A stretch of DNA of 64,000 nucleotides, from assembly GCA_035544015.1 (NCBI GenBank), contig DATKIP010000076.1:299-64298 (forward strand), given 5' to 3'. The notes below the pieces were generated by a model. The model did not search any database, had not been told where the DNA came from, and was given only the letters and a program-made list of their open reading frames with translations. Below are positions 1 to 64,000 of this stretch, piece after piece (the first letter of the stretch is position 1; the number at the start of each line of letters is the position of its first letter). This stretch comes from Candidatus Saccharimonadia bacterium (GTDB lineage: Bacteria; Patescibacteriota; Saccharimonadia; UBA4664). A program made the translations under genes and the position numbers.

Positions 1-20
1 AAGCCCTTTCGACAGCTACA

Positions 21-845
21 ATGAGCCTCGGATTTATTCGTCCGTCTAGCATAGTGGCCTGCGACCACTCCGACTTCAACGGCCTCATGGCCTTCGTCGG
101 TGCCGTCCAAACCCATCGCGGCCGAGCCATTCCCTGCCTGGTCGAAACAACGTACTCGCCGCGTTTGCCGGCGCGCGGCGATGATATACCGATACGCAAG
201 CGAAAACTGCGTCAGGCGTATCGCCAGCAGGGCTACAATCTGTACGACCAAGCCGAAATGGCTCTTGAGGACTTTGCGGACAAGCTCGGATTTTGGCCGC
301 GGCTGGTGTTCGACCGTGGGTTTGGAGGCAAGCACTTCGTGCATACTTTAATGCGACATAAAGCCATATTCTACATCCGGCTCAAGGCTCGACGATTCGT
401 AGATTTCGGAGTAGAGCACGTGCGAGTGAGCGAACTGACCAGCTTAGACGAGCAGGTTCAGCTGGATGGTATGAAGTTGCGGATTGTCCGCAGCGACGAC
501 CCCGAAACGGGTGAACCCTGGTACATTTTGACTTCAGATATGGGCAGCCGGCGGCAGAAAATCGTCCGAATCTACTACCGCCGGTTTGAGATTGAAGAGA
601 CATTTAAGGATCTCAAGCACATCCTCGACCTCGACCAATCCAAGCTCAACCGGCCGCTCAGTCTCAAAGTGGTATTGTGGTTTACAAGTTTGAGCGTGAT
701 TTTGTCATTTCTGGTCGGTTGGTGGACCCGAAAACCAGACAAAACACGACATACCAAGAAGACTCTGTCGTGGTTTCGGCAATTCTTTGAGGCTCTGGAG
801 AGGGAAATGTTGCAACCAGCCTGTCAGGTGATTACGGGAGGGTGA
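21..845 (+). CDS. IS4-family (DDE) transposase, probably the 3' part of an IS element truncated by the window edge
   Basis: The translation carries a DDE-transposase-like segment (FDRGF...YRRFEIEETFKDLK) typical of the IS4/IS701 C-terminal catalytic region. The ORF runs from the window start. The terminal inverted repeat was not identified. Confidence 0.7.
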   Translation: MSLGFIRPSSIVACDHSDFNGLMAFVGAVQTHRGRAIPCLVETTYSPRLPARGDDIPIRKRKLRQAYRQQGYNLYDQAEMALEDFADKLGFWPRLVFDRGFGGKHFVHTLMRHKAIFYIRLKARRFVDFGVEHVRVSELTSLDEQVQLDGMKLRIVRSDDPETGEPWYILTSDMGSRRQKIVRIYYRRFEIEETFKDLKHILDLDQSKLNRPLSLKVVLWFTSLSVILSFLVGWWTRKPDKTRHTKKTLSWFRQFFEALEREMLQPACQVITGG

Positions 846-928
846 GCAAGTGAGGGTGGGTCAGACGAGGGATTTTGACAATTGCAGAAATTATATTATT
901 ATAACAAAACGTACGTCCCTACATCGAG

Positions 929-1612
929 ATGGAGTGGCACATGACCACGAGTACGCGCACCCCCTTATCGCCGGCCGCACTGCGAGTGTGGGGCGACCTG
1001 CTCCGCGCCGCCAACGGCGTCGAGCAGCCGGGCCACGCGGTCTTCCAGAAGCTGCTCGACTTCGGCTTCCAGCCGGCGGACCTGCCGGCCACGATTGGCG
1101 AGTTCGTGGCCAAGGTGGTCGGCGGCGAGCTGGGCCGTGACCTCGGCCCACTGCAGCAGGGTCTGGCCGCCGCCCGGGCCCTCACCCCGGAGGAGCTCAC
1201 CGCCCGCGTCGACGCGCGCCACCAGCGGCAGCTCGAGGACTATCGGCAGCAGCTCACCGAGCTGAACGAGGCCCGGTCCCGGCTGCAGAAAATCACGGCC
1301 GCCGAACCGCCGACCCCCGAGCCGGGCGACCCCACCACGGTCGTGTTCCTGTACACCACCTGGGAGCAGGCGCTCGGGCACGCCCGGGGAATCGTGCGGG
1401 AGCTCGAGGAGGCGCTCCCGGCCTCCGAGCCGGTTCGGCAGAGCGAGGCCGCCTACGAGGAGGCGCTCGTCCACCGGCTGGAGGAGGACCTCCGCGCCAA
1501 CGAGTACCAGAACACCCAGACCGCCATGGGCTGGGCCACGGCCTACCAGAACGCCCTGGCCATCGCAGCCTGGGTCCTCACCCTCAAGCTCGATGACGGC
1601 GGAGCCGACTGA
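929..1612 (+). CDS. hypothetical protein (orphan ORF, about 70% GC, immediately after the IS fragment)
   Basis: Long ORF with a strong GC3 skew and no recognisable motif. An equally long antisense ORF (965..1708) exists, so the strand call relies on neighbour orientation. Confidence 0.4.
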   Translation: MEWHMTTSTRTPLSPAALRVWGDLLRAANGVEQPGHAVFQKLLDFGFQPADLPATIGEFVAKVVGGELGRDLGPLQQGLAAARALTPEELTARVDARHQRQLEDYRQQLTELNEARSRLQKITAAEPPTPEPGDPTTVVFLYTTWEQALGHARGIVRELEEALPASEPVRQSEAAYEEALVHRLEEDLRANEYQNTQTAMGWATAYQNALAIAAWVLTLKLDDGGAD

Positions 1613-1698
1613 ACAACCCATCCTGTCCGCCCTAGCGGCGCCTCCCCACACCCGGGGAGGCGCCGCTCGACACGTTAAATCCCTGCTACAATAGCCCC

Positions 1699-2256
1699 AT
1701 GATTGCAACTCTGCGTGGCGTCGTCACCGAAAAGCTCGAAACCAGCCTCGTACTCGAAGCGGGCGGCGTCGGCTACGAATTATTCGTCACGGTCGACGAA
1801 TGGGGGAGTGCCGAGCTTGGTGCCGTGGCCACGTATTACATCTCCGAGCAAATTCGCGAAGATGCGCACAATCTCTACGCCTTTAGCGCCCGCGCCTCCA
1901 AGCAACTCTTCGCCCAACTCATCGCCGTCAACGGCGTCGGCCCCAAAGTGGCGCTGCAAATTCTCTCGGCCGCCGGCGAATCGCGCCTTCGCCAAGCCAT
2001 TAACTCCAACGACCCCGCACTGCTCAAGGGCATCACCGGCGTCGGTCCCAAAACCGCCCACCGCGTCATCATGGAGCTGCGCGGTAAAGTAGAGGAGGGG
2101 AGCGCCGGCCTCGCGCCGGTGGCCGACCCCACCTACCAGGGCCTCGTGGCGCTCGGTTACACGCCCGCGCAGGCCACCGCCGCCGTCGCGCAGATTCCCG
2201 CCGACATCTCAGGTGACCAATCCCGCCTCAAAGCCGCCCTCAAGCAGGTCAAATAA
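1699..2256 (+). CDS. ruvA: Holliday junction branch-migration protein RuvA
   Basis: N-terminal OB-fold region (MIATLRGVV...GVGYEL). Tandem HhH motifs (NGVGPKVALQIL and GITGVGPKTAHRVIMEL). C-terminal RuvB-interaction domain. Confidence 0.9.
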   Translation: MIATLRGVVTEKLETSLVLEAGGVGYELFVTVDEWGSAELGAVATYYISEQIREDAHNLYAFSARASKQLFAQLIAVNGVGPKVALQILSAAGESRLRQAINSNDPALLKGITGVGPKTAHRVIMELRGKVEEGSAGLAPVADPTYQGLVALGYTPAQATAAVAQIPADISGDQSRLKAALKQVK

Positions 2257-2679
2257 ATGCCGGTACCAATCCTCAAAGTCGCCGCCAAAGCCGTCATCCT
2301 AGACCCCGCCGGCCAAGTGCTCATCCTGCGCGAAGGCCCGGCCGGCGACGGCAACACTAATGTCGGCCGCTACCAACTACCCGGCGGCAAGCTCGAACCC
2401 GGCGAGGCCTTCGCCGACGGCTTGGCGCGCGAGATCAAAGAGGAGACCGGCCTCACCGTCGAGGTCATCCGGCCGCTGCATGTCGGCGAGTGGCGGCCGC
2501 ATGTCCATGGCCAAACCCTGCAGATTGTTGGTATATTTATGCTCTGCCGCACCGAGGTTACAGACATTACCCTCAGCGACGAACACGACGATCATCAATG
2601 GATCGATCCCGCCCAGCGTCACCATTACGACCTCATGCCCCCGGAAGACGCCGTGATCGATCAGCTTATATCAGAATAG
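2257..2679 (+). CDS. NUDIX hydrolase
   Basis: Nudix box GGKLEPGEAFADGLAREIKEETGL, matching GX5EX7REUXEEXGU. Confidence 0.85.
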   Translation: MPVPILKVAAKAVILDPAGQVLILREGPAGDGNTNVGRYQLPGGKLEPGEAFADGLAREIKEETGLTVEVIRPLHVGEWRPHVHGQTLQIVGIFMLCRTEVTDITLSDEHDDHQWIDPAQRHHYDLMPPEDAVIDQLISE

Positions 2680-2716
2680 ACGCCAGCTACCCCCGTACGG
2701 TACGCTAAACACACCC

Positions 2717-3442
2717 ATGTCACCCAAGCCATCAGCCCCCAACCCTAGCGCCCGCCGCCTCCTCGACGCCCTCAGTATCGTCGCCAATGTTTCGGCTGTC
2801 GTCGGCGTGTTTCAGAACAAGTCGCATATCATTATCATTATCGCCGCCTCCCTGGCGCTTGCGACCGGCGCATACCTGCTGATCGGGCGCTGGGGCAAGC
2901 CGCTCGGTCGCCAAGCCGCCTTCGTCATCCTCATGATGCTCGCGGGCAGTTCCACGCTGGCCGTCTCCATCGACCGCCTCGTTCTCGGCACGCCGTCTCA
3001 GCCCATTTTCGGCCCCCCAGCGAGCCCCACGCCGTCGGTCGCTCCCAGTTCTTCCCCCAGTCCCACGCCCAAACCCCTCTTCAGCGGCGCCATCACGCTC
3101 ACTAGCGGAGACGCCATCGACCTCGAAGCCGGCGGACGGATCACGCCCAATCAATCCCTCGCCACCGGCTCAAATGACCTATTCCTCAATGACACCAACG
3201 GCCTCGCCGCCAACGCCGACCACGCCGACTTTTACAGCGCGACCAACACATCCGAAAGCGAGGCCTATGCCCGCTGTGTATATCTCATTACCAACGACAA
3301 ATACCGTTCACTTGGTGCGTATTATGTGAGCGCCAACGACCAATATTGTTTCAAAACCTCCGACGGCCACATCGCCTGGTTTCGCAGCGTTCAGTCCGAA
3401 ACCCACAAGAAAGTTTTGAGCATTCGCGTTTGGGATAAATAA
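2717..3442 (+). CDS. hypothetical membrane-anchored protein with a Pro/Ser/Thr-rich linker
   Basis: N-terminal hydrophobic segments, a PSPTPSVAPSSSPSPTP linker, and a C-terminal globular part with Cys residues. Confidence 0.55.
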   Translation: MSPKPSAPNPSARRLLDALSIVANVSAVVGVFQNKSHIIIIIAASLALATGAYLLIGRWGKPLGRQAAFVILMMLAGSSTLAVSIDRLVLGTPSQPIFGPPASPTPSVAPSSSPSPTPKPLFSGAITLTSGDAIDLEAGGRITPNQSLATGSNDLFLNDTNGLAANADHADFYSATNTSESEAYARCVYLITNDKYRSLGAYYVSANDQYCFKTSDGHIAWFRSVQSETHKKVLSIRVWDK

Positions 3443-3534
3443 TCCGGCCCCACCCACCCGTTGCATATTCGCTTTTTGTTCGGTATAATGGACTCAGTCC
3501 ATAAGATATACTGACATTCAGAAGGGGTAGAAAT

Positions 3535-3783
3535 ATGTCTCTCACACGCGAAGACCTAGGCCAAATCCAAACCATCATCAACGATGCCACCAAGGGGCTG
3601 GCAACGCGAGAAGAGCTCAAGGCAGTCACTGCAAAGCTGGCTACCAAAGCCGATTTGAGGATAGAGCTCGATCGCATGGAGTCTCGGATCACCACTAGTA
3701 TGGGCTTGCTCGAACGCGACACCCTGAGCCGCCTCGACCAGCACGAAGCCCGCATCGCCCGACTGGAGCAGGCGCGCAGCTAG
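3535..3783 (+). CDS. small coiled-coil protein (hypothetical)
   Basis: 82 aa ORF with heptad-like charged repeats (DLRIELDRMESRITT...). Similar in style to the ORF at 56931..57200. Confidence 0.5.
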   Translation: MSLTREDLGQIQTIINDATKGLATREELKAVTAKLATKADLRIELDRMESRITTSMGLLERDTLSRLDQHEARIARLEQARS

Positions 3784-3853
3784 CCCCGCGCCACGCCAGG
3801 AATCTTCAACGCATCCCACTATCGATAGTAACCCGGTTTTTGGTAAGGTAATT

Positions 3854-4624
3854 TTGCGTAGTCATCCGAGTCCTGTAGGAGGACGCATGTCAGTAGGTCT
3901 GCTCGAACGCCCGGGTCCGGACGCCCTCCCGCGTCCCGAGACCTGGGCGGAATGGCTCACCGATCGCGCCGCCCGGCTCGAGGACTTTCTGCGCCGGCGC
4001 TCCGAGGAGCTGTTCGTCGGCGATCAGTTCGTCGCCCTGTGGCTCCCGGCTCGCCCGGGAATCACCTTCCACTACAAGTCCCGAGCCACGCTCGACCGGT
4101 TCAAGGAGGCGCCAGCCCCGCGGGCGGTCATCGCGGCCCATCGCCAGCAGTACGGCCTCACCGAGGCGGCCGCCCAGCTCCACTGGCGCGAGCTCATGCG
4201 CTACTTCGCCCTGGGCACCGTGTTCTCGTTCCCCTTCGGCATGACCTCGGAGGTGATCGACCACATCTGGCACGAGCTAGTGGAGCGCGACAACCACGGC
4301 GCGTGGGCTCGACAGGTCAGCCGCGTCGGCATCGGCCACCAACCCAGTGGCTCCGGCGACCCCGACCTCAACACCGACGGGCTCTTCCGGCTGGCCTACC
4401 GGCTGACCTTCAAGGAGGAGGCGCCGCATCACCTCTGGCCGCGCGATGGAGCATCATCGTGCTTCTTCTGTCCCAGCCCGGACGAGCCGGCGCCGCCTCG
4501 GCGACCGATCGAACCAGCTCCCTGGCCGTCGCAGTCGGCCGGCGAGGCGCTCTGCGGTCGCGTAAGCCGCGGGCTGACCAATGACTGGTGGCGGCACGTT
4601 CCGCCGCTTTCGGCCACGGCCTAG
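3854..4624 (+). CDS. hypothetical protein (GC-rich orphan; true start may be the internal Met near 3887)
   Basis: About 70% GC ORF between ruvA and ruvB with no recognisable motifs. Several antisense ORFs overlap it. Confidence 0.4.
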   Translation: MRSHPSPVGGRMSVGLLERPGPDALPRPETWAEWLTDRAARLEDFLRRRSEELFVGDQFVALWLPARPGITFHYKSRATLDRFKEAPAPRAVIAAHRQQYGLTEAAAQLHWRELMRYFALGTVFSFPFGMTSEVIDHIWHELVERDNHGAWARQVSRVGIGHQPSGSGDPDLNTDGLFRLAYRLTFKEEAPHHLWPRDGASSCFFCPSPDEPAPPRRPIEPAPWPSQSAGEALCGRVSRGLTNDWWRHVPPLSATA

Positions 4625-4735
4625 CCCATGCGGCCCGGCCCCTCGAGTGGGGGCCGGGCCGTAAAACCAACAAAATCACCAATCTCCTGCGGCGACCCCG
4701 GCCCCCAGATCGCTCGCGCCTGATACAATACTGGT

Positions 4736-5755
4736 ATGATCGAGCGCATCGTCAATCCCGAAGTCCCCGAATCGCCCGCGGCCGAGGCCGAAGAGCGGAC
4801 GCTCGAGACGTTGCGCCCCAAGTCCTTCGCCGCCTACGTGGGCCAAAACCTGCTCAAGCAAAACCTCAAACTCGCCATCGACGCCGCCAAGCACCGGGGC
4901 GAGCCGGTCGACCACATCCTGCTCTACGGCCCGCCCGGCCTCGGCAAAACCACCATGGCCGGCGTCATCGCCACCGAGCTGGGCGCCAATCTGCGCGTCA
5001 CGAGCGGCCCCGCCATCGAGCGCGCCGGCGACCTCGCCAGCCTCCTCACCAACCTGGCCGACGGCGATGTGCTGTTCATCGACGAGATCCACCGCCTCCC
5101 CAAAACCGTCGAAGAAGTGATGTACCCCGCCATGGAAGACTTCGGCCTCGACGTCATGCTCGGCAAGGGCCCGTCCGCCAAATCCATTCGCCTCGACCTC
5201 CCGCGCTTCACCATCATCGGCGCCACCACCCGCGCCGGCGCCCTCAGCGCCCCCCTGCGCGACCGTTTCGGCCATGTCCACCGGCTCGAGTACTACTCGC
5301 CACCCGAAATGATCGAGGTCATCGAGCGCGCCGCCGGCATCCTAGGCGTCAAGCTGGCTCGCGACGCCTCCGAAGAAATCTCCACCCGCGCCCGCCTCAC
5401 CCCGCGTATCGCCAATCGCCTCCTCAAGCGCGTGCGCGACTACGCGCAGGTCAACCAGGTCGACACTATCACGCGCAAAGAGGCCCGCGCCGCCCTCCAC
5501 CTCCTCGAAATTGATGACCTCGGCCTCGACAACGCCGACCGCCAGCTCCTCCAGGCCATCATCACCCACTACGCCGGCGGCCCGGTCGGCCTCACCACGC
5601 TAGCCGCCATCTGCTCCGAGGAAGCCACCACCATCGAGGACGTCTACGAACCCTACCTCATGCAAATCGGCATGCTTGAGCGCACCTCGCGCGGCCGCCG
5701 TGTCACCCCCAAAGCTTACACGCACCTCGGCCTCACCCCGCCGGCCGCACCGTGA
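4736..5755 (+). CDS. ruvB: Holliday junction DNA helicase RuvB
   Basis: AAA+ Walker A ([12 protein letters not shown]), Walker B ([10 protein letters not shown]), sensor regions and a C-terminal winged helix. Classic RuvB length. Confidence 0.93.
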
Positions 5756-6333
5756 AGCTCAAAAACGTCGAGTCAATCGCAAAATACGGCGGCATCATCG
5801 CCGTAGTATTTGAATGGTCGGCCTTGCTGTCTTTCTATCTCAGCCAACCGTCGGCTTTCAACGGTGCGCACCCCATCAGCTACTTCGCCTCATTACCGCA
5901 GACAAGATTCATCTTTAGTCTCTGTTACTGCGTTGCTGCCCTAAGCTTCTGGGTTTTTACCAAATACCATCTCAATAAATATTTGCAGACGCCCGTTAGA
6001 TTATTCACGGTGTCCATGCTCGGTTTTGCCGCCGTAGCTCTGTTGCCGTTCAATCCTGATAGCCGACTCTTAATGGGTCTACATAATTTCGCATTTCTCA
6101 TATTCGCAACCACATTCCTGGCCGGCATGTATCTAATGGCAAAACGTAGTAAAGATCGAGTATTTAGTACGGTGTCATTCGCACTTATAGCGTTGGGCTG
6201 CCTCTTGCTCGCGACGTTCGCGACGCTGCAAAGTACTTCGTTTGTCTTAATGAGTGAAGTTGGATGGGGGCTCGTCTGCCAATTATGGATATTATGGGTA
6301 AGTTACCATAGCTACCGGCTCGGACCTCGCTAA
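5752..6333 (+). CDS. hypothetical polytopic membrane protein (AT-rich codon usage)
   Basis: Five to six predicted TM segments. Local GC is about 47% against a roughly 60% background. The start overlaps the ruvB stop (GTGA). Confidence 0.55.
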
Positions 6334-6421
6334 CCCCCAACTCTCACGCCCGACCCTCACCGCGCACCCCAAACATTCGCCAAAATCTCGCTTCACCTGT
6401 ATCCTTCAGCCAGGAGCTCCA

Positions 6422-6850
6422 ATGAAGATCGACCACATCAACATCGTTGTCCGAGACCTCGATACCGCAGCAGATTTCTTCGCGGATATTGGCTTTGAGG
6501 TCATCAAACGAGACCAGCTCGAGGGACAGTGGATCGATCAAATAGTCGACTTGCGGGGCGTCAAAGCCGAGTTTATCGCCATGGCAATCCCCGGCGCCGA
6601 AACCAAGCTTGAGCTTATCCGCTACGACGCCCCGGCCGGGACCGGCGATCCTCTCATCGGCCAAGCCAATCAAATCGGACTCAGGCACCTGGCCTTCGAA
6701 GTAAAGGGCATCGAGGGCATAGTAGCGAAGCTTAAGTCGAAAAACGTGACATTCCTAAGTGATATCCAGGTCTATAACGTCACCAAAAAACTGTGCTATT
6801 TTTACGGACCGGAAGGTATTTTGCTCGAACTGGCAGAGTATTCCAAATAA
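6422..6850 (+). CDS. VOC family protein (glyoxalase/bleomycin-resistance/dioxygenase fold)
   Basis: MKIDHINIVVRDLDTAADFFADIGFEV is a typical VOC N-terminus. The protein is about 140 aa. Confidence 0.8.
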   Translation: MKIDHINIVVRDLDTAADFFADIGFEVIKRDQLEGQWIDQIVDLRGVKAEFIAMAIPGAETKLELIRYDAPAGTGDPLIGQANQIGLRHLAFEVKGIEGIVAKLKSKNVTFLSDIQVYNVTKKLCYFYGPEGILLELAEYSK

Positions 6851-6852
6851 GT

Positions 6853-7044
6853 ATGAGCAAACCCACCCTTACCCAAAACCTCGCCCATGCCGAAGCCATC
6901 AAGCGCGAGATGACAGAGCTGTTGCGCGAGCTCGAATCCCGCGCGACTGGCAAATCAGTGCCCGGCAAACCTGGCGGCTGGCGCCACCATCCCGTCGAGT
7001 GGGCGGCCCAAAACCTGTCCCAAACCCCGGTACCGCCTACTTAA
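6853..7044 (+). CDS. small hypothetical protein (possibly translationally coupled to the VOC gene)
   Basis: An ATG lies 3 nt after the VOC stop. The product is a 63 aa charged peptide. Confidence 0.3.
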   Translation: MSKPTLTQNLAHAEAIKREMTELLRELESRATGKSVPGKPGGWRHHPVEWAAQNLSQTPVPPT

Positions 7045-7324
7045 ACGGGTCGCTCTTGCCCAGATCGCCCACCGGCACGCCACCCTCCACCACATCCAGG
7101 CTCTTCACCGCGTCAATCGTCGCCTTGTCGAACACCACCTTCGTCGCCGGATTGGCCGTAGCCACCGGAGTAGGGTCGGGGCCAACATTGAGGGCCGCAT
7201 TCAGCACGTATGCGGTATACGCAAACACCCCCACCAGCGCCAGCCCAAAGATGTACGGCTGCAGCCGCCGCACGATCGGCAGCCACTTCTTAAAATCCAA
7301 ATCGAGCTTAAGGTTCATGTTCAT
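7037..7324 (-). CDS. small single-pass membrane protein at the distal end of the pilus operon (PilP-like?)
   Basis: N-terminal TM (FGLALVGVFAYTAYVL) followed by a periplasmic tail. It directly follows pilO. Confidence 0.45.
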   Translation of the reverse strand: MNMNLKLDLDFKKWLPIVRRLQPYIFGLALVGVFAYTAYVLNAALNVGPDPTPVATANPATKVVFDKATIDAVKSLDVVEGGVPVGDLGKSDPFK

Positions 7325-7875
7325 GGCTTTATATAGGCATTAAGTGCAATCGCGTACACGATCGGTTTTGATTTATCAGGCCGGCTAATGGCGAGGTTGG
7401 TGATGTTGGTGAAACGGTTGAGTTTCTCAACCTTGGCCGTAAAATTCTGCAATTGATCGTACGACCCCGACAGCTGAAAACTAATCGGCAGCGCCAGCAC
7501 CGTCCCGCTCTTCACCGTCTGCGAAGTCCCGGTGGGCAGACCCACGGGGCTGGGCATATTCACACTCGCAATCGCCAGCCCCTGCTGGGCCGCGATGTTT
7601 TGCAGCTGAGCCAAAATCTCGGTTTGCTTCTTGTCGCGCGGCAAGGCTTCGTCAAGCAGCGACAAAATCGGCACAATGTCGCGGTCGTATTGGCGTTTAA
7701 GCCGGCTGAGCGTCTCGATCTGCCGATCGGCGTCGGCCTGCGCCGCCAATCCCACCGAAAGTTGCTGCGAGCTAGCCGTCACTTGCTGCAAAGCAAAGTA
7801 GTAGCCCACCCCGGCCAGCAGCACCGTCCCGCCAAAAACCCCGAGCAATACCAAGAAAAACTGCTTCGGTTTCAT
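7321..7875 (-). CDS. pilO: type IV pilus assembly protein PilO
   Basis: N-terminal TM, coiled coil, and a PilO-like C-terminal domain. It sits after pilN with overlapping stop/start. Confidence 0.75.
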   Translation of the reverse strand: MKPKQFFLVLLGVFGGTVLLAGVGYYFALQQVTASSQQLSVGLAAQADADRQIETLSRLKRQYDRDIVPILSLLDEALPRDKKQTEILAQLQNIAAQQGLAIASVNMPSPVGLPTGTSQTVKSGTVLALPISFQLSGSYDQLQNFTAKVEKLNRFTNITNLAISRPDKSKPIVYAIALNAYIKP

Positions 7876-8417
7876 TTGGCTTGCCCCGGCTTAAACGCCA
7901 CCACCACACTGGTCTGATAACTGCCGCTGGTGTTGGAGCTGATCGTTTCCAGGTCGGCGTTGGCGATCCGCGGCGAGGTGATGAGCGCGTTGCGAAACGC
8001 CAGCGCGCCGGCGTAGCTGGCCGCCGTCACCGTGATCCGCACCGCCGTCTTGTCGTCGCCCGTGAGCGTCATGCTGTCGATCGACACCCCCTGCGGCACC
8101 ACCTTGGCGATATCCGCCACCACCGACGAAAACCGCGTCTGGCTCACCTGCACGTACTTGATCGCCGCCAGCCGGTCGCTCGCGTCCTTGGCCTTGGGCG
8201 TGAAGGTCTTGTTGAGAGCCGCAATCGTGGCCTGCTTTTCGGCCACATCATTCGCCACGGCGGTAGTTTGCTGGTGGAGCAGGTAGAGGCTGCCCGCAAA
8301 GATTACCCCGAGCACCACCGCCACCGCCACCGATGTCCGCACATACACAATTGCAATCCGGTTGAGCTTGGCGTAGCGAATCTGCTCTTTTTGATCGGGC
8401 GGCAAGAGGTTGATCAC
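7872..8417 (-). CDS. pilN: type IV pilus assembly protein PilN
   Basis: Characteristic MINLLP start, a single TM and a periplasmic domain. It overlaps pilM. Confidence 0.8.
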   Translation of the reverse strand: MINLLPPDQKEQIRYAKLNRIAIVYVRTSVAVAVVLGVIFAGSLYLLHQQTTAVANDVAEKQATIAALNKTFTPKAKDASDRLAAIKYVQVSQTRFSSVVADIAKVVPQGVSIDSMTLTGDDKTAVRITVTAASYAGALAFRNALITSPRIANADLETISSNTSGSYQTSVVVAFKPGQAK

Positions 8418-9469
8418 AGCTTGCCCTCCAGCCGCGCCAGCCCGATCGCCGAGGTGTACATGGGCGCGTCATACTTCGATACCGGCTCCACATGCTTCAT
8501 ATCGAGGCCCATCCACGGATCGGCCAGCACCACCGGCACGTTAATTTCCGCCGCCATATACTCCAAAAATCCCGGCATGCTGGCGCTGCCGCCGCCCACG
8601 ATGATCGCCTCAATCTTGCGCTTCTGAGCACCCCGGTCCTGGTAAAACTTCATCACCCGCCGCATCTCGTCGCACATCTTCTTCAGCGGCACGCCCAGAC
8701 TGGCCATCACTTTGGGCTGCAGTCCCGACGGCCCCAGCCCAAATTTATATTTAATTTCATTGGCCTGCTCGCGGCCCACTCCCAGGTCCTTCACGAGCTG
8801 CTGGGTGAGGCTGTCGCCCCCCAGTGGCACCGTATCGGTCAGCCGGATCACCTTGTCGTGCACCGTCAGGTCGATCGAGGTCGAGCCGATGTCGGCCACC
8901 AGCGTCGGCTTGCCCAGCTGCGTCGAGGCCACGATCGCGCGCGTCGTGGCTGCCATACTCGAATCTACCAGCGCCACCTCCAGCCCCAGCAGATCAAACA
9001 ATTTGATGTAGCTATCCACGATCGCCCGCGGCGCCGCTACCATCAGCACCTCATTGCGCTCGGCGCCCGCTTCGATCGTTTCGTAGTCGATGTAGAGGTC
9101 GGGCAGCGGCACCGGAATGTACTGCTCCGCCTCCAACCGCACCGCCTGCCCCAAATCCGCCGGGTTCATCGGCGGCAGCTCTAGCACGCGTGTAAACACT
9201 TTGGCCACCGGCAAGCTAGCCGCCACCCGCGTGGCCGTGATTTGGCCGTAGGTGGTTTTCTTGAGCAACGGCTTGATCGCTTTCACGATCTCCTGGGGGT
9301 CCACCACAATGCCTTCCACGATCGCGTCATCGGGGAATTGCGCGTAGCCGTAGCCCATCACCTCCATCGTTTTGCCGCTGGGCCGCAGCTGAATCATCTT
9401 GGCCGTGCGCGTTCCCAGATCAAACCCGAAAATCGGCCGTTCCCGGTACACCAAGGGCACCCGCATCAT
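8414..9469 (-). CDS. pilM: type IV pilus assembly ATPase-like protein PilM (actin/FtsA fold)
   Basis: FGFDLGTRTAKMIQL (phosphate-1 of the actin fold) plus downstream DIGSTSIDLTV and GGGS motifs. Confidence 0.85.
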   Translation of the reverse strand: MMRVPLVYRERPIFGFDLGTRTAKMIQLRPSGKTMEVMGYGYAQFPDDAIVEGIVVDPQEIVKAIKPLLKKTTYGQITATRVAASLPVAKVFTRVLELPPMNPADLGQAVRLEAEQYIPVPLPDLYIDYETIEAGAERNEVLMVAAPRAIVDSYIKLFDLLGLEVALVDSSMAATTRAIVASTQLGKPTLVADIGSTSIDLTVHDKVIRLTDTVPLGGDSLTQQLVKDLGVGREQANEIKYKFGLGPSGLQPKVMASLGVPLKKMCDEMRRVMKFYQDRGAQKRKIEAIIVGGGSASMPGFLEYMAAEINVPVVLADPWMGLDMKHVEPVSKYDAPMYTSAIGLARLEGKL

Positions 9470-9516
9470 ACTGATATAACCATAGCCATTATGCGTATTG
9501 TATCACTTTGCCCTTG

Positions 9517-10923
9517 TCATGGGTTATACAGCTGCTCGCGCCAATTTAAAATCGAATAATTCCCCGTGGTTGGATATTGCGGCGGAGGAGCATAAATAAG
9601 GTTCGAGTCGAAATTTGTCGCTGTGGTGCCCCAGCCCGAAACCAGCGTCCCCGACCCATTCACATACCCCCACGTCCAAAACAAGAACGTCGCAATCGCA
9701 CCATAAAACGTCAACGTACCCGTTTTAGCCGCGGCGTTCCCGGTAGAATAGACATGCCCGTTTTGAGCCAGCAAAGCCGCGTCGATCTCCACCGCGTTCG
9801 GAGCATAATCCGACACGATCACGTCGGCTTGGGCGATCAATCCAATTGCCGCCGAGCCGTCTTTGGCCGCATACGTCAGATTGCTCGTGATGTTGACGCT
9901 GCGCGCAGTCCCACCCAGCGTGGCTGCCACAATCGTGATGCGGCCCGGAAAACTCGTGCCGCTCACCCACACGTTATCATCCACGAACAACACGCCGTTG
10001 GCCGGCGCCGCGAGGTCGCTGAAGCAGTTCGACGTGGTGATACCCGTGGCGCGCGACCCGCTAAAGGTCTCGTTGGTGACTTTGCAGCGGTCGTATTTGC
10101 CGTTGCTTTTGAGCGTAATCGAATAACCCTTCGAACCACTGCCGGCCGTGTACGTGCCGCCGCTCTGAGCGCTCGCCTTCATGGTGGTGAGGTTGGCCGA
10201 CACTTGGGCAAAGTTCACCACACTCACCGGGTCCGTGCAATTCGGCGGCGTAGCGTTAAAGGGCGCTACCTCCACCGGCTTCCATTGGCTGCTCGGGCCG
10301 CCGGAGCCCCACACCCCGCAGTGGAAGGTGGTCCCATTGCCGCCGAATTGCGAGGTCGGTTTGTAGGTTTTTTGGCCGGCCGAGACAGTCCCGTTATTGA
10401 CCCCATCCATGTGCACGCCCACATTCGACATCACCGGCCCATTTGACGCTTCCGAGGAGCCAAACCACACCTCCGATTGCGACAGCAAGCCATAATTAGC
10501 AAACGACGGCTGCCCCAGCTGAGCCAAAATCGTGCGCGTCCCCGAAAAGTGCGGCACCTGCCCGATCGACTTCACGGTCGTAATCGTCGAACCCCCGCTC
10601 GGCGGCGTGATGTAGAGCGTGTAGCTGCCGAGCAGGTTGCCATCGGTGTCGTAGGAGTTGTGCACGTACGGCCCATACGGCGCCGTACTCGGCGTGGTGC
10701 CGCCATCCTTGTAATCCGTCGGGTTGTGCGCCAAATGCCACAAGTAGTAATTAACCCCCGCCTCCGCCACGTTCATTGCCTCGGCGCTACGGCCCTCGTA
10801 CTGATTAAACCGCGCGTTGCTGATCAACAGTTGCGCGCCCACCATCCCCAAAAACGACAGCAAAAAGGCCATAATCAAAACCGTGAGCATGATGAACCCA
10901 GATTGAGTGGTGCGCTGATTCAT
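9517..10923 (-). CDS. PilX-like minor pilin / pilus-associated protein with a large C-terminal domain (468 aa)
   Basis: The N-terminal hydrophobic segment plus ARFNQYEGRSAEAMNVAEAGVNYYLW resembles the PilX_N domain. A long Gly/Thr/Ser-rich extracellular part follows. Confidence 0.6.
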   Translation of the reverse strand: MNQRTTQSGFIMLTVLIMAFLLSFLGMVGAQLLISNARFNQYEGRSAEAMNVAEAGVNYYLWHLAHNPTDYKDGGTTPSTAPYGPYVHNSYDTDGNLLGSYTLYITPPSGGSTITTVKSIGQVPHFSGTRTILAQLGQPSFANYGLLSQSEVWFGSSEASNGPVMSNVGVHMDGVNNGTVSAGQKTYKPTSQFGGNGTTFHCGVWGSGGPSSQWKPVEVAPFNATPPNCTDPVSVVNFAQVSANLTTMKASAQSGGTYTAGSGSKGYSITLKSNGKYDRCKVTNETFSGSRATGITTSNCFSDLAAPANGVLFVDDNVWVSGTSFPGRITIVAATLGGTARSVNITSNLTYAAKDGSAAIGLIAQADVIVSDYAPNAVEIDAALLAQNGHVYSTGNAAAKTGTLTFYGAIATFLFWTWGYVNGSGTLVSGWGTTATNFDSNLIYAPPPQYPTTGNYSILNWREQLYNP

Positions 10924-11513
10924 AGATTCGTCTTAAAATTACGCAATGTTACACGCGTCGTTAGCGACACCGGTACACTCAGCTGCTTGGCTTTGGGGTT
11001 GGCCGCCACATAAATCCCGATCGCCCGCACCTGGCTCGTCGCAAAGCCCGGGGAAAGCACGTTGCCGGCATCATCGTAATACGTAAACATGGTATTGGAC
11101 CCCATCGCCAAATCCACGCGCGTAATCGTCGGCTTCTCGGGATTGTTGTTGTAGGTGGCCGGGATCGCCGCGCTATCCGGGTCGGTGACGCCGATCACCA
11201 GGTTGTTGCCGCTGATGTAGTAGCGAATCTTCTTGATCACCGTGTCGGCCGGCGAGAAATAGCCGTAAACCGTAACCGTATTGGGCTGAGCACTGAGCAC
11301 CCCGGTCGTCCCCCGGAGCACCTTGCCGATCCGCGCCGACAGCGTCGAGAGCTCGGTCGAGGTGTCCGATTGAGCCTGCAAAAACGCATACGACGTCAGC
11401 CCCTTGTAGCTAAACATCACGAGCGGCACCGCGATCATCGCCGTCAGCGTCATCACCACGAGCAATTCAATGAGGCTGTACCCCCCCTGATCGAGCCGTT
11501 TACGGAGTAACAT
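10920..11513 (-). CDS. prepilin-type N-terminal cleavage/methylation domain minor pilin
   Basis: GYSLIELLVVMTLTAMIAV is a class III signal with Glu at +5. Confidence 0.8.
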   Translation of the reverse strand: MLLRKRLDQGGYSLIELLVVMTLTAMIAVPLVMFSYKGLTSYAFLQAQSDTSTELSTLSARIGKVLRGTTGVLSAQPNTVTVYGYFSPADTVIKKIRYYISGNNLVIGVTDPDSAAIPATYNNNPEKPTITRVDLAMGSNTMFTYYDDAGNVLSPGFATSQVRAIGIYVAANPKAKQLSVPVSLTTRVTLRNFKTNL

Positions 11514-12879
11514 TCAAGCCTCCTGTCTGTGTCGCCGTATTCCCGCTGTTCGTCACCGCAAGGTCCCATGCACCGGTTGCCGCTCCCGTGAGACTCACAT
11601 TGCAAGTGATGATCGTGTTGCCCACGCTCGAAGCGCAGCCGGTAGCCGCAATGTCCGATTGACCGGCCTTCTTGAGCTTTACGCTCGTGCCGGTCGGAAC
11701 GTTGGCCCCAGTAATTTTGAGCGAAAAGGTGCTCGTGCCGGTCTGTTGCGTCAGCGGCGTCGCTTGGCTGATGCGCGGATACGAGCTGGAGGTGCTCACC
11801 ACCAGATTGGCCGTCGACGACGAATTCGCTCCCAGCGCCAGGGGCGCATAGGGCGACACCGTGACCACGTAATACCCCGTCGGAACCGCAAAATTATAAC
11901 CCGTCAGATCAAATTCCATCCCGCTGAGCGTGATATCGCCGGTCGCGTTGGTGGCCGTAGCCTGCGAATATTTGTACACTGTGGGGCTCTGCTTAATCGG
12001 TTTGGTGCCCGAAGTCGTGACGCTCAGAGCATTCATCGGATTGCCGCTCGTATCCGTCACATGCACGTAAAAGGTCGAGAGCCGATCGATCGTCAGCGTA
12101 ATCGGATTAATTTGTTGTGCCAAAACATTCATATTGAGCTTCACCGCCGTCTGCGCGCCCGGCGGCTCCGGAATCGTACCGTCCGTCGAGTAACCCGGCA
12201 GGCTGGCCGTAATTTGATAATTGTTGTTCGAGTCCGGCGGCAGTTTCGGAATCACCACTACGCCCAAATTATCGGTCGTGGTAGCAATATTCACATCCGG
12301 GTTGGGCACCGTATTCACGATCGTCACGTTCGCGTTCGGCACCGGCTGGCCGTTCGCATCGAGCACCGTGATGCTCAAAATACCCGTGTTCGACGACGTC
12401 TCGGCCGCTTTGCCCGCAATATCCGTCGACAGCGTCGAAACCACCTTGCCGCTCGACACCAGCTTCACCGTTATTTGCGCCTTTTTATAATCATACGGAT
12501 ACAAATCCTTGGGTTTGCCCGCCGCCGGCCCGCTCCCGCACGGGCACGAAATAAACCCGTCATACGGATCGTCCACAAAATTGAGGTCGGTGTGGACGCT
12601 GAATTTAAAATTGCCCCGCGTCACCGTTTCGTTGTCGAGGATATTGCCCGGCGGATAAATCGTCCCGCTCTGCGTCGCCAATGAATCGTACGGTAGGTCA
12701 CGCAGCGTCTCCATTTTCTCATTGGCCAGCGCCACCCCGATAGCTCGCGACTTACCAAGCACAACCGTGTTGATATTCGAGATATACAGCTCGCCAATAG
12801 CCGCCACCATCAGCGCCATAATCACAGCCCCAAACACTACTTCGACCAGCGTAAACCCACCTTCGTTTGCGCGCTTCAT
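11500..12879 (-). CDS. large minor pilin (about 460 aa) with a prepilin N-terminus and beta-rich, probably Ig-like, extracellular domains
   Basis: The start was reassigned to MKRANEGGFTLVEVVFGAVIMALM (prepilin signal, Glu at +5). The track ORF extends further upstream through a non-coding-looking Arg/Pro/Thr-rich stretch. Confidence 0.7.
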   Translation of the reverse strand: MKRANEGGFTLVEVVFGAVIMALMVAAIGELYISNINTVVLGKSRAIGVALANEKMETLRDLPYDSLATQSGTIYPPGNILDNETVTRGNFKFSVHTDLNFVDDPYDGFISCPCGSGPAAGKPKDLYPYDYKKAQITVKLVSSGKVVSTLSTDIAGKAAETSSNTGILSITVLDANGQPVPNANVTIVNTVPNPDVNIATTTDNLGVVVIPKLPPDSNNNYQITASLPGYSTDGTIPEPPGAQTAVKLNMNVLAQQINPITLTIDRLSTFYVHVTDTSGNPMNALSVTTSGTKPIKQSPTVYKYSQATATNATGDITLSGMEFDLTGYNFAVPTGYYVVTVSPYAPLALGANSSSTANLVVSTSSSYPRISQATPLTQQTGTSTFSLKITGANVPTGTSVKLKKAGQSDIAATGCASSVGNTIITCNVSLTGAATGAWDLAVTNSGNTATQTGGLNVTP

Positions 12880-12982
12880 GTCCCCATTATAACGCTTATG
12901 CTGAAGAAAGCACCGCGGCCTTCGCTCGGGCAATACCAAAACCGACCCCGTAGGGTCGGTCTCAGAAATTTGCGGCAGGGGA

Positions 12983-13447
12983 CTAGTTGCCGTTGACGAC
13001 TTCGAACTTCTTCGCACTCGCCGATCCGCAACTGCTATCGGTCGATACGCTGGCACCACTGTCCTGGTCATTCTCCAAGCAAGCCTTAAGCGTGTAGGTC
13101 GAGTCCGAGTTGGCCGGGGTGTAGGTGTAGACATACACACCAGTATTCTTCGGGTCGGTGGGCAACGTCTTAACGATGGGTGCGGTACCACTGCTCAATT
13201 CCGAAAGAACAGTGCCCGAGCCTACGGCTCCACTACTAGCGGGGTACACATTATTATTAACAAAATATTCTTCCAGACCTTTGCGCAAAGTCGTAATGTC
13301 GGTCTTGCGCTTCGTGTCGCGGGCCTTCTTGGGCGCGGACGTAATATTCGGGATGATCAACAACGCCAAGATGCCAATGATCACAATCACGATCAAAAGC
13401 TCGAGGAGGGTAAATCCGCCCTGTTTCTTTAATGATGCAATGGACAC
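12983..13447 (-). CDS. pilA: type IV major pilin (PilA-like)
   Basis: KKQGGFTLLELLIVIVIIGILA prepilin signal. The C-terminus has a Cys pair (disulfide D-region). An AGGAGGTG RBS lies upstream. Confidence 0.85.
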   Translation of the reverse strand: MSIASLKKQGGFTLLELLIVIVIIGILALLIIPNITSAPKKARDTKRKTDITTLRKGLEEYFVNNNVYPASSGAVGSGTVLSELSSGTAPIVKTLPTDPKNTGVYVYTYTPANSDSTYTLKACLENDQDSGASVSTDSSCGSASAKKFEVVNGN

Positions 13448-13504
13448 GAGTGCTCACCTCCTTAAAATTTGTGGACGAATAAAGTCTAGCTCTATTTAGC
13501 CCAA

Positions 13505-13533
13505 ATCATAAAGCGCTTAAGGTTTAATGTCAA
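13505..13533 (-). promoter_or_regulatory. sigma70-like promoter for pilA (TTGACA-17 bp-TATGAT on the minus strand)
   Basis: On the minus strand, TTGACAttaaaccttaagcgctttATGAT lies about 60 nt upstream of the pilA ATG, ahead of the AGGAGGTG RBS. Confidence 0.45.
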
Positions 13534-13540
13534 TGACACC

Positions 13541-13578
13541 CGCAAGGCCAAAGTCCCGCCCCGGCAAGTGCGCCGGAG
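13541..13578 (-). terminator. GC-rich hairpin downstream of the GH26 gene (possible attenuator/terminator between the pilBC-GH26 and pilA units)
   Basis: gtcccgccccggcaagtgcgccggagcgggac is a nested perfect inverted repeat followed by a short T tract on the minus strand. Confidence 0.35.
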
Positions 13579-13591
13579 CGGGACAGGCCTC

Positions 13592-14677
13592 CTAGGAGGC
13601 GAAGACGGACACGTACTGCCGGAAGGCAGCCCGCGAAGCGGTTGCGGTCGAGAGTGGGACCGGGTAGATGCGCCAGTCGTTCGGGTTGTCGGCGGTGGCC
13701 GGATGGTCGAAGTAGTTCACGAGGATCACGTTGTACGCCGGGGCCACGGTGCGCATCCACTCGCCCAGCTGCTGGTCCCACTGGGCCTTGCTGTGGCCGT
13801 TCTGGGCCGCACCCGAGGCCGGCTCGCTGCTGCCGGTCTCCCCGACGATGTACGGCTTGTCGAGCGGAGCTAGCGCCCGAATCGCCGTGATCGTGGCCTG
13901 CCGCACGTTGGTGGGCGTGCGCCAGGAGTACGGGTCGCTCGCGCCGTCCGACGTCGACCGGTTGTAGCCGTCGTCGCCGACGTACTCCGTATTGTCGTTG
14001 CCGGGATAGAAGTTGGCGAACGAGGTTTTGCCGTCCCGAAGAATATTCGGGCACCAGTAGAAGGACAGCCCCGGGAACGCCGTGCGCATGGTGTTGCGAA
14101 TGCGCTGCCACGCCGGCCCGAATTGCGCGGGCGTGTTGTGGTTCGGATTATCGCCCCCGAATGTCCAGGGGTAGAAGGTCCCGTTGGCCTCGTGCAGCGG
14201 CCGCACGATGATCTCGTGGCCGGGGTGGGCTGCTACCCATGTCTTCATCTGGCCGGCGATCCGACTCATGTTCGCGTCTTGGGCGCCGGCGCCGATGTGG
14301 GCCAGCGTGTCCCACGTCTCGATCGTGACGATGTGGTGGTTGATCCACCGCGCCGCCTCGCCGTTGAGCAGAGCCGTGTCGAGGTCCTGGCTCTGACTCA
14401 TGTAGCTGGTGTTCCAGTCGAGACGTGCCACACCCATGGCACTCAGGGTGGCGTCGAGCGAGCCGAGGTTGTCGGCGTCGGTGCCGAGCACGGCCGGCAG
14501 ATACGCCGCCGCCGTGGCCGCCGTGGCCGCCGTGGCCGCCGTGGCGGCAGCCGGAACCGCTGTGGCTGCCAGCACCGCCGGAACGATACCCGCCGCCGCT
14601 AGCGTCGCGGCGACGAGCAGCCGGACAAACCGTCCTTGCCGTAATCCTTGCATGGTATTCCCCCGTCTCGGTGCCAA
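13592..14677 (-). CDS. secreted glycoside hydrolase, GH26 (mannanase)-like
   Basis: Signal peptide, then an (AAT)n tract. RPLHEANGTFYPW resembles the GH26 acid/base region (..HE.N). IVGETG resembles the nucleophile region. GC is about 68%. The likely start is the Met near 14653. Confidence 0.6.
   Translation of the reverse strand: MAPRRGNTMQGLRQGRFVRLLVAATLAAAGIVPAVLAATAVPAAATAATAATAATAAAYLPAVLGTDADNLGSLDATLSAMGVARLDWNTSYMSQSQDLDTALLNGEAARWINHHIVTIETWDTLAHIGAGAQDANMSRIAGQMKTWVAAHPGHEIIVRPLHEANGTFYPWTFGGDNPNHNTPAQFGPAWQRIRNTMRTAFPGLSFYWCPNILRDGKTSFANFYPGNDNTEYVGDDGYNRSTSDGASDPYSWRTPTNVRQATITAIRALAPLDKPYIVGETGSSEPASGAAQNGHSKAQWDQQLGEWMRTVAPAYNVILVNYFDHPATADNPNDWRIYPVPLSTATASRAAFRQYVSVFAS
14510..14548. 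repeat. tandem 9-bp repeat (ccgtggccg x about 4) encoding (Ala-Ala-Thr)n in the GH26 signal region
   Basis: A direct tandem repeat is visible in the sequence. It corresponds to AATAATAATAAT in the protein. Confidence 0.8.
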
Positions 14678-14784
14678 CAGGCACCGTGGTGTGCCTGTTG
14701 GTAGGGCTAAGGGTCAGGAGCCCAGGAGACCAACAGGTAGGTCTTTATACCACAATATATTTCCTTGTACAAGGCAAACGGGGC

Positions 14785-16011
14785 TTAGATCGAATTCCCA
14801 ATGCTCGAAATCGGTCCAAATACACTAATCACAATGAATCCCACCATACCCCCCAGCACAATGATCAAAATCGGCTCAATGATCGAGGTAATGCCCGACA
14901 CCACCGTATCCACCTCTTTTTCATAGAATTCCGCCAGCTTCAGCAAAATCGAATCCAGCTGCCCCGTCTCCTCGCCCACGCTCAGCATCTGGCCTACGAT
15001 CGCCGGGAAGTTTTTCGAAGCCCGGATGTGCTCGCTCATCGGCCGGCCGTTTTTCACCTTTTGTGCCACTTCCGCCAGCTCGTCTTGGTACACACTATTG
15101 CCCAGCGCCGTCTTGGTCGCATTAATCGCGTCGAGCACCGAAATCCCCGAGGCCATCAGCGAGCCAAAGGTGCGCGAAAACCGCGCAATGTTGACCTTCA
15201 CGATGATCGGCCCAAAAATCGGCGCCTTCAAAATCAATCGGTCAATCGTGCGCTTGCCCCCCGGCGTCTTGCGCCAGCGAATAAACAGCACCACTGCCGC
15301 CACAAACCCGCCAATCACAAAATACCAGTCGTTTACCAAAAAATGCGAAATCGCCAGCATGATTTTGGTGTAAATCGGCAGCTGTGCCCCCGCGTCTTCA
15401 AAAATGCTCGAAAGCTTCGGCACGATCACCGTCATCAAAAAGAAAAACGCGCTCACCGTGGCCGTCGTAATGACCGCCGGATAAATCATGGCGCTGCGCA
15501 CCTTGCTCACCACCTCGGCGTCTTTTTCTTGCTGCGTCGCCAGCCGGTCGAGCACCTGATCCAAAATACCGCCGGTCTCCCCGGCCTTCACCATGTTCAC
15601 GTAGATCGGATTGAACACCTCCGGGTGTACCGCCAGTGCGCTGGCCAGCGTCGAGCCCCCTTCCACCTGTTTCGACACCTCCGCCACCGTTTTTTTAAGT
15701 TTTTGGCTCTCCGTTTGTTCGCGCAAAATGTTCAGCGATTGCACGATCGGCACGCCGGCGTTAATCATGGTGGCAAACTGGCGGCTGAAGACCACTTTGT
15801 CTTGGAGGCGCACCCCTTTGCCAAGCGATAATCCGCCGGTCAGGAGGCCTTTGAGCCCGGGCCCTTTTTCGCCCGCAGCTTCTTTGACAAGAATCGGCGT
15901 CAGGCCCTTTTCCACCAGGCTGGCCGTAGCTGCTGGGCGGTCCGCCGCAAAGACCGAGCCCTTCGTGATGGCGCCGCTTTTATCCCGCGCGCTGTAGCTA
16001 AATTGCCCCAT
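14785..16011 (-). CDS. pilC: type IV pilus assembly protein PilC (GspF family platform protein)
   Basis: Two GspF repeats and three TM segments. It sits next to the pilB ATPase. Confidence 0.88.
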   Translation of the reverse strand: MGQFSYSARDKSGAITKGSVFAADRPAATASLVEKGLTPILVKEAAGEKGPGLKGLLTGGLSLGKGVRLQDKVVFSRQFATMINAGVPIVQSLNILREQTESQKLKKTVAEVSKQVEGGSTLASALAVHPEVFNPIYVNMVKAGETGGILDQVLDRLATQQEKDAEVVSKVRSAMIYPAVITTATVSAFFFLMTVIVPKLSSIFEDAGAQLPIYTKIMLAISHFLVNDWYFVIGGFVAAVVLFIRWRKTPGGKRTIDRLILKAPIFGPIIVKVNIARFSRTFGSLMASGISVLDAINATKTALGNSVYQDELAEVAQKVKNGRPMSEHIRASKNFPAIVGQMLSVGEETGQLDSILLKLAEFYEKEVDTVVSGITSIIEPILIIVLGGMVGFIVISVFGPISSIGNSI

Positions 16012-18026
16012 TATTCGCGCGTTACCCGCAGGATTTCTTCGATCGTCGTTTTGCCCTGCAGCGCCTTTACAAAGCCGTCTTGCTGCATCGTGAGCATGCC
16101 GGCGCGCACCGCCGCCATCTGGATGTCGTCCGAAGTAGCGCGGCCCACGATCATCTTCGACACCGTATCGTCTACCTCGAGCACCTCATAGATGCCCATG
16201 CGCCCCTGATACGCTGCGCCGCCGCATGCCTCGCAGCCGGGGCCAGGCTTAAACAACATAAACTGCCCGGCCTTCAAATCTTTGGGGCTAGCGGCAGGCT
16301 GGGCGGGCTTGGCCGGTTCCGTTGCGGCCGTCGTCGCCACCGCTACCGGCAGCGCCGCCGGCTTGGGCTTGCCCGCATCGGCGGCGCTGCGGTTGATGAT
16401 GTTTGGATCGGCGGCGATTTTATCCAAAATGCTTTTGGCCGTGTCGATGTCGTGCTCGGGGTTGATCACCCGGCCCTTTTTATGCTCTGTCGGCACCATC
16501 ACCTGCGGCACAGGCGCCAGCGGCGCCGCATCGGGGGCAGCCGCGGCTACCAACGGCTTCTCGGGCGCGCCCTTCAGGTCGTTGAAGCGCTTCAGCGCTG
16601 CGTCAAGCGCAAAATCGCGCTTGACGTTCGTCAGCTCCACGCCCTCGGGAATGTACCCGATACGGCACACCTGGCACAGCCGCCGCACCAGCCGCTGCCC
16701 GATCACCGTGTTGACCGTGCTCGCGATCAAAAACGCCTCCAGCCCCATGTCGAGCAAGCGGGGGAGCGTGGTAGCCGCATTATTCGTGTGCAGTGTCGAG
16801 AGCACCACATGCCCCGTCAGCGCCGCCTGCACCGCCAGGTCGGCCGTCTCGCCGTCGCGAATCTCACCCACCATGATGATGTTCGGGTCCTGCCGCAGCA
16901 ACGCGCGCAGTCCCGCCGCAAACGTCATGCCCGTCTTCGGATTCACCTGCGTCTGGTTTACCCCCTGCACCCGGTACTCCACCGGGTCTTCCACCGTGGA
17001 AATATTCACCCCCGGCGTATTGAGCAGGCTCAGTATGGAATACAGCGTGGTCGATTTACCCGATCCCGTCGGCCCCGTCACGAGCGTCATGCCGTGCGGT
17101 TTGTGCAGATTGCGTACGATCGCCTCCAGCGCGTGGCCGGTAAAGCCCAGCTCCTCGAGCGTCAGCGCCCGCGCGCTCTCGTCCAAGATACGCATCACCA
17201 CCTTTTCGCCGTCCATGATCGGCAGCGTGCTCACCCGCAACGCCACCTGCTTGCTGCCCATCGCAAACTTAAACCGCCCGTCTTGCGGCACCCGGTGCTC
17301 ATCTATTTTCAAATTCGCCAAAATCTTAATGCGGCTCACCACCGCGGCCAAAATCGGCTTCGGTAGCGTCATCGTCTCGCGCAGCACCCCATCCACCCGG
17401 TAGCGCACCTGCACAATGTTCTCGCGCGGCTCCAGATGAATATCCGAGGCGCGGCTCTTAATGGCGTACTCCAAAATCACGTTCACCGTCTTGGCGATCG
17501 GCGCGTCCTCAGCCAGGTCCTTGGCCGAAATTTTTTCCTCCGAAGCGCTCGCGTCCGCCGAAGAATCCTTGATAGCCTTGGTAATCTCGTTCGAAATGTT
17601 GCCTTTGTACTGATCGATCGCTGCCAAAATATCCGCGGCCGTCGCGATGTAGGTCTTGAGCTTGCCACCCACCTGCTTCGTGATGAAGTCTGCCGCCTGA
17701 AAGTCTTCCGGGTCGGCCATCGCCAGCTGCAGCGCATCCTCTTCGGCGCCAAACAGCACCACCTGGTACTTGCGCGCAATCCGCTCCGGAATCTTCAGCA
17801 GCTGCTCTCGCGGAATCTTGATCTCCGATAGTTCCACAAACGGCACATCGATACTCTTGGCGTACAGCTTCACCAGGTCTTTATCGCTGATGAGCTTCTT
17901 TTTGAGCACCGCCGTCTGCAGCGATTCACTCCCTTCGCTCTTGGGCATCGCATCTTCAATCACCTCCGGCTTCACTAAACCAGAGTCGAGCAACAACTTT
18001 TTGAGCTCACCGTCAGATATGCGCAT
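16011..18026 (-). CDS. pilB: type IV pilus assembly ATPase PilB (GspE family)
   Basis: N-terminal GspII_E N domains, Walker A GPTGSGKSTT, Asp/His boxes, and a C-terminal tetracysteine (CQVC...CEAC) interrupted by an Ala/Pro-rich insertion of about 90 aa. Confidence 0.92.
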   Translation of the reverse strand: MRISDGELKKLLLDSGLVKPEVIEDAMPKSEGSESLQTAVLKKKLISDKDLVKLYAKSIDVPFVELSEIKIPREQLLKIPERIARKYQVVLFGAEEDALQLAMADPEDFQAADFITKQVGGKLKTYIATAADILAAIDQYKGNISNEITKAIKDSSADASASEEKISAKDLAEDAPIAKTVNVILEYAIKSRASDIHLEPRENIVQVRYRVDGVLRETMTLPKPILAAVVSRIKILANLKIDEHRVPQDGRFKFAMGSKQVALRVSTLPIMDGEKVVMRILDESARALTLEELGFTGHALEAIVRNLHKPHGMTLVTGPTGSGKSTTLYSILSLLNTPGVNISTVEDPVEYRVQGVNQTQVNPKTGMTFAAGLRALLRQDPNIIMVGEIRDGETADLAVQAALTGHVVLSTLHTNNAATTLPRLLDMGLEAFLIASTVNTVIGQRLVRRLCQVCRIGYIPEGVELTNVKRDFALDAALKRFNDLKGAPEKPLVAAAAPDAAPLAPVPQVMVPTEHKKGRVINPEHDIDTAKSILDKIAADPNIINRSAADAGKPKPAALPVAVATTAATEPAKPAQPAASPKDLKAGQFMLFKPGPGCEACGGAAYQGRMGIYEVLEVDDTVSKMIVGRATSDDIQMAAVRAGMLTMQQDGFVKALQGKTTIEEILRVTRE

Positions 18027-18153
18027 AATATACCCCTATTTTAGCATAACCGTAATAACGCAAGGCTCGTAAAAAGCCCGTGCTTGCTCTACGGCTTTTG
18101 TTCGCTTATTCTTCAGGAGGTTCTCAGGAGGGTGCACAACATAACTAAGGGGA

Positions 18154-19932
18154 GTGCTCACTATGCGGTTTCGGATTGCGGTTTGCGTTAGTGTCTTGGT
18201 TGGTTATTTATTCGCTCAAACGGGGCTCATATCCTCGGTCGCCGCAGCCTCGAGCAGCGGCATTGTTATTTCCGGGCTGCAGCAGGCCGGCAGCGCCAAG
18301 GCCACCGATGAATACGTCGAGCTCCTCAATACTTCCGGCAGCACCGTCTCGCTGTCTGGCTGGAAGCTCCAATACCGCGCCGCTTCCAGCGCCAATGGCA
18401 CCGACTGCACCAAAGGCTGGGCCACCAAAACCACTATCACCGATGGGATCATTCCGGCCGGCGCACACTTCCTGCTTGCTTCTAGCGGCTATCTCGCTGC
18501 CGACGCCGGCTTTGCCTCCGGTTTGGCGTCCGTTGGCACGGTGCGGATCGTAAATGACGCGCAGGTCACCGACGACGCAGTGGCGTGGGGCGCCGCTAGC
18601 TGCGGTACCGGGCAACCCGCCGCCGTGCCACCGGCCGGCTCCAGCCTCGAGCGCCACGCCGGCACCGAGGGCGCCCATGGTGACAACGCACTCGATTTCT
18701 TTGTGCAGACCCAGCCGTCGCCTCGCGCTTTGTCGGCAGCCGCGGCGCCGCCTGTCGCTACACCACCCGCCGCCGGGTCGTCCGGCCCAGCCGCGCTCGA
18801 GCTCAGCGAACTGCTCGTCGACCCGGTCGCACCGAGCACCGACAGCCGTGACGAATTCATCGAGCTTCACAATGGCGGCGACGTGCCGATCGAGCTGGGC
18901 GGCTACGTCATCCGGACCGGCACCCACAATTACCCGCTACCGGCTGGCACCCTCGAAGCCGACGGCTACTACGTCGTCACCTCCGGCGGCTCCACCATCT
19001 CACTTTCAAATTCCGGGGGCGTGGCCAACCTCATTGACCCCTCCGGGACCGTCATCGATACCGCCGCCACCTGGGAAACCGCCGTGCCTGGCGCCAGCTG
19101 GGCCTTTGTGGACGACGCGTGGCGCTGGACGCTCACGCCCACGCCCGGCGCCGCCAACGAGTACACGCCCGTACCCGGCACCGCCGGCGCCGAAGGCTCG
19201 GCCGATTACGCCGTCGTGGAGCTCAATGAGCTTCTACCCGACCCCGTAGCGCCCCTCACCGATGCCTCCGACGAATTCATTGAGATTTACAACCCCGGTG
19301 ATACTGAGGTCGATCTTACCGGATACGTTCTCAAGACCGGCCACGATCTTACGAGCAAATATGTCATAAAAGACGTCACGGTCGGCCCCGGAGGCTACAT
19401 AGCCCTCAAATCTGCCGACACCAAGCTCTCACTCGCCAATACCGGCAGCTCCGTGGCACTCTACACCCCCGACGGCGCCCAGCTGGGCGCCACAGCGACG
19501 TACCCCAAGACCACCACCGGCGACGCCTGGGCCCGCTTCGACGACGGCTGGCATTGGACCGGCCAGCCCACGCCCGGCGCCGCCAACCTCCTCGCCGCAC
19601 CCGGTACCGCCGCAGCCGCCGCCAAAACCGCGGCCGCCAAAGCTACCAAGCCCAAAGCCGCCGCGGCCGCCAAGCCCAAAGCCGCCGCCAAACCCAAAGC
19701 CACCAAATCGGTCACGACCCCGCTCACCAATGCCGCCAGCACGCCGGCCGGCCGCTGGTTGCTATTTGTCTTGGCCGGGCTCACGATTGCCTATATCATG
19801 TATGAATTCCGCTATGACCTACGAAACTACTACCACAAACTCCGAGGGTACCCAATCGGTCGCCCGGCGCCTGTCCCGGCTCTTGTCGGGCGGGGAGGTG
19901 GTGGAGTTGGCAAGCGATCTGGGCGGGGGTAA
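18154..19932 (+). CDS. cell-surface protein with three lamin-tail (LTD) domains, a Lys/Ala-rich tract and a C-terminal TM anchor
   Basis: Signal peptide, then three repeats of the LTD signature (DEYVELLNTSGSTVSLSGWKL; DEFIELHNGGDVPIELGGYVIRTG; DEFIEIYNPGDTEVDLTGYVLKTG). An AAAKTAAAKATKPKAAAAAKPKAAAKPKATK tract follows, then a TM segment WLLFVLAGLTIAYIMY. Confidence 0.75.
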   Translation: MLTMRFRIAVCVSVLVGYLFAQTGLISSVAAASSSGIVISGLQQAGSAKATDEYVELLNTSGSTVSLSGWKLQYRAASSANGTDCTKGWATKTTITDGIIPAGAHFLLASSGYLAADAGFASGLASVGTVRIVNDAQVTDDAVAWGAASCGTGQPAAVPPAGSSLERHAGTEGAHGDNALDFFVQTQPSPRALSAAAAPPVATPPAAGSSGPAALELSELLVDPVAPSTDSRDEFIELHNGGDVPIELGGYVIRTGTHNYPLPAGTLEADGYYVVTSGGSTISLSNSGGVANLIDPSGTVIDTAATWETAVPGASWAFVDDAWRWTLTPTPGAANEYTPVPGTAGAEGSADYAVVELNELLPDPVAPLTDASDEFIEIYNPGDTEVDLTGYVLKTGHDLTSKYVIKDVTVGPGGYIALKSADTKLSLANTGSSVALYTPDGAQLGATATYPKTTTGDAWARFDDGWHWTGQPTPGAANLLAAPGTAAAAAKTAAAKATKPKAAAAAKPKAAAKPKATKSVTTPLTNAASTPAGRWLLFVLAGLTIAYIMYEFRYDLRNYYHKLRGYPIGRPAPVPALVGRGGGGVGKRSGRG

Positions 19933-20290
19933 AACTACCTTCGTGCAAGGCCTCGCCCGGGCCCTGGGCTACACCGGCGCCGTCACCAGTCCGACCTTTA
20001 CGCTAAGCAACATCTACGCGTTGCCGGACGGACGCGAAATACATCACTACGATCTCTACCGCCTAGGCGAAGCCGGCGTAGTGGGCGCCGAGCTCGGCGA
20101 AGACATCGGCGAGCCGACCATAATCACGGTCATCGAATGGGCCGGTGTCGCCGAGACTCGGCTTCCGGCCGACCATCTCACCATTAGGTTCGAAGTCACC
20201 AGCGACACCGGCCGCAAGCTGATATTCTCCGGCAGCGGCCCGCTCTCAGACAAAATCGTTCATCAACTCAGTCCGGAACCACCAGTATGA
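19814..20290 (+). CDS. tsaE: tRNA threonylcarbamoyladenosine biosynthesis ATPase TsaE
   Basis: GGEVVELASDLGGGKTTFVQG is a P-loop of the YjeE family. The start was chosen at MTYETTT. It overlaps the 3' end of the LTD ORF by about 119 nt in another frame. Confidence 0.8.
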   Translation: MTYETTTTNSEGTQSVARRLSRLLSGGEVVELASDLGGGKTTFVQGLARALGYTGAVTSPTFTLSNIYALPDGREIHHYDLYRLGEAGVVGAELGEDIGEPTIITVIEWAGVAETRLPADHLTIRFEVTSDTGRKLIFSGSGPLSDKIVHQLSPEPPV

Positions 20291-20679
20291 TTCTCGCCAT
20301 CAAAACCTCGGACGACGCCGCTTGCCTCCAGCTCTATCCGGCCAAAGGCGGCGCGCCCCTCGCTGAGGACGCCTGGACCAGCGGACGCGCCCTGGCCGAT
20401 CAGCTGCTCGCTCGCATTGCCAGGTTCACCGAGCCCCATGGCGGCGAAGCGGCACTGAGTGGCATCATCGTCTTTAGTGGCCCCGGGTCGTTCACATCGC
20501 TGCGCATCGGTCACACCGTCGCCAACGCTCTGGCCGATAGCCTCGGACTCCCCGTCGTCGGCGCTATGGGCGAAGATTGGCCCCAGGCAGCCATAAAAAG
20601 CCTCGCAGATACTCCGCCGGGCCGTCCGGCGCTGCCCCATTACGGGGCCGAAGCCAATATCACCAAGCCCAAAACTTGA
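20287..20679 (+). CDS. tsaB: short TsaB/YeaZ-like protein (N-terminal ASKHA half only)
   Basis: ILAIKTSDDAACLQL plus GPGSFTSLRIG motifs. The protein is only 130 aa. Confidence 0.65.
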   Translation: MILAIKTSDDAACLQLYPAKGGAPLAEDAWTSGRALADQLLARIARFTEPHGGEAALSGIIVFSGPGSFTSLRIGHTVANALADSLGLPVVGAMGEDWPQAAIKSLADTPPGRPALPHYGAEANITKPKT

Positions 20680-20809
20680 CCAGGAATCAAATCTCACGTT
20701 TAATGGGATTGTTCCCTACTACTGTTGATACCCGCTTCGCCGCTTACTCCGAATCCATCTATTGCTATCTCCGTTTTCTCCGGCTCGGCGAGCTGAAAAG
20801 GCCAAACAA

Positions 20810-22333
20810 ATGTTCTACACTGTTTTCTCTATGTTCGCGGCGTTTCTCATTGGAGGCGGCGCGGTCGTCGGTTACACCCAATATTCCACCAAACGCAGAG
20901 GCAAGTCGGCTGTTGATCAGGCCGGCAAAATTGTCGAAGAGGCCCGTGTCGCGGCCAAGGAGCTCACCCTCGAGGCCAAAACCGAAGCCTTGCGCGTAGC
21001 CGAAGCCGCCAAACGCGACGAAAAAGAGCGTCGCCAGCAGATCACCCAAACCGAGCAGCAGCTCCTGCAGCGTCAATCCAACCTCGATCAAAAGCTCGAG
21101 GACCTCGACCGCCGCAGCGACAAGCTCCGCAAACACGAAGTTGACCTCGATAACCTCAAAGAGGAGCTGCGTGAAATCCGCGGAAAACAGCAGACAAACC
21201 TCGAGAAAATCGCCGGCCTGAGCAAAGATGAGGCCAAAGACAAACTCATCAAGATGACCGAGCGCGACATCAAGGGCGATCTCGTGAAGCTCGTTCAAAA
21301 ACTCCAAAACGAAGCCAAAGAAGAGGCCGAAGACAACGCCAAGATGATCATTGTCTCCGCCATGGAGCGCATGGCTTCTGACCAAACCACCGAGCGCACC
21401 ATCACCACCGTGCCACTGCCGTCCGACGAACTCAAAGGCCGCGTGATCGGCAAAGAGGGCCGCAACATCCAAGCCCTCGAGCGCGCCACCGGTGTCGACG
21501 TCATTATCGACGAGACTCCCGGCGCCATCGTGCTCTCCAGTTTCGACCCCATGCGCCGCCAGATTGCCCGCGTCGCGCTCGAAAAGCTGCTGGCCGACGG
21601 CCGCATCCACCCCGCGCGCATCGAGGAGGTGGTAGAGAAAGCCAAGTCCGAAATCGACCGCACGGTCAAAGAGGCGGGGGAGAAGGCGCTCAAAGAAACC
21701 GGCGTCGTCGGCGTGCCCACGGAAATGGTCAAACTGCTCGGCCAGCTCAAGTACCGCACCAGCTTCTCGCAAAACGTCCTCAAGCACTCCGTCGAAATGG
21801 CCAACCTGGCCGGCATGATCGCCAGTGACATCGGCGCCGACGTCCGCATTGCCAAAACCGCCACCCTGCTCCACGACATCGGCAAAGCCGTCACGCACGA
21901 AATCGAAGGCGGTCACCACCACATCGGCGCCGAGCTGGCCCAAAAATACGGCATGGAAGACGCCATCGTGCACGCCATCGAAGCGCACCACGACGATGTC
22001 GAGGCCACCACCCCCGAAGCCCTCGTGGTACGCGTGTGCGACGCCCTCTCCGCCGGCCGCCCCGGCGCCCGTGGCGACACCCTCGAAAACTACGCCAAAC
22101 GCATGACCGAGCTCGAAAACCTCGCCAATGCCTTCCCCGGCGTCACCAAGTGCTACGCCATCTCCGCCGGCCGCGAGATTCGCATCATCGTCCAGCCCGA
22201 GCGGGTCGATGACCTCCAGGCCATCCAAATGGCCCGCGACATCGCCACCAAAGTCGAAGCCACGCTCAAATACCCCGGCGTCATCAAGGTCAATGTGATC
22301 CGCGAAACCCGCGCCGTCGAGTTTGCCAAATAA
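20810..22333 (+). CDS. rny: ribonuclease Y
   Basis: N-terminal TM (MFYTVFSMFAAFLIGGG), a long coiled coil, a KH domain (GKEGRNIQALERATGVDVIIDETPGAIVLSSFDP) and an HD domain (LLHDIGKA...HH). Confidence 0.92.
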   Translation: MFYTVFSMFAAFLIGGGAVVGYTQYSTKRRGKSAVDQAGKIVEEARVAAKELTLEAKTEALRVAEAAKRDEKERRQQITQTEQQLLQRQSNLDQKLEDLDRRSDKLRKHEVDLDNLKEELREIRGKQQTNLEKIAGLSKDEAKDKLIKMTERDIKGDLVKLVQKLQNEAKEEAEDNAKMIIVSAMERMASDQTTERTITTVPLPSDELKGRVIGKEGRNIQALERATGVDVIIDETPGAIVLSSFDPMRRQIARVALEKLLADGRIHPARIEEVVEKAKSEIDRTVKEAGEKALKETGVVGVPTEMVKLLGQLKYRTSFSQNVLKHSVEMANLAGMIASDIGADVRIAKTATLLHDIGKAVTHEIEGGHHHIGAELAQKYGMEDAIVHAIEAHHDDVEATTPEALVVRVCDALSAGRPGARGDTLENYAKRMTELENLANAFPGVTKCYAISAGREIRIIVQPERVDDLQAIQMARDIATKVEATLKYPGVIKVNVIRETRAVEFAK

Positions 22334-22351
22334 TCGAAAGGCCCCGGCTGC

Positions 22352-22951
22352 GTGCTCGATCCCCGCTTCGTCATCCTAGCCTCCATCATCGACCTCTTCG
22401 GCACCGCCGCCTATGCCCTCGACACCCTCCGCGGCCGCACGCAGCCCAACCGCGTGTCCTGGCTGCTATGGACTGTCATCCCGTTCATTACCTTCGCGGC
22501 CCAGCTCAGCGAGCATGTTGGCTGGTCAGCGCTCTTCACGCTCGTGGTCGCCGTCGGGCCGGGCGCCGTGTTGATCGCATCGTTTCTCGATCGCAAGGCC
22601 TACTGGAAAATCACCCAATTCGACATTGTCTGCGGCCTACTCTCGGTCCTGGCCATCATCCTGTGGCTCATCACCCAAACCGGCCTCATCGCCATCCTGC
22701 TGAGCCTTGCCGCCGACTTCCTGGCCGGCATCCCCACGCTCGTCAAATCCTACCGCGAGCCCCACACCGAAAGCTCTAGCGCCTACTTCGCCGGCATTTT
22801 TAGCAGTGGCCTCACGCTGCTCACCATCCATACCTGGAATTTTGCTACCTATAGCTTCCCCGTCTACATACTGATATTCTGCCTCGTGCTGTTCACGCTC
22901 GTCCAATTTCCTCGCTTCCGCCCCTCGCATCAACCGAAAGTCTCATCGTGA
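22352..22951 (+). CDS. hypothetical polytopic membrane protein
   Basis: Five to six hydrophobic helices and no motif. Confidence 0.5.
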   Translation: MLDPRFVILASIIDLFGTAAYALDTLRGRTQPNRVSWLLWTVIPFITFAAQLSEHVGWSALFTLVVAVGPGAVLIASFLDRKAYWKITQFDIVCGLLSVLAIILWLITQTGLIAILLSLAADFLAGIPTLVKSYREPHTESSSAYFAGIFSSGLTLLTIHTWNFATYSFPVYILIFCLVLFTLVQFPRFRPSHQPKVSS

Positions 22952-23487
22952 AGCCCAAAATCATCCTCATCCACGGCAATGGCGGCAGCACCTCGGCCGA
23001 TTGCTGGCTACCCTACGTAGAGCATGAACTCGCGCGTGCCGGGCTCGAGGTGGTCAACCGCAGCTTCCCCGACGCCGTCAAAGCCCGGGCCGCCTACTGG
23101 CTCCCGTTCATCGACGAGCTCGGCGCCGATGCCCACACGGTCCTCATCGGCCACAGCTCCGGTGCCGTGGCCGCTCTGCGCTATGCCGAGACCCACCGGC
23201 TGCTCGGCAGCGTGCTCGTGGGCGCCTGCCACACCGATCTCGGCGAGGCCAGCGAGCGCGTCAGCGGCTATTACGGAGCGCCCTGGGATTGGGACGCCAT
23301 CCGCACCAATCAACAGTGGATTCTCCAATACGCCTCGCCCACCGACCCCTTTATTCCCATCGCCGAGGCTCGTTACATCCAAAAACACGCACGCACCAAA
23401 TATTTCGAGCTTGCCAGCCGCGGTCACTTCCAGGATAATACGTTCCCGGAACTCGTCAGCGCAGTCAAGAAGCAATTAAACCTCTAA
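22948..23487 (+). CDS. alpha/beta hydrolase of the YdeN/RBBP9-like serine hydrolase family
   Basis: IILIHGNGGS start and a GHSSG nucleophile elbow. About 180 aa. Confidence 0.7.
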   Translation: MKPKIILIHGNGGSTSADCWLPYVEHELARAGLEVVNRSFPDAVKARAAYWLPFIDELGADAHTVLIGHSSGAVAALRYAETHRLLGSVLVGACHTDLGEASERVSGYYGAPWDWDAIRTNQQWILQYASPTDPFIPIAEARYIQKHARTKYFELASRGHFQDNTFPELVSAVKKQLNL

Positions 23488-23491
23488 AGCT

Positions 23492-24286
23492 ATGAAAATT
23501 CTCTACATCGGCGACATTATGGGCAAGCCCGGCCGCCAAATGGTCAAAAAAGTACTACCCAATCTCATTCGCGAAGAAGGGATTGATTTTGTGATTGCCC
23601 AAGGCGAAAACCTCTCCAGCGGTAAAGGGCTGCAGATCAAAGCCGTCGAAGACATGATGGCTGCCGGCATCAACTTCTTCACCGGCGGCGATTGGACGCT
23701 GCACCGCGAAGAGATCCATCCCTGGCTCGACGACCCTGCCCGTCCGCTCATTCGCCCCGCCAACTATCCCGCCGGTACACCCGGCCGCGGCTACAAGCTG
23801 GCCGACACCCCGTTTGGCAAAATTCTCGTCATCAGCCTGCTCGGTCAGACCGTTGGCTACCGCGCGCCGGTCGTTGATAACCCTCTTGAGGTCGTCGATC
23901 GCATCCTCGAGGAGACAAAATCCCAAAAAATAATCGCCTCAGTTGTGAATTTTCACGGTGACTTCTCCTCCGAAAAAATAGTAATCGGCCAATACCTCGA
24001 CGGACGCGTCACGGCGGTAGTGGGCGACCACTGGCATATTCCCACTGCAGACGCACGAATCCTACCTGGGGGCACCGCTCACATCACCGATGTGGGCATG
24101 GTCGGCAGCCGTGATTCCAGCCTCGGCATCAAAACGAGTATCATCGTGAACCGTTGGAAAACTGGCCAGCTTAGCCGTAATGAGCTCGAAATCGGGGGCC
24201 AAATGCAGTTCTGTTCTTTGCTCATCGACCTCCCTATGGGCAAATCACACGTCCAAGCGGCAAAACAGATAATAATCTTTGGATAA
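23492..24286 (+). CDS. ymdB: YmdB-like metallophosphoesterase (2',3'-cyclic-nucleotide phosphodiesterase family, TIGR00282-like)
   Basis: MKILYIGDIMGKPGR and GENLSSGKG motifs. It is downstream of rny, as in Firmicutes rny-ymdB. Confidence 0.8.
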   Translation: MKILYIGDIMGKPGRQMVKKVLPNLIREEGIDFVIAQGENLSSGKGLQIKAVEDMMAAGINFFTGGDWTLHREEIHPWLDDPARPLIRPANYPAGTPGRGYKLADTPFGKILVISLLGQTVGYRAPVVDNPLEVVDRILEETKSQKIIASVVNFHGDFSSEKIVIGQYLDGRVTAVVGDHWHIPTADARILPGGTAHITDVGMVGSRDSSLGIKTSIIVNRWKTGQLSRNELEIGGQMQFCSLLIDLPMGKSHVQAAKQIIIFG

Positions 24287-24294
24287 ATGCCGAC

Positions 24295-24324
24295 TTTACC
24301 TTGGCGAAGCCGCCCGGGTAATAT
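24295..24324 (+). promoter_or_regulatory. possible sigma70-like promoter upstream of hup (TTTACC-18-TAATAT)
   Basis: Hexamers read directly about 30 nt upstream of the hup RBS (GGGAG). The match to consensus is weak. Confidence 0.25.
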
Positions 24325-24355
24325 AGGTTAGGTAAACTCTGGGAGTACAGAATAG

Positions 24356-24628
24356 ATGACCAAACAGCACCTCATAGAAACGCTGGCCGCCGAGACCAAT
24401 ACTACCAAACGCCAGACCGAAAAAATGCTTGCAACCCTCGTCGCGATAGTAGAGCGCACGGTGGCGAATGGCGAAAAGGTCTCGATCACCGGCTTCGGAA
24501 CGTTTGATCTCGGTAAGCGCGCCGCCCGCCGCGGGGTAAATCCCCAAACCGGCGACGAGATCCAGATACCCGAAATGGCCATGCCGCGTTTCCGTGCCGG
24601 CAAGCGTCTCAAAGAAACCATTCGTTAG
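24356..24628 (+). CDS. hup: DNA-binding protein HU
   Basis: 90 aa with the GFGTF and RNPQTG arm signature of the HU/IHF family. Confidence 0.93.
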   Translation: MTKQHLIETLAAETNTTKRQTEKMLATLVAIVERTVANGEKVSITGFGTFDLGKRAARRGVNPQTGDEIQIPEMAMPRFRAGKRLKETIR

Positions 24629-24635
24629 CAAAAAA

Positions 24636-24657
24636 GACCCCAACCGGGGTCTTTTTT
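24636..24657 (+). terminator. rho-independent terminator after hup (bidirectional with tRNA-Arg)
   Basis: gaccccaaccggggtc hairpin followed by TTTTTT, with an A-run on the other side. Confidence 0.8.
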
Positions 24658-24667
24658 AGATCATGCC

Positions 24668-24744
24668 TGGTGCCCCGGGTAGGACTCGAACCTACGACCC
24701 TTGGCTTAGAAGTCCACTGCTCTATCCAACTGAGCTACCGGGGC
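24668..24744 (-). tRNA. tRNA-Arg (anticodon TCT)
   Basis: Cloverleaf read by hand: acceptor GCCCCGG/CCGGGGC, D arm, T arm GTAGG-TTCGAGT-CCTAC, CCA encoded. Anticodon loop CTTCTAA. The anticodon stem has only three Watson-Crick pairs. Confidence 0.7.
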
Positions 24745-24767
24745 AGGTCCAGAGCCCGATCATTGTA

Positions 24768-25766
24768 TCAGATGTGGTTTTCGCCACCAAAAATTTTGGA
24801 CACCGACTCGTCCAAATAAATCGCCTTAATCGCCGCCGCCACCAAAGGAACCACCGACACCACTTCGACCTTGTCGAGATTTTTGCCTTCCGGAAGGGGC
24901 AAAGTATCAGTCACAACGATCCGATCAATCGGCGACGCCGCCAACCGCTCCAGCGCCGGGTCGGACAAAATCCCGTGCGTCGCCATCGCATAAATTTCCG
25001 CCGCGCCCGATTCTTTGAGCAGCTGCGCCGCCGCACAAATCGTGCCGGCCGTGTCGATCATGTCATCGATCAGCACGCATCGCCGGCCCGCCACCTCGCC
25101 GATCACATTTTTGGCCTCTACGGTGTTGGCCTGCGTCTTCGAGCGCGTCTTGTGAATAATCGCAAAATCCGCCCCCAGCCGGCGCACATACCGCTCCGAG
25201 GTCTTCACGCGCCCAGCGTCCGGCGACACGATCACTACGTCACCACCCAGCTGATCGCGAATATAATCCGATAGCACCGGCAGCGCCGTGAGGTGGTCAA
25301 ACGGTCCGTCAAAAAAGCCCTGAATCTGGCCGGTGTGCAAATCCACGCTCACAATCCGGTCGGCCCCCGCCGCCGTCAGCATATCCACGAGCAGCTTGGC
25401 CGTAATCGGCTCCCGGCCGCTCGATTTGCGGTCCTGCCGCGCGTACCCAAAATACGGGCATACCGCCGTGATCCGCTTGGCCGAAGCCCGCTTGGCCGCG
25501 TCGATAATAATCAATTGCTCCATAATGGCGTCGTTGACTGGCTGGTCGTGGGTCGAAAACACAAACACATCTGCCCCCCGTGCCGACTCACCCAGCTTCA
25601 CCGAAATTTCACCATTCGCAAATCGGTCCAGCTTCATATCTGACAGCGGCACATCAATATGTTTCGCCACCGCCTGGGCCAGCTTGCCATTATGCGATCC
25701 GGACAGAATTTGCAATCGCTTTTTGGTCGTAATTTCCATCGCCATATCAGCCCCACTGTACCACAC
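24768..25766 (-). CDS. prs: ribose-phosphate pyrophosphokinase (PRPP synthetase)
   Basis: KLDRFANGEISVKLGESARGADVFV and a PRPP-binding loop (VLIDDMIDTAGT). The likely start is MAMEITTKK, near 25745. Confidence 0.92.
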   Translation of the reverse strand: MWYSGADMAMEITTKKRLQILSGSHNGKLAQAVAKHIDVPLSDMKLDRFANGEISVKLGESARGADVFVFSTHDQPVNDAIMEQLIIIDAAKRASAKRITAVCPYFGYARQDRKSSGREPITAKLLVDMLTAAGADRIVSVDLHTGQIQGFFDGPFDHLTALPVLSDYIRDQLGGDVVIVSPDAGRVKTSERYVRRLGADFAIIHKTRSKTQANTVEAKNVIGEVAGRRCVLIDDMIDTAGTICAAAQLLKESGAAEIYAMATHGILSDPALERLAASPIDRIVVTDTLPLPEGKNLDKVEVVSVVPLVAAAIKAIYLDESVSKIFGGENHI

Positions 25767-25855
25767 CCTATCTTATGTAAAAACCACCAATGCCCGAAGC
25801 CCGCAAATATCATTTCATAATTACGGCCATTCTCTCGAAGAAAGCAGGGTAGGCA

Positions 25856-26230
25856 ATGCGAAGAGGGCTACGAGTTTCACTCGCCGCCGCCGGCCTTATG
25901 GCCGCCGCCTGTGGGTCAAACGCCGGCACGCCATCTACCCCGTCCGACACCGACGCTCAGTCCGGCTACACGATCAGCGTTCAGGATGAATGCATCCGGC
26001 TCCACGGGCAGGACTCCAACGCCCGCGGCCGAGACGGGCAAGGCTCCACCGGCTGGTTCTGCCAACTGCCGGGCGGCACCGAGGTGCCGTTCACCGCTGC
26101 CGACATGCAGTCGGCCTGCGACCACCAGCACCCCGGGCGCACCCGTGCCGTTCAGCTGTCCACCACACCGCCGCCCGGCGGCAACTCCGTCTGGGTCTGC
26201 CGGCCGACCAAGCCGGTGCCAACCCCTTAG
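25856..26230 (+). CDS. putative lipoprotein (hypothetical)
   Basis: Signal peptide with a lipobox-like AAC at the cleavage site, and four further Cys residues. GC-rich. Confidence 0.5.
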   Translation: MRRGLRVSLAAAGLMAAACGSNAGTPSTPSDTDAQSGYTISVQDECIRLHGQDSNARGRDGQGSTGWFCQLPGGTEVPFTAADMQSACDHQHPGRTRAVQLSTTPPPGGNSVWVCRPTKPVPTP

Positions 26231-26288
26231 CCGCACTACCGGAGCAAGAAAGCCGCCCCGGTAGGCGGCTTTCTTGCAGAATAATTCC

Positions 26289-26365
26289 TGGAGCGGGTGA
26301 GGGGAATCGAACCCCTATAGCCTGCTTGGAAGGCAGGAACATTAACCGTTATGCTACACCCGCGC
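26289..26365 (-). tRNA. tRNA-Gly (anticodon TCC)
   Basis: Acceptor GCGCGGG/CCCGCTC, anticodon arm CCTGC-CTTCCAA-GCAGG, T loop TTCGATT, CCA encoded. Confidence 0.85.
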
Positions 26366-26410
26366 ACATATCTAGGCAGCAAATCCATCTCATTATACAA
26401 TAGTCACAAG

Positions 26411-27340
26411 ATGGCAACCCCACAATCCGCTCAAACTGTACTTATGGTCCGACCCACCAGTTTTGGCTACGACACCCAAACCGCTCTCACGAACGCGTTT
26501 CAAAACCTGCCCACCGCCGAGGCCGAGGCCGTCCAACAGCTCGCCGCGGCCGAATTCCAGGCCTACATCGAAATCCTGCGCGCCCACGATATCGACACGA
26601 TCATCATCGACGACCAGCCGCATCCGCCCAAGCCCAACGGCGTGTTCCCCAACAATTGGCTCACCACCACTGCCGACGGCCGGGTATATCTCTACCCCAT
26701 GGCCACCCCCAGCCGGCGCATCGAGCGCGACCCGGCGATCTTGGCCCGCCTGGCCGAGACGCACCACGTCGCCGCCATCCATGATCTCTCCGAAGCCGAA
26801 GCCCGCGAAGAATTCCTCGAGAGCACCGGCGTGATCATCTTCGATCACGCGCACAAAATCGCCTATGCCTGCATCTCTCCGCGCTGCCACGAAGACCTAT
26901 TCGTGCGCCACGCCGCCGAAATCGGCTACACGCCGGTAGCGTTTCGGGGTTTCGTGAACGATCTGCCGCTCTATCACACCAATCTCATGCTGGGCATCCA
27001 AAGCACCACCGCCGTCATCTGCAGTGCGGCCATCACCGCTCCGGCCGAACGCGAGCGCGTACTCCAATCGCTCCGCACCACCGGTCACGAAGTGGTCGAC
27101 ATCACACCCGATCAACTCGCGCAATATTGCGGCAACATCCTCGAAGTTCAAAACCGGCAGGGCCGCCGCTATCTGGTACTGTCTACCTCCGCGCAGGCCG
27201 CCTTCACGCCCCGGCAGCTCAAAATCCTCAGCCGCGACAAAACCCTGCTGCCCGTAGCCCTGCCCACCATCCAAGCCGTCGGCGGCGGAAGCGCCCGGTG
27301 TATGGTGGCCGAAATCTTCTTACCGCGGTCGCTACAATAA
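26411..27340 (+). CDS. amidinotransferase-superfamily hydrolase (CtlX/DDAH/arginine-deiminase-like)
   Basis: N-terminal LMVRPTSFGYD and a C-terminal GGGSARCMVAE, consistent with the catalytic Cys of the superfamily. About 310 aa. Confidence 0.6.
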   Translation: MATPQSAQTVLMVRPTSFGYDTQTALTNAFQNLPTAEAEAVQQLAAAEFQAYIEILRAHDIDTIIIDDQPHPPKPNGVFPNNWLTTTADGRVYLYPMATPSRRIERDPAILARLAETHHVAAIHDLSEAEAREEFLESTGVIIFDHAHKIAYACISPRCHEDLFVRHAAEIGYTPVAFRGFVNDLPLYHTNLMLGIQSTTAVICSAAITAPAERERVLQSLRTTGHEVVDITPDQLAQYCGNILEVQNRQGRRYLVLSTSAQAAFTPRQLKILSRDKTLLPVALPTIQAVGGGSARCMVAEIFLPRSLQ

Positions 27341-27344
27341 TTCC

Positions 27345-27420
27345 TGGTCGGGGTGAAAGGACTCGAACCTTCGACCTCATGCTCCCAAAGCACGCGCGCT
27401 ACCAGCTGCGCCACACCCCG
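27345..27420 (-). tRNA. tRNA-Pro (anticodon TGG)
   Basis: Acceptor CGGGGTG/CACCCCG, anticodon arm CGTGC-TTTGGGA-GCATG, T loop TTCGAGT, CCA encoded. Confidence 0.85.
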
Positions 27421-27558
27421 ATAACTTGACAATTATAGGCGAGCGCAACCTAATTGGTCAAACCGTAATCGCCCGCCTAAAGTATTGCAATATTTCAAAA
27501 ATTATGGTATAAAACCTTAGTTGCTCATCCACAAACCAGCCGGTTCCCGGAGGAATCA

Positions 27559-28071
27559 ATGCTCGGCTCGCACGGCCGCCACCGTCGCCCGCGTGGTCAC
27601 AAAGCCAACCCCGCGACTATCGCAATCCTCGCGCTCCTCGCCGCCGCCGTCCTCGGCGTCGCGAGTGGTGCCGGGTTCGCGAACACCCGCAACACGGCTC
27701 CCGGTCCGGGTATCGTCACGTCGGCTCCCCATCCCGGGCCGACCGAAACGGTCACCCAGGTGATGATGGTTCCGGAGCCGCCCAAGCCGGCGACAACCAC
27801 CAGCACCTACCGCCCCTTCCCGATCCGACCGCGGACCGCCGCCCCGTCCACGGCCGCACCGACTCCCGAGCCTTCCGCGACCGCCGCGCCGGCCGGCACC
27901 CCCAGTCCGCGCTCGCCGGCGACACCCCCGCTCGCTCCGCGGGCCAGCTCGCCGCCTATCGCGGCCAGCCCCACGGCCGAGCCCACGACACCCCCGGCGA
28001 CCCCAACCTCCGATCCGACCAGTGCCAGCCCTACGCCAACCGACCCCAGCGCACCGGTCGCAACCGGCTGA
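27559..28071 (+). CDS. Pro/Ala/Thr-rich low-complexity secreted or membrane-anchored protein (hypothetical)
   Basis: N-terminal hydrophobic segment followed by a PTPEPSATAAPAGTPSP-type low-complexity region. About 72% GC. The coding status is moderately uncertain. Confidence 0.4.
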   Translation: MLGSHGRHRRPRGHKANPATIAILALLAAAVLGVASGAGFANTRNTAPGPGIVTSAPHPGPTETVTQVMMVPEPPKPATTTSTYRPFPIRPRTAAPSTAAPTPEPSATAAPAGTPSPRSPATPPLAPRASSPPIAASPTAEPTTPPATPTSDPTSASPTPTDPSAPVATG

Positions 28072-28180
28072 GCAACAACCATCCGCCCCGCGAGCCGGCC
28101 CATCAGGGCCGGCTCCCCAACTCTGGATTTATCCCCCAAAATAAGGTAAAGTACCAAGGTCAAAAACCAAATACCGTCAT

Positions 28181-28258
28181 GGCGGGCGTAGCTCAGTTGG
28201 TTAGAGCGACTGGTTGTGGTCCAGTAGGTCGTGGGTTCAAGTCCCATCGCTCGCCCCA
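28181..28258 (+). tRNA. tRNA-His (anticodon GTG) with genomically encoded G-1
   Basis: An extra 5' G pairs with discriminator C73. Anticodon arm ACTGG-TTGTGGT-CCAGT, T loop TTCAAGT, CCA encoded. Confidence 0.85.
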
Positions 28259-28345
28259 TTTGCGCTTATGCTTATAACGGCTCTACAGAGTCGTTATTTT
28301 GTTATTACTGAACAAAACCAAAAAGTTGTTTCGAACATTTGGCAC

Positions 28346-28996
28346 TTAAAGCTCTGCCAAAGTATTTAAGCTCAGCTCTTCAAGCGAATCAACCACCAGG
28401 TCAGCTTCCGAGAACAATTTCCGGTCAATGTGTCGGTTCGGCACCGCAACCACTTTCATGCCCGCTCGTTTCGCCGCCGCTACCCCAGTCGGAGCATCTT
28501 CCAAAACTACGCACTCATCAGGCTTAACGCCAATTTCTTCTGCTGCTCGTAAGAAAATGTCTGGCTCTGGTTTGCCACGCTTCACCTGATCCCCGGAAAT
28601 AATTGCATCGAAATGATGACCCGCTTGAAGCTGCTCGATAACGATAATTATATGGTGACGCGCCGAGGATGAGGCAATTGCCTTCTTAATGCCTTGCTCC
28701 GATAAGTGGTCGAGCAAGGTCATAAGTCCTGGCATCGGCTGCATCCCCTTTGCTAATAGCTCCTCATAGACCTGTTGCTTTTTGTCGTACAAAACATCAA
28801 CGCTCTCGGAGAGCTGATGCACTTGTTTAAGACGTTCCCAATTATCCCTTGCCCCAACCCCCACTTCTTGCACGAGGCCACCATGAAGAACGGGAGTAAC
28901 CCCGTACTCCTGTAGCACCGCTTCAAACGACTTCGATTGAAGATGCTCGCTATCAATCATCAGGCCGTCCATGTCGAAAATAACTGCTTTTATCAT
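28346..28996 (-). CDS. HAD-IA family hydrolase (beta-phosphoglucomutase-like)
   Basis: MIKAVIFDMDGLMIDSE (motif I DxDG), later S/T and K motifs, and a GD motif near the C-terminus. The start was reassigned to the internal Met. The track ORF extends to 29137. Confidence 0.8.
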   Translation of the reverse strand: MIKAVIFDMDGLMIDSEHLQSKSFEAVLQEYGVTPVLHGGLVQEVGVGARDNWERLKQVHQLSESVDVLYDKKQQVYEELLAKGMQPMPGLMTLLDHLSEQGIKKAIASSSARHHIIIVIEQLQAGHHFDAIISGDQVKRGKPEPDIFLRAAEEIGVKPDECVVLEDAPTGVAAAKRAGMKVVAVPNRHIDRKLFSEADLVVDSLEELSLNTLAEL

Positions 28997-29044
28997 GCGC
29001 TCAATAATATCACCTCGAAACCACTTCTGAGCTATAATCCGATC

Positions 29045-29563
29045 ATGCCAACTGATCGAATCACCATTGTGAACGAAGCCGATAGCGTCATCGGCTCCGA
29101 AGACAGGAGCATTGCGCGCGCCCAGGGACTTCGGCATCGTATTGTGCGGGTCTTTTTGGTGAATTCAGAAGGTAAAGTGTTGCTCCATCGACGGTCAGAA
29201 AAGCTCAAGGATAATCCTGGAAAATGGGATCAGTCAGTCGGTGGTCATGTGGATGAAGGCGAAGACTACATCACGGCTGCCCGTCGAGAGACGCAGGAAG
29301 AGCTGGGAATTGCAGTAGAAAAATTTGAAGAAATCGGGAAATTCTATATCGAGCGCGAAGCTCCGGGCGGCTTCGTCAGAAGGTTTCAGGCCGTATTCAT
29401 CGCCAGAGGAGACGGCCCGGTCAAACTTGACGAGAGTGAAATTGCCGAGATTCGCTGGTTTGATATAGCGGAAGCAGCGGAGTTCTACTCGCAAAAACCC
29501 GACGCATTCACAAAGAATTTTGCTAGAGCCTTTGAGCTGCTCCAGAAGGCATTAGCGACCTGA
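29045..29563 (+). CDS. NUDIX hydrolase (second paralogue)
   Basis: Nudix box GGHVDEGEDYITAARRETQEELGI. The start was chosen at MPTDRITIV. The track ORF starts at a TTG at 28937. Confidence 0.8.
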   Translation: MPTDRITIVNEADSVIGSEDRSIARAQGLRHRIVRVFLVNSEGKVLLHRRSEKLKDNPGKWDQSVGGHVDEGEDYITAARRETQEELGIAVEKFEEIGKFYIEREAPGGFVRRFQAVFIARGDGPVKLDESEIAEIRWFDIAEAAEFYSQKPDAFTKNFARAFELLQKALAT

Positions 29564-29625
29564 ACTTAATATCATTAACCATCGCGCAAACCGCACCACA
29601 ACATTCTGTTCGAAACTTGAACTTA
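29563..29625. repeat. direct repeat copy 1 (about 60 bp) flanking the AlbA_2-ATPase cassette
   Basis: tgaacttaatatcattaaccatcgcgcaaaccgcaccacaacattctgttcgaaacttgaac. It recurs at 31361..31425 with roughly 85-90% identity. Confidence 0.8.
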
Positions 29626-29726
29626 CAAAGGGCCACTCGAAATAAAAATCAGCGCAGGCAAAACCCCAGTCGGCGTGACATTTGAGATTGCTTCGGCCAG
29701 TATTTAGCCACCAATGGAGGTCAGCT

Positions 29727-29800
29727 ATATCGTTAAATATCGTAAAAAAGGCGCTCTATTTTTGAGGTTAAGCGCAGCGAATCGTTAAATATCGTAAAAT
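29727..29800. repeat. two copies of a roughly 19-bp motif (atcgttaaatatcgtaaaa) about 54 bp apart, each with an internal ATCGT-N4-ATCGT sub-repeat
   Basis: Read directly in the 3' flank of the AlbA_2 gene. Confidence 0.7.
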
Positions 29801-29852
29801 GCTTAAGCTGGCATCTACAGATAAGAAATCACTATTGGTAAACAAAAACAAC

Positions 29853-31286
29853 CTAATGATTGCCGATTTCGTATGTGGTGCTAGGGCCTTGGCCGCGCTG
29901 AGCCACCAGGTCTAATTCTATAAGCTTATTGATGTCGGCGATGACCGTAGGGCGGGTAATCGAGCCAATGGTCTGAACTATGTCTCGCGACGTTGCAGAA
30001 GACTTGTTAAGAATAATCTGCCAAATAGCGAGCTGGCGCTCTGTTAACTCTGAATATGTCGGCCCAAGTAGTGTCACGGTGAACATATTGGCGACATTTC
30101 TAAAGATAGGCCGAGAAAGATTTACTTGGCGCATATAGTCATAAACAAGGTCAATACCGCGGCCATACTCCTCAAGATAACCCAAATCTTTCATCAGGGC
30201 AGCAATAACTGAATTTCTGCTAAACTGCGCCTCTCGAATGTTATCGACGGTAATTCGCGGAGGAAGAGTGCCGGGGTTGGAAATCTCGATTCGATCGGGG
30301 AAAACTCGTACCTGAATATAAGATTCGATGATGCTGTAGTCTCGATGAATAACAGCATTTGCGGCGATTTCACGAATAGCCTTTTCGGGGTAAGCGTATG
30401 TTTCCACCCGACGAGTACCCTCGATAGTGGCGCTTCTGGCAATATTTCTCAGTACAAACGAGTTCATGGTATCAATTTGTTCTTCAAGAGTCCCATGAAG
30501 GTCTTGCTTGTCGATTATTTCGCTTGCCGTAGTCGGGCCTGCGTATCGGACACAGCGAATAACGTACCGGTCTAGCTCAGGATTCCGCTGAGGCGGGTTG
30601 CTACTAAAGATCATTGCCCCAGCCAAGGTAGCCACCCTTTCGGACTCACAGATGGCAAGAATCTTCATGTTTAGGAGGGTGTCATCATGAATGGCATTCT
30701 CTCGCCCGGTTCTCTCGCCGAGTTCATGAATGAGGTGTTGAATCTTATCTTGGCTGAGATCGGCTTCATGTATCGAGCGAATTTGGGTCAAATCATATTT
30801 GAAACCCGATGAATTACGAATGAACTGCCTCAGCTCATCATCGGTAATGGGCCGATTACTATTCCCGACACGGATATAAGCACCACGATCCATGCCGAGC
30901 TTTCGGTCATAGCAGGGCTTCCTCTCGTCCGGTACTGCATCAATAACCACGGCAAGTAGAGTCTTCCCATCGATTGTAATCGCTCGATATTCTGGCCTCT
31001 CAGCGTTGATGATCCGATCGCTAAAGAAGTTTGTCGTTCGTTCGGTCATTTCATGGACATTTGTAACGCCAACCGGCGCAAACGTGCGCGTAACAGGGTC
31101 TTCGACTACACCGTATACAATTAAGCCTCCATCAGCGGCCTTGTTACTAAATGCGGTTATGCTACGCCAGATAATATCCGGTAAGCCACCCCGTGTATCT
31201 TTGAACTCGACTAAATTGGTCTCTCCGTTGGATTGGATAGCTTCTTGCACCAGTGATGTGAGTTCGGCTTCGGATATGCCTCTCAT
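29853..31286 (-). CDS. AlbA_2 (divergent AAA-4 / Schlafen-like) domain ATP-binding protein with a C-terminal wHTH domain (putative DNA-binding regulator or defence-type ATPase)
   Basis: N-terminal LVEFKDTRGGLPDIIWRSITAFSNKAADGGLIVYGV is typical of the AlbA_2 domain. The middle region is HATPase_c_4-like. The C-terminus (QLAIWQIILNKSSATSRDIVQTIGSITRPTVIADINKLIELDLV) is HTH-like. Confidence 0.65.
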   Translation of the reverse strand: MRGISEAELTSLVQEAIQSNGETNLVEFKDTRGGLPDIIWRSITAFSNKAADGGLIVYGVVEDPVTRTFAPVGVTNVHEMTERTTNFFSDRIINAERPEYRAITIDGKTLLAVVIDAVPDERKPCYDRKLGMDRGAYIRVGNSNRPITDDELRQFIRNSSGFKYDLTQIRSIHEADLSQDKIQHLIHELGERTGRENAIHDDTLLNMKILAICESERVATLAGAMIFSSNPPQRNPELDRYVIRCVRYAGPTTASEIIDKQDLHGTLEEQIDTMNSFVLRNIARSATIEGTRRVETYAYPEKAIREIAANAVIHRDYSIIESYIQVRVFPDRIEISNPGTLPPRITVDNIREAQFSRNSVIAALMKDLGYLEEYGRGIDLVYDYMRQVNLSRPIFRNVANMFTVTLLGPTYSELTERQLAIWQIILNKSSATSRDIVQTIGSITRPTVIADINKLIELDLVAQRGQGPSTTYEIGNH

Positions 31287-31360
31287 ATTTCCTCGGAATA
31301 AGTCCTTATAATATAACAGCTCATCTGGGATAGCGCCTGAATTTAAGCAGCCAGCACCGA

Positions 31361-31425
31361 TCTGAACTTAATATCATTCACCATCGCGCAAACTGCGGCG
31401 TAGCACTCTGTTCGAAACTTGAACC
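31361..31425. repeat. direct repeat copy 2, followed by a 12-bp copy of the tRNA-His 3' end (gctcgccccatt)
   Basis: ctgaacttaatatcattcaccatcgcgcaaactgcggcgtagcactctgttcgaaacttgaacc, then ctagctcgccccatt. The tRNA-His 3' end at 28247..28260 is catcgctcgccccatt. Confidence 0.75.
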
Positions 31426-31449
31426 CTAGCTCGCCCCATTGCAATTGTC

Positions 31450-31479
31450 TTGACGACCAAATTTATCATCTGATATTAT
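31450..31479 (+). promoter_or_regulatory. strong sigma70-like promoter (TTGACG-18-TATTAT)
   Basis: Near-consensus hexamers. No protein-coding ORF follows within 170 nt. Confidence 0.5.
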
Positions 31480-31485
31480 CAAACT

Positions 31486-31660
31486 CGGAAGACATGGGAG
31501 GATATAAAGAAGCTCCTAGATGTAGCCTGTCGAGTTAAGAATGTTTTGTTCAATGTCCGCCGTCCGAGTTCGATGCTTTGTTAGTTAGTAAGCTGCATCA
31601 CCGCGACGTCTTCCATCCAGTCCGTAAAATAAGAGGCATTTAAATGCCTCTTATTTTTTT
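31486..31660 (+). ncRNA. candidate small RNA (about 170 nt) bounded by the promoter at 31450 and an intrinsic terminator
   Basis: A promoter and terminator bracket a region that contains only ORFs of 14 aa or less and no RBS. Confidence 0.3.
31627..31660 (+). terminator. rho-independent terminator (aagaggcatttaaatgcctctt + T8)
   Basis: Perfect 9-bp stem with a 4-nt loop, followed by TATTTTTTT. Confidence 0.85.
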
Positions 31661-31908
31661 GTTTCCCCATCTTCGACCCTAAATTAGCATTAGAACAAGA
31701 GGGGCAAGATGCGGCGGCTCCATTGCATGCCGGGCTAAGCCCCTGGGATATGCCTTGTTTGATAAAGGAAAATGCTAAACAGAATTGGAACAAGCTAGAG
31801 CAGCTACTTGCCAACCAGAACGGCAGACATAAATTTTGGCAGGCTATTTTTTTGCGAGCCAGGCCAGCACATGCTTTAATTAAGCATAAGCAGTAATGAA
31901 GGGCTTCA

Positions 31909-32487
31909 ATGCCGAAACAGTCTCGCCGCAGAATCAATTCTCGACTTATTTTCTCTATCCTTGGCGGATTCGCGGTTTTAGCGCTCCTCGCACAGGCCAT
32001 GTTGATAATGCAGCTCTACGCTCGTACCGACCAGCTAAAGACCCAAGAACTAAAAGCCACCCTAATCGATGCCGTTCGCAGCCTAAACACTGAGCCTGCG
32101 ATTGACCCCCAAACCGGACGCCGATTTATCCCTTCCGCTCGCGTGGTTTTTCCTGCCAGGATCGACAGCCACCTTTATTACCGCGACCCCGGCAACGAGC
32201 CCACCCTATGGCTAACCGACGCGAATAATCAATCGCAGGCCGTCACCAAGGTCCGGACCGCTGAATCGCTCTCAGACATGTTTAAAGAAGTCGATGCGTT
32301 GCAGCTGTGTAGCCGGCAGGTAGTAGTGAGCTTTAATACTCCCAATCCCCAAGATAATACCGACAAGCTAACTTTAAAAAGCACGAAAAAGCTAAAAGAC
32401 GGCCGCATAGCCTACGTATATCAGAATGAATGCCCATACGGCGCCGAGCCTCTCCTGAGGTCCGTCGATCAAATGGAAAGCTATTAA
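31909..32487 (+). CDS. hypothetical N-terminally anchored extracellular protein
   Basis: TM/signal segment LIFSILGGFAVLALLAQAMLI and a C-terminal Cys pair. Confidence 0.5.
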   Translation: MPKQSRRRINSRLIFSILGGFAVLALLAQAMLIMQLYARTDQLKTQELKATLIDAVRSLNTEPAIDPQTGRRFIPSARVVFPARIDSHLYYRDPGNEPTLWLTDANNQSQAVTKVRTAESLSDMFKEVDALQLCSRQVVVSFNTPNPQDNTDKLTLKSTKKLKDGRIAYVYQNECPYGAEPLLRSVDQMESY

Positions 32488-32533
32488 GGTCGTCCCTCGC
32501 TCAACATTATGGATCTCGCTCCGACCAGACCCC

Positions 32534-32728
32534 CTACCGGTCGCGGCTCATCCAGGCCATGGCAAGCAGACCCACGCCCAGGCCAATCACGGCGCCCGCA
32601 GTCAAGCCCAGCCACAGTGGTTTGACGAACAGCCCGGCGCCCAGTCCGACCATGAAACAGCCGGCCAGCGCGATCCCGCCGGATTCGTAGTCTTTAAAAG
32701 GGTTGGTAGGGTGTTGTTCGTTTGACAT
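32534..32728 (-). CDS. small two-TM glycine-zipper membrane protein (64 aa)
   Basis: GxxxG-rich helices (GIALAGCFMVGLGAGLFV; GLTAGAVIGLGVGLLAMAW). Confidence 0.45.
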   Translation of the reverse strand: MSNEQHPTNPFKDYESGGIALAGCFMVGLGAGLFVKPLWLGLTAGAVIGLGVGLLAMAWMSRDR

Positions 32729-32744
32729 GATTACTCCTTAAAAA

Positions 32745-33260
32745 TTAGATATCTAAATATTCCACCGGCGCTTCATCGCGGCTTTGCGCCTGGTGCATGA
32801 GCTTGAGCAGCGCACTCGGTAGCTTACCCTCGGCCTCTTCCAATGATGCAAATACAACGAGCTGAGTGTCGGGTGTGTATTCAAAGTAATCCGCCGTCCG
32901 CCAAAAGTCGCGCTGGCGAAAAACATCAAGATTGGGCTGCTTGGTGATCTCCACCGCCCACTGGTTCTTGGCTGTTTTAAACACCCGAGCCGTAAACCAG
33001 TCATTATGATCGCCCGCCCCCTGCCACTTAATGAGCAAACGGCCGTTAAATCGCTTCTCCTGCTGCAGGCCCTTGGTGCCCGTTTGCACCACGATCTCTT
33101 TAAGGCCCTTGGTCTGGGCTTCGCTCCGAGTAATAAACTCCTTGAGCGCCCGCAACAGCACCGCCGAAAGGTTGTCCCCGGCTAATTGCTGAGCCTGCTC
33201 ATAAACAGCCTGGTCTTCATTTGAGACGTAAATAGTCTTGTTTGGCATCATGCTAATCAC
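32745..33260 (-). CDS. ribbon-helix-helix (CopG/Arc-like) N-terminal domain protein with an uncharacterised C-terminal domain
   Basis: KTIYVSNEDQAVYEQAQQLAGDNLSAVLLRALKEFI fits a beta-strand, helix, G-x-S turn, helix RHH pattern. It lies 17 nt upstream of the glycine-zipper ORF on the same strand. Confidence 0.45.
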   Translation of the reverse strand: MISMMPNKTIYVSNEDQAVYEQAQQLAGDNLSAVLLRALKEFITRSEAQTKGLKEIVVQTGTKGLQQEKRFNGRLLIKWQGAGDHNDWFTARVFKTAKNQWAVEITKQPNLDVFRQRDFWRTADYFEYTPDTQLVVFASLEEAEGKLPSALLKLMHQAQSRDEAPVEYLDI

Positions 33261-33525
33261 TTATACATACAAGTATACATATAGTTAAAGATTATGCAAC
33301 TCAAACAAAAATCTAGATTCAAATTTTTAGCAAAGCGTGAATCTGAGACTAGCATGAAAGTTTTGAATAAACTCTACTCCCGGCCCGTAGTTTCAAGTGC
33401 CATGATTAGGGCATGGACTGGGTTTACCAGGGCCGGGTCGCAGCAGGTGATTGTACCGGCGCTACCTCGATCTATTCACTCCATAGTCCACTATTCGGCT
33501 CCTTCTCGCCTCTGAACACCGCCGC

Positions 33526-34548
33526 TCAAGATCGGGGCACCAGAGAGCCCAGCGGTCGACCGCCCCATTTGCCATCCATGATGTCAAACATCTGACGGCC
33601 CATGACATCTTCAGCCTCCACGGCAGGATTGGTCGAACCGTAATTGTCGATATCGCCTACCCCGTCGTTCATAAACGCGTAGATCAGCGCCGGCTTGCCC
33701 GCAGCGTCGAACATAATGCCTACCTCGTGCCGCGAATCCTCAAACGCACCGTATTTGGTAGCTACCTGGGCACGCTCCGTTGAGCTCATATTGCGGCGCA
33801 CGCCATCATTGTAGCCGTTGACCCAGCGCATAATATTAAGCACAAAAGTTGACGATTTTTCCGACACCAGCGAGTGGTTCGCCAATCCTGCCAGCAAGGT
33901 ATTCATCTCCCGCGGCGTGGTCTGACCCAAGAAGAACCGACTCGAACCCGCCACCGGGTCCACGTGGGTAGCCGTAAAGCCCTTGGCCGCCAATGTTTGA
34001 TTTATCTCGGTGCCCGACGCCACCTGGCTGAGCATTCGAACCGCCGTATTATCCGACACCAGCAGCATTGCGGTCATGAGGTTGGCGACCGTCAAATTGT
34101 CGCCATACACTGTTTGCAGAAAATAAATCCCGCTACCAGACGCAATAATATCAGGCGTGAGTGTCAGCTTTTGGTCCAGTTTGACCTCGCCCTTGTCCAC
34201 CTTGTCCATCACCGTCATCGCCACTGCCAGCTTATTTACGCTGTACGCCCACATTGGGGTGTCGGCTTGATCGTCCACCGCCGGTTTGAGCGCACCGGTT
34301 GAATCCGCCACGGTCACGTAAGAATGCCAATTGCCGGGCACTCCCGCGGTATCGGCATGGTAAATCGCCGCCACTTGTTGCGAAGCTATCAGCCACGGGA
34401 TATCAGGTGCCGCGAACTGAGCCGCCCCCGGGGTAGGGGATGGCGTGGTCTCGGCAAGTACCGCTCCACCCGGCATCAAAACAGCCATACCCATCACGAG
34501 GCTAGTCAAGCCGAGTTTGGCGCGGTAGACAAATAATTCTTTAAGCAT
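33526..34548 (-). CDS. secreted serine hydrolase, class A beta-lactamase-like
   Basis: Signal peptide, then an SxxK motif (AYSVNKLAV) and an SDN motif (LLVSDNTAV). The start was reassigned to MLKELFVYRAKLG. Confidence 0.6.
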   Translation of the reverse strand: MLKELFVYRAKLGLTSLVMGMAVLMPGGAVLAETTPSPTPGAAQFAAPDIPWLIASQQVAAIYHADTAGVPGNWHSYVTVADSTGALKPAVDDQADTPMWAYSVNKLAVAMTVMDKVDKGEVKLDQKLTLTPDIIASGSGIYFLQTVYGDNLTVANLMTAMLLVSDNTAVRMLSQVASGTEINQTLAAKGFTATHVDPVAGSSRFFLGQTTPREMNTLLAGLANHSLVSEKSSTFVLNIMRWVNGYNDGVRRNMSSTERAQVATKYGAFEDSRHEVGIMFDAAGKPALIYAFMNDGVGDIDNYGSTNPAVEAEDVMGRQMFDIMDGKWGGRPLGSLVPRS

Positions 34549-34667
34549 AGAAACCTCATTAAATACACAGCCAATATATACACCCAAACATCCATCTCCT
34601 TTGGTTCTTCTTCCAAATCGCCTCCCCAAGCAAATCGATAATAATATATTGCAAAACGATAAAAACT

Positions 34668-35174
34668 ATGGTAAAAACAAACCATCAATGCGTTAAGAGA
34701 ATGCCTTCAATGAAACGAAGCTCAACAATTTTCCTCCGCGGGGTAGTTTTGGCCATCGGGCTAGTCGTCCTTGGCTTGTGCATCTTTGCCCTGCCCGCCG
34801 AGATCAGAACCCCGGGCACCGAAGACTACCGCCCCATTTTCTTCGGTATGTACATAACGGCCATACCGTTTTTCGTGGCTCTCTATCACACCCTGAAACT
34901 CCTGAGCTATATCGATAACGGTCAAGCTTTCTCCCAGCTTTCCGTCGGTGCCCTCAAGCACATAAAGTATTGCGCAGTCACCATCAGTGCATTGTTTGCG
35001 GCCGGTCTGCCCTACCTCTACTTCGTGGCAGAAAAAGACGACGCCCCAGATGTCGTAGCGCTCGGATTGGTCGTTATTTTTGCCTCAATTGCGATTGCGA
35101 CCTTTGCGGCCGTACTCCAAAAAATTCTAGGCGACGCCATAGCCATAAAAACGGAGAATGACCTAACGGTCTGA
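34668..35174 (+). CDS. DUF2975-like membrane protein
   Basis: Four TM helices. It is immediately followed by a short XRE-type HTH gene, the typical DUF2975 plus YozG-type regulator pairing. Confidence 0.55.
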   Translation: MVKTNHQCVKRMPSMKRSSTIFLRGVVLAIGLVVLGLCIFALPAEIRTPGTEDYRPIFFGMYITAIPFFVALYHTLKLLSYIDNGQAFSQLSVGALKHIKYCAVTISALFAAGLPYLYFVAEKDDAPDVVALGLVVIFASIAIATFAAVLQKILGDAIAIKTENDLTV

Positions 35175-35182
35175 GGCATACT

Positions 35183-35413
35183 ATGGCAATCGTAATTAAC
35201 CTAGATGTGATGCTGGCGAAGCGAAAAATGAGCGTCACCGAACTTTCAGACCGAGTCGGGATAACGATGGCTAATCTTTCTATCCTGAAAAATGGCAAGG
35301 CCAAGGCGGTGCGGCTATCGACGCTGGAGGCGGTTTGCAAGGCGCTAGAATGTCAGCCTGGAGATATTTTAGAGTACAGACATGACGATGAAAGCCTAGT
35401 GGCAACTCGATGA
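35183..35413 (+). CDS. XRE/Cro-type HTH transcriptional regulator (YozG-like)
   Basis: MAIVINLDVMLAKRKMSVTELSDRVGITMANLSILKNGKAKAVRLSTLEAVCKALECQPGDIL is a canonical short HTH_XRE sequence. Confidence 0.85.
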   Translation: MAIVINLDVMLAKRKMSVTELSDRVGITMANLSILKNGKAKAVRLSTLEAVCKALECQPGDILEYRHDDESLVATR

Positions 35414-36870
35414 AGCCAAACGTATCAACCAGCCCGACCGCCCAAACCACCGCCCTGGCCGGCGTCTCGCTCGCCTTGGGTCTGCTATTTGACTGGCTCT
35501 TTTACGGCAAGATTCCCGGCATCTCGGTTGTAATCTATGTCGTTGCCATCATGGGCGGCCTCTTTGCGCTCGCCGCCTACCTGGGCCGTCGCCTGCCGGC
35601 GCCGGCCCTCTGGTTGCTCTTGCCGCTCGGATTCTTCGCTGCCATGGTCGCCGTCAGGGCCAGTCATCTGCTCGCATTGCTCAATATTCTCGCCAGCCTG
35701 GCCCTGTTGCTGCTCGTGGCACGCCTCACCTTCCGTGACGATCTCCGAAGATTCAACCTCGCTGACTATGCCAAAATTCCATTCCTGCCGCTGAAGTTCC
35801 TCAGGCCGCTAACTCGCACGGTCGCCGAGTTTTTCGCACTCCGATCGGCGGTAAAGAATCATCCTTTGGCCGTCCAGATCACCAGGGGCGTCCTGCTGGC
35901 CATCCCGGTCCTGATCGTCTTCGTGACCCTTTTTGCCTCGGCCGATCTGGTTTTTCAAAAATACGCCATCGATGCCTTCAACCTAAAATTAAACTCCACG
36001 GCCGTGGCGCAGACACTTCTGGTCACTTTCGTCACGCTTGCATTTACGGGAGCCTACTCGTATATCTTTCGACAACCAGAGGATGAGTCGCCCGACGCCG
36101 CACCCGCGACGGCCCGGCTGCGCCTTGGTAAGATCGAGATCGCTATTCTACTCGGCGCCGTCAATGTTCTCTTCTTTCTTTTTATCCTGGTCCAGTTGGC
36201 CTACCTGTTTGGCGGTCTCAGCAACATTTCGGGCCAAGGCTTCACCTACGCCGAATACGCCCGCAAAGGTTTCTTTGAGCTCTTGGCCGTGGCCATGGTA
36301 GCCTTCGGAATGCTCTGGGCGGCAGACAAAACGGTCGCCAAAACTACCGCCGGCCATAGCCTCGCCTTTCGCCTTCTGAGCAGTGCGCTGATTACCCAGG
36401 TGATCCTCATTATGGTTTCCGCTTTCAAACGGCTATACCTCTACGAGCAGGCTTACGGGTTCACCACGTTGCGCCTCTACAGCCACGGTTTTGTAATTTT
36501 TCTAGCGGTCATATTTGTCCTATTGCTGGTCAAGATCTTAAGAAATCAGGCCGAAAACCACTTTGCCTTTCCGGCCTTCATTACCGCCATTGTGTTTCTC
36601 GCCGCCCTGAATGTGCTCAACCCCGATGCCTTCATTGCGCGCCAAAACCTCGATCGCTTCCATCAAACCGGCAAGCTCGATGGTGTCTATTTTGGCGGGC
36701 TCTCCGAGGATGCCCTTCCGGAGGTTAAAACCGCCATCGATGTCACCACGGGCGATACCAAGCAGCAGCTGATCGACTCCCTCGCCACGCGTTCTGAGCC
36801 CTCCGACTGGCAATCCTGGAACCTAGCCCGCAGTCGGGCCGGGTCCATAATTGACAATTACCCGGAGTAA
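35410..36870 (+). CDS. large polytopic membrane protein (DUF4153/DUF4173-like)
   Basis: About 12 predicted TM helices. The start overlaps the HTH gene stop. Confidence 0.5.
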   Translation: MKPNVSTSPTAQTTALAGVSLALGLLFDWLFYGKIPGISVVIYVVAIMGGLFALAAYLGRRLPAPALWLLLPLGFFAAMVAVRASHLLALLNILASLALLLLVARLTFRDDLRRFNLADYAKIPFLPLKFLRPLTRTVAEFFALRSAVKNHPLAVQITRGVLLAIPVLIVFVTLFASADLVFQKYAIDAFNLKLNSTAVAQTLLVTFVTLAFTGAYSYIFRQPEDESPDAAPATARLRLGKIEIAILLGAVNVLFFLFILVQLAYLFGGLSNISGQGFTYAEYARKGFFELLAVAMVAFGMLWAADKTVAKTTAGHSLAFRLLSSALITQVILIMVSAFKRLYLYEQAYGFTTLRLYSHGFVIFLAVIFVLLLVKILRNQAENHFAFPAFITAIVFLAALNVLNPDAFIARQNLDRFHQTGKLDGVYFGGLSEDALPEVKTAIDVTTGDTKQQLIDSLATRSEPSDWQSWNLARSRAGSIIDNYPE

Positions 36871-36877
36871 TAATAGT

Positions 36878-37135
36878 ATGAAAAGTATTACAAGCGAACT
36901 CACCATGCTACCCAAAATCTATGGCACCACTACCCTCAATGAAAAAGGCCAAGCCGTCATCCCGGCCGACGCTCGCAACGCCATGGGGCTCACCGCCGGC
37001 AGTAAGCTGCTGGTGATGGGGCACCCGAACGGCAAGGGCTTGTTTTTGATCACGACCGAGCAGGCCGAACACATGCTCAAGCATTTTGCCGATCTATCCA
37101 CAGCCATTAAAGAATCAAGGAGCACAGGTGAGTAG
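36878..37135 (+). CDS. AbrB/MazE/SpoVT-type (looped-hinge helix) DNA-binding protein
   Basis: TTLNEKGQAVIPADARNAMGLTAGSKLLVMG matches the SpoVT_AbrB signature. The start is ambiguous between Met at 36878 and 36905. Confidence 0.55.
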   Translation: MKSITSELTMLPKIYGTTTLNEKGQAVIPADARNAMGLTAGSKLLVMGHPNGKGLFLITTEQAEHMLKHFADLSTAIKESRSTGE

Positions 37136-37829
37136 TATTCTCGAAGTCCAAGGTCTTACCAAATCCTACGGCAAAGGCGCCAACGCTTTTACGGCTTTGC
37201 ATGACGTTTCGATAGCTGTAGAAAAAGGCGAAAGTCTGGCCATTTTGGGCAAGAGCGGTTCGGGCAAGTCTACGCTCATGCACCTCATGGCCCTGCTCGA
37301 CAAGCCCACCGCCGGCACGGTCAGCATCGACGGCCAAGACGCGAGCAAAATCGCTGCGCGCAAACTCAACGCCCTGCGCAACAAGACCTTTGGCTTCGTC
37401 TTTCAGCAATTTTTCCTCAACGCCAACGCCAACGTCCTCGAAAACACCATATTGCCCCTCAAGATCGCCGGCGTAAGGAGCCGCAAACGCAAACAGCTCG
37501 GACTAGAGGCGCTCCGGCAAGTCGAGCTCGACGACAAGGCCCGCAACAAGGCCAAGGACCTCTCGGGCGGCCAGAAGCAGCGTGCCGTGATTGCTCGCGC
37601 GCTCATCAACCAGCCCCAGATCATCTTTGCTGACGAACCCACCGGCAACCTCGACAGCACCACTGGACGCAAAATCGAAGATTTGCTGTTCTCGCTCAAC
37701 AAACAGCACGGCATCACGCTTATTCTCGTGACCCACGACGAAGACCTGGCCGCCCGGTGCGACCGCCAAATTCACATTAAAGACGGCCTGGTTGTCGGGG
37801 CCAAGGAAAAGGAATTGGTCCGGCTATGA
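37128..37829 (+). CDS. ABC transporter ATP-binding protein (MacB/LolD/FtsE-like)
   Basis: Walker A GKSGSGKST, signature LSGGQKQR, Walker B IIFADEPT. A GTG start has an AGGAG RBS. Confidence 0.9.
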   Translation: MSSILEVQGLTKSYGKGANAFTALHDVSIAVEKGESLAILGKSGSGKSTLMHLMALLDKPTAGTVSIDGQDASKIAARKLNALRNKTFGFVFQQFFLNANANVLENTILPLKIAGVRSRKRKQLGLEALRQVELDDKARNKAKDLSGGQKQRAVIARALINQPQIIFADEPTGNLDSTTGRKIEDLLFSLNKQHGITLILVTHDEDLAARCDRQIHIKDGLVVGAKEKELVRL

Positions 37830-39124
37830 GACTCATCGACATCTTCACCACTGCCAGCGGCAACATGTTTCGGAGCAAATTACGCACCTCGCTCACCATT
37901 CTCGCCATTTTCATCGGCTCCTTCACGCTGACCCTCACCAGCGGGCTCGGCACCGGCATTTCCAGCTATATCGACAAGCAGGTCAACAATCTCGGCGCCA
38001 AAGACGTTATGCTCATCCAGGCCGCCGACACCTCGGACGATGGCCCCGGCGGCGGCGATAGCGGCCCCAAGCCCTACAATCCCGCCAAAAAGATTTCCGC
38101 GACCGCTTTCGGTACCGCTACCACGGTTCTTACCAACGCCGACATTGCCAAGGTTAAGCAGGTTCCCGGCATCAAGAGCGTCGAGCCAAACTTGGTCGTG
38201 ACGCCCGATTACATCGTGGGCACCAATAGCAAGAAATACCAAGTGTCGGCCAATCCCTACATCACCGGCACCAATATCGACCTCGCCGCCGGCTCGCAGC
38301 TCAGCAACGCCGCCACCGAGTACGACGCCCTCCTGCCGGTCGAGTACGTGTCGGTGTTGGGCTACGCGAGCAATCAAGCCGCCGTTGGCCAATCCATTAC
38401 GCTTGGCATCTCTGATGGCACCGGCACGCAGCACCAAATTACCGCCACCATCAGGGGCGTGCAGCAAAAGGGCCTCACCAACTCGGGCGGCATGAATACC
38501 AATACCGCCCTCACCAATGCCCTCTTCAAAGCCCAAACCATTGGCCTGCCGGCCGCCGTCACCAACAGCTACCAGGCGCTCATCGCCAAATTCGACTCAG
38601 GCTACACCGACGCCCAAATCACCACCCTCAAAGACGATCTCAAAAAACACGACTACAAAGGCACCACCTTCCAAGACCAAATCGGCACCTTCAAGCAAGT
38701 GATTCGCGGCATCATCCTCGTGCTCGACGCCTTCGCCATCATTGCTCTGCTCGCGGCCAGTTTCGGCATCATCAACACCCTCCTCATGTCGGTCCAAGAG
38801 CGCACCAAAGAAATCGGCCTGATGAAAGCCATGGGCATGAGCGGCCCCCGCATCTTCCTGCTGTTTAGCACCGAGGCCGTCATGCTGGGCCTGTGGGGCA
38901 GCCTGATCGGCGGCGGCGTCGCCATCGTGGTGGGCCACATCGCCAACGCCATCGTCGCCAAGGGCTTCCTCAAGGACCTCGTCGGCCTCCAGCTGCTCAC
39001 CTTCCCGCCGGCCCAGGTCGCCGGTATTGTCGGTATCGTCATGGCCATCGCCTTCCTCGCCGGCACCCTCCCGGCCTTCCGCGCCGCCCGCCAGAGCCCC
39101 ATCGATTCCTTGCGGTACGAGTAG
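37826..39124 (+). CDS. ABC transporter permease, FtsX/MacB family
   Basis: N-terminal TM, a large extracytoplasmic domain and a C-terminal FtsX 3-TM bundle. It overlaps the ATPase stop. Confidence 0.85.
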   Translation: MRLIDIFTTASGNMFRSKLRTSLTILAIFIGSFTLTLTSGLGTGISSYIDKQVNNLGAKDVMLIQAADTSDDGPGGGDSGPKPYNPAKKISATAFGTATTVLTNADIAKVKQVPGIKSVEPNLVVTPDYIVGTNSKKYQVSANPYITGTNIDLAAGSQLSNAATEYDALLPVEYVSVLGYASNQAAVGQSITLGISDGTGTQHQITATIRGVQQKGLTNSGGMNTNTALTNALFKAQTIGLPAAVTNSYQALIAKFDSGYTDAQITTLKDDLKKHDYKGTTFQDQIGTFKQVIRGIILVLDAFAIIALLAASFGIINTLLMSVQERTKEIGLMKAMGMSGPRIFLLFSTEAVMLGLWGSLIGGGVAIVVGHIANAIVAKGFLKDLVGLQLLTFPPAQVAGIVGIVMAIAFLAGTLPAFRAARQSPIDSLRYE

Positions 39125-39151
39125 CGCGCATTTCCCGGAAGAATTAAACTC

Positions 39152-39634
39152 ATGACCCCACTGATCATCTTCACCGCCCAATACCTCCACCTCGCCATCC
39201 TCGCAGTGGCTGCGGTGGTGTGGCTGACCCTACCCCGCGAAGATAAGCGAAAACTAGCCCTCACCGCGCTCCTTGCCGCAGTCATTGGTTTTGCCTTAAC
39301 CAAGGTGGCGGGCGCGCTTTACTACAACCCGCGACCCTTTGTCGCCGATCACGTCGTGCCGCTCATTTACCATGCCGCCAATAATGGCTTCCCGTCGAAC
39401 CACACGGTGCTCGCGATGTTGGTAGCCCTCTTGGTCCTGCAGGTGTCGAAACGCTGGGGCATAGTGCTGGTCGCCGCCGCCCTCGTGGTCGGCGCTGCCC
39501 GCGTAGCGGCCGGGGTTCACTCCCCGCTCGATATCGCTGGAGCGGTTATCGTTGCGACCGTTGCGGTCCTCGTAGCCCGAGAAGGGGTCGGCCGAATCTG
39601 GCCAAATGGGCGAAACATCGGACGGGCGTCCTAG
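39152..39634 (+). CDS. PAP2-family phosphatase (undecaprenyl-diphosphatase/BcrC-like)
   Basis: PAP2 motifs KxxxxxxRP (YNPRPF), PSNH and SRxxxxxHxxxD (ARVAAGVHSPLD). Confidence 0.75.
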   Translation: MTPLIIFTAQYLHLAILAVAAVVWLTLPREDKRKLALTALLAAVIGFALTKVAGALYYNPRPFVADHVVPLIYHAANNGFPSNHTVLAMLVALLVLQVSKRWGIVLVAAALVVGAARVAAGVHSPLDIAGAVIVATVAVLVAREGVGRIWPNGRNIGRAS

Positions 39635-41325
39635 CTCTCCTGAAACGCCTCGGGCCGAATATGGCGCGGGAGCAAAAAGCTCAGTCCAAACACAATCACC
39701 AACAATCCCAGCGCATACTCGACACCCACCTTGAACGCATGGGTGAAGTTCGCGTTGTTCACCTGCTTGGCCGCGTCGGTGAATGCCGTCGTGAGCACTT
39801 GATTGACCGGACCGGCCTCAGACTGCTTGCAGCTGTCGGGCGTCACATTGGCGTCGGTCTCGTTCACGCGGTCTTCGTAGCAGGCCTTAAAGCCCGCGAC
39901 AATCGCCGTCTGCGCCTCGGCCGGCACGTGCTGCTCGGTGAGCTTGGCCTGGAGCTGCGGCGTCACCTGGTCGACACTCGCCGCCGCGTGTGCCGTGAGC
40001 TGACCAAAGAACACCACGCCAATGGCCGCCACGCCAATGGCACCGCCCAGCTGCTGCACGGCGTTGAGCACGCCCGAGGCGGAGCCGGCGTGGTTGTGGT
40101 CCACGTCGTTGAGCACCACCGCAAACACCGGCATCATGATGAGGCCCATGCCCACGCCGATCGGCACCAGGCCAGGCGCGATCACCCAAGGGCTCGTGGC
40201 CAGGCCAAAGTGGTTCATCACCCACGCCAGGTAAATCAGGCCTGAGCTCATCACGAATGTCCCGAGCGTCATCGAATACCGCCCCAGTTTCGGAATCACC
40301 ACCGGCGCCAACACCGCAAACGTGACCGCAATTCCGATCGAGGTCGGAATACCCGTCAACGCGGCCTTCACCACGCTATACCCCAGCCCCACTTGCAGCA
40401 TCAGCGTCGAAATCAAGAAGTAGCCGATCATTACGCCCTCGAACACTACATTGGTGAGCAGGCCCAAGCTAAACGACCGCTTAGCAAACAGCGCCGGCAG
40501 CACCAGTGGCGAGCCGTCGACCCGCTGCTTGCGCATCTGCCACCAAGCAAACAGCGCAAACGCCGGCAGCGAGGCCGCCATCGACCAAAACGTCCAAGCC
40601 GGCCACCCCAATTCACGCCCCTCGATGAGCGGGAACACGATCAGCGTCAGCGCCACCATCACAATGCCGGTTCCCACCAAATCCAGCTTCAGCGGATGCG
40701 CGCTCTTGCCGGCCGGCAGGTACTTGCGTGCGGCCCAAAAGGCAAACACGCCCACCGGAATATTAATGAGAAAGATCGGCCGCCAGTCGAGGCCAAAAAT
40801 ATTGGCTTTGATGAGCAAACCACCCACCACCGGCCCCAGCGAGGCCGCGATGCCCGCCATGCCGCCAAACAGTCCGTTGACCTGCCCCCGCTCCTCCGGC
40901 GGGTACATCACTTGCATCATGCTCATCACCTGGGGCACCATCAGCGCCGCCATCGCGCCCTGCAGCAAGCGCGCTACGACCAGCACCACCGGCGTCCAGG
41001 CCACGCCGCTGAGCAGCGACGCCACCGTAAACCCGGCCACGCCCCACATAAACACCTTACGGTAGCCAAAAACATCGCCCATCCGCCCGCCGGTAATCAG
41101 CAGGAGCGCAAAGCTCAGTGCATACCCCGCGATCAACCATTGAATCGTCGTGTAGCTCGCGCCCAAATTAGCCTGGATCGACGGAATCGCGATGTTCACA
41201 ATCGTAGAGTCCAGCAGATCCATAATGAACGCCAGCGCCACCACAAACATAGCAATTTTGCGATGCTTCACGGATAGATTTTGCGAATGCTCGCGGGCCG
41301 AGAGGGGAGTAGCTTCGGGGGACAT
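39631..41325 (-). CDS. MFS transporter, DHA2 (EmrB/QacA, 14-TM) drug:H+ antiporter family
   Basis: 14 TM segments. MFS motif A GRMGDVFGYRK. Long C-terminal tail. Confidence 0.85.
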   Translation of the reverse strand: MSPEATPLSAREHSQNLSVKHRKIAMFVVALAFIMDLLDSTIVNIAIPSIQANLGASYTTIQWLIAGYALSFALLLITGGRMGDVFGYRKVFMWGVAGFTVASLLSGVAWTPVVLVVARLLQGAMAALMVPQVMSMMQVMYPPEERGQVNGLFGGMAGIAASLGPVVGGLLIKANIFGLDWRPIFLINIPVGVFAFWAARKYLPAGKSAHPLKLDLVGTGIVMVALTLIVFPLIEGRELGWPAWTFWSMAASLPAFALFAWWQMRKQRVDGSPLVLPALFAKRSFSLGLLTNVVFEGVMIGYFLISTLMLQVGLGYSVVKAALTGIPTSIGIAVTFAVLAPVVIPKLGRYSMTLGTFVMSSGLIYLAWVMNHFGLATSPWVIAPGLVPIGVGMGLIMMPVFAVVLNDVDHNHAGSASGVLNAVQQLGGAIGVAAIGVVFFGQLTAHAAASVDQVTPQLQAKLTEQHVPAEAQTAIVAGFKACYEDRVNETDANVTPDSCKQSEAGPVNQVLTTAFTDAAKQVNNANFTHAFKVGVEYALGLLVIVFGLSFLLPRHIRPEAFQES

Positions 41326-41466
41326 AACGAACCAGATTCCTTGATTTTTATTATTACGAAATAAGTTAATTATCTTAGATAGATTACGGGATCAACTGTG
41401 GAGCGTCAATGTTAAAAAGCAATCCCAGACAGGATTGCTTTTTAACGTATCCGAACTCCAGCCGGA

Positions 41467-41778
41467 TTACATCGGCAGCGTTTCGTATACCCGCACCGCA
41501 CCGCCGGGCACATCCAGCACCGGGCAGCCTTGAGCCAGCGCCACGGCGTCGTCCATGCTGGCAGCCTTTACGATGGTGTAGCCGGTGGCCGGATGGTTTT
41601 CGATCGTGCTCACACCGCTCTTCTCTACGGCCTGACCACCATCCGCAAACGGATTGCCGGCGTCTACGAGGCTCGCACCGAGCTCACCAAACCAAGCTTT
41701 CCAAACCTTCGCCACCTCTTTCATGGGCATGTCGCCCGAAATCGGCTCATTGTAATACACGAATACATAATTCTTCAT
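41467..41778 (-). CDS. small alpha+beta protein (YciI/Dabb-like?), hypothetical
   Basis: 103 aa, MKNYVFVYYNEP start. Weak resemblance only. Confidence 0.35.
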   Translation of the reverse strand: MKNYVFVYYNEPISGDMPMKEVAKVWKAWFGELGASLVDAGNPFADGGQAVEKSGVSTIENHPATGYTIVKAASMDDAVALAQGCPVLDVPGGAVRVYETLPM

Positions 41779-41817
41779 CTATGTACTCCTCTCTGCCCCA
41801 CGCGGGGGCGATAAAAA

Positions 41818-42156
41818 TTATGGTTGCTGTAGGCCGGCAATGTAGTTTTCCAACGTTTCCTCGTCGTTGCCCCACTCCGTCCGGTATTGCATCATCCAAT
41901 CCTGGGTGGTGCGCAACGTTTGCTTATTGAGCGCGATGAAATTGGTGCGGCCGGCTTTTTTGCGAATGATCAGTCCGGCGGCCTCAAGCGCACGAATGTG
42001 CTTATGAATGGCCGGCAGTGACAGATCATGCTCGCGCGCTAGTCCCGCGATGGTCGCCGGACGAAACGACAGATCGTGCAGCATGTCGCGGCGCTTTTGG
42101 TGCGCCAGCGCGCCAAAAATCTGGTCAAGCTGGATGGGGATATTTGAGTCGTACAT
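41818..42156 (-). CDS. ArsR/SmtB-family HTH transcriptional regulator
   Basis: ALAHQKRRDMLHDL...ATIAGLAREHDLSLPAIHKHIRALEAAGLI is a winged-HTH of the ArsR type. Confidence 0.8.
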   Translation of the reverse strand: MYDSNIPIQLDQIFGALAHQKRRDMLHDLSFRPATIAGLAREHDLSLPAIHKHIRALEAAGLIIRKKAGRTNFIALNKQTLRTTQDWMMQYRTEWGNDEETLENYIAGLQQP

Positions 42157-42226
42157 AAAGTTAACCTACGAGTTAAGTTTATGGAACAAACCCATTGCTG
42201 TCAATCCTCAATCTCGACAGTGTATT

Positions 42227-42898
42227 ATGACCATAAGCATTACAAAGGAGCGCCAGCCTATCGTGAACAAGCGTTATCTCATTATGATTTACCGGGTCGC
42301 ATTTGCCCTGCTGTGCCTCTACGCTATCGGCGTGCAATATCGGTATGGAATGCAGGGGCAAGGAATTGATTTTATCCCCGCCAACTTTTTTAGTTTTTTC
42401 ACCATCGAAAGCAATCTCCTCGCTATTCTCATCTTCCTCATCGCCGGCCTACTAGCGGTAAAATTACCCAAACCAACCACGGCTTGGGTGCAGCTGCGCG
42501 GAGCCGCCGTGCTGTACATGACGATCACCGGCATTGTGTACGTCACGCTCCTTTCAGGTCTCGAGGAATCGCTGCAGACGCCTATCCCCTGGATCAACTT
42601 CGTGCTGCATTATCTGATGCCGGTGGTGGTGTTGGCCGACTGGTTCCTCGATTTGCCGCGCCTGCGGCTGAGCTTTAAGCAGGGATTGGTATGGCTGATT
42701 TTCCCCGCCGCGTATTTGGTGTATAGCTTGGTGCGCGGTCCCGTTGTTGGCTGGTACCCGTACCCGTTTCTTGATCCCCAGGCGCAAAATCAAGGCTACG
42801 CGGGTATTGCCGTGACGGCCGCCGTGATGCTGGGCATAACCCTTGGCTTCATCGCTGCCCTCACCTGGACCACCCGGCTGCGCGCCCGCCGGGCCTAG
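42227..42898 (+). CDS. Pr6Pr-family (FAR-17a/AIG1-like) membrane protein
   Basis: Six TM helices with the Pr6Pr pattern. The start was reassigned to MTISITKERQ. Confidence 0.55.
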   Translation: MTISITKERQPIVNKRYLIMIYRVAFALLCLYAIGVQYRYGMQGQGIDFIPANFFSFFTIESNLLAILIFLIAGLLAVKLPKPTTAWVQLRGAAVLYMTITGIVYVTLLSGLEESLQTPIPWINFVLHYLMPVVVLADWFLDLPRLRLSFKQGLVWLIFPAAYLVYSLVRGPVVGWYPYPFLDPQAQNQGYAGIAVTAAVMLGITLGFIAALTWTTRLRARRA

Positions 42899-42977
42899 GG
42901 CGGACCCGTCGATGAAGATTAACCGCCCTTAATTAAGCTGGTTAATCTTCATCGGTTCGAGATATAATCAACCCATC

Positions 42978-43745
42978 ATGCCCATATCCACCCCCACCCT
43001 CAAACCGCCCACTGCGTATGCCCTCCACGACCACGACGTCGTCATTGGCGAGCGTGTCGACCACTACATCCTCAAAGTCAAAGACCTCCCCAGCGAGCAA
43101 AAACCCCGCGAAAAACTCCAACGCATGGGCCCCGAAACCCTCAATGTGGCCGAGCTCGTCGCGGTGCTTTGGGGCGTCGGCACCAAAAAGGAAGAGGTCC
43201 TCGCCATGGCCCGCCGCATCACCCGCGAGTACGGCGAAAAATCCATCGCCACCGAAACCAACCCCGAAAAAATGGCCAGCGCCCTCGGCATCCCGCTGCA
43301 CAAGGCCTGCCAGATCATCGCCGGATTCGAGCTTGGCCGCCGGTTCTTTGCGCATCAGGCCGGCCGCCAGATCTACGTCCGCAATGCCCGGCAAGCCTAC
43401 GAGTATCTCCACGACATCGGCGACAGCAAAAAAGAGCGCCTCCGCGGCCTCTACCTCAACAGCCGCTACCAGGTCGTTCATGACGAGGTCATCTCTGTCG
43501 GCAGTCTCACGGCCAACATCGTCCACCCCCGCGAAGTCTTCCAGCCGGCCATCGAGCATGGCGCAGTCGCGATCATCATCGCGCACAATCACCCGTCCGG
43601 CAGCCTCGAGCCCACCGCCGCCGATCGCCAAGTCACCCGCCAGCTACAGGAGGCCGGCCGGCTGCTCGGCATCGATGTGCTCGACCACCTCATCATCGCC
43701 GGCGCCCAATACATAAGAATCACGGAGGACCAACTCTCACAATGA
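42978..43745 (+). CDS. radC: RadC-like JAB/MPN domain protein
   Basis: The N-terminal part is HhH-like. The C-terminal JAMM motif reads AIIIAHNHPSGSLEPTAADRQVT. Confidence 0.85.
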   Translation: MPISTPTLKPPTAYALHDHDVVIGERVDHYILKVKDLPSEQKPREKLQRMGPETLNVAELVAVLWGVGTKKEEVLAMARRITREYGEKSIATETNPEKMASALGIPLHKACQIIAGFELGRRFFAHQAGRQIYVRNARQAYEYLHDIGDSKKERLRGLYLNSRYQVVHDEVISVGSLTANIVHPREVFQPAIEHGAVAIIIAHNHPSGSLEPTAADRQVTRQLQEAGRLLGIDVLDHLIIAGAQYIRITEDQLSQ

Positions 43746-44026
43746 GTACAGCAGTCTATCAATTACCACTCGCCGGCGGCCTCATCTTCCACGCCGGCTA
43801 TCAAGCCGAATTACTCCAAGACGGCGACATCGACACCAGTCAGTTGGAGATCGACGCCCAAGTGCGCTCCGGGTACTACTTTGTCACTCTCGCCACCACC
43901 CTCGAGGCCATTGCCCAAAAGCTGCCCCATGAGCAACTCTCCTCGCGTGTCATGCTCGATAAGCTGACCCAAGATCTCGAATACCTGCACCAAAATTACG
44001 TCATCATTAAGGAGCCGCGCGCCTAA
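43742..44026 (+). CDS. hypothetical protein
   Basis: 94 aa ORF overlapping the radC stop. No motif. Confidence 0.4.
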   Translation: MSTAVYQLPLAGGLIFHAGYQAELLQDGDIDTSQLEIDAQVRSGYYFVTLATTLEAIAQKLPHEQLSSRVMLDKLTQDLEYLHQNYVIIKEPRA

Positions 44027-44073
44027 TCACCGCATCACAGCTCGCTATCAGCAAAAACCGTTACGGTACCCTC

Positions 44074-44493
44074 ATGAACCGCCTCGCCCGCAACGCCCAC
44101 TATCTGGCCTGGACCATTGTGGCGCTTTCGGTGGCTATGAGTTTATATTTTTCCGATATTCGCGGGTTTGTGCCCTGCAATTTGTGCTGGTACGCGCGCA
44201 TCCTCATGTACCCGCTGGTTGTCATCATTGGCGTGGGCATCCTGCGGCGTGAGCGGCATTGGGTCGCCTATGCCGTCCCGCTCGTGGGTGCCGGCTGGCT
44301 GCTCGAGCTCTACCATTCGTTGCTCCAATGGGGGATTGTGCCCGAGACTCTCGCTCGTTGTATTGCGACAGTGCCGTGTACTACCAAGTACATCAACTAT
44401 TTCGGCTTCATCACCATTCCATTTCTGGGGCTGCTGGCTTTCACCGCCATAGGTGTATGTTTGTGGCTCTATCATAGGGCAAACATCGATTAA
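44074..44493 (+). CDS. disulfide bond formation protein B (DsbB/BdbC family)
   Basis: Four TM segments with Cys pairs PCNLCWY and CIATVPC in the two periplasmic loops. Confidence 0.8.
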   Translation: MNRLARNAHYLAWTIVALSVAMSLYFSDIRGFVPCNLCWYARILMYPLVVIIGVGILRRERHWVAYAVPLVGAGWLLELYHSLLQWGIVPETLARCIATVPCTTKYINYFGFITIPFLGLLAFTAIGVCLWLYHRANID

Positions 44494-44545
44494 ATTCGGG
44501 CCATCACGGCTGCGGAAGCGGGGCCTCGTTACCGAGGCCCCGTCC

Positions 44546-45157
44546 CTAACCTCCCGACTCGTGGCCCCCAATCGAGGTAGCTACTTCGCTCCAGAGTGCC
44601 CGGCCGGTCGGACCGAGCTCTCTCAGGGTCACCTGCACCATCACGCAGAGCGCGGCCACGCCGATATATCCCGCCGCCCGAGCAAAGTAGGGCACGGCGA
44701 GCGCCGCCACCATGATGGCGACAGCTCCCACTGTATCGGCCAGCAAATGTGCCGAAAGTCCGACATGGCCATGGCAGTGGGTGAGGCGATAACACGCAAC
44801 GTTGACCACCAGGCTCCCAAAACCCAGGAGAAAGAGCAGACTGGTCTCCCGGCCTCCCGGCTCAATCATCCCGATGGTGAGATCACTCTGCGTGACCAGC
44901 CCGCCGGCATACGCTGCGGGTGCGGATACACCCAGCAGAAGGCGGGTAATTTTTTGACCTCCACCGCGCACGAACGGATGCCTCGAAGTAGCCAGGGCCT
45001 CCTCTATAAGGTAGGCCACGCACAGCACGAGTGCGTCCATGAGATTGTGTATGCCGTCGGCTGCCACGAGACTGCCGTGGGACTGTACGCCCGAAACCAG
45101 GATCTCACCGGTTCCCAGGAGCATAAAACCGACCACGGCCACGAGCACGGCCATCAC
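44546..45157 (-). CDS. cation diffusion facilitator (CDF) family transporter, short form lacking the cytosolic C-terminal domain
   Basis: TM2 and TM5 HxxxD motifs (HNLMDALV; HLLADTVGAVAIMVAAL). Confidence 0.65.
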   Translation of the reverse strand: MMAVLVAVVGFMLLGTGEILVSGVQSHGSLVAADGIHNLMDALVLCVAYLIEEALATSRHPFVRGGGQKITRLLLGVSAPAAYAGGLVTQSDLTIGMIEPGGRETSLLFLLGFGSLVVNVACYRLTHCHGHVGLSAHLLADTVGAVAIMVAALAVPYFARAAGYIGVAALCVMVQVTLRELGPTGRALWSEVATSIGGHESGG

Positions 45158-45326
45158 CTCCAGAGGTGTCGATGTAGGGGGTTAAGCTTGAGGCCCGGCA
45201 TTACGCCGACCCCCAAGCGCCCAATGTACGTGGTCCCTCGCGTTTATGCAAAAAAACTGCATATACAACAAAAACTGCAACACCCGTCGATACTCACGCC
45301 GGCCCAAATCCTGTAACCTAGAAGCA

Positions 45327-46181
45327 ATGATCACCATCTTTCAAGCCATCGTCCTCGGCCTGCTCCAAGGTGCCTCCGAACTCTTCCCCGTCTCGAGCCT
45401 CGGCCACAGTGTAGTGCTGCCGCAGCTGCTCGGCTGGAACATTCGCCCGAGTGACAACGCCTTTATCGTATTTCTGGTAGCCACCCATGTGGCCACCGCG
45501 CTCGTGCTCATCGGATTCTACTGGCGGACCTGGCTGGGCGTGGTGCGGGGCCTGCTGCGGTCGGTGCGCCAGCGCGCAATCCGCGCCGACGACGCCGAGG
45601 CCAAGCTGGGCTGGCTGCTCATCGTGGGCACGCTGCCGGCTGGCCTGCTCGGCTTGCTGTTTGAGCGCCAAATCCGCGACACTTTCGTGAGCGCTCGATC
45701 AGCGGCGCTGTTTCTGATGCTCAATGGCCTCCTGTTGCTCGGCGCCGAATACCTCCGCCGCCGCGCCCACTCCAGCGACAGCCGCCGCCCCGCCGACGAG
45801 CGCATCGCCCGCGTCGGCGGGGGACAGGCGCTCGCGGTGGGGGCTTCGCAGGCGTTGGCGCTCATCCCGGGTCTGTCGCGCTCCGGCGCCACCATGGGCG
45901 GCGGTTTGCTCGCGGGCTTGTCGCACGAAGACGCCGCCCGCTTCGCTTTTTTGCTCGCCACGCCCATCATTTTGGCGGCGGGCGTCCTCAAATTGCCCGC
46001 CCTGGCGCGGCCCGAAAACCATGCCCTGCTCGGCCCGGCACTCGTGGGTGGCCTCTGCGCCGCACTCTCGGCCTACGCGACGGTTAAATTCCTCACGCGC
46101 TACTTCCACTCGGGCAGTCTGCGGCCATTTGGCATCTATTGCCTCGCCGCCGGCCTGCTCGCCACCCTCGCCTTTTTGTAA
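45327..46181 (+). CDS. uppP: undecaprenyl-diphosphatase UppP (BacA)
   Basis: MITIFQAIVLGLLQGASELFPVSSLGHS is the canonical BacA N-terminus. A second conserved region reads GLSRSGATM. Confidence 0.9.
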   Translation: MITIFQAIVLGLLQGASELFPVSSLGHSVVLPQLLGWNIRPSDNAFIVFLVATHVATALVLIGFYWRTWLGVVRGLLRSVRQRAIRADDAEAKLGWLLIVGTLPAGLLGLLFERQIRDTFVSARSAALFLMLNGLLLLGAEYLRRRAHSSDSRRPADERIARVGGGQALAVGASQALALIPGLSRSGATMGGGLLAGLSHEDAARFAFLLATPIILAAGVLKLPALARPENHALLGPALVGGLCAALSAYATVKFLTRYFHSGSLRPFGIYCLAAGLLATLAFL

Positions 46182-46246
46182 TTCTGCCCAAGGCCACTCG
46201 TCCTCGATTTGGCATAATAGCTCTAGCCAATAAAGGAGATAAACTC

Positions 46247-46402
46247 ATGGCCAAATATAGCCCTGCAGCCTCAAGAGAGATCGAGAAAACGATGCACGAG
46301 CACAAACATGAAGGCAAATTTTCCAGCGACAAGCAGGCTGTCGCCGTGGGCCTCAGCAAAGCGCGCCAAAAAGGCGCCAAAGTCCCGCGCAAGAAGCCTT
46401 AG
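46247..46402 (+). CDS. small basic protein (51 aa), hypothetical
   Basis: An AGGAG RBS sits 7 nt upstream of the ATG. The product is a Lys/His-rich peptide. Confidence 0.45.
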   Translation: MAKYSPAASREIEKTMHEHKHEGKFSSDKQAVAVGLSKARQKGAKVPRKKP

Positions 46403-47133
46403 CGGCTGCGACGCAACGTGGCCGCTCCCAGCAGCAACGCCCCCACGATAAACGCCGCAATCACTACCAGGTCGCGCACCAGGTCGTCGGTCCAACCGCT
46501 ATAATTCGTAATCTGCTTCATGGCGTCCACCAAATACGTCAGCGGCATCACGTTGGCAAACCACTGGAGCGGCTCACCCATGGCATCACGCGCCACAAAC
46601 AGGCCACAGGTGAGCAGCTGTGGCAGCACAAACGCGGGCAAAAATTGCACCGCCTGGAATTCACTTCGTGCAAACGCGCTCAAAAACAGTCCCAGCGACA
46701 TACCCAATACCCCCGCCAGCACCGCCACGAGCAACAGCCGGCCGGCCCCGCCCTGCACCGTTACGTCCAGCCATCCCAGCGTTACCGAGCTCACGAGCAC
46801 GCCTTGCACAATGGTAAGTCCCGCGAACGCCAGCGCATAACCCAGCAGCAAATCCAGCTTGGCAATCGGCAGCGTCAGCAGCCGCTCCAGCGTGCCGGCC
46901 GTGCGTTCGCGCAAGGTGGCCACCGATGTCACCACAAACATCACGGTAAACGGGAACACTCCCAGCACCATCGGCGCCAGATGCGAGAACGTGGTGGTAG
47001 CGTCATTAAACACATACCGCATCACGAGCATCAGCATCGTGGGCACGAGCAGCATCAGGGCAATGGTGCGGTGATCATGGCGCAACTGCCGCAGCACCCG
47101 CGCAGCAGTGGCAAACGTGCGGCGGGGGCTCAC
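46399..47133 (-). CDS. ABC-2 type transporter permease
   Basis: Six TM segments with ABC-2 topology. It overlaps the upstream ATPase gene. Confidence 0.8.
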   Translation of the reverse strand: MSPRRTFATAARVLRQLRHDHRTIALMLLVPTMLMLVMRYVFNDATTTFSHLAPMVLGVFPFTVMFVVTSVATLRERTAGTLERLLTLPIAKLDLLLGYALAFAGLTIVQGVLVSSVTLGWLDVTVQGGAGRLLLVAVLAGVLGMSLGLFLSAFARSEFQAVQFLPAFVLPQLLTCGLFVARDAMGEPLQWFANVMPLTYLVDAMKQITNYSGWTDDLVRDLVVIAAFIVGALLLGAATLRRSR

Positions 47134-47840
47134 GACGCCGCTCCCACGAGCCGCAAAAACGCCGCTTCCATGTCGTGCGTGTCGGTTTGGCCCATCAACT
47201 GGGCCGGCGTACCCGTAGCCAGCACAGCACCTTCACGCAGGAGTACGAGGTTATCGCATCGCCTGGCTTCGTCCATGACATGGCTCGATACCAACAGCGT
47301 CACGCCGGCGCGCGCCAGCTCATGAAATTGCTCCCACAGCTCCTGGCGCAGCACGGGGTCGAGTCCCACAGTGGGCTCGTCGAGCACCAACACCTTGGGA
47401 GAGCCCAGCAATGCCACCGCCAGCGACACCCGCGCGCGCTGCCCGCCACTCAATCGCCCCACCAGTTGAGTAGACTGTGCCTCCAGCCGCACCCGGGTCG
47501 TCACCTCGCGCACTCGCGCCCCACCTGCGCCCACCATGGCGCCAAAGTAGCGCAGGTTTTCGTGCACGGTCAGATCCGGATACACCGCCGGCGCTTGCGT
47601 CACGTAGCCCACGAGCGGCCGCAGCTGGGCCGCCCCCGCCGATAGGCCGAGCACTCGCGACGCCCCGCTGCCCGGCCGCTGCAAGCCCACGAGCACGCGC
47701 ATCAGCGTGGTCTTGCCCGCCCCCGATGGCCCCAGCAGACCAGTGACCTTCGCTTCCGGTATCGCCACCGAAACGTCGCGCAATACCACATCGTGTTCCA
47801 ATTTCACCGTCACATGGTCAAATTCAACAGCCGCTTTCAT
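47130..47840 (-). CDS. ABC transporter ATP-binding protein
   Basis: Walker A GPSGAGKTT, signature LSGGQRARV, Walker B VLVLDEPT. Confidence 0.9.
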   Translation of the reverse strand: MKAAVEFDHVTVKLEHDVVLRDVSVAIPEAKVTGLLGPSGAGKTTLMRVLVGLQRPGSGASRVLGLSAGAAQLRPLVGYVTQAPAVYPDLTVHENLRYFGAMVGAGGARVREVTTRVRLEAQSTQLVGRLSGGQRARVSLAVALLGSPKVLVLDEPTVGLDPVLRQELWEQFHELARAGVTLLVSSHVMDEARRCDNLVLLREGAVLATGTPAQLMGQTDTHDMEAAFLRLVGAAS

Positions 47841-47903
47841 GTTCCCATAGTACTCCCGCTACGAGGTTCTGCCGAATCTCGGCGACCGGTGTATCATGAG
47901 GCA

Positions 47904-48449
47904 ATGCCGCACATCCACACCCAGCCCGGACATCACGACCTCACCACCTCGGCCTTCATCATCCGCACCGACGGCCCCGAACCTACGGTGGTGTTGCACG
48001 TCCACCGCAAACGGCCCAAATTATTCCAATTTGGTGGCCACGTTGAATTAGACGAAAACCCCTGGCAAGCGCTCGTGCGCGAACTCCAGGAAGAATCCGG
48101 CTACGACATCGCGCAATTGACGGTGCTGCAGCCGCCGGGCTCGTTTCGTGAGCGTTTTTCCGGCACTGCCAACCACCCCCTGCCGTTTTATTTCAACACC
48201 CATCACGCCGAAAACCCCGATCACCTTCACTACCACTCCGACCTCAGCCACGCCATGTTGGCCGCCGGGGAGCCGGCGCATCCCATCGACCCGCGCGAAT
48301 CCCAGGCCATCCACCGCTTCACCGCCGCCGACGTGCGCGCGCTGCCGACCACCGACATTTTCGACCAAACCCGCACCAATGCGCTCTATATTCTCGAGCA
48401 TCTCATGCACCACTGGGAAGCGGTGCCTGCCAGTCGGTGGCCCGTCTGA
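47904..48449 (+). CDS. NUDIX hydrolase (third paralogue)
   Basis: Nudix box GGHVELDENPWQALVRELQEESGY. The start was reassigned to MPHIHTQPG. Confidence 0.8.
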   Translation: MPHIHTQPGHHDLTTSAFIIRTDGPEPTVVLHVHRKRPKLFQFGGHVELDENPWQALVRELQEESGYDIAQLTVLQPPGSFRERFSGTANHPLPFYFNTHHAENPDHLHYHSDLSHAMLAAGEPAHPIDPRESQAIHRFTAADVRALPTTDIFDQTRTNALYILEHLMHHWEAVPASRWPV

Positions 48450-48461
48450 TACAGTAGAATC

Positions 48462-49805
48462 ATGAAGATTGTTTGGCGCTGGATCGCCTATAGCCTGCTG
48501 GCCGCTCATTTTGCCGTGGTCCTCACCATTTGGCTCACCACCTCGCTCGAGCTGTTTCGCGCCGGCGCCGGCAGCACGCTGCTTTCCCTGGCACAGCTCG
48601 CCGGCCTGCTCGCGGCCGCCTGCGCGCTGCTGCAATTCATGCTCATGGGCCGCTCGCCGTGGATCGAGCGAGCCTTTGGCCTCGAACGCATCGCCAAGCT
48701 CCATCGCCTCAACGGCTATGCCACCATCAGCCTCATCCTCACCCACACCACGCTCGTCACGCTCGGCTACGCAGCGCTCACCGGCAGCGGCCTCATTCCC
48801 CAATTCACCACCTTCCTTACCAAATTCAACGACGTTATCTACGCCTTTATCGCCGAGCTACTATTCCTCACCATAGTTGGCAGTTCCATCTACATCGTCC
48901 GGCGCCGGCTGCCCTACGAGCGCTGGTATTGGGTGCATCTCATGGTGTATCTGGCCATCGTTCTGGCGTTTTTCCACCAAACCAAAGTGGGCGGCAGCTT
49001 CCTCAGCCAGCCGGCCTACATCGTCTACTGGTACGCGCTCTACGGCTTCGTGGCGCTCAACGTGTTCACCGGCCGGTTGTTCCTGCCCGCCTACAACTAC
49101 TGGCGTTTTCGCTTTGCCATCGATGAAATCGTGCCTGAAACCGCCGATACAGTTTCAATTTACATCCACGGCCGTGGCCTCGAACGATTTCGGGCTCGGC
49201 CGGGGCAGTTTGTCATAATTTGGCTACCCCAAGCCAAATTATGGCTAGAAGAACATCCTTTTTCGCTCTCCGGTCTGCCGCATGACGGCCGCCTGCGTCT
49301 CACCGTCAAAGCCGTCGGTGATTACACCTCTCGGCTGCCAAAATTGCTCAAATCCGGCGCACCGGTCGTAATTGCCGGTCCGTACGGCCAATTTACCCCC
49401 GCGCCCACTGCCCGCCCCCGCCGGCTCTATCTCGCTGGAGGTGTCGGCATCACGCCGCTGCGTACCCTGCTCGAGGCGCAGACGCCGGAGCAGGAGAGCG
49501 TGCTCATCTACGGCAACAAAACTCCGGCCGACACCATATTTGCAGATGAGCTCGCTCAGCTAGCCACCCGTATAAAGCTTCGAATTCACCACGTATACTC
49601 CGAAGCTCCCACCTACGCCGGCGAAACCGGCCGCATCGACACCGCCCGCATCGAGCGGCTGGTGCCCGATTTCCGCGACCGCGAGGTCTACCTGTGCGGC
49701 CCGCCGCCCATGATGGCCGGTCTCGCCAAAGGCCTCATCGCCGCCGGCCTAGCGCCCGCTCGTCTCCACTACGAACGTTTTGCGCTCCACCCCGTTTCGA
49801 GTTGA
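48462..49805 (+). CDS. ferric-reductase-like transmembrane oxidoreductase with a C-terminal FAD/NAD(P)-binding (FNR-like) domain
   Basis: Six TM segments with paired His (WYWVHLMVYLAIVLAFFH). FAD motif RPGQFVIIW. NAD motif LYLAGGVGITPL. Confidence 0.8.
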   Translation: MKIVWRWIAYSLLAAHFAVVLTIWLTTSLELFRAGAGSTLLSLAQLAGLLAAACALLQFMLMGRSPWIERAFGLERIAKLHRLNGYATISLILTHTTLVTLGYAALTGSGLIPQFTTFLTKFNDVIYAFIAELLFLTIVGSSIYIVRRRLPYERWYWVHLMVYLAIVLAFFHQTKVGGSFLSQPAYIVYWYALYGFVALNVFTGRLFLPAYNYWRFRFAIDEIVPETADTVSIYIHGRGLERFRARPGQFVIIWLPQAKLWLEEHPFSLSGLPHDGRLRLTVKAVGDYTSRLPKLLKSGAPVVIAGPYGQFTPAPTARPRRLYLAGGVGITPLRTLLEAQTPEQESVLIYGNKTPADTIFADELAQLATRIKLRIHHVYSEAPTYAGETGRIDTARIERLVPDFRDREVYLCGPPPMMAGLAKGLIAAGLAPARLHYERFALHPVSS

Positions 49806-50344
49806 GCCGCTCGTAGTCGCGCGATCATCAGAGCCGTCCCCATGTATGCTGGTACCAGCACGAGGTTGCCCACGAGCATGGTGCGGTAAAATGGCAAACC
49901 GGCCACGTAGCACTCCGTGAGCCCCGCCCACGTCTTAGCGTAAAGCGTCCCGTCACCCAGCAGCCACACTCCAAAGTTGGTCCAAACGAAGAAAAACACC
50001 GATCCACCGACCGCCATGCCGACCGACGCCGCCAGCAGCCGCGCCGGTCGGCCCGTGAACCGTCGCAGTACGAGCCCGGCCAGCCCGATCAGCGCAAACG
50101 CCGACCACGTAAACAGCAAAATATTCGAATTACCAATCAAAATATCGCTGACCGCCATGATCGCCAGCGGCACCACGACCGCCGTTCGGCGCCCCAAAAA
50201 CGCCGCTGCCACCAGCGCCGAAGCCGTCACAATCTCCAAATTCGGCGCGATCGAATACTGCCAATTCACCAGCCGCCACACCACTGCCGTCGCAATAAGC
50301 CCCGCCGCCACCAACCAAGTTGCCGAAAATCTCTTCATAGCCAC
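49769..50344 (-). CDS. hypothetical six-TM membrane protein, possibly a vitamin or corrinoid substrate-binding (S) component
   Basis: Hydrophobic profile only. It is adjacent to and co-oriented with the adenosyltransferase gene. Confidence 0.4.
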   Translation of the reverse strand: MAMKRFSATWLVAAGLIATAVVWRLVNWQYSIAPNLEIVTASALVAAAFLGRRTAVVVPLAIMAVSDILIGNSNILLFTWSAFALIGLAGLVLRRFTGRPARLLAASVGMAVGGSVFFFVWTNFGVWLLGDGTLYAKTWAGLTECYVAGLPFYRTMLVGNLVLVPAYMGTALMIARLRAAQLETGWSAKRS

Positions 50345-50365
50345 CCCTTTACAAGTTTCCCCATT

Positions 50366-50923
50366 TTAGTAATCTATCGACTTTTTAGCAATGATTCCCG
50401 AATCATAGGGGTGTTTAATCTTAACCATTTCCGTAATGAGGTCCGCCCGCTCGAGCAATTCCGGCAGCTCTTTGCCGCGGTGGCCGGTGAGCACCAGATC
50501 CAGATCGCGCGGTTTGCTATCTACCAGCTCCAGCACCGGCGCGAGCTCAAGCAGCCCGCCGACCACCGAGCCGATGATTTCATCGAGCACCACCACGTCG
50601 TACTCGCCGGAGGCCACTTTGACGCTCGCCAGAGCCAGCGCCTCCTGGGCCGCCTCCACATGCTCATCCGGCGGCAGATTATCGCCCAGAATCTGATAAA
50701 ACCCCTTGCCCGCCTGCAAAAACTCCACATTCGGCAGCGCGTCAAACCCACCCTTTTCGCCCGTAAACCACGTCTTCACAAACTGGATCACGAGCACCCG
50801 CTTGCCATACCCCGCCGCCCGCAGCGCCAGCCCCATCGCGGCCGTCGTCTTGCCCTTGCCGTCGCCGGTGTACACAATCACCAAGCCGTGATCCGCTTCG
50901 CGCAGTTCTTGGTTTTCCATCAC
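50366..50923 (-). CDS. cobO: ATP:cob(I)alamin adenosyltransferase, CobA/CobO/BtuR family
   Basis: GLVIVYTGDGKGKTTAAMGLALRAAGYGKRVLVIQFVK is a P-loop with the CobO signature. Confidence 0.85.
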   Translation of the reverse strand: MMENQELREADHGLVIVYTGDGKGKTTAAMGLALRAAGYGKRVLVIQFVKTWFTGEKGGFDALPNVEFLQAGKGFYQILGDNLPPDEHVEAAQEALALASVKVASGEYDVVVLDEIIGSVVGGLLELAPVLELVDSKPRDLDLVLTGHRGKELPELLERADLITEMVKIKHPYDSGIIAKKSIDY

Positions 50924-51011
50924 GCTCCTTAATTGATTATTAATCTAAAATATGATATAAAAACCTCGTTTGTAACCACCTCGCCCAACCATCGAGCGAA
51001 AGCGGGTTGAT

Positions 51012-51362
51012 GTGCCTTCAAACAGTGCCCCTCGTTATGTCACCAGCCGGCAAATGAACCGCATCAAGCGCAATGAGAGGTTAGCGGTAGCGGCCCTGCT
51101 GGCGTGTCTAGCAGGAGTAGGAGCCTTAGCGATCGTGGGCAGCCGTACCTCAATCGTCCAAGAGGGCTCGATCGATGGCTGGTGGAGCACGCCGGATCAA
51201 GGCACGTGCAGATTCCACCTGGTTCCTGACGTTGGCCCTGGGGCGAAGCACTGGTCCGACGCCCAACGTGGGGACATCTGCCAAGGTGGCCAGCCGCACT
51301 CCTACATTATTCGCAAGGATGCCAACGGCGTCCTCAAGCTCGAAGTAGCCGACCGCCGCTAG
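51012..51362 (+). CDS. hypothetical membrane-anchored protein
   Basis: N-terminal TM and a Cys-containing C-terminal domain. Confidence 0.45.
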   Translation: MPSNSAPRYVTSRQMNRIKRNERLAVAALLACLAGVGALAIVGSRTSIVQEGSIDGWWSTPDQGTCRFHLVPDVGPGAKHWSDAQRGDICQGGQPHSYIIRKDANGVLKLEVADRR

Positions 51363-51593
51363 CCGGCCCCAAAGACGGAGCCTGGTTGCACCGGACAGTC
51401 AGGCTCAGCGCGATCTAGATCACTAGGTCGCGTTTAGCTTTTTAGAGAGTGAAAGAGCAGCTAGCGCGTAGAGCGGAGGGAAAACTCTCCGACAGGCGAG
51501 TGTCGGTTCTGATATCGGATCTCGCGAAGAGACGGATAGCGTTCGTTCGCCCGAGGGGAGTTTCCCCGCAGCTAAAAACTCAGCGGAAGGATC

Positions 51594-54275
51594 TTAGCAC
51601 TTACTAAACCCGCAAATCTCACACTTCTGGCAGCCCTCAATGAACCGCAGGCTCGCATTGCCGCACTCCGGGCACAGATCGGTCTGGGCCTTGGCGCCCA
51701 GGTTGACGCTCGCCGCCACGGCCGTGCTGGCCGGCGCCGCTACCGCAGCCGGTCCCATCGGCGCGTCGGCTACGTTGGCGCTGCTAGCCGCCGTGCTGTC
51801 GGCTACTCCCGCTCCTGCGACCACCGCGGCCTGCTCGCCGGCCTTCGTTGACTCGTGCTCGCGCAGCACCTTGGCCACCGCGTCAGCCAGCGAGCGCACC
51901 CGCTGCGGGCCAAATCCGGCCGCCCCCGAGCCGCCGATACCGTTGAGCTGCTCCACCACATTTTGCGCAATGCGATCACTCGAGTACACGCTGGGGATTC
52001 TGAAGGCCAGCGAAATGAGGCGGCCCATCGCCTCGGCGTCGGCCATGATGTCTGATCCCGCCCGGCCCAAGTTCACGAATACCTCGAAAATGTTGCCTTC
52101 ATCGTCCTCGTTGATCGAGATGAAAGCCGTACCGATCGGCGTGGCCACTTTGTAGGTGTGCCCCGCCAATACTCCTGGCCGCGGTTTCATTTCTACCGGC
52201 ACGCCCACCAGTGCCGCTTCGCCGGCCGCCAGCTTCTTGCCGGCCAGCTGGTCGTAGTACGAACCATCCTTCTTCACCTCCAAGATTTGCTTTTGGCGGC
52301 TCCCGTCGCGGTAAATCGTGATGCCCTTGCAGCCCGACTCGTACGCCATCCAGTAAGCATCGCGCACGTCTTGCACCGTGGCTTCGTTGTTGAAGTTAAT
52401 CGTCTTGGAAATGGCGTTGTCGGTGTATTTCTGGAAGGCCGCTTGAGCCTTCAGGTGCCACTCCGGCGTAATGTCGCCGGCCACCACGAAGGTGCGCCGC
52501 AGGTCTTCCGGCAGCTCGTCCATATTCTGGATCGATCCGCCGTTGGCCTGAATCTTCTCGAGCAACTCCTCCGAATACAACCCGCGCTCTTCCAGTGCGC
52601 GCACAAAATACGGGCTGCTCTGGAACATGCGCTTGCCCTCAATGGTGTTCTTGGAGTAGGTGAGCGCAAACAACGGCTCACACCCGCTCGAGCAGTCGGC
52701 CAGCATGGCTGTGGTGCCCGTGGGCGCGATGGTGGTGCGGGCGCCGTTGCGGGGGCGAATCTCGCCAGCCTTGTCGTAGATGGAGCCCTTAAAGGCCGGG
52801 AATACGCCGCGCACCCGCGCCAGGTCGATTGAAGCATTGTCAGATTCAGCCTGCACAAATTTCATCACGCGCTCGGCGGCTGCGTTGCCTTCGGGCGTGT
52901 TGTAGCCAATGTTCATCTGGAGCAGCGCGTCGGCGTAACCCATGATGCCCAGGCCAATCCGGCGGATGGCGCGCGTGGTGATGCGCACCGCCTCGATCGG
53001 GTACTCATTCATGTCGAGCACGTCATCGAGGAAGCGCGTGCCATTGTGCACCACGGCCCGCAGGCGCTCCCAGTCAAAATCATCGCCGGCCTCGTTCACG
53101 AATTTTGCCAGGTTGATTTGGCCCAGGGTGCAGGCGTCGTAGGGGAGCAGGGGCTGCTCGCCACACGGATTGGTGGCCTCAATCATCCCCAGCTGCGGCG
53201 TCGGGTTGGCACGCGAATTGTTGATGCGGTCGATCATGATCATCCCCGGGTCGCCGTACTGGTAAGCCAGGCGGGTGATGAGGTCGTACATTTTCTTGGC
53301 GTTGAGGCGGCCGGTTTCTTGCTTGGTGTGAGGATTTACCAGCGCGTAACCACGGTTCGGATCGCTCTCGTCGGCCCATTCGTGCAGTTTTTTCACCACC
53401 GCGTCTAGCCGCACCAGCTTCAGATCGAGGTCGCGGGTTTGGTGAGCTTCGCGCACCTCCTCCATGAGGCCCTCAAAGTCCAAAGCGTCTTCGTAATCGG
53501 CCGGCAGATGCTCTCCGTCACGCTTCACCGCCTCGTAAAACGCCTCGTCTACCGTCACCGAAATATTAAAGTTGGTCAGCGAAAACTCGTCCACTTTGTA
53601 GATCGCAAACAGCAAAATGTCCGGGTGATTGTAGTGCAAAATGCCCATGTTGGCCCCGCGCCGCACGCCGCCCTGGCGAATGCTAGAGGTCACGTCGTTG
53701 TAGGTCTGCATAAACGCCACCGGCCCAGTCGTGGTGCCGCCAGAGCTTTGGATGACGTCGCCCTTGGGGCGCAGCCGCGAAAAACTAAACCCAGTGCCGC
53801 CGCCGCTCTTGTGAATGCGCGCCATATCGGTGGCCGTATCCAGGATGCCGTTCAGGTCGTCGGGTACCGGCAGCACGAAGCAGGCCGAGAGCTGCTCATT
53901 GGGCTTGCCGGCGTTGAGCATCGTGGGCGTATTGGCTACGTACTCCTGGCGCGCCATCATGCCATAAAACACGCGGGCCACCTCGAGGTGCTGCTGGCGG
54001 GGATTCTCGCTGTAGAGTCGCTCGGCCGTGGCGATGTTGTAGCAAATCCGCCACAGCATTTGCCGCGGGCTCTCGATCGGCGTGCCGTCTTTATCGCGAA
54101 ACGCGTAGCGCGTGCGGCCAATGTACCAGGCGTTGTCCGAGTAATTTGGATCGGGCAGGTCCTCGGGCACCGGCGGTATTTCTTTGCCGATGGCGTACAG
54201 CTCTTCGAGGCGCTCTCGGTCTTCCGGCGTCTCGGCCTCGATGTTACTTGCTTTAATGGCTTGCGGCGTGCTCAT
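51594..54275 (-). CDS. nrdJ: ribonucleotide reductase, class II (adenosylcobalamin-dependent NrdJ-type) with a C-terminal zinc ribbon
   Basis: NPCGEQPLLPYDACTLGQINL active-site region. Ten-stranded barrel motifs. C-terminal CPECG...CQKCEICG. It is a single large chain with no beta subunit or glycyl radical domain, and a cobO gene is nearby. Confidence 0.8.
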   Translation of the reverse strand: MSTPQAIKASNIEAETPEDRERLEELYAIGKEIPPVPEDLPDPNYSDNAWYIGRTRYAFRDKDGTPIESPRQMLWRICYNIATAERLYSENPRQQHLEVARVFYGMMARQEYVANTPTMLNAGKPNEQLSACFVLPVPDDLNGILDTATDMARIHKSGGGTGFSFSRLRPKGDVIQSSGGTTTGPVAFMQTYNDVTSSIRQGGVRRGANMGILHYNHPDILLFAIYKVDEFSLTNFNISVTVDEAFYEAVKRDGEHLPADYEDALDFEGLMEEVREAHQTRDLDLKLVRLDAVVKKLHEWADESDPNRGYALVNPHTKQETGRLNAKKMYDLITRLAYQYGDPGMIMIDRINNSRANPTPQLGMIEATNPCGEQPLLPYDACTLGQINLAKFVNEAGDDFDWERLRAVVHNGTRFLDDVLDMNEYPIEAVRITTRAIRRIGLGIMGYADALLQMNIGYNTPEGNAAAERVMKFVQAESDNASIDLARVRGVFPAFKGSIYDKAGEIRPRNGARTTIAPTGTTAMLADCSSGCEPLFALTYSKNTIEGKRMFQSSPYFVRALEERGLYSEELLEKIQANGGSIQNMDELPEDLRRTFVVAGDITPEWHLKAQAAFQKYTDNAISKTINFNNEATVQDVRDAYWMAYESGCKGITIYRDGSRQKQILEVKKDGSYYDQLAGKKLAAGEAALVGVPVEMKPRPGVLAGHTYKVATPIGTAFISINEDDEGNIFEVFVNLGRAGSDIMADAEAMGRLISLAFRIPSVYSSDRIAQNVVEQLNGIGGSGAAGFGPQRVRSLADAVAKVLREHESTKAGEQAAVVAGAGVADSTAASSANVADAPMGPAAVAAPASTAVAASVNLGAKAQTDLCPECGNASLRFIEGCQKCEICGFSKC

Positions 54276-54326
54276 CGCATGTCCCCTAAAATCTTATTTG
54301 TTGTATTGATCGAACGCGTACCGCTC

Positions 54327-54785
54327 CTACTTTTTCCCATCATGGAGCAATTCTTTCACCTCGCTCTGGAATGAGCGCACGTCGGTGAAGTCGCGGTAGA
54401 CGCTGGCAAATCGGATGTACGCCACGTGGTCGAGCTGCTTAAGCCGTGGCATCACGAGCTCGCCGATGTCGTGGGCCTTTACTTCGCGCGTCTTGGCACT
54501 GCGAAGCTCGGCCTCCACTTCCTGCACAATCTGATCGACTTGCGCGCTCGTGACCGGCCGCTTGGCCGCCGCCAAGGTGATGCCGGTGCGGAGCTTGTCG
54601 GGATTGAACGATTCGCGCCGTCCGTCGTGCTTGGCCACCATGAGGTCCATCTGCTCCACCCGCTCATAGGTCGTGAAGCGCTGATGGCAGCCCAAGCACT
54701 CCCGGCGCCGCCGGGTGCTCACGGCGTCGGCTTCGCGCTTGTCGACCACTTTGGTGTCACAGCTGGCGCACATTGGGCAAACCAT
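54327..54785 (-). CDS. nrdR: transcriptional repressor NrdR
   Basis: N-terminal zinc ribbon (CPMCASCDTKV...CLGC) plus an ATP-cone (DGRRESFNPDKL...). Confidence 0.92.
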   Translation of the reverse strand: MVCPMCASCDTKVVDKREADAVSTRRRRECLGCHQRFTTYERVEQMDLMVAKHDGRRESFNPDKLRTGITLAAAKRPVTSAQVDQIVQEVEAELRSAKTREVKAHDIGELVMPRLKQLDHVAYIRFASVYRDFTDVRSFQSEVKELLHDGKK

Positions 54786-54875
54786 CGACACTCCCTTCCT
54801 GTCGGAATCACGCTCGCCATCGTCCCATGGCTTGCATCCTTCCGCCTACCTGCACATAATGATGTAGTTGCTGCA

Positions 54876-54891
54876 CCACAACGAGTTGTGT
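54876..54891. promoter_or_regulatory. candidate NrdR box (cCACAACgagTTGTGt palindrome) in the nrdR/trxA divergent promoter region
   Basis: Inverted repeat ACAAC-N4-GTTGT. It matches the outer arms of the acaCwAtATaTwGtgt consensus at 11 of 16 positions. Confidence 0.35.
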
Positions 54892-54977
54892 TACGTTAGC
54901 ATTATGGACGCTGTATGTTGTGTTCGTCAACAGAAAAGCGCAAGAACAATAAACGAAACCATCAAAGGAGCTCACCC

Positions 54978-55298
54978 ATGATTAAGACCGTTTCCGAATC
55001 CAACTTCCAAGCCGAAGTTGTCAAAAATGAGCGTCCGGTGCTGGTGGATTTGTGGGCGCCGTGGTGCGGTCCTTGCATTGCCATGGAGCCTGCCATCAAA
55101 GAGCTCGCCGCGGAGTTTGAAGGCAAAGTGGACGTCGCCAAACTCAACGTCGACGACAACCCCGCCATCGCCCAATCGCTCGACGTCATGAGTATCCCTA
55201 CGCTTATGCTCTTCAAGGGTGGCAAGCCCGTAGAGCGCATCGTCGGCCTCACTGCCAAAGACAAGCTCGCGGGGGTAATGTCGGCGGCCATCGCGTGA
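54978..55298 (+). CDS. trxA: thioredoxin
   Basis: WAPWCGPC active site. AGGAG RBS. Confidence 0.93.
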   Translation: MIKTVSESNFQAEVVKNERPVLVDLWAPWCGPCIAMEPAIKELAAEFEGKVDVAKLNVDDNPAIAQSLDVMSIPTLMLFKGGKPVERIVGLTAKDKLAGVMSAAIA

Positions 55299-56299
55299 GT
55301 CACCGTCGTCTCATCATCATCGGCTCCGGTCCCGCCGGCCTCACTGCTGCCCTGTACGCTGCCCGCGGCAACCTCGAGCCCCTCGTGTTCGAGGGCGACA
55401 CGTCGGTGGCCAACGACTTGCCGGGCGGCCAGCTCATGTTTACCACCGAAATCGAAAACTTTCCCGGCGTACTCGGCCTGCAAGGCCCTGAGCTCATGGC
55501 CAAAATGCGCGAGCAAGCCATCAGTTTCGGCGCCGAAATCACCACCCTGCGCGTCACCAAAGTCGACTTCAGCCGCCGGCCGTTTCGAATGTGGGTGGGG
55601 GAGCGCGAATACACCGCCGACGCCGTCATAGCTTCCACCGGCGCCAAGCCGGTCATGCCGGGCCTGCCCCATGAATGGGAGCTCATGGGCCGCGGCGTCT
55701 CCGCCTGCGCTACCTGCGACGGCTTCTTTTTCCGCGGCAAAGACATCGCCGTGGTGGGTGGGGGAGACAGCGCCATGGAAGAAGCCATCTTCCTCACCAA
55801 TTTCGCGAGTTCCGTCACGGTCATTCACCGCCGCGACAAGCTGCGCGCCAGCCAGGTCATGCAAGACCGCGCCCGGGCCAATCCCAAGATCAAATTTTTG
55901 TGGAATACCCAAATCACCGAGCTCGAAGGCACCGAGCGGCTCATGGGCCTGGGCTTGCGCGACACTGTCACGGGCGACACTTCGCGCCGCGACATCGCCG
56001 GCCTGTTTATCGCCATCGGCCACCAGCCCAACTCCGAACTGTTCGCCGGCCAGCTCGACCTGCGCCCCGACGGCTATGTAGTCACCAGCGGCGTAGCCAC
56101 CAGCGTGCCGGGCGTGTTTGCCGCCGGCGACCTCCAGGACTCTCGTTACCGCCAGGCCGTTACTTCGGCTGGCACCGGCTGCATGGCTGCGCTTGATGCG
56201 CAGAAATTTCTCGAAGAGCATCCCGGCGAGAACGCCGTACCAGCCAAGCCTGCCGCCAAAGCTCTCGCCTCCGATTCCCCCAAAGCACCTACCCGCTAG
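55295..56299 (+). CDS. trxB: thioredoxin-disulfide reductase
   Basis: FAD motif GSGPAG, redox CATCDG, NADPH motif GGGDSAMEEA. Confidence 0.92.
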   Translation: MSHRRLIIIGSGPAGLTAALYAARGNLEPLVFEGDTSVANDLPGGQLMFTTEIENFPGVLGLQGPELMAKMREQAISFGAEITTLRVTKVDFSRRPFRMWVGEREYTADAVIASTGAKPVMPGLPHEWELMGRGVSACATCDGFFFRGKDIAVVGGGDSAMEEAIFLTNFASSVTVIHRRDKLRASQVMQDRARANPKIKFLWNTQITELEGTERLMGLGLRDTVTGDTSRRDIAGLFIAIGHQPNSELFAGQLDLRPDGYVVTSGVATSVPGVFAAGDLQDSRYRQAVTSAGTGCMAALDAQKFLEEHPGENAVPAKPAAKALASDSPKAPTR

Positions 56300-56549
56300 A
56301 TCAGCCCGCTCTTTCCGCGAAGGCATCGGCCAAGCCCCTAGCTAACCGTTATTTCTCGACCAATTTCGGCCTTGCTATGGCCGGCTCACCACGGCACCAG
56401 GCTTCTCCGATTATCCCGGGTAGATGCGCGTAGGAAATCGTGAATTCCTGTTTATTGGGAGGTCTCTCAACTACCGGTTTACTTGGGCGCAGTGTCCGTT
56501 TTTATTCCGATGATTGTTGCGTCTCGGTGTGCAATGCAAGAGCGAAACC

Positions 56550-56578
56550 TTGACAAAACATAAGAATTATAGTATACT
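56550..56578 (+). promoter_or_regulatory. consensus sigma70 promoter (TTGACA-17-TATACT)
   Basis: Perfect -35 and near-perfect -10 hexamers with a 17-bp spacer, about 60 nt upstream of a small ORF that has an AAGGAG RBS. Confidence 0.6.
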
Positions 56579-56637
56579 CATTCAGCCTAGTAAAAGGCAC
56601 CCGACAGAGTAGCCGATCGCAACCGAAGGAGCCGAAG

Positions 56638-56775
56638 ATGGACGATATCGTGAACGAATTCCTGCACGGGCCCGTAGCTACGCAGGCGGGAATCGCCGCC
56701 ATGATCATCGCTGCCCTCGTGGTGGTCTCCCTGATGGTCAAGTGGCTCATCGCGTACAACCGCGAAGACCGCTAG
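56638..56775 (+). CDS. small single-TM protein (45 aa)
   Basis: AAGGAG RBS 6 nt upstream. TM segment AGIAAMIIAALVVVSLMV. Below the ORF-track length cutoff. Confidence 0.5.
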   Translation: MDDIVNEFLHGPVATQAGIAAMIIAALVVVSLMVKWLIAYNREDR

Positions 56776-56930
56776 CCCAGCGCCCCCACCCCTTCTACCC
56801 GGCGACTACTCTGTCGCCAACCTGAGCCTTTAATGGCGTATTAAAATCTCGGGTTGGACTCAAAAAATCATATTGACCAAACAAAAACCGCACACTATCC
56901 TATGATAAAATTACCTCACAGGAGCTAGCC

Positions 56931-57200
56931 ATGACCACACCCGACCTCACCACTATCAGTACTGTCGCCTCCACCGTCGCCGTTGTGATGGGGGGATTCT
57001 TGTGGCTTGCCAGTCGCATTTTTGGTCTAGGTAAAAACGCCGAACGGCTCGACACCACCATTGAGCGGCTCGATTCCATCGAATCCGACATCGCCTCCCT
57101 CAAATCCGAAATGCGTACCGATATCAATGCCGTCCGCAACGACCTCAATCAGCGCATGGACAAGCTTATCCTCACCATTGCCGATTCTCGGAAGAAATAA
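56931..57200 (+). CDS. small N-terminal-TM coiled-coil protein (89 aa)
   Basis: AGGAGCTAGCC then ATG. TM segment, then ERLDTTIERLDSIESDIASLKSEMRTDINAVRNDLNQRMDKL. The 3' end overlaps murB convergently. Confidence 0.5.
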   Translation: MTTPDLTTISTVASTVAVVMGGFLWLASRIFGLGKNAERLDTTIERLDSIESDIASLKSEMRTDINAVRNDLNQRMDKLILTIADSRKK

Positions 57201-58221
57201 ACAGCGGCTCCGGCTCCAGCCTCACGCCAAATTTGTCATCCACCTTGGCCACGATAAACTCCACCAGTTTCACCAGGTCCGCGTACCCCGCGTGGTGCGG
57301 ATTAGTGATCACGAGGGCGTGGTCGGCATGCAGTCGCAGGCCAAAATATTCCGCGCCCTTCAGTCCGCATTGATCCAGCAGCCACCCCGCCGCCAACTTG
57401 TAGCCGTCGCCATATTCGTAGGCCGGCATATCCGGATATCGCCGCCGCAGCCGCTCCAGCACGTATGGCTCCACGATCGGATTCTTGAAAAACGATCCCG
57501 CATTTGGCACCACGCTCGGATCGGGCAAAATCTTCGACCGAACGCTCATCACCGCGCTCCGAATCTGCGCCAGTGTTGGGCGGGGCGTCTCATGCGCCTC
57601 CAAATACCGCTTGAGAGAGGCATACGTCGGTTCGGCCGGCGCTTTCTTCGAGAGCCGCAGCGTGATGCCCACAATTACGTACCGCCCCGCCAGTTCGTGC
57701 TTAAATGCGCTGTCGCGATACCCAAAACCGCAACTCCCGGGCGCCAACGTCACCACTCGGTGTTCCTGCCGGTCGTACGCCTCCACCAACACCAGGGTGT
57801 CGGCGATCTCCTGGCCGTAAGCCCCCGCGTTTTGCACCGGCGTAGCCCCGGCCGTCCCCGGTATCATCGACATCGCCTCGATGCCGGCCCAGCCGCGCTT
57901 CACCGCCCGGTCCACCACCCCATCCCAATGCTCACCGGCGCCGATCTCAACCGTGGCGCTCTCGTCATCCTCGGCCACCACCTCAAACCCTGGAATCTCC
58001 ACCTTGATCACGAGGCGGTGGAGGGGCTCGTCGCTCACGATCACATTGGACCCCTCGCCGAGCACCAGCACCTCCACGCCCTCGTCCTCGGCCCAAGCAC
58101 AGGCCTCCATCACCGTCGCCACATCGCCGGCCGGCACAAAATAATCGCACACCCCTCCCACCTGCATCGTGGTGTAGGGCGCCAGCTCCACGTGTTCCGC
58201 AATTGAAGCAGGCTTTGGCAT
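57172..58221 (-). CDS. murB: UDP-N-acetylenolpyruvoylglucosamine reductase MurB
   Basis: FAD-binding domain (APYTTMQVGG...VLGEGSNV) and a MurB C-terminal domain. Confidence 0.9.
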   Translation of the reverse strand: MPKPASIAEHVELAPYTTMQVGGVCDYFVPAGDVATVMEACAWAEDEGVEVLVLGEGSNVIVSDEPLHRLVIKVEIPGFEVVAEDDESATVEIGAGEHWDGVVDRAVKRGWAGIEAMSMIPGTAGATPVQNAGAYGQEIADTLVLVEAYDRQEHRVVTLAPGSCGFGYRDSAFKHELAGRYVIVGITLRLSKKAPAEPTYASLKRYLEAHETPRPTLAQIRSAVMSVRSKILPDPSVVPNAGSFFKNPIVEPYVLERLRRRYPDMPAYEYGDGYKLAAGWLLDQCGLKGAEYFGLRLHADHALVITNPHHAGYADLVKLVEFIVAKVDDKFGVRLEPEPLFISSENRQW

Positions 58222-58622
58222 CAGAGCGTCTGGCGCGCTTCGGTGAGCAAACCCAGCACCTTCACCAAATCCGCCGCCTCCTGCTCGGTCACGTCCTCGT
58301 CGGGCCGATCGGCAGCGTGCCCCGGCTGGTTGCCGAAGATCATGGCATTCTCGTACTTGGTCATCCGGTGATCGCTAAATATCTGATAACCCGTTTCTTG
58401 CACCCCGCCTTCAACGCGCTCGAGCACCTGTACCTTGATGCGCGGCACGGCGGTCTCCGCCACGTTGCAATGGGTCAGGTACACGAGCCGATTCTCGTTC
58501 GTCAGGTATTTCTTGGTCGCAATCGTCACCACCGGGTCCTGAAGCTTGTCGGCCAAGTACCAGTTCACGGTATTCTCAATATCATTTTTGGTGGCCTCGG
58601 AGGCCGGAGATTGACTGCTCAT
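58221..58622 (-). CDS. hypothetical protein co-transcribed with murB
   Basis: 134 aa. The start was reassigned to MSSQSPASE. No motif. Confidence 0.45.
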   Translation of the reverse strand: MSSQSPASEATKNDIENTVNWYLADKLQDPVVTIATKKYLTNENRLVYLTHCNVAETAVPRIKVQVLERVEGGVQETGYQIFSDHRMTKYENAMIFGNQPGHAADRPDEDVTEQEAADLVKVLGLLTEARQTL

Positions 58623-58740
58623 ATATTTAGCATAACCGACAATTTGACGGCCGTCCAAACGGGGCCGCATACTGAGAATATAATTAAAGTGAGCTTAAGC
58701 CCCATGGACAAGCAGCCGGCAATCTATATTTCCAATCCGT

Positions 58741-59357
58741 TTGAGCTCATCAAACCCTCGTTTCAAGCCTTTAAACTCGTTTGGTGATAGCGATTTTCCT
58801 GGGTGGCCCATCGGCGGGATACTCAGCGTCCTACTGGGCGTTCTGTTAGTTTTTTACGGCATCGGCTACTTTGGCTGGGCGATTACCAAGCTCACCATCG
58901 GTGCCGCCCGGGGCCGGCGGATGTCGTTATCGTGCCCGGCATTATCTTCACGGCCTGGTTCTCGCTGGCAGCCTATGTGATAGTCGAGGAGGGCGCGTGG
59001 GGCACTGCTGCGCTGCGTCGCTCGCGTGAGCTCGTCCGTGGCCGCACCTGGGACGTCATCGGCACCATGTTCCTGTCCTCGAGTCTCAGCGTTATCACGA
59101 TCGTCCCCGTCCTCGGTACGCTGGCATATCTGGCGCTCACCCTCGTCCTCACGCCCGTGTACGCCGTGCGCTACGTGCAGCTCGTAGAGCTCAAGAAGCT
59201 CCCCGACTGGGAGTCCACGCCCACCAGCCCCCTCAACTACCTCGCGCTCGCTGCCGGCCTCATCTTTACCGGCGTCACCTACAACAACGACTTCCAAAAA
59301 TCCCTCCACGACCTGCAGCAAAACTCATCAGTTGAGAAAAGTACCCAACCGTACTAA
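58741..59357 (+). pseudogene. membrane protein gene split across two frames (58741..58980 and 58803..59357): frameshift or sequencing error
   Basis: The N-terminal TM hairpin is encoded in one frame (GGILSVLLGVLLVFYGIGYFGWAI). The remaining TM helices are in the +1 frame with no independent start context. Confidence 0.35.
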
Positions 59358-59384
59358 GATAGCTCGAGTCCAATCTCTCGCTAC

Positions 59385-59460
59385 GCGCCTGTAGCTCAGG
59401 GGATAGAGCACCAGTTTCCGGTACTGGGTGTCGGGGGTTCGAATCCCTCCAGGCGCACCA
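59385..59460 (+). tRNA. tRNA-Arg (anticodon CCG)
   Basis: Acceptor GCGCCTG/CAGGCGC, anticodon arm CCAGT-TTCCGGT-ACTGG, T loop TTCGAAT, CCA encoded. Confidence 0.85.
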
Positions 59461-59525
59461 ATGTTCTTATTTCTGCCCGGCCAAATCGATATTGTAGTAC
59501 GGTAAATGTTCGGTATAATTGCCGC

Positions 59526-59956
59526 ATGACGTACAAAGATTTTGGTGGTTGGAGCGTCCAAAAACTGACTCTTGAGCAATCGACGAACGAGAGGTATTTC
59601 TACGAACGTGAGATATGGTGGGCCAGTATTGGTCACAATATGGCAGCGAAGAAGATGGTAAAGGCGCGAGTTATTCACGACCAGTCCTAGTTTTCAGAAA
59701 GTTCAACAAAGCACTGTTTTACGGCCTACCATTATCGACCACGACCCGATCGGGCAAATACTACTTCGGCATTACCACGTTAGGAATTGACGATAAGGTA
59801 TTGCTCACCCAAATGCGGGCATACGACGCGAAGCGGCTAATAAACAAAATCGGGATTATTACTCTCGAAGAACAAACAGCCATTAAGCGACAGTTCATTG
59901 CAATTATTCGTGATATTCGAAGAGAAAAAATTGAACCCCCGCTTGCGCAGGGGTGA
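59526..59956 (+). pseudogene. MazF/PemK-like toxin gene interrupted by a 1-nt frameshift near 59645
   Basis: Frame A encodes ...YEREIWWASIGHNM, then stops at 59688. The -1 frame continues as GSEEDGKGASYSRPVLVFRKFNK... Together they reconstitute the PemK signature (EIWW...G.E..G..RP.LV.S). No antitoxin ORF lies upstream. Confidence 0.4.
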
Positions 59957-60031
59957 GTCCGAAGACCATTTGTAAATCTATCCTACCGTCATGAGACTTA
60001 ATGGTCAAGTTTTAATGCCCCCGAGCCTCTT

Positions 60032-60799
60032 TTGTTCTGGTATTCTATATGCATGTTAATCACTTTTGTTGATTCGTTAGCCCGGCCGGCCGGTTCGCTA
60101 TGGCAGAGACTTCAGTCTAGCAGTCACGATGACACATTCAATGTTGCCTCTCCCTTGTCGAGTACGCCGTTTCCGATTTATCAATGGATTTTAGAAAACA
60201 GCGGGGATTTTACAAACTGGGATAAAACTAATTTGGTGCTTATGGATGAGCAGGTCGACGGCGATCAGCCACCATACCGTTATATTCCGTTGGAAGATCC
60301 GGCCAGCTATGAAGCGTTTGCTCGTCGCTCGCTGCTTGACCAACTATCCGAAAAAACTGGTGTCAGCATTGATGTCATCAAGCCTAGACTGGAAACCATC
60401 GATTCATTCAATACGAGAATCGACCTACTCGTACTGGCGCTGGGAATCGACGGCAACTATGCCAACGTAATGCCTGGTACGCCAGAGTCAGGCGGCTGGC
60501 ACATCGCGCACCTTACGCCGGCGTTCCGGCAAACACACACCAAAACAGGAAGCAAGTCCTACGAGAACGCCAAGTTTCGCGAATTTGGAATGTCACTCGG
60601 GCCGCAGCAAGTTCTCGAGGCGAAGAATGTCGTAGTTATCATCAGCGGCCCACAAAAACACGATCTAGCTACGCAACTGCTAGCTTATAGGGAGTTCGAC
60701 CCGACGTTCCCATTATCAATTATCTATCATCCCGAAGTGATTGATCGAGTGCAGATCTTTATTGCGAATGATGTTGGAATCGAAGGATCAAAATCCTGA
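60032..60799 (+). CDS. 6-phosphogluconolactonase / glucosamine-6-phosphate deaminase (NagB/Pgl) superfamily protein, divergent
   Basis: DLLVLALGIDGNYANVMPG parallels the DLxLLGxGxDGHTASLFP motif but has His->Asn and Thr->Tyr. A VVIISG motif lies downstream. Confidence 0.45.
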   Translation: MFWYSICMLITFVDSLARPAGSLWQRLQSSSHDDTFNVASPLSSTPFPIYQWILENSGDFTNWDKTNLVLMDEQVDGDQPPYRYIPLEDPASYEAFARRSLLDQLSEKTGVSIDVIKPRLETIDSFNTRIDLLVLALGIDGNYANVMPGTPESGGWHIAHLTPAFRQTHTKTGSKSYENAKFREFGMSLGPQQVLEAKNVVVIISGPQKHDLATQLLAYREFDPTFPLSIIYHPEVIDRVQIFIANDVGIEGSKS

Positions 60800-60824
60800 T
60801 TCGCTCAACGAAGGAATATTAATC

Positions 60825-61562
60825 ATGACCGATCCCGAACACTCAAAATCAGCCGAACTGCCGACGCCCCCCCCGCGCCCTAATCCCGAATACCTAGGGC
60901 CATCCGGCCTGGCCATTGAGCGGATTGAGCAAGCCCGGCTCTTTCCCAAAGAAAAAGTGGATCTTTTGCTGGTAGCTCTCGGTGAAAAACCAGCCACCCT
61001 ACATCGCTTATCATCCCCCGCCTGGGCTCCCGGCGAGACGCAGCAGGGCGTACCCGAAGACGAATTTCAGGCCTACATGACCGCCGCCGAGGCTACCGGT
61101 CTTGCCGTAGAGGTGGGTCCCGACCATGTAGTAAATCCTGCCGCTGAGTACATACGTGGCACCGACGGTGAAGTCGTATATCGACAAAACCCCAGCTATT
61201 GGGACGCCCGAGTTGCCGGGGGCGAGCAGGAAACCTGGCGCACCATTTTCGTGGCCCGCGACCAGCCAACGCTTGAATTCATCAAGGCCGCCGACGCCGC
61301 CAATGATGCTCGTGCGCTCGGCCAGGCCTACGGGTTCCCCGAAACCGCCACCGACGCCTATCTCGCCGGGCATATCGAGCATGCATCGGCCGTCGGCGAG
61401 AGCGACCCAGCCGTGCTGGCATTTGCGGCCTACGGCCTTTCGCCGGAACACGGCGCCGAAGAGCTGGCCGTGGCTCGCCGTTGGGCCGACGCCGTGCGCC
61501 AGGCCAGCCCCCGCATCGCCGACGAACTCATCAACTACGATCCCCGCACGTTCCGAAAATAA
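60825..61562 (+). CDS. hypothetical protein
   Basis: 245 aa acidic protein. The start was reassigned to MTDPEHSKS. No motif. Confidence 0.45.
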   Translation: MTDPEHSKSAELPTPPPRPNPEYLGPSGLAIERIEQARLFPKEKVDLLLVALGEKPATLHRLSSPAWAPGETQQGVPEDEFQAYMTAAEATGLAVEVGPDHVVNPAAEYIRGTDGEVVYRQNPSYWDARVAGGEQETWRTIFVARDQPTLEFIKAADAANDARALGQAYGFPETATDAYLAGHIEHASAVGESDPAVLAFAAYGLSPEHGAEELAVARRWADAVRQASPRIADELINYDPRTFRK

Positions 61563-61635
61563 ATCCCACCCCCTATCCATTTGCCGCGGTATATGCTATA
61601 AATTCCTAAGTTGCGCCGGATGCGCGAACCCGCGT

Positions 61636-61711
61636 GCGCTCGTAGCTCAGTGGATAGAGCACTAGGCTTCGAACCTAGGTGTCGGGGGTTCGAGTCCCTC
61701 CGAGCGCACCA
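61636..61711 (+). tRNA. tRNA-Arg (anticodon TCG)
   Basis: Acceptor GCGCTCG/CGAGCGC, anticodon arm CTAGG-CTTCGAA-CCTAG, CCA encoded. Confidence 0.85.
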
Positions 61712-61722
61712 GTTAACATTTT

Positions 61723-61799
61723 GGGCCATTAGCTCAGTTGGTTAGAGCAGCTGCCTCTTAAGCAGCGTGTCCTGGGTTCGAGTCCCAGATGGCCCTCCA
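61723..61799 (+). tRNA. tRNA-Lys (anticodon CTT)
   Basis: Acceptor GGGCCAT/ATGGCCC, anticodon arm GCTGC-CTCTTAA-GCAGC, T loop TTCGAGT, CCA encoded. Confidence 0.85.
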
Positions 61800-61835
61800 G
61801 GAATTATATTTTGGCTCTGCAAAGGCCTAAACATG

Positions 61836-61870
61836 TCCAACAAAAAGCCCTCAAAACGGGGCTTTTTGTT
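61836..61870 (+). terminator. rho-independent terminator after the tRNA pair
   Basis: aaagccctcaaaacggggcttttt: GC stem followed by a T-run. Confidence 0.6.
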
Positions 61871-61891
61871 TTTGTTATATATAGTGAGATC

Positions 61892-62242
61892 ATGACAGAA
61901 TCCGTAGACATCGCTAAACTCTACTTTGATCTTTCGAACAATAGCGACTTCGAGGGTATCAAAAAGCTCTTCACTGATACGACACAATACGTCTCGCAGA
62001 ATACGGGCCTCCACACTGGCCGTACCAAAATTATGGAAATGCAGCGAGTATTCCATGCCAAGTTTGCTAACCTGCATTGGCATGTTAATAATATCCAGGA
62101 AGTTAGGCGCGGAGTGATACTTGTTGATTATGATTTCACCGGAGTAACGTCAGGTGGCGAGAAAGTTGAAACCTCAGGTTTCGAATACGTCACTGTCCAA
62201 GATGACAAGATTGTGAAAATAGAAATAAAAAACAAATCCTAG
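61892..62242 (+). CDS. SnoaL/NTF2-like fold protein
   Basis: 116 aa with the pattern of a nuclear-transport-factor-2-like cone (LYFDLSNNSDFEGIKKLFTDTTQYV...). AT-rich codon usage. Confidence 0.45.
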   Translation: MTESVDIAKLYFDLSNNSDFEGIKKLFTDTTQYVSQNTGLHTGRTKIMEMQRVFHAKFANLHWHVNNIQEVRRGVILVDYDFTGVTSGGEKVETSGFEYVTVQDDKIVKIEIKNKS

Positions 62243-62552
62243 CTCATCAGGGCTATGCAAACGCAACAATATAAAGCTTGGTCGCGCATCGAACTTGAGT
62301 TGCAACAGCCAGCACGATAGCCCTCCATAGCGCTTATGCTTAGAAAAGACCCCAGTGGGTCTTTTCTTGTTATGACCGATTTATGAACAGCGGCCAGTCG
62401 TTTACATCTTATTGCTTGAGCGGGCAGAATATACCTAGCTGTGACTCATTCTATCTATTCCCAGATCCATGCCTATTTTCGGGAATTATTTTGTTATCTT
62501 ATCCCCATCTAGACTGGCCGTCAGCAGGTCGGCTCCATTATTAAGCGCCTAG

Positions 62553-63614
62553 CTATTGATCGCGCTGCCGCACAAACTCCAGGATGTCGTCTAGTGCGCG
62601 CTGCCCGTCGGCGGTATCGAGGTTGAACTGATATTCATGCGCAAGACTCGGCTGGTGATCGGCTGGATAAAACAGTGAGGTGACGGGTACGCCTAGTGCG
62701 GTCAGGCGTCCTGCCAGCGGTTTGGATTGATGATCAGTCAGCGGATCACCATTACCGCCGCTTATAAAAGTAGGCGGGAAGCTACCCGTGACGTGGTAAT
62801 AAGGAGAAAGCTGCCGGATGAGCGGTCCAGACTTGTCGGGTGATCCACTGAAGGCCCACACTACCCTATCATCCGCCCAGCTAATGATCCTAGGCAGCGA
62901 GGGGGCGGCCTCGGTGAGACCCTCCAATTGATAAATGCCACAAAATAGGATCACGCCCGCTAGCTGTTGCGGCGCAAGGGCGGGCCGTACTCCTACCTCT
63001 TGAGCATAGTCGGGGTTGGTAATGAGGGCGGCCATTTGACTGGATAGTTGAGCTCCGGCTGAGTCGCCGGCCAAGAAAATCTTGTTTGGATCAACGCGAA
63101 AACGCTTGGCGTTGGCCGCTACGTAAGCGTGAGCTGCATTTAACTCAAGAGTCTGAGTTGGCGATGATTTTTCCGGTGCCAAGCTATAATTGAGCGATAC
63201 CACCACCAGGTTGTGAGCGGCAATTGATTTAAAGTAAGGGGCGTCATTGGTTTTGTCACCCGACACCCATGCTCCACCATGCGTCCATATCACTACGGGC
63301 AAGAGTTGACTGCCTTGCTCGGCTGTTTGCGGGATATAGACATCAAGCAGCGCATTTTTGTCGCCGGCCTCGTATGGCTGATCCGATAAAACTGTGATAG
63401 GCGTAGTCGGAGTATATTTTTCGAGTCGGGTCAAAACCGCCTTATCGCTATGGTTAAAGATCGCACGCACCAGCAATGCACCCGGCCATGGATTTACTTG
63501 AAAGGCAATGTAGGCTAACAAAAAAACCAACAAAATACTAAAAGCTATGGCTAGTAGTCGTTTGCTCAACCGGCCCAAAAGGTCTCTAGATGATTTAGAT
63601 TTAACTTTTTTCAT
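62553..63614 (-). CDS. alpha/beta hydrolase-fold esterase/lipase (HSL/fold-3 type), secreted or membrane-anchored
   Basis: N-terminal TM/signal, oxyanion HGGAW motif, nucleophile elbow GDSAG, C-terminal His. The likely start is MKKVKSKSS. Confidence 0.8.
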   Translation of the reverse strand: MKKVKSKSSRDLLGRLSKRLLAIAFSILLVFLLAYIAFQVNPWPGALLVRAIFNHSDKAVLTRLEKYTPTTPITVLSDQPYEAGDKNALLDVYIPQTAEQGSQLLPVVIWTHGGAWVSGDKTNDAPYFKSIAAHNLVVVSLNYSLAPEKSSPTQTLELNAAHAYVAANAKRFRVDPNKIFLAGDSAGAQLSSQMAALITNPDYAQEVGVRPALAPQQLAGVILFCGIYQLEGLTEAAPSLPRIISWADDRVVWAFSGSPDKSGPLIRQLSPYYHVTGSFPPTFISGGNGDPLTDHQSKPLAGRLTALGVPVTSLFYPADHQPSLAHEYQFNLDTADGQRALDDILEFVRQRDQ

Positions 63615-63715
63615 CGCGTATGAATATACGTAATTGTACAAGAATGCGCATCGTATTGGCATGCCGAATCTCAGGGGCAACAGCCGGCACGATTCTTTAT
63701 CTCATTTGCTATACT

Positions 63716-64000
63716 AATGCCGATGAATAAAAACCTTAACCTTCAGGCGCCCGCCGCGGGTGAGCGAGCGTTGGTCCTCGGCGGTGGCGGATCGGCCGGC
63801 AATGCGTGGCTGATCGGCGTGGTCGCCGGCCTGTTTGAGGCCGGGGTGGATGTGACCAACGCCGACGTGATCATCGGGACATCAGCCGGATCGACCGCCG
63901 CGGCCCAGATCACGAGCGCGACCCCGGCCGAACTGCTTGCCGCCACCCTCGCCGCGCCCCCACCGCGGACCGCTCCGGCCGGATCAGGCGGCGGACCTGC
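63716..64000 (+). CDS. patatin-like phospholipase (N-terminal fragment; continues past the window end)
   Basis: GGGGSAGNAW oxyanion glycine-rich loop and GTSAGS nucleophile motif. No stop before the window edge. Confidence 0.65.

Follow-up and report, generated by a model that had tools for sequence, protein, structure and literature searches.

Within the window, by which we mean the whole 64-kb stretch of DNA that was analysed, the genes that follow tRNA-His run in the order HAD hydrolase (− strand), NUDIX (+ strand), a first copy of a repeat, a reverse-oriented Schlafen/AlbA_2-HATPase_c_4 gene, a second copy of the repeat, the candidate unit studied here, and a gene for a 192-aa protein (Table 1). 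GC content between tRNA-His and ~38 kb is 46–55%, compared with about 60% for the genome. The sequence-only reading of this DNA had proposed that a promoter and a terminator beside repeat copy 2 delimit a small RNA (sRNA) of roughly 170 nt. The position next to the repeat was confirmed, as copy 2 adjoins the unit and runs on as a tRNA-His-like tail to 31439.

Table 1. Features of the tRNA-His array and of the candidate unit (window coordinates)
Feature	Position	Strand	Details
tRNA-His (GTG)	28182–28258	+	ARAGORN and Rfam; anchor of the array; 3′ end TCGCTCGCCCCA
tRNA-His terminator	28274–28297	+	ATAACGGCTCTACAGAGTCGTTAT + TTTTGTT; prototype of the junction terminators
Repeat copy 1	29544–29622	+	at 3′ end of NUDIX gene; truncated after ..CTTGAAC
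Schlafen/AlbA_2-HATPase_c_4 gene	29853–31286	−	
Repeat copy 2	31346–31424	+	79-nt core of the junction module
tRNA-His-3′-like tail	31425–31439	+	CCTAGCTCGCCCCA (31425–31438) plus next base T
Junction spacer start	31440–31447	+	TGCAATTGT
173-nt insert	31448–31620	+	from alignments; holds promoter, RBS-like motif and body of candidate RNA
Sigma-70-type promoter	TTGACG 31450–31455, 18-nt spacer, TATTAT 31474–31479	+	extended −10 TG 31471–31472
Stretch conserved in P0134	31474–31560	+	25/29 codons in frame +1; nucleotide identity at most 89%
RBS-like motif	31495–31506	+	TGGGAGGATATA, CTCGGA before, no start codon behind
Intrinsic terminator	31626–31660	+	hairpin 31626–31657, then T7 (31654–31660)
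Post-terminator motif	31672–31683	+	TTCGACCCTAAA; counterpart TTCGAACCCAAA usual in other junction copies
192-aa gene	31909–32487	+	

The repeat is part of a junction module that recurs in other loci. Copy 2 is 96% identical over 74 nt to copy B of L007, a Patescibacteria MAG that shares the tRNA-Arg/Gly/Pro/His cluster of the window, and a 29-mer spanning the end of the repeat and the tail (GTTCGAAACTTGAACCCTAGCTCGCCCCA, 31410–31438) is identical in L004 and in both L007 copies, while a 21-mer inside it is also exact in the metagenome contigs L008 and L009. In L004, a distant contig, the 29-mer (2183–2211) sits behind a PhdYeFM-ParE pair. Blastn detected three copies of the module in L008, two of them complete and the third cut by the contig end, and the complete junctions used for comparison were five in number (two each in L007 and L008 and one in L009). 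A complete junction consists of the ~79-nt repeat, the tail CCTAGCTCGCCCCA, a spacer of ~13 nt and a terminator of the form TAAAATAA-stem-TTATTTT, and in all five of these junctions the terminator comes no more than ~15 nt after the tail. In the window, the final 12 nt of this tail (TAGCTCGCCCCA, 31427–31438) differ from the end of tRNA-His itself (TCGCTCGCCCCA, 28247–28258) by one mismatch. Furthermore, this spacer and terminator also come after the genuine tRNA-His gene, both in the window and in L007, which indicates that the junction derives from the 3′ end of tRNA-His together with its terminator and, on these alignments, serves as the separator between cassettes of one or two genes. The junction has this role in the Saccharimonadia genome of the window and in four further contigs, so that arrays of this kind extend to other Patescibacteria. 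Such units include Phd/ParE-like and Phd/RelE-like pairs. The order in L007 is tRNA-His, gene, junction, gene, junction, and the arrays span 28182–31700 in the window, 650–3113 (− strand) in L007, 1040–3275 in L008 and 80–212 in L009. Between genomes the junction copies are 96% alike, compared with 82% for the tRNA flank. The consensus fold of seven repeat copies contained only a 5-bp hairpin with no compensatory changes, and we therefore treated the repeat as a DNA-level element. A structured RNA or a tRNA within the 79 nt had been considered and was rejected on this fold and on the ARAGORN result, which returned no tRNA there.

Repeat copy 1 carries neither the tRNA-like tail nor a terminator, and it breaks off exactly between ..CTTGAAC and TTACAAAG. 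It seems that the reverse-oriented Schlafen/AlbA_2-HATPase_c_4 gene either entered the copy-1 junction by insertion or recombined with it, the interval concerned being 29623–31345. Upstream of copy 2 we also observed the apparent last codons and TGA of a lost gene, which align with the NUDIX stop.

Turning to the signals of the unit itself, the near-consensus TTGACG-18-TATTAT promoter claimed for 31450–31479 is present, with a score of 10/12 against the sigma-70 consensus, both hexamers recognisable, a spacer inside the 16–18 nt range and a TG one base before the −10 box. Dinucleotide shuffles of the 339 nt from the AlbA_2 start to the terminator reached a match of at least 10/12 in 3.4% of cases, and a match of at least 10/12 plus TG in 0.12%, the TG being a post-hoc criterion. 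Across the entire 64-kb window, on both strands, there are only 12 matches of at least 10/12. The best promoter match near the array is a TTGACC-18-TATAAT (11/12) at 27432–27461 on the − strand, directly upstream of tRNA-Pro, and this example suggests that 18-nt spacers work in this genome. At the other end of the unit lies an intrinsic (Rho-independent) terminator, in which a 9-bp core (AAGAGGCAT/ATGCCTCTT) is lengthened to 14 bp by A-U pairs around a 4-nt loop. Its hairpin has an energy of −17.1 kcal/mol (z −6.8), and between 26 and 45 kb only one other strong terminator is present. The 9-bp core was as originally described, although the T-run is seven and not eight nucleotides long and the hairpin begins at 31626. 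Transcription is predicted from sequence to start near 31486 and, if ended at 31660, would give an RNA of about 175 nt, in good agreement with the ~170 nt first proposed.

The promoter and terminator are therefore real, beyond chance at a modest level. This bears on the explanation that the two are a fortuitous pairing of hexamers in AT-rich acquired DNA that is not transcribed, the terminator serving transcription from upstream. Regional counts are compatible with that, as promoter-like sites (4 versus 5.7 in shuffles) and terminator-like sites (4 versus 5.1) are neither of them above shuffled sequence, and the local GC of about 46% favours such matches. However, a match of this quality in 339 nt was attained by only the 3.4% of shuffles given above, and the sequence of the second locus, described below, allows for conservation of both the −10 box and the TG. 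In addition, the neighbouring AlbA_2 gene is read from the opposite strand, which makes it unlikely that transcription enters from upstream on the + strand. We consequently regard a chance pairing as unlikely.

The identity of the terminator nevertheless undermines one part of the sRNA proposal, namely that it defines an sRNA gene, as the 31626 hairpin is the homologous terminator of the repeated tRNA-His-derived junction. Its flanks, GTAAAATAA (containing TAAAATAA) on one side and TTATTTTTTTGTTT on the other, are common to junction terminators, while the stem differs on both arms. In copy A of L007 and in copy b of L008, the terminator is in turn followed by the next gene's promoter and leader.

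Where the window departs from the canonical junction is in 173 nt inserted between spacer and terminator. This insert is missing from 5/5 of the other complete junctions, and searches with nhmmer and tblastx found no copy elsewhere in the window or in other loci, the matches being the window's own contigs only. Behind the predicted start, the insert carries an RBS-like motif with GGGAGGA at 31496–31502. Among all locus DNA compared, the pattern TGGRAGGATATA occurs only at 31495 in the window and at 2096–2107 in L008; we estimate a chance expectation of ~0.02 for matches of this type in the roughly 85 kb of distinct locus DNA. In L008 the pattern serves as RBS for the cassette gene that follows junction b (CTCGGATTGGAAGGATATACCAAG-ATG, with the ATG 9 nt after GGAAGGA), and the leader of gene 2 in L007 likewise ends in ..GGATTGGAAGG. 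There is no ATG, GTG or TTG 5–12 nt behind the motif in the window. The motif is thus shared with a coding leader but has no start codon, and the insert therefore resembles the front of a cassette gene without the gene. The unit had been described as having no RBS and no ORF longer than 14 codons. An RBS-like sequence does exist, with no start codon behind it, and the statement on ORFs is correct for ATG starts only and fails for a 21-codon ORF that begins with TTG (31578–31643). The ORFs inside the unit are of 14, 21 and 24 codons, the shortest being the ATG-initiated one, and no gene is called over the unit in the window's own assembly.

Our leading, though still tentative, interpretation is that the promoter and leader of a cassette have been stranded in this interval and that transcription from them probably still runs as far as the junction terminator. 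In this mechanism the front end of a cassette gene, with its promoter, leader and RBS-like motif, would have been left inside a junction and closed by the junction's own terminator, the 173 nt between spacer and terminator having brought in promoter plus leader. The sequence from CTCGGA to TGGGAGGATATA would then correspond to the leader and RBS of the L008 cassette gene, which it matches. RNA polymerase would probably start near 31486 and stop at 31660, and the resulting ~175-nt RNA would be non-coding through loss of its gene and would not have evolved as a regulator. The stranded-leader reading explains the shared RBS-like motif, the missing start codon, the absence of a fold, the borrowed terminator and the absence of the insert elsewhere. 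Two observations speak against it. Canonical junctions place the promoter after the terminator, and therefore a simple origin by a single deletion fails; and a decaying remnant would not obviously conserve the −10 box and 87 nt above the level of the flank, as was found at a second locus.

That locus was identified using phmmer, which with the frame +1 translation of 31474–31581 as query matched P0134 among 1.8 billion proteins (25/29 residues, E 4.5e-6). P0134 is a 57-aa called ORF, at 3817–3990 of a 5,448-nt contig (JGI 3300078620). Two larger phmmer matches, P0132 and P0133, were judged spurious, their scores being summed over 5–6 internal repeats, and a profile search with P0134 plus the window translation gave no further member. 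For nucleotide comparison we aligned the back-translated codons of P0134 to the window and counted fully specified positions only. From the −10 box onward (87 nt) there were 6/53 mismatches, versus 9/21 in the 36 nt upstream (p 0.008). The P0134 codons C-Y-Y are consistent with both TATTAT and the TG before it. The order of tail, roughly 35 nt and −10 box is also the same. The better preservation of the presumed transcribed part over its upstream flank, seen in one locus, is the main evidence for a functional RNA. However, P0134 owes its N-terminal part to translation of a junction tail (..AAYYTNGCNYTN.. against ..CCCTAGCTCGCC..), and because this tail belongs to a different junction subtype, that of L008 copies a and c, the step in conservation at the −10 box could also have arisen from recombination replacing the upstream junction.

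The existence of P0134 also raises the question of whether the unit is a small-protein gene or its decayed remains, with the 57-aa ORF, hydrophobic in its N-terminal half and charged in its C-terminal half, a real product and the window copy a pseudogene. P0134 is a called gene, and 25/29 of its codons match frame +1 of the window. Against this, translation of its N-terminal half passes through junction repeat and tail, sequence that in all other copies does not code for protein, and the window interrupts the P0134 reading frame with two stops (31420 and 31471) and offers it no start codon. All four amino-acid differences are non-conservative, three of them requiring two base changes, and neither the profile search nor the assembly's gene calls added support. 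Two further points count towards the stranded leader: in P0134 itself the only possible start behind the motif is a Leu codon corresponding to 31513–31515 (YTN; TTG or CTG), 10 nt after it, and the two loci close the open frame at different positions. We consider a small-protein gene highly improbable. A conserved small protein with an RBS in homologous regions had been named as one finding that would overturn the sRNA proposal. The single homologous locus revealed no conserved ORF, and its sequence also abolishes the ATG of the 14-codon ORF (TGG to CAR).

We also assessed whether the unit behaves as a functional sRNA of ~175 nt, with its own promoter and the junction terminator, acting through the conserved 5′ 90 nt that include GGGAGGA. 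The promoter is beyond chance at the 3% level, the terminator is strong, the −10 box and the first 87 nt are kept above the flank in the P0134 locus, and reading frames are not maintained between the two loci, the 14-codon ATG being lost in P0134 and the P0134 frame being interrupted in the window. Structural and comparative evidence points the other way. The full unit folds with z −3.2, but this is owed to the terminator, because the insert body alone gave z −0.62 on the + strand and +0.48 on the − strand, no better than shuffles, and by our reading 2/3 of the substitution sites that fall in the predicted fold break pairs. Using Rfam 15 at gathering thresholds on the whole window we recovered seven tRNAs only, and relaxing the search to E ≤ 10 over 29400–32000 returned terminator-shaped noise of 17–22 bits. 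The STnc240 match is an example, scoring 22 bits versus a gathering score of 55 (E 4) and covering the terminator part only; the unit thus matched no known RNA family at either stringency. Likewise, exact complementarity of at least 11 nt occurs twice in the 64-kb window, where we estimate about 4 by chance, and duplex energies with five neighbouring 5′ regions (z −1.3 to +2.0) were none of them above shuffled controls; the proposed trans-acting role is speculative. The unit is also missing from 5/5 other complete junctions and is known from two loci only, and its RBS-like motif is common to a coding leader. The sRNA interpretation therefore survives in its promoter, its terminator, the lack of a conserved ORF and the 5′ conservation, and not in the specificity of its terminator, its fold, its Rfam membership or its complementarity. 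A functional small RNA is the main rival of the stranded leader; it is possible, and we judge it somewhat unlikely. The more specific suggestions of toxin-antitoxin RNAs fared worse. The ORFs of the unit are neither hydrophobic nor equipped with a correctly spaced RBS, as a type I system would have, and for type III there are no tandem repeats in 31287–31908 and no defence-family match for the downstream protein.

A further explanation is that the unit is a 5′ leader or attenuator for the 192-aa gene, in which transcription from the 31450 promoter would be regulated at the 31626 hairpin, possibly with a tiny leader ORF. In both loci a same-strand gene lies downstream, about 423 nt from the predicted transcription start in the window and about 228 nt in the P0134 locus, and the succession of an RBS-like motif, a short open frame and a terminator recalls leader-peptide attenuators. 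In addition, GGGAGG could pair with CCUCUU of the terminator 3′ arm. However, the terminator is of the generic junction type that is found after unrelated genes, there are 250 nt and a second promoter-like site (31808–31835) before the gene in the window, no canonical leader-peptide start is present, and no riboswitch, T-box or leader family was matched. The 185-aa protein encoded downstream on the P0134 contig is also absent among the homologues found for the 192-aa protein. We consider an attenuator very unlikely.

With regard to the 192-aa gene, its product is 100% identical to a protein of a Candidatus Saccharimonadia MAG. The NCBI annotation of this product (P0001) begins 33 codons late, giving 159 aa, and the longer start is probably correct because most of the homologues found are 191–193 aa long. 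These homologues occur in unrelated contexts, and their upstream DNA has no match to 31287–31908. Relatives carry a gene ahead of the 192-aa gene, and a remnant of it was sought in the window by tblastn, using seven neighbour proteins from L001, L004 and L006, but none was found. Between terminator and 192-aa gene there is a 57-codon TTG ORF (31723–31896, + strand) with no family match and not called in the assembly. The HAD protein has best matches of 90, 79 and 73% identity, all on contigs of 1–1.6 kb, which are too short to reach the unit.

The array shares traits with integron cassettes, tyrT repeats and att duplications, and is a member of none of these. Chromosomal integron arrays contain ORF-less or promoter-bearing cassettes bounded by repeats, often among toxin-antitoxin pairs. 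The window unit is similar in being short, geneless and promoter-bearing and in lying beside an ~80-nt repeat at the 3′ end of the preceding cassette. However, its array is anchored at a tRNA gene and not at an attI, the repeat ends in a tRNA-His 3′ copy plus terminator and has no attC-like inverted-repeat fold, and there is no integrase within about 15 kb, with neither an intI nor any other recombinase among 20 neighbouring proteins. At the tyrT locus of E. coli, tRNA-linked repeats downstream of the tRNA give rise to rtT RNA. The window resembles this in that its repeats lie downstream of a tRNA and each duplicates the 3′ end of that tRNA, a setting capable of producing short non-coding RNAs; but in the window entire genes stand between the repeats, the candidate RNA is served by its own promoter with no processing from a tRNA transcript, and Rfam reports no rtT match in the window (the term rtT appears in PMC8144298). 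As in islands bounded by attL and attR, a copy of the last 12 nt of tRNA-His, a direct repeat at the far border, is found 3.2 kb downstream from the intact gene, at the edge of low-GC cargo, although the copies recur after each single gene and the island contains no integrase. A phage or plasmid origin was likewise rejected, as blastn found no match for 29400–32000 and three viral-contig pattern scans were empty. Finally, the unit is similar to enterobacterial intergenic sRNAs in its sigma-70 promoter, body of about 140 nt and intrinsic terminator, but differs from them in having no conserved fold or identified target and in matching Rfam models only below threshold through its terminator.

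A different view of the insert is that the unit is a mobile, ORF-less cassette for a selected regulatory RNA in an undescribed tRNA-His array of Saccharimonadia without an integrase. Selection on the RNA would explain why the −10 box and the 5′ 87 nt are conserved in a second array of different composition, although we think such a cassette improbable. Overall, the locus is best described as an orphan unit of promoter and leader within a cassette junction derived from tRNA-His, for which the sRNA reading is partly supported.

By itself the unit matters little: it adds another orphan pair of promoter and terminator to acquired DNA, it has a single homologue and it shows no fold. Of greater value is the context, as the junction shows these reduced genomes shuffling single genes and toxin-antitoxin pairs beside tRNA-His with no visible integrase. 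We found no description of such cassette arrays, and nothing relevant on sRNAs, in the literature on Saccharibacteria. To our knowledge no sRNA has been characterised in Saccharimonadia or in the wider candidate phyla radiation. If the RNA were functional it would provide a first handle on riboregulation in the Saccharimonadia group and on the expression of cassette arrays.

Three smaller observations concern the region around the unit. A contig of an independent Logan assembly (L011, SRR8863102) is identical to the window over 28000–31655 and ends inside the terminator palindrome, its position 1 being window position 31655; we attribute this end to a probable break in assembly at the inverted repeat, as opposed to a true variant. 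The AlbA_2/Schlafen protein gave partial PADLOC matches to pAgo and pAgo-associated SIR2 models (E 1e-20 to 1e-12), probably owing to a domain in common and not to the presence of a full defence system. Lastly, the 3′ flank of the AlbA_2 gene contains a perfect 19-nt direct repeat (ATCGTTAAATATCGTAAAA), with copies at 29729–29747 and 29781–29799 that lie 52 nt apart.
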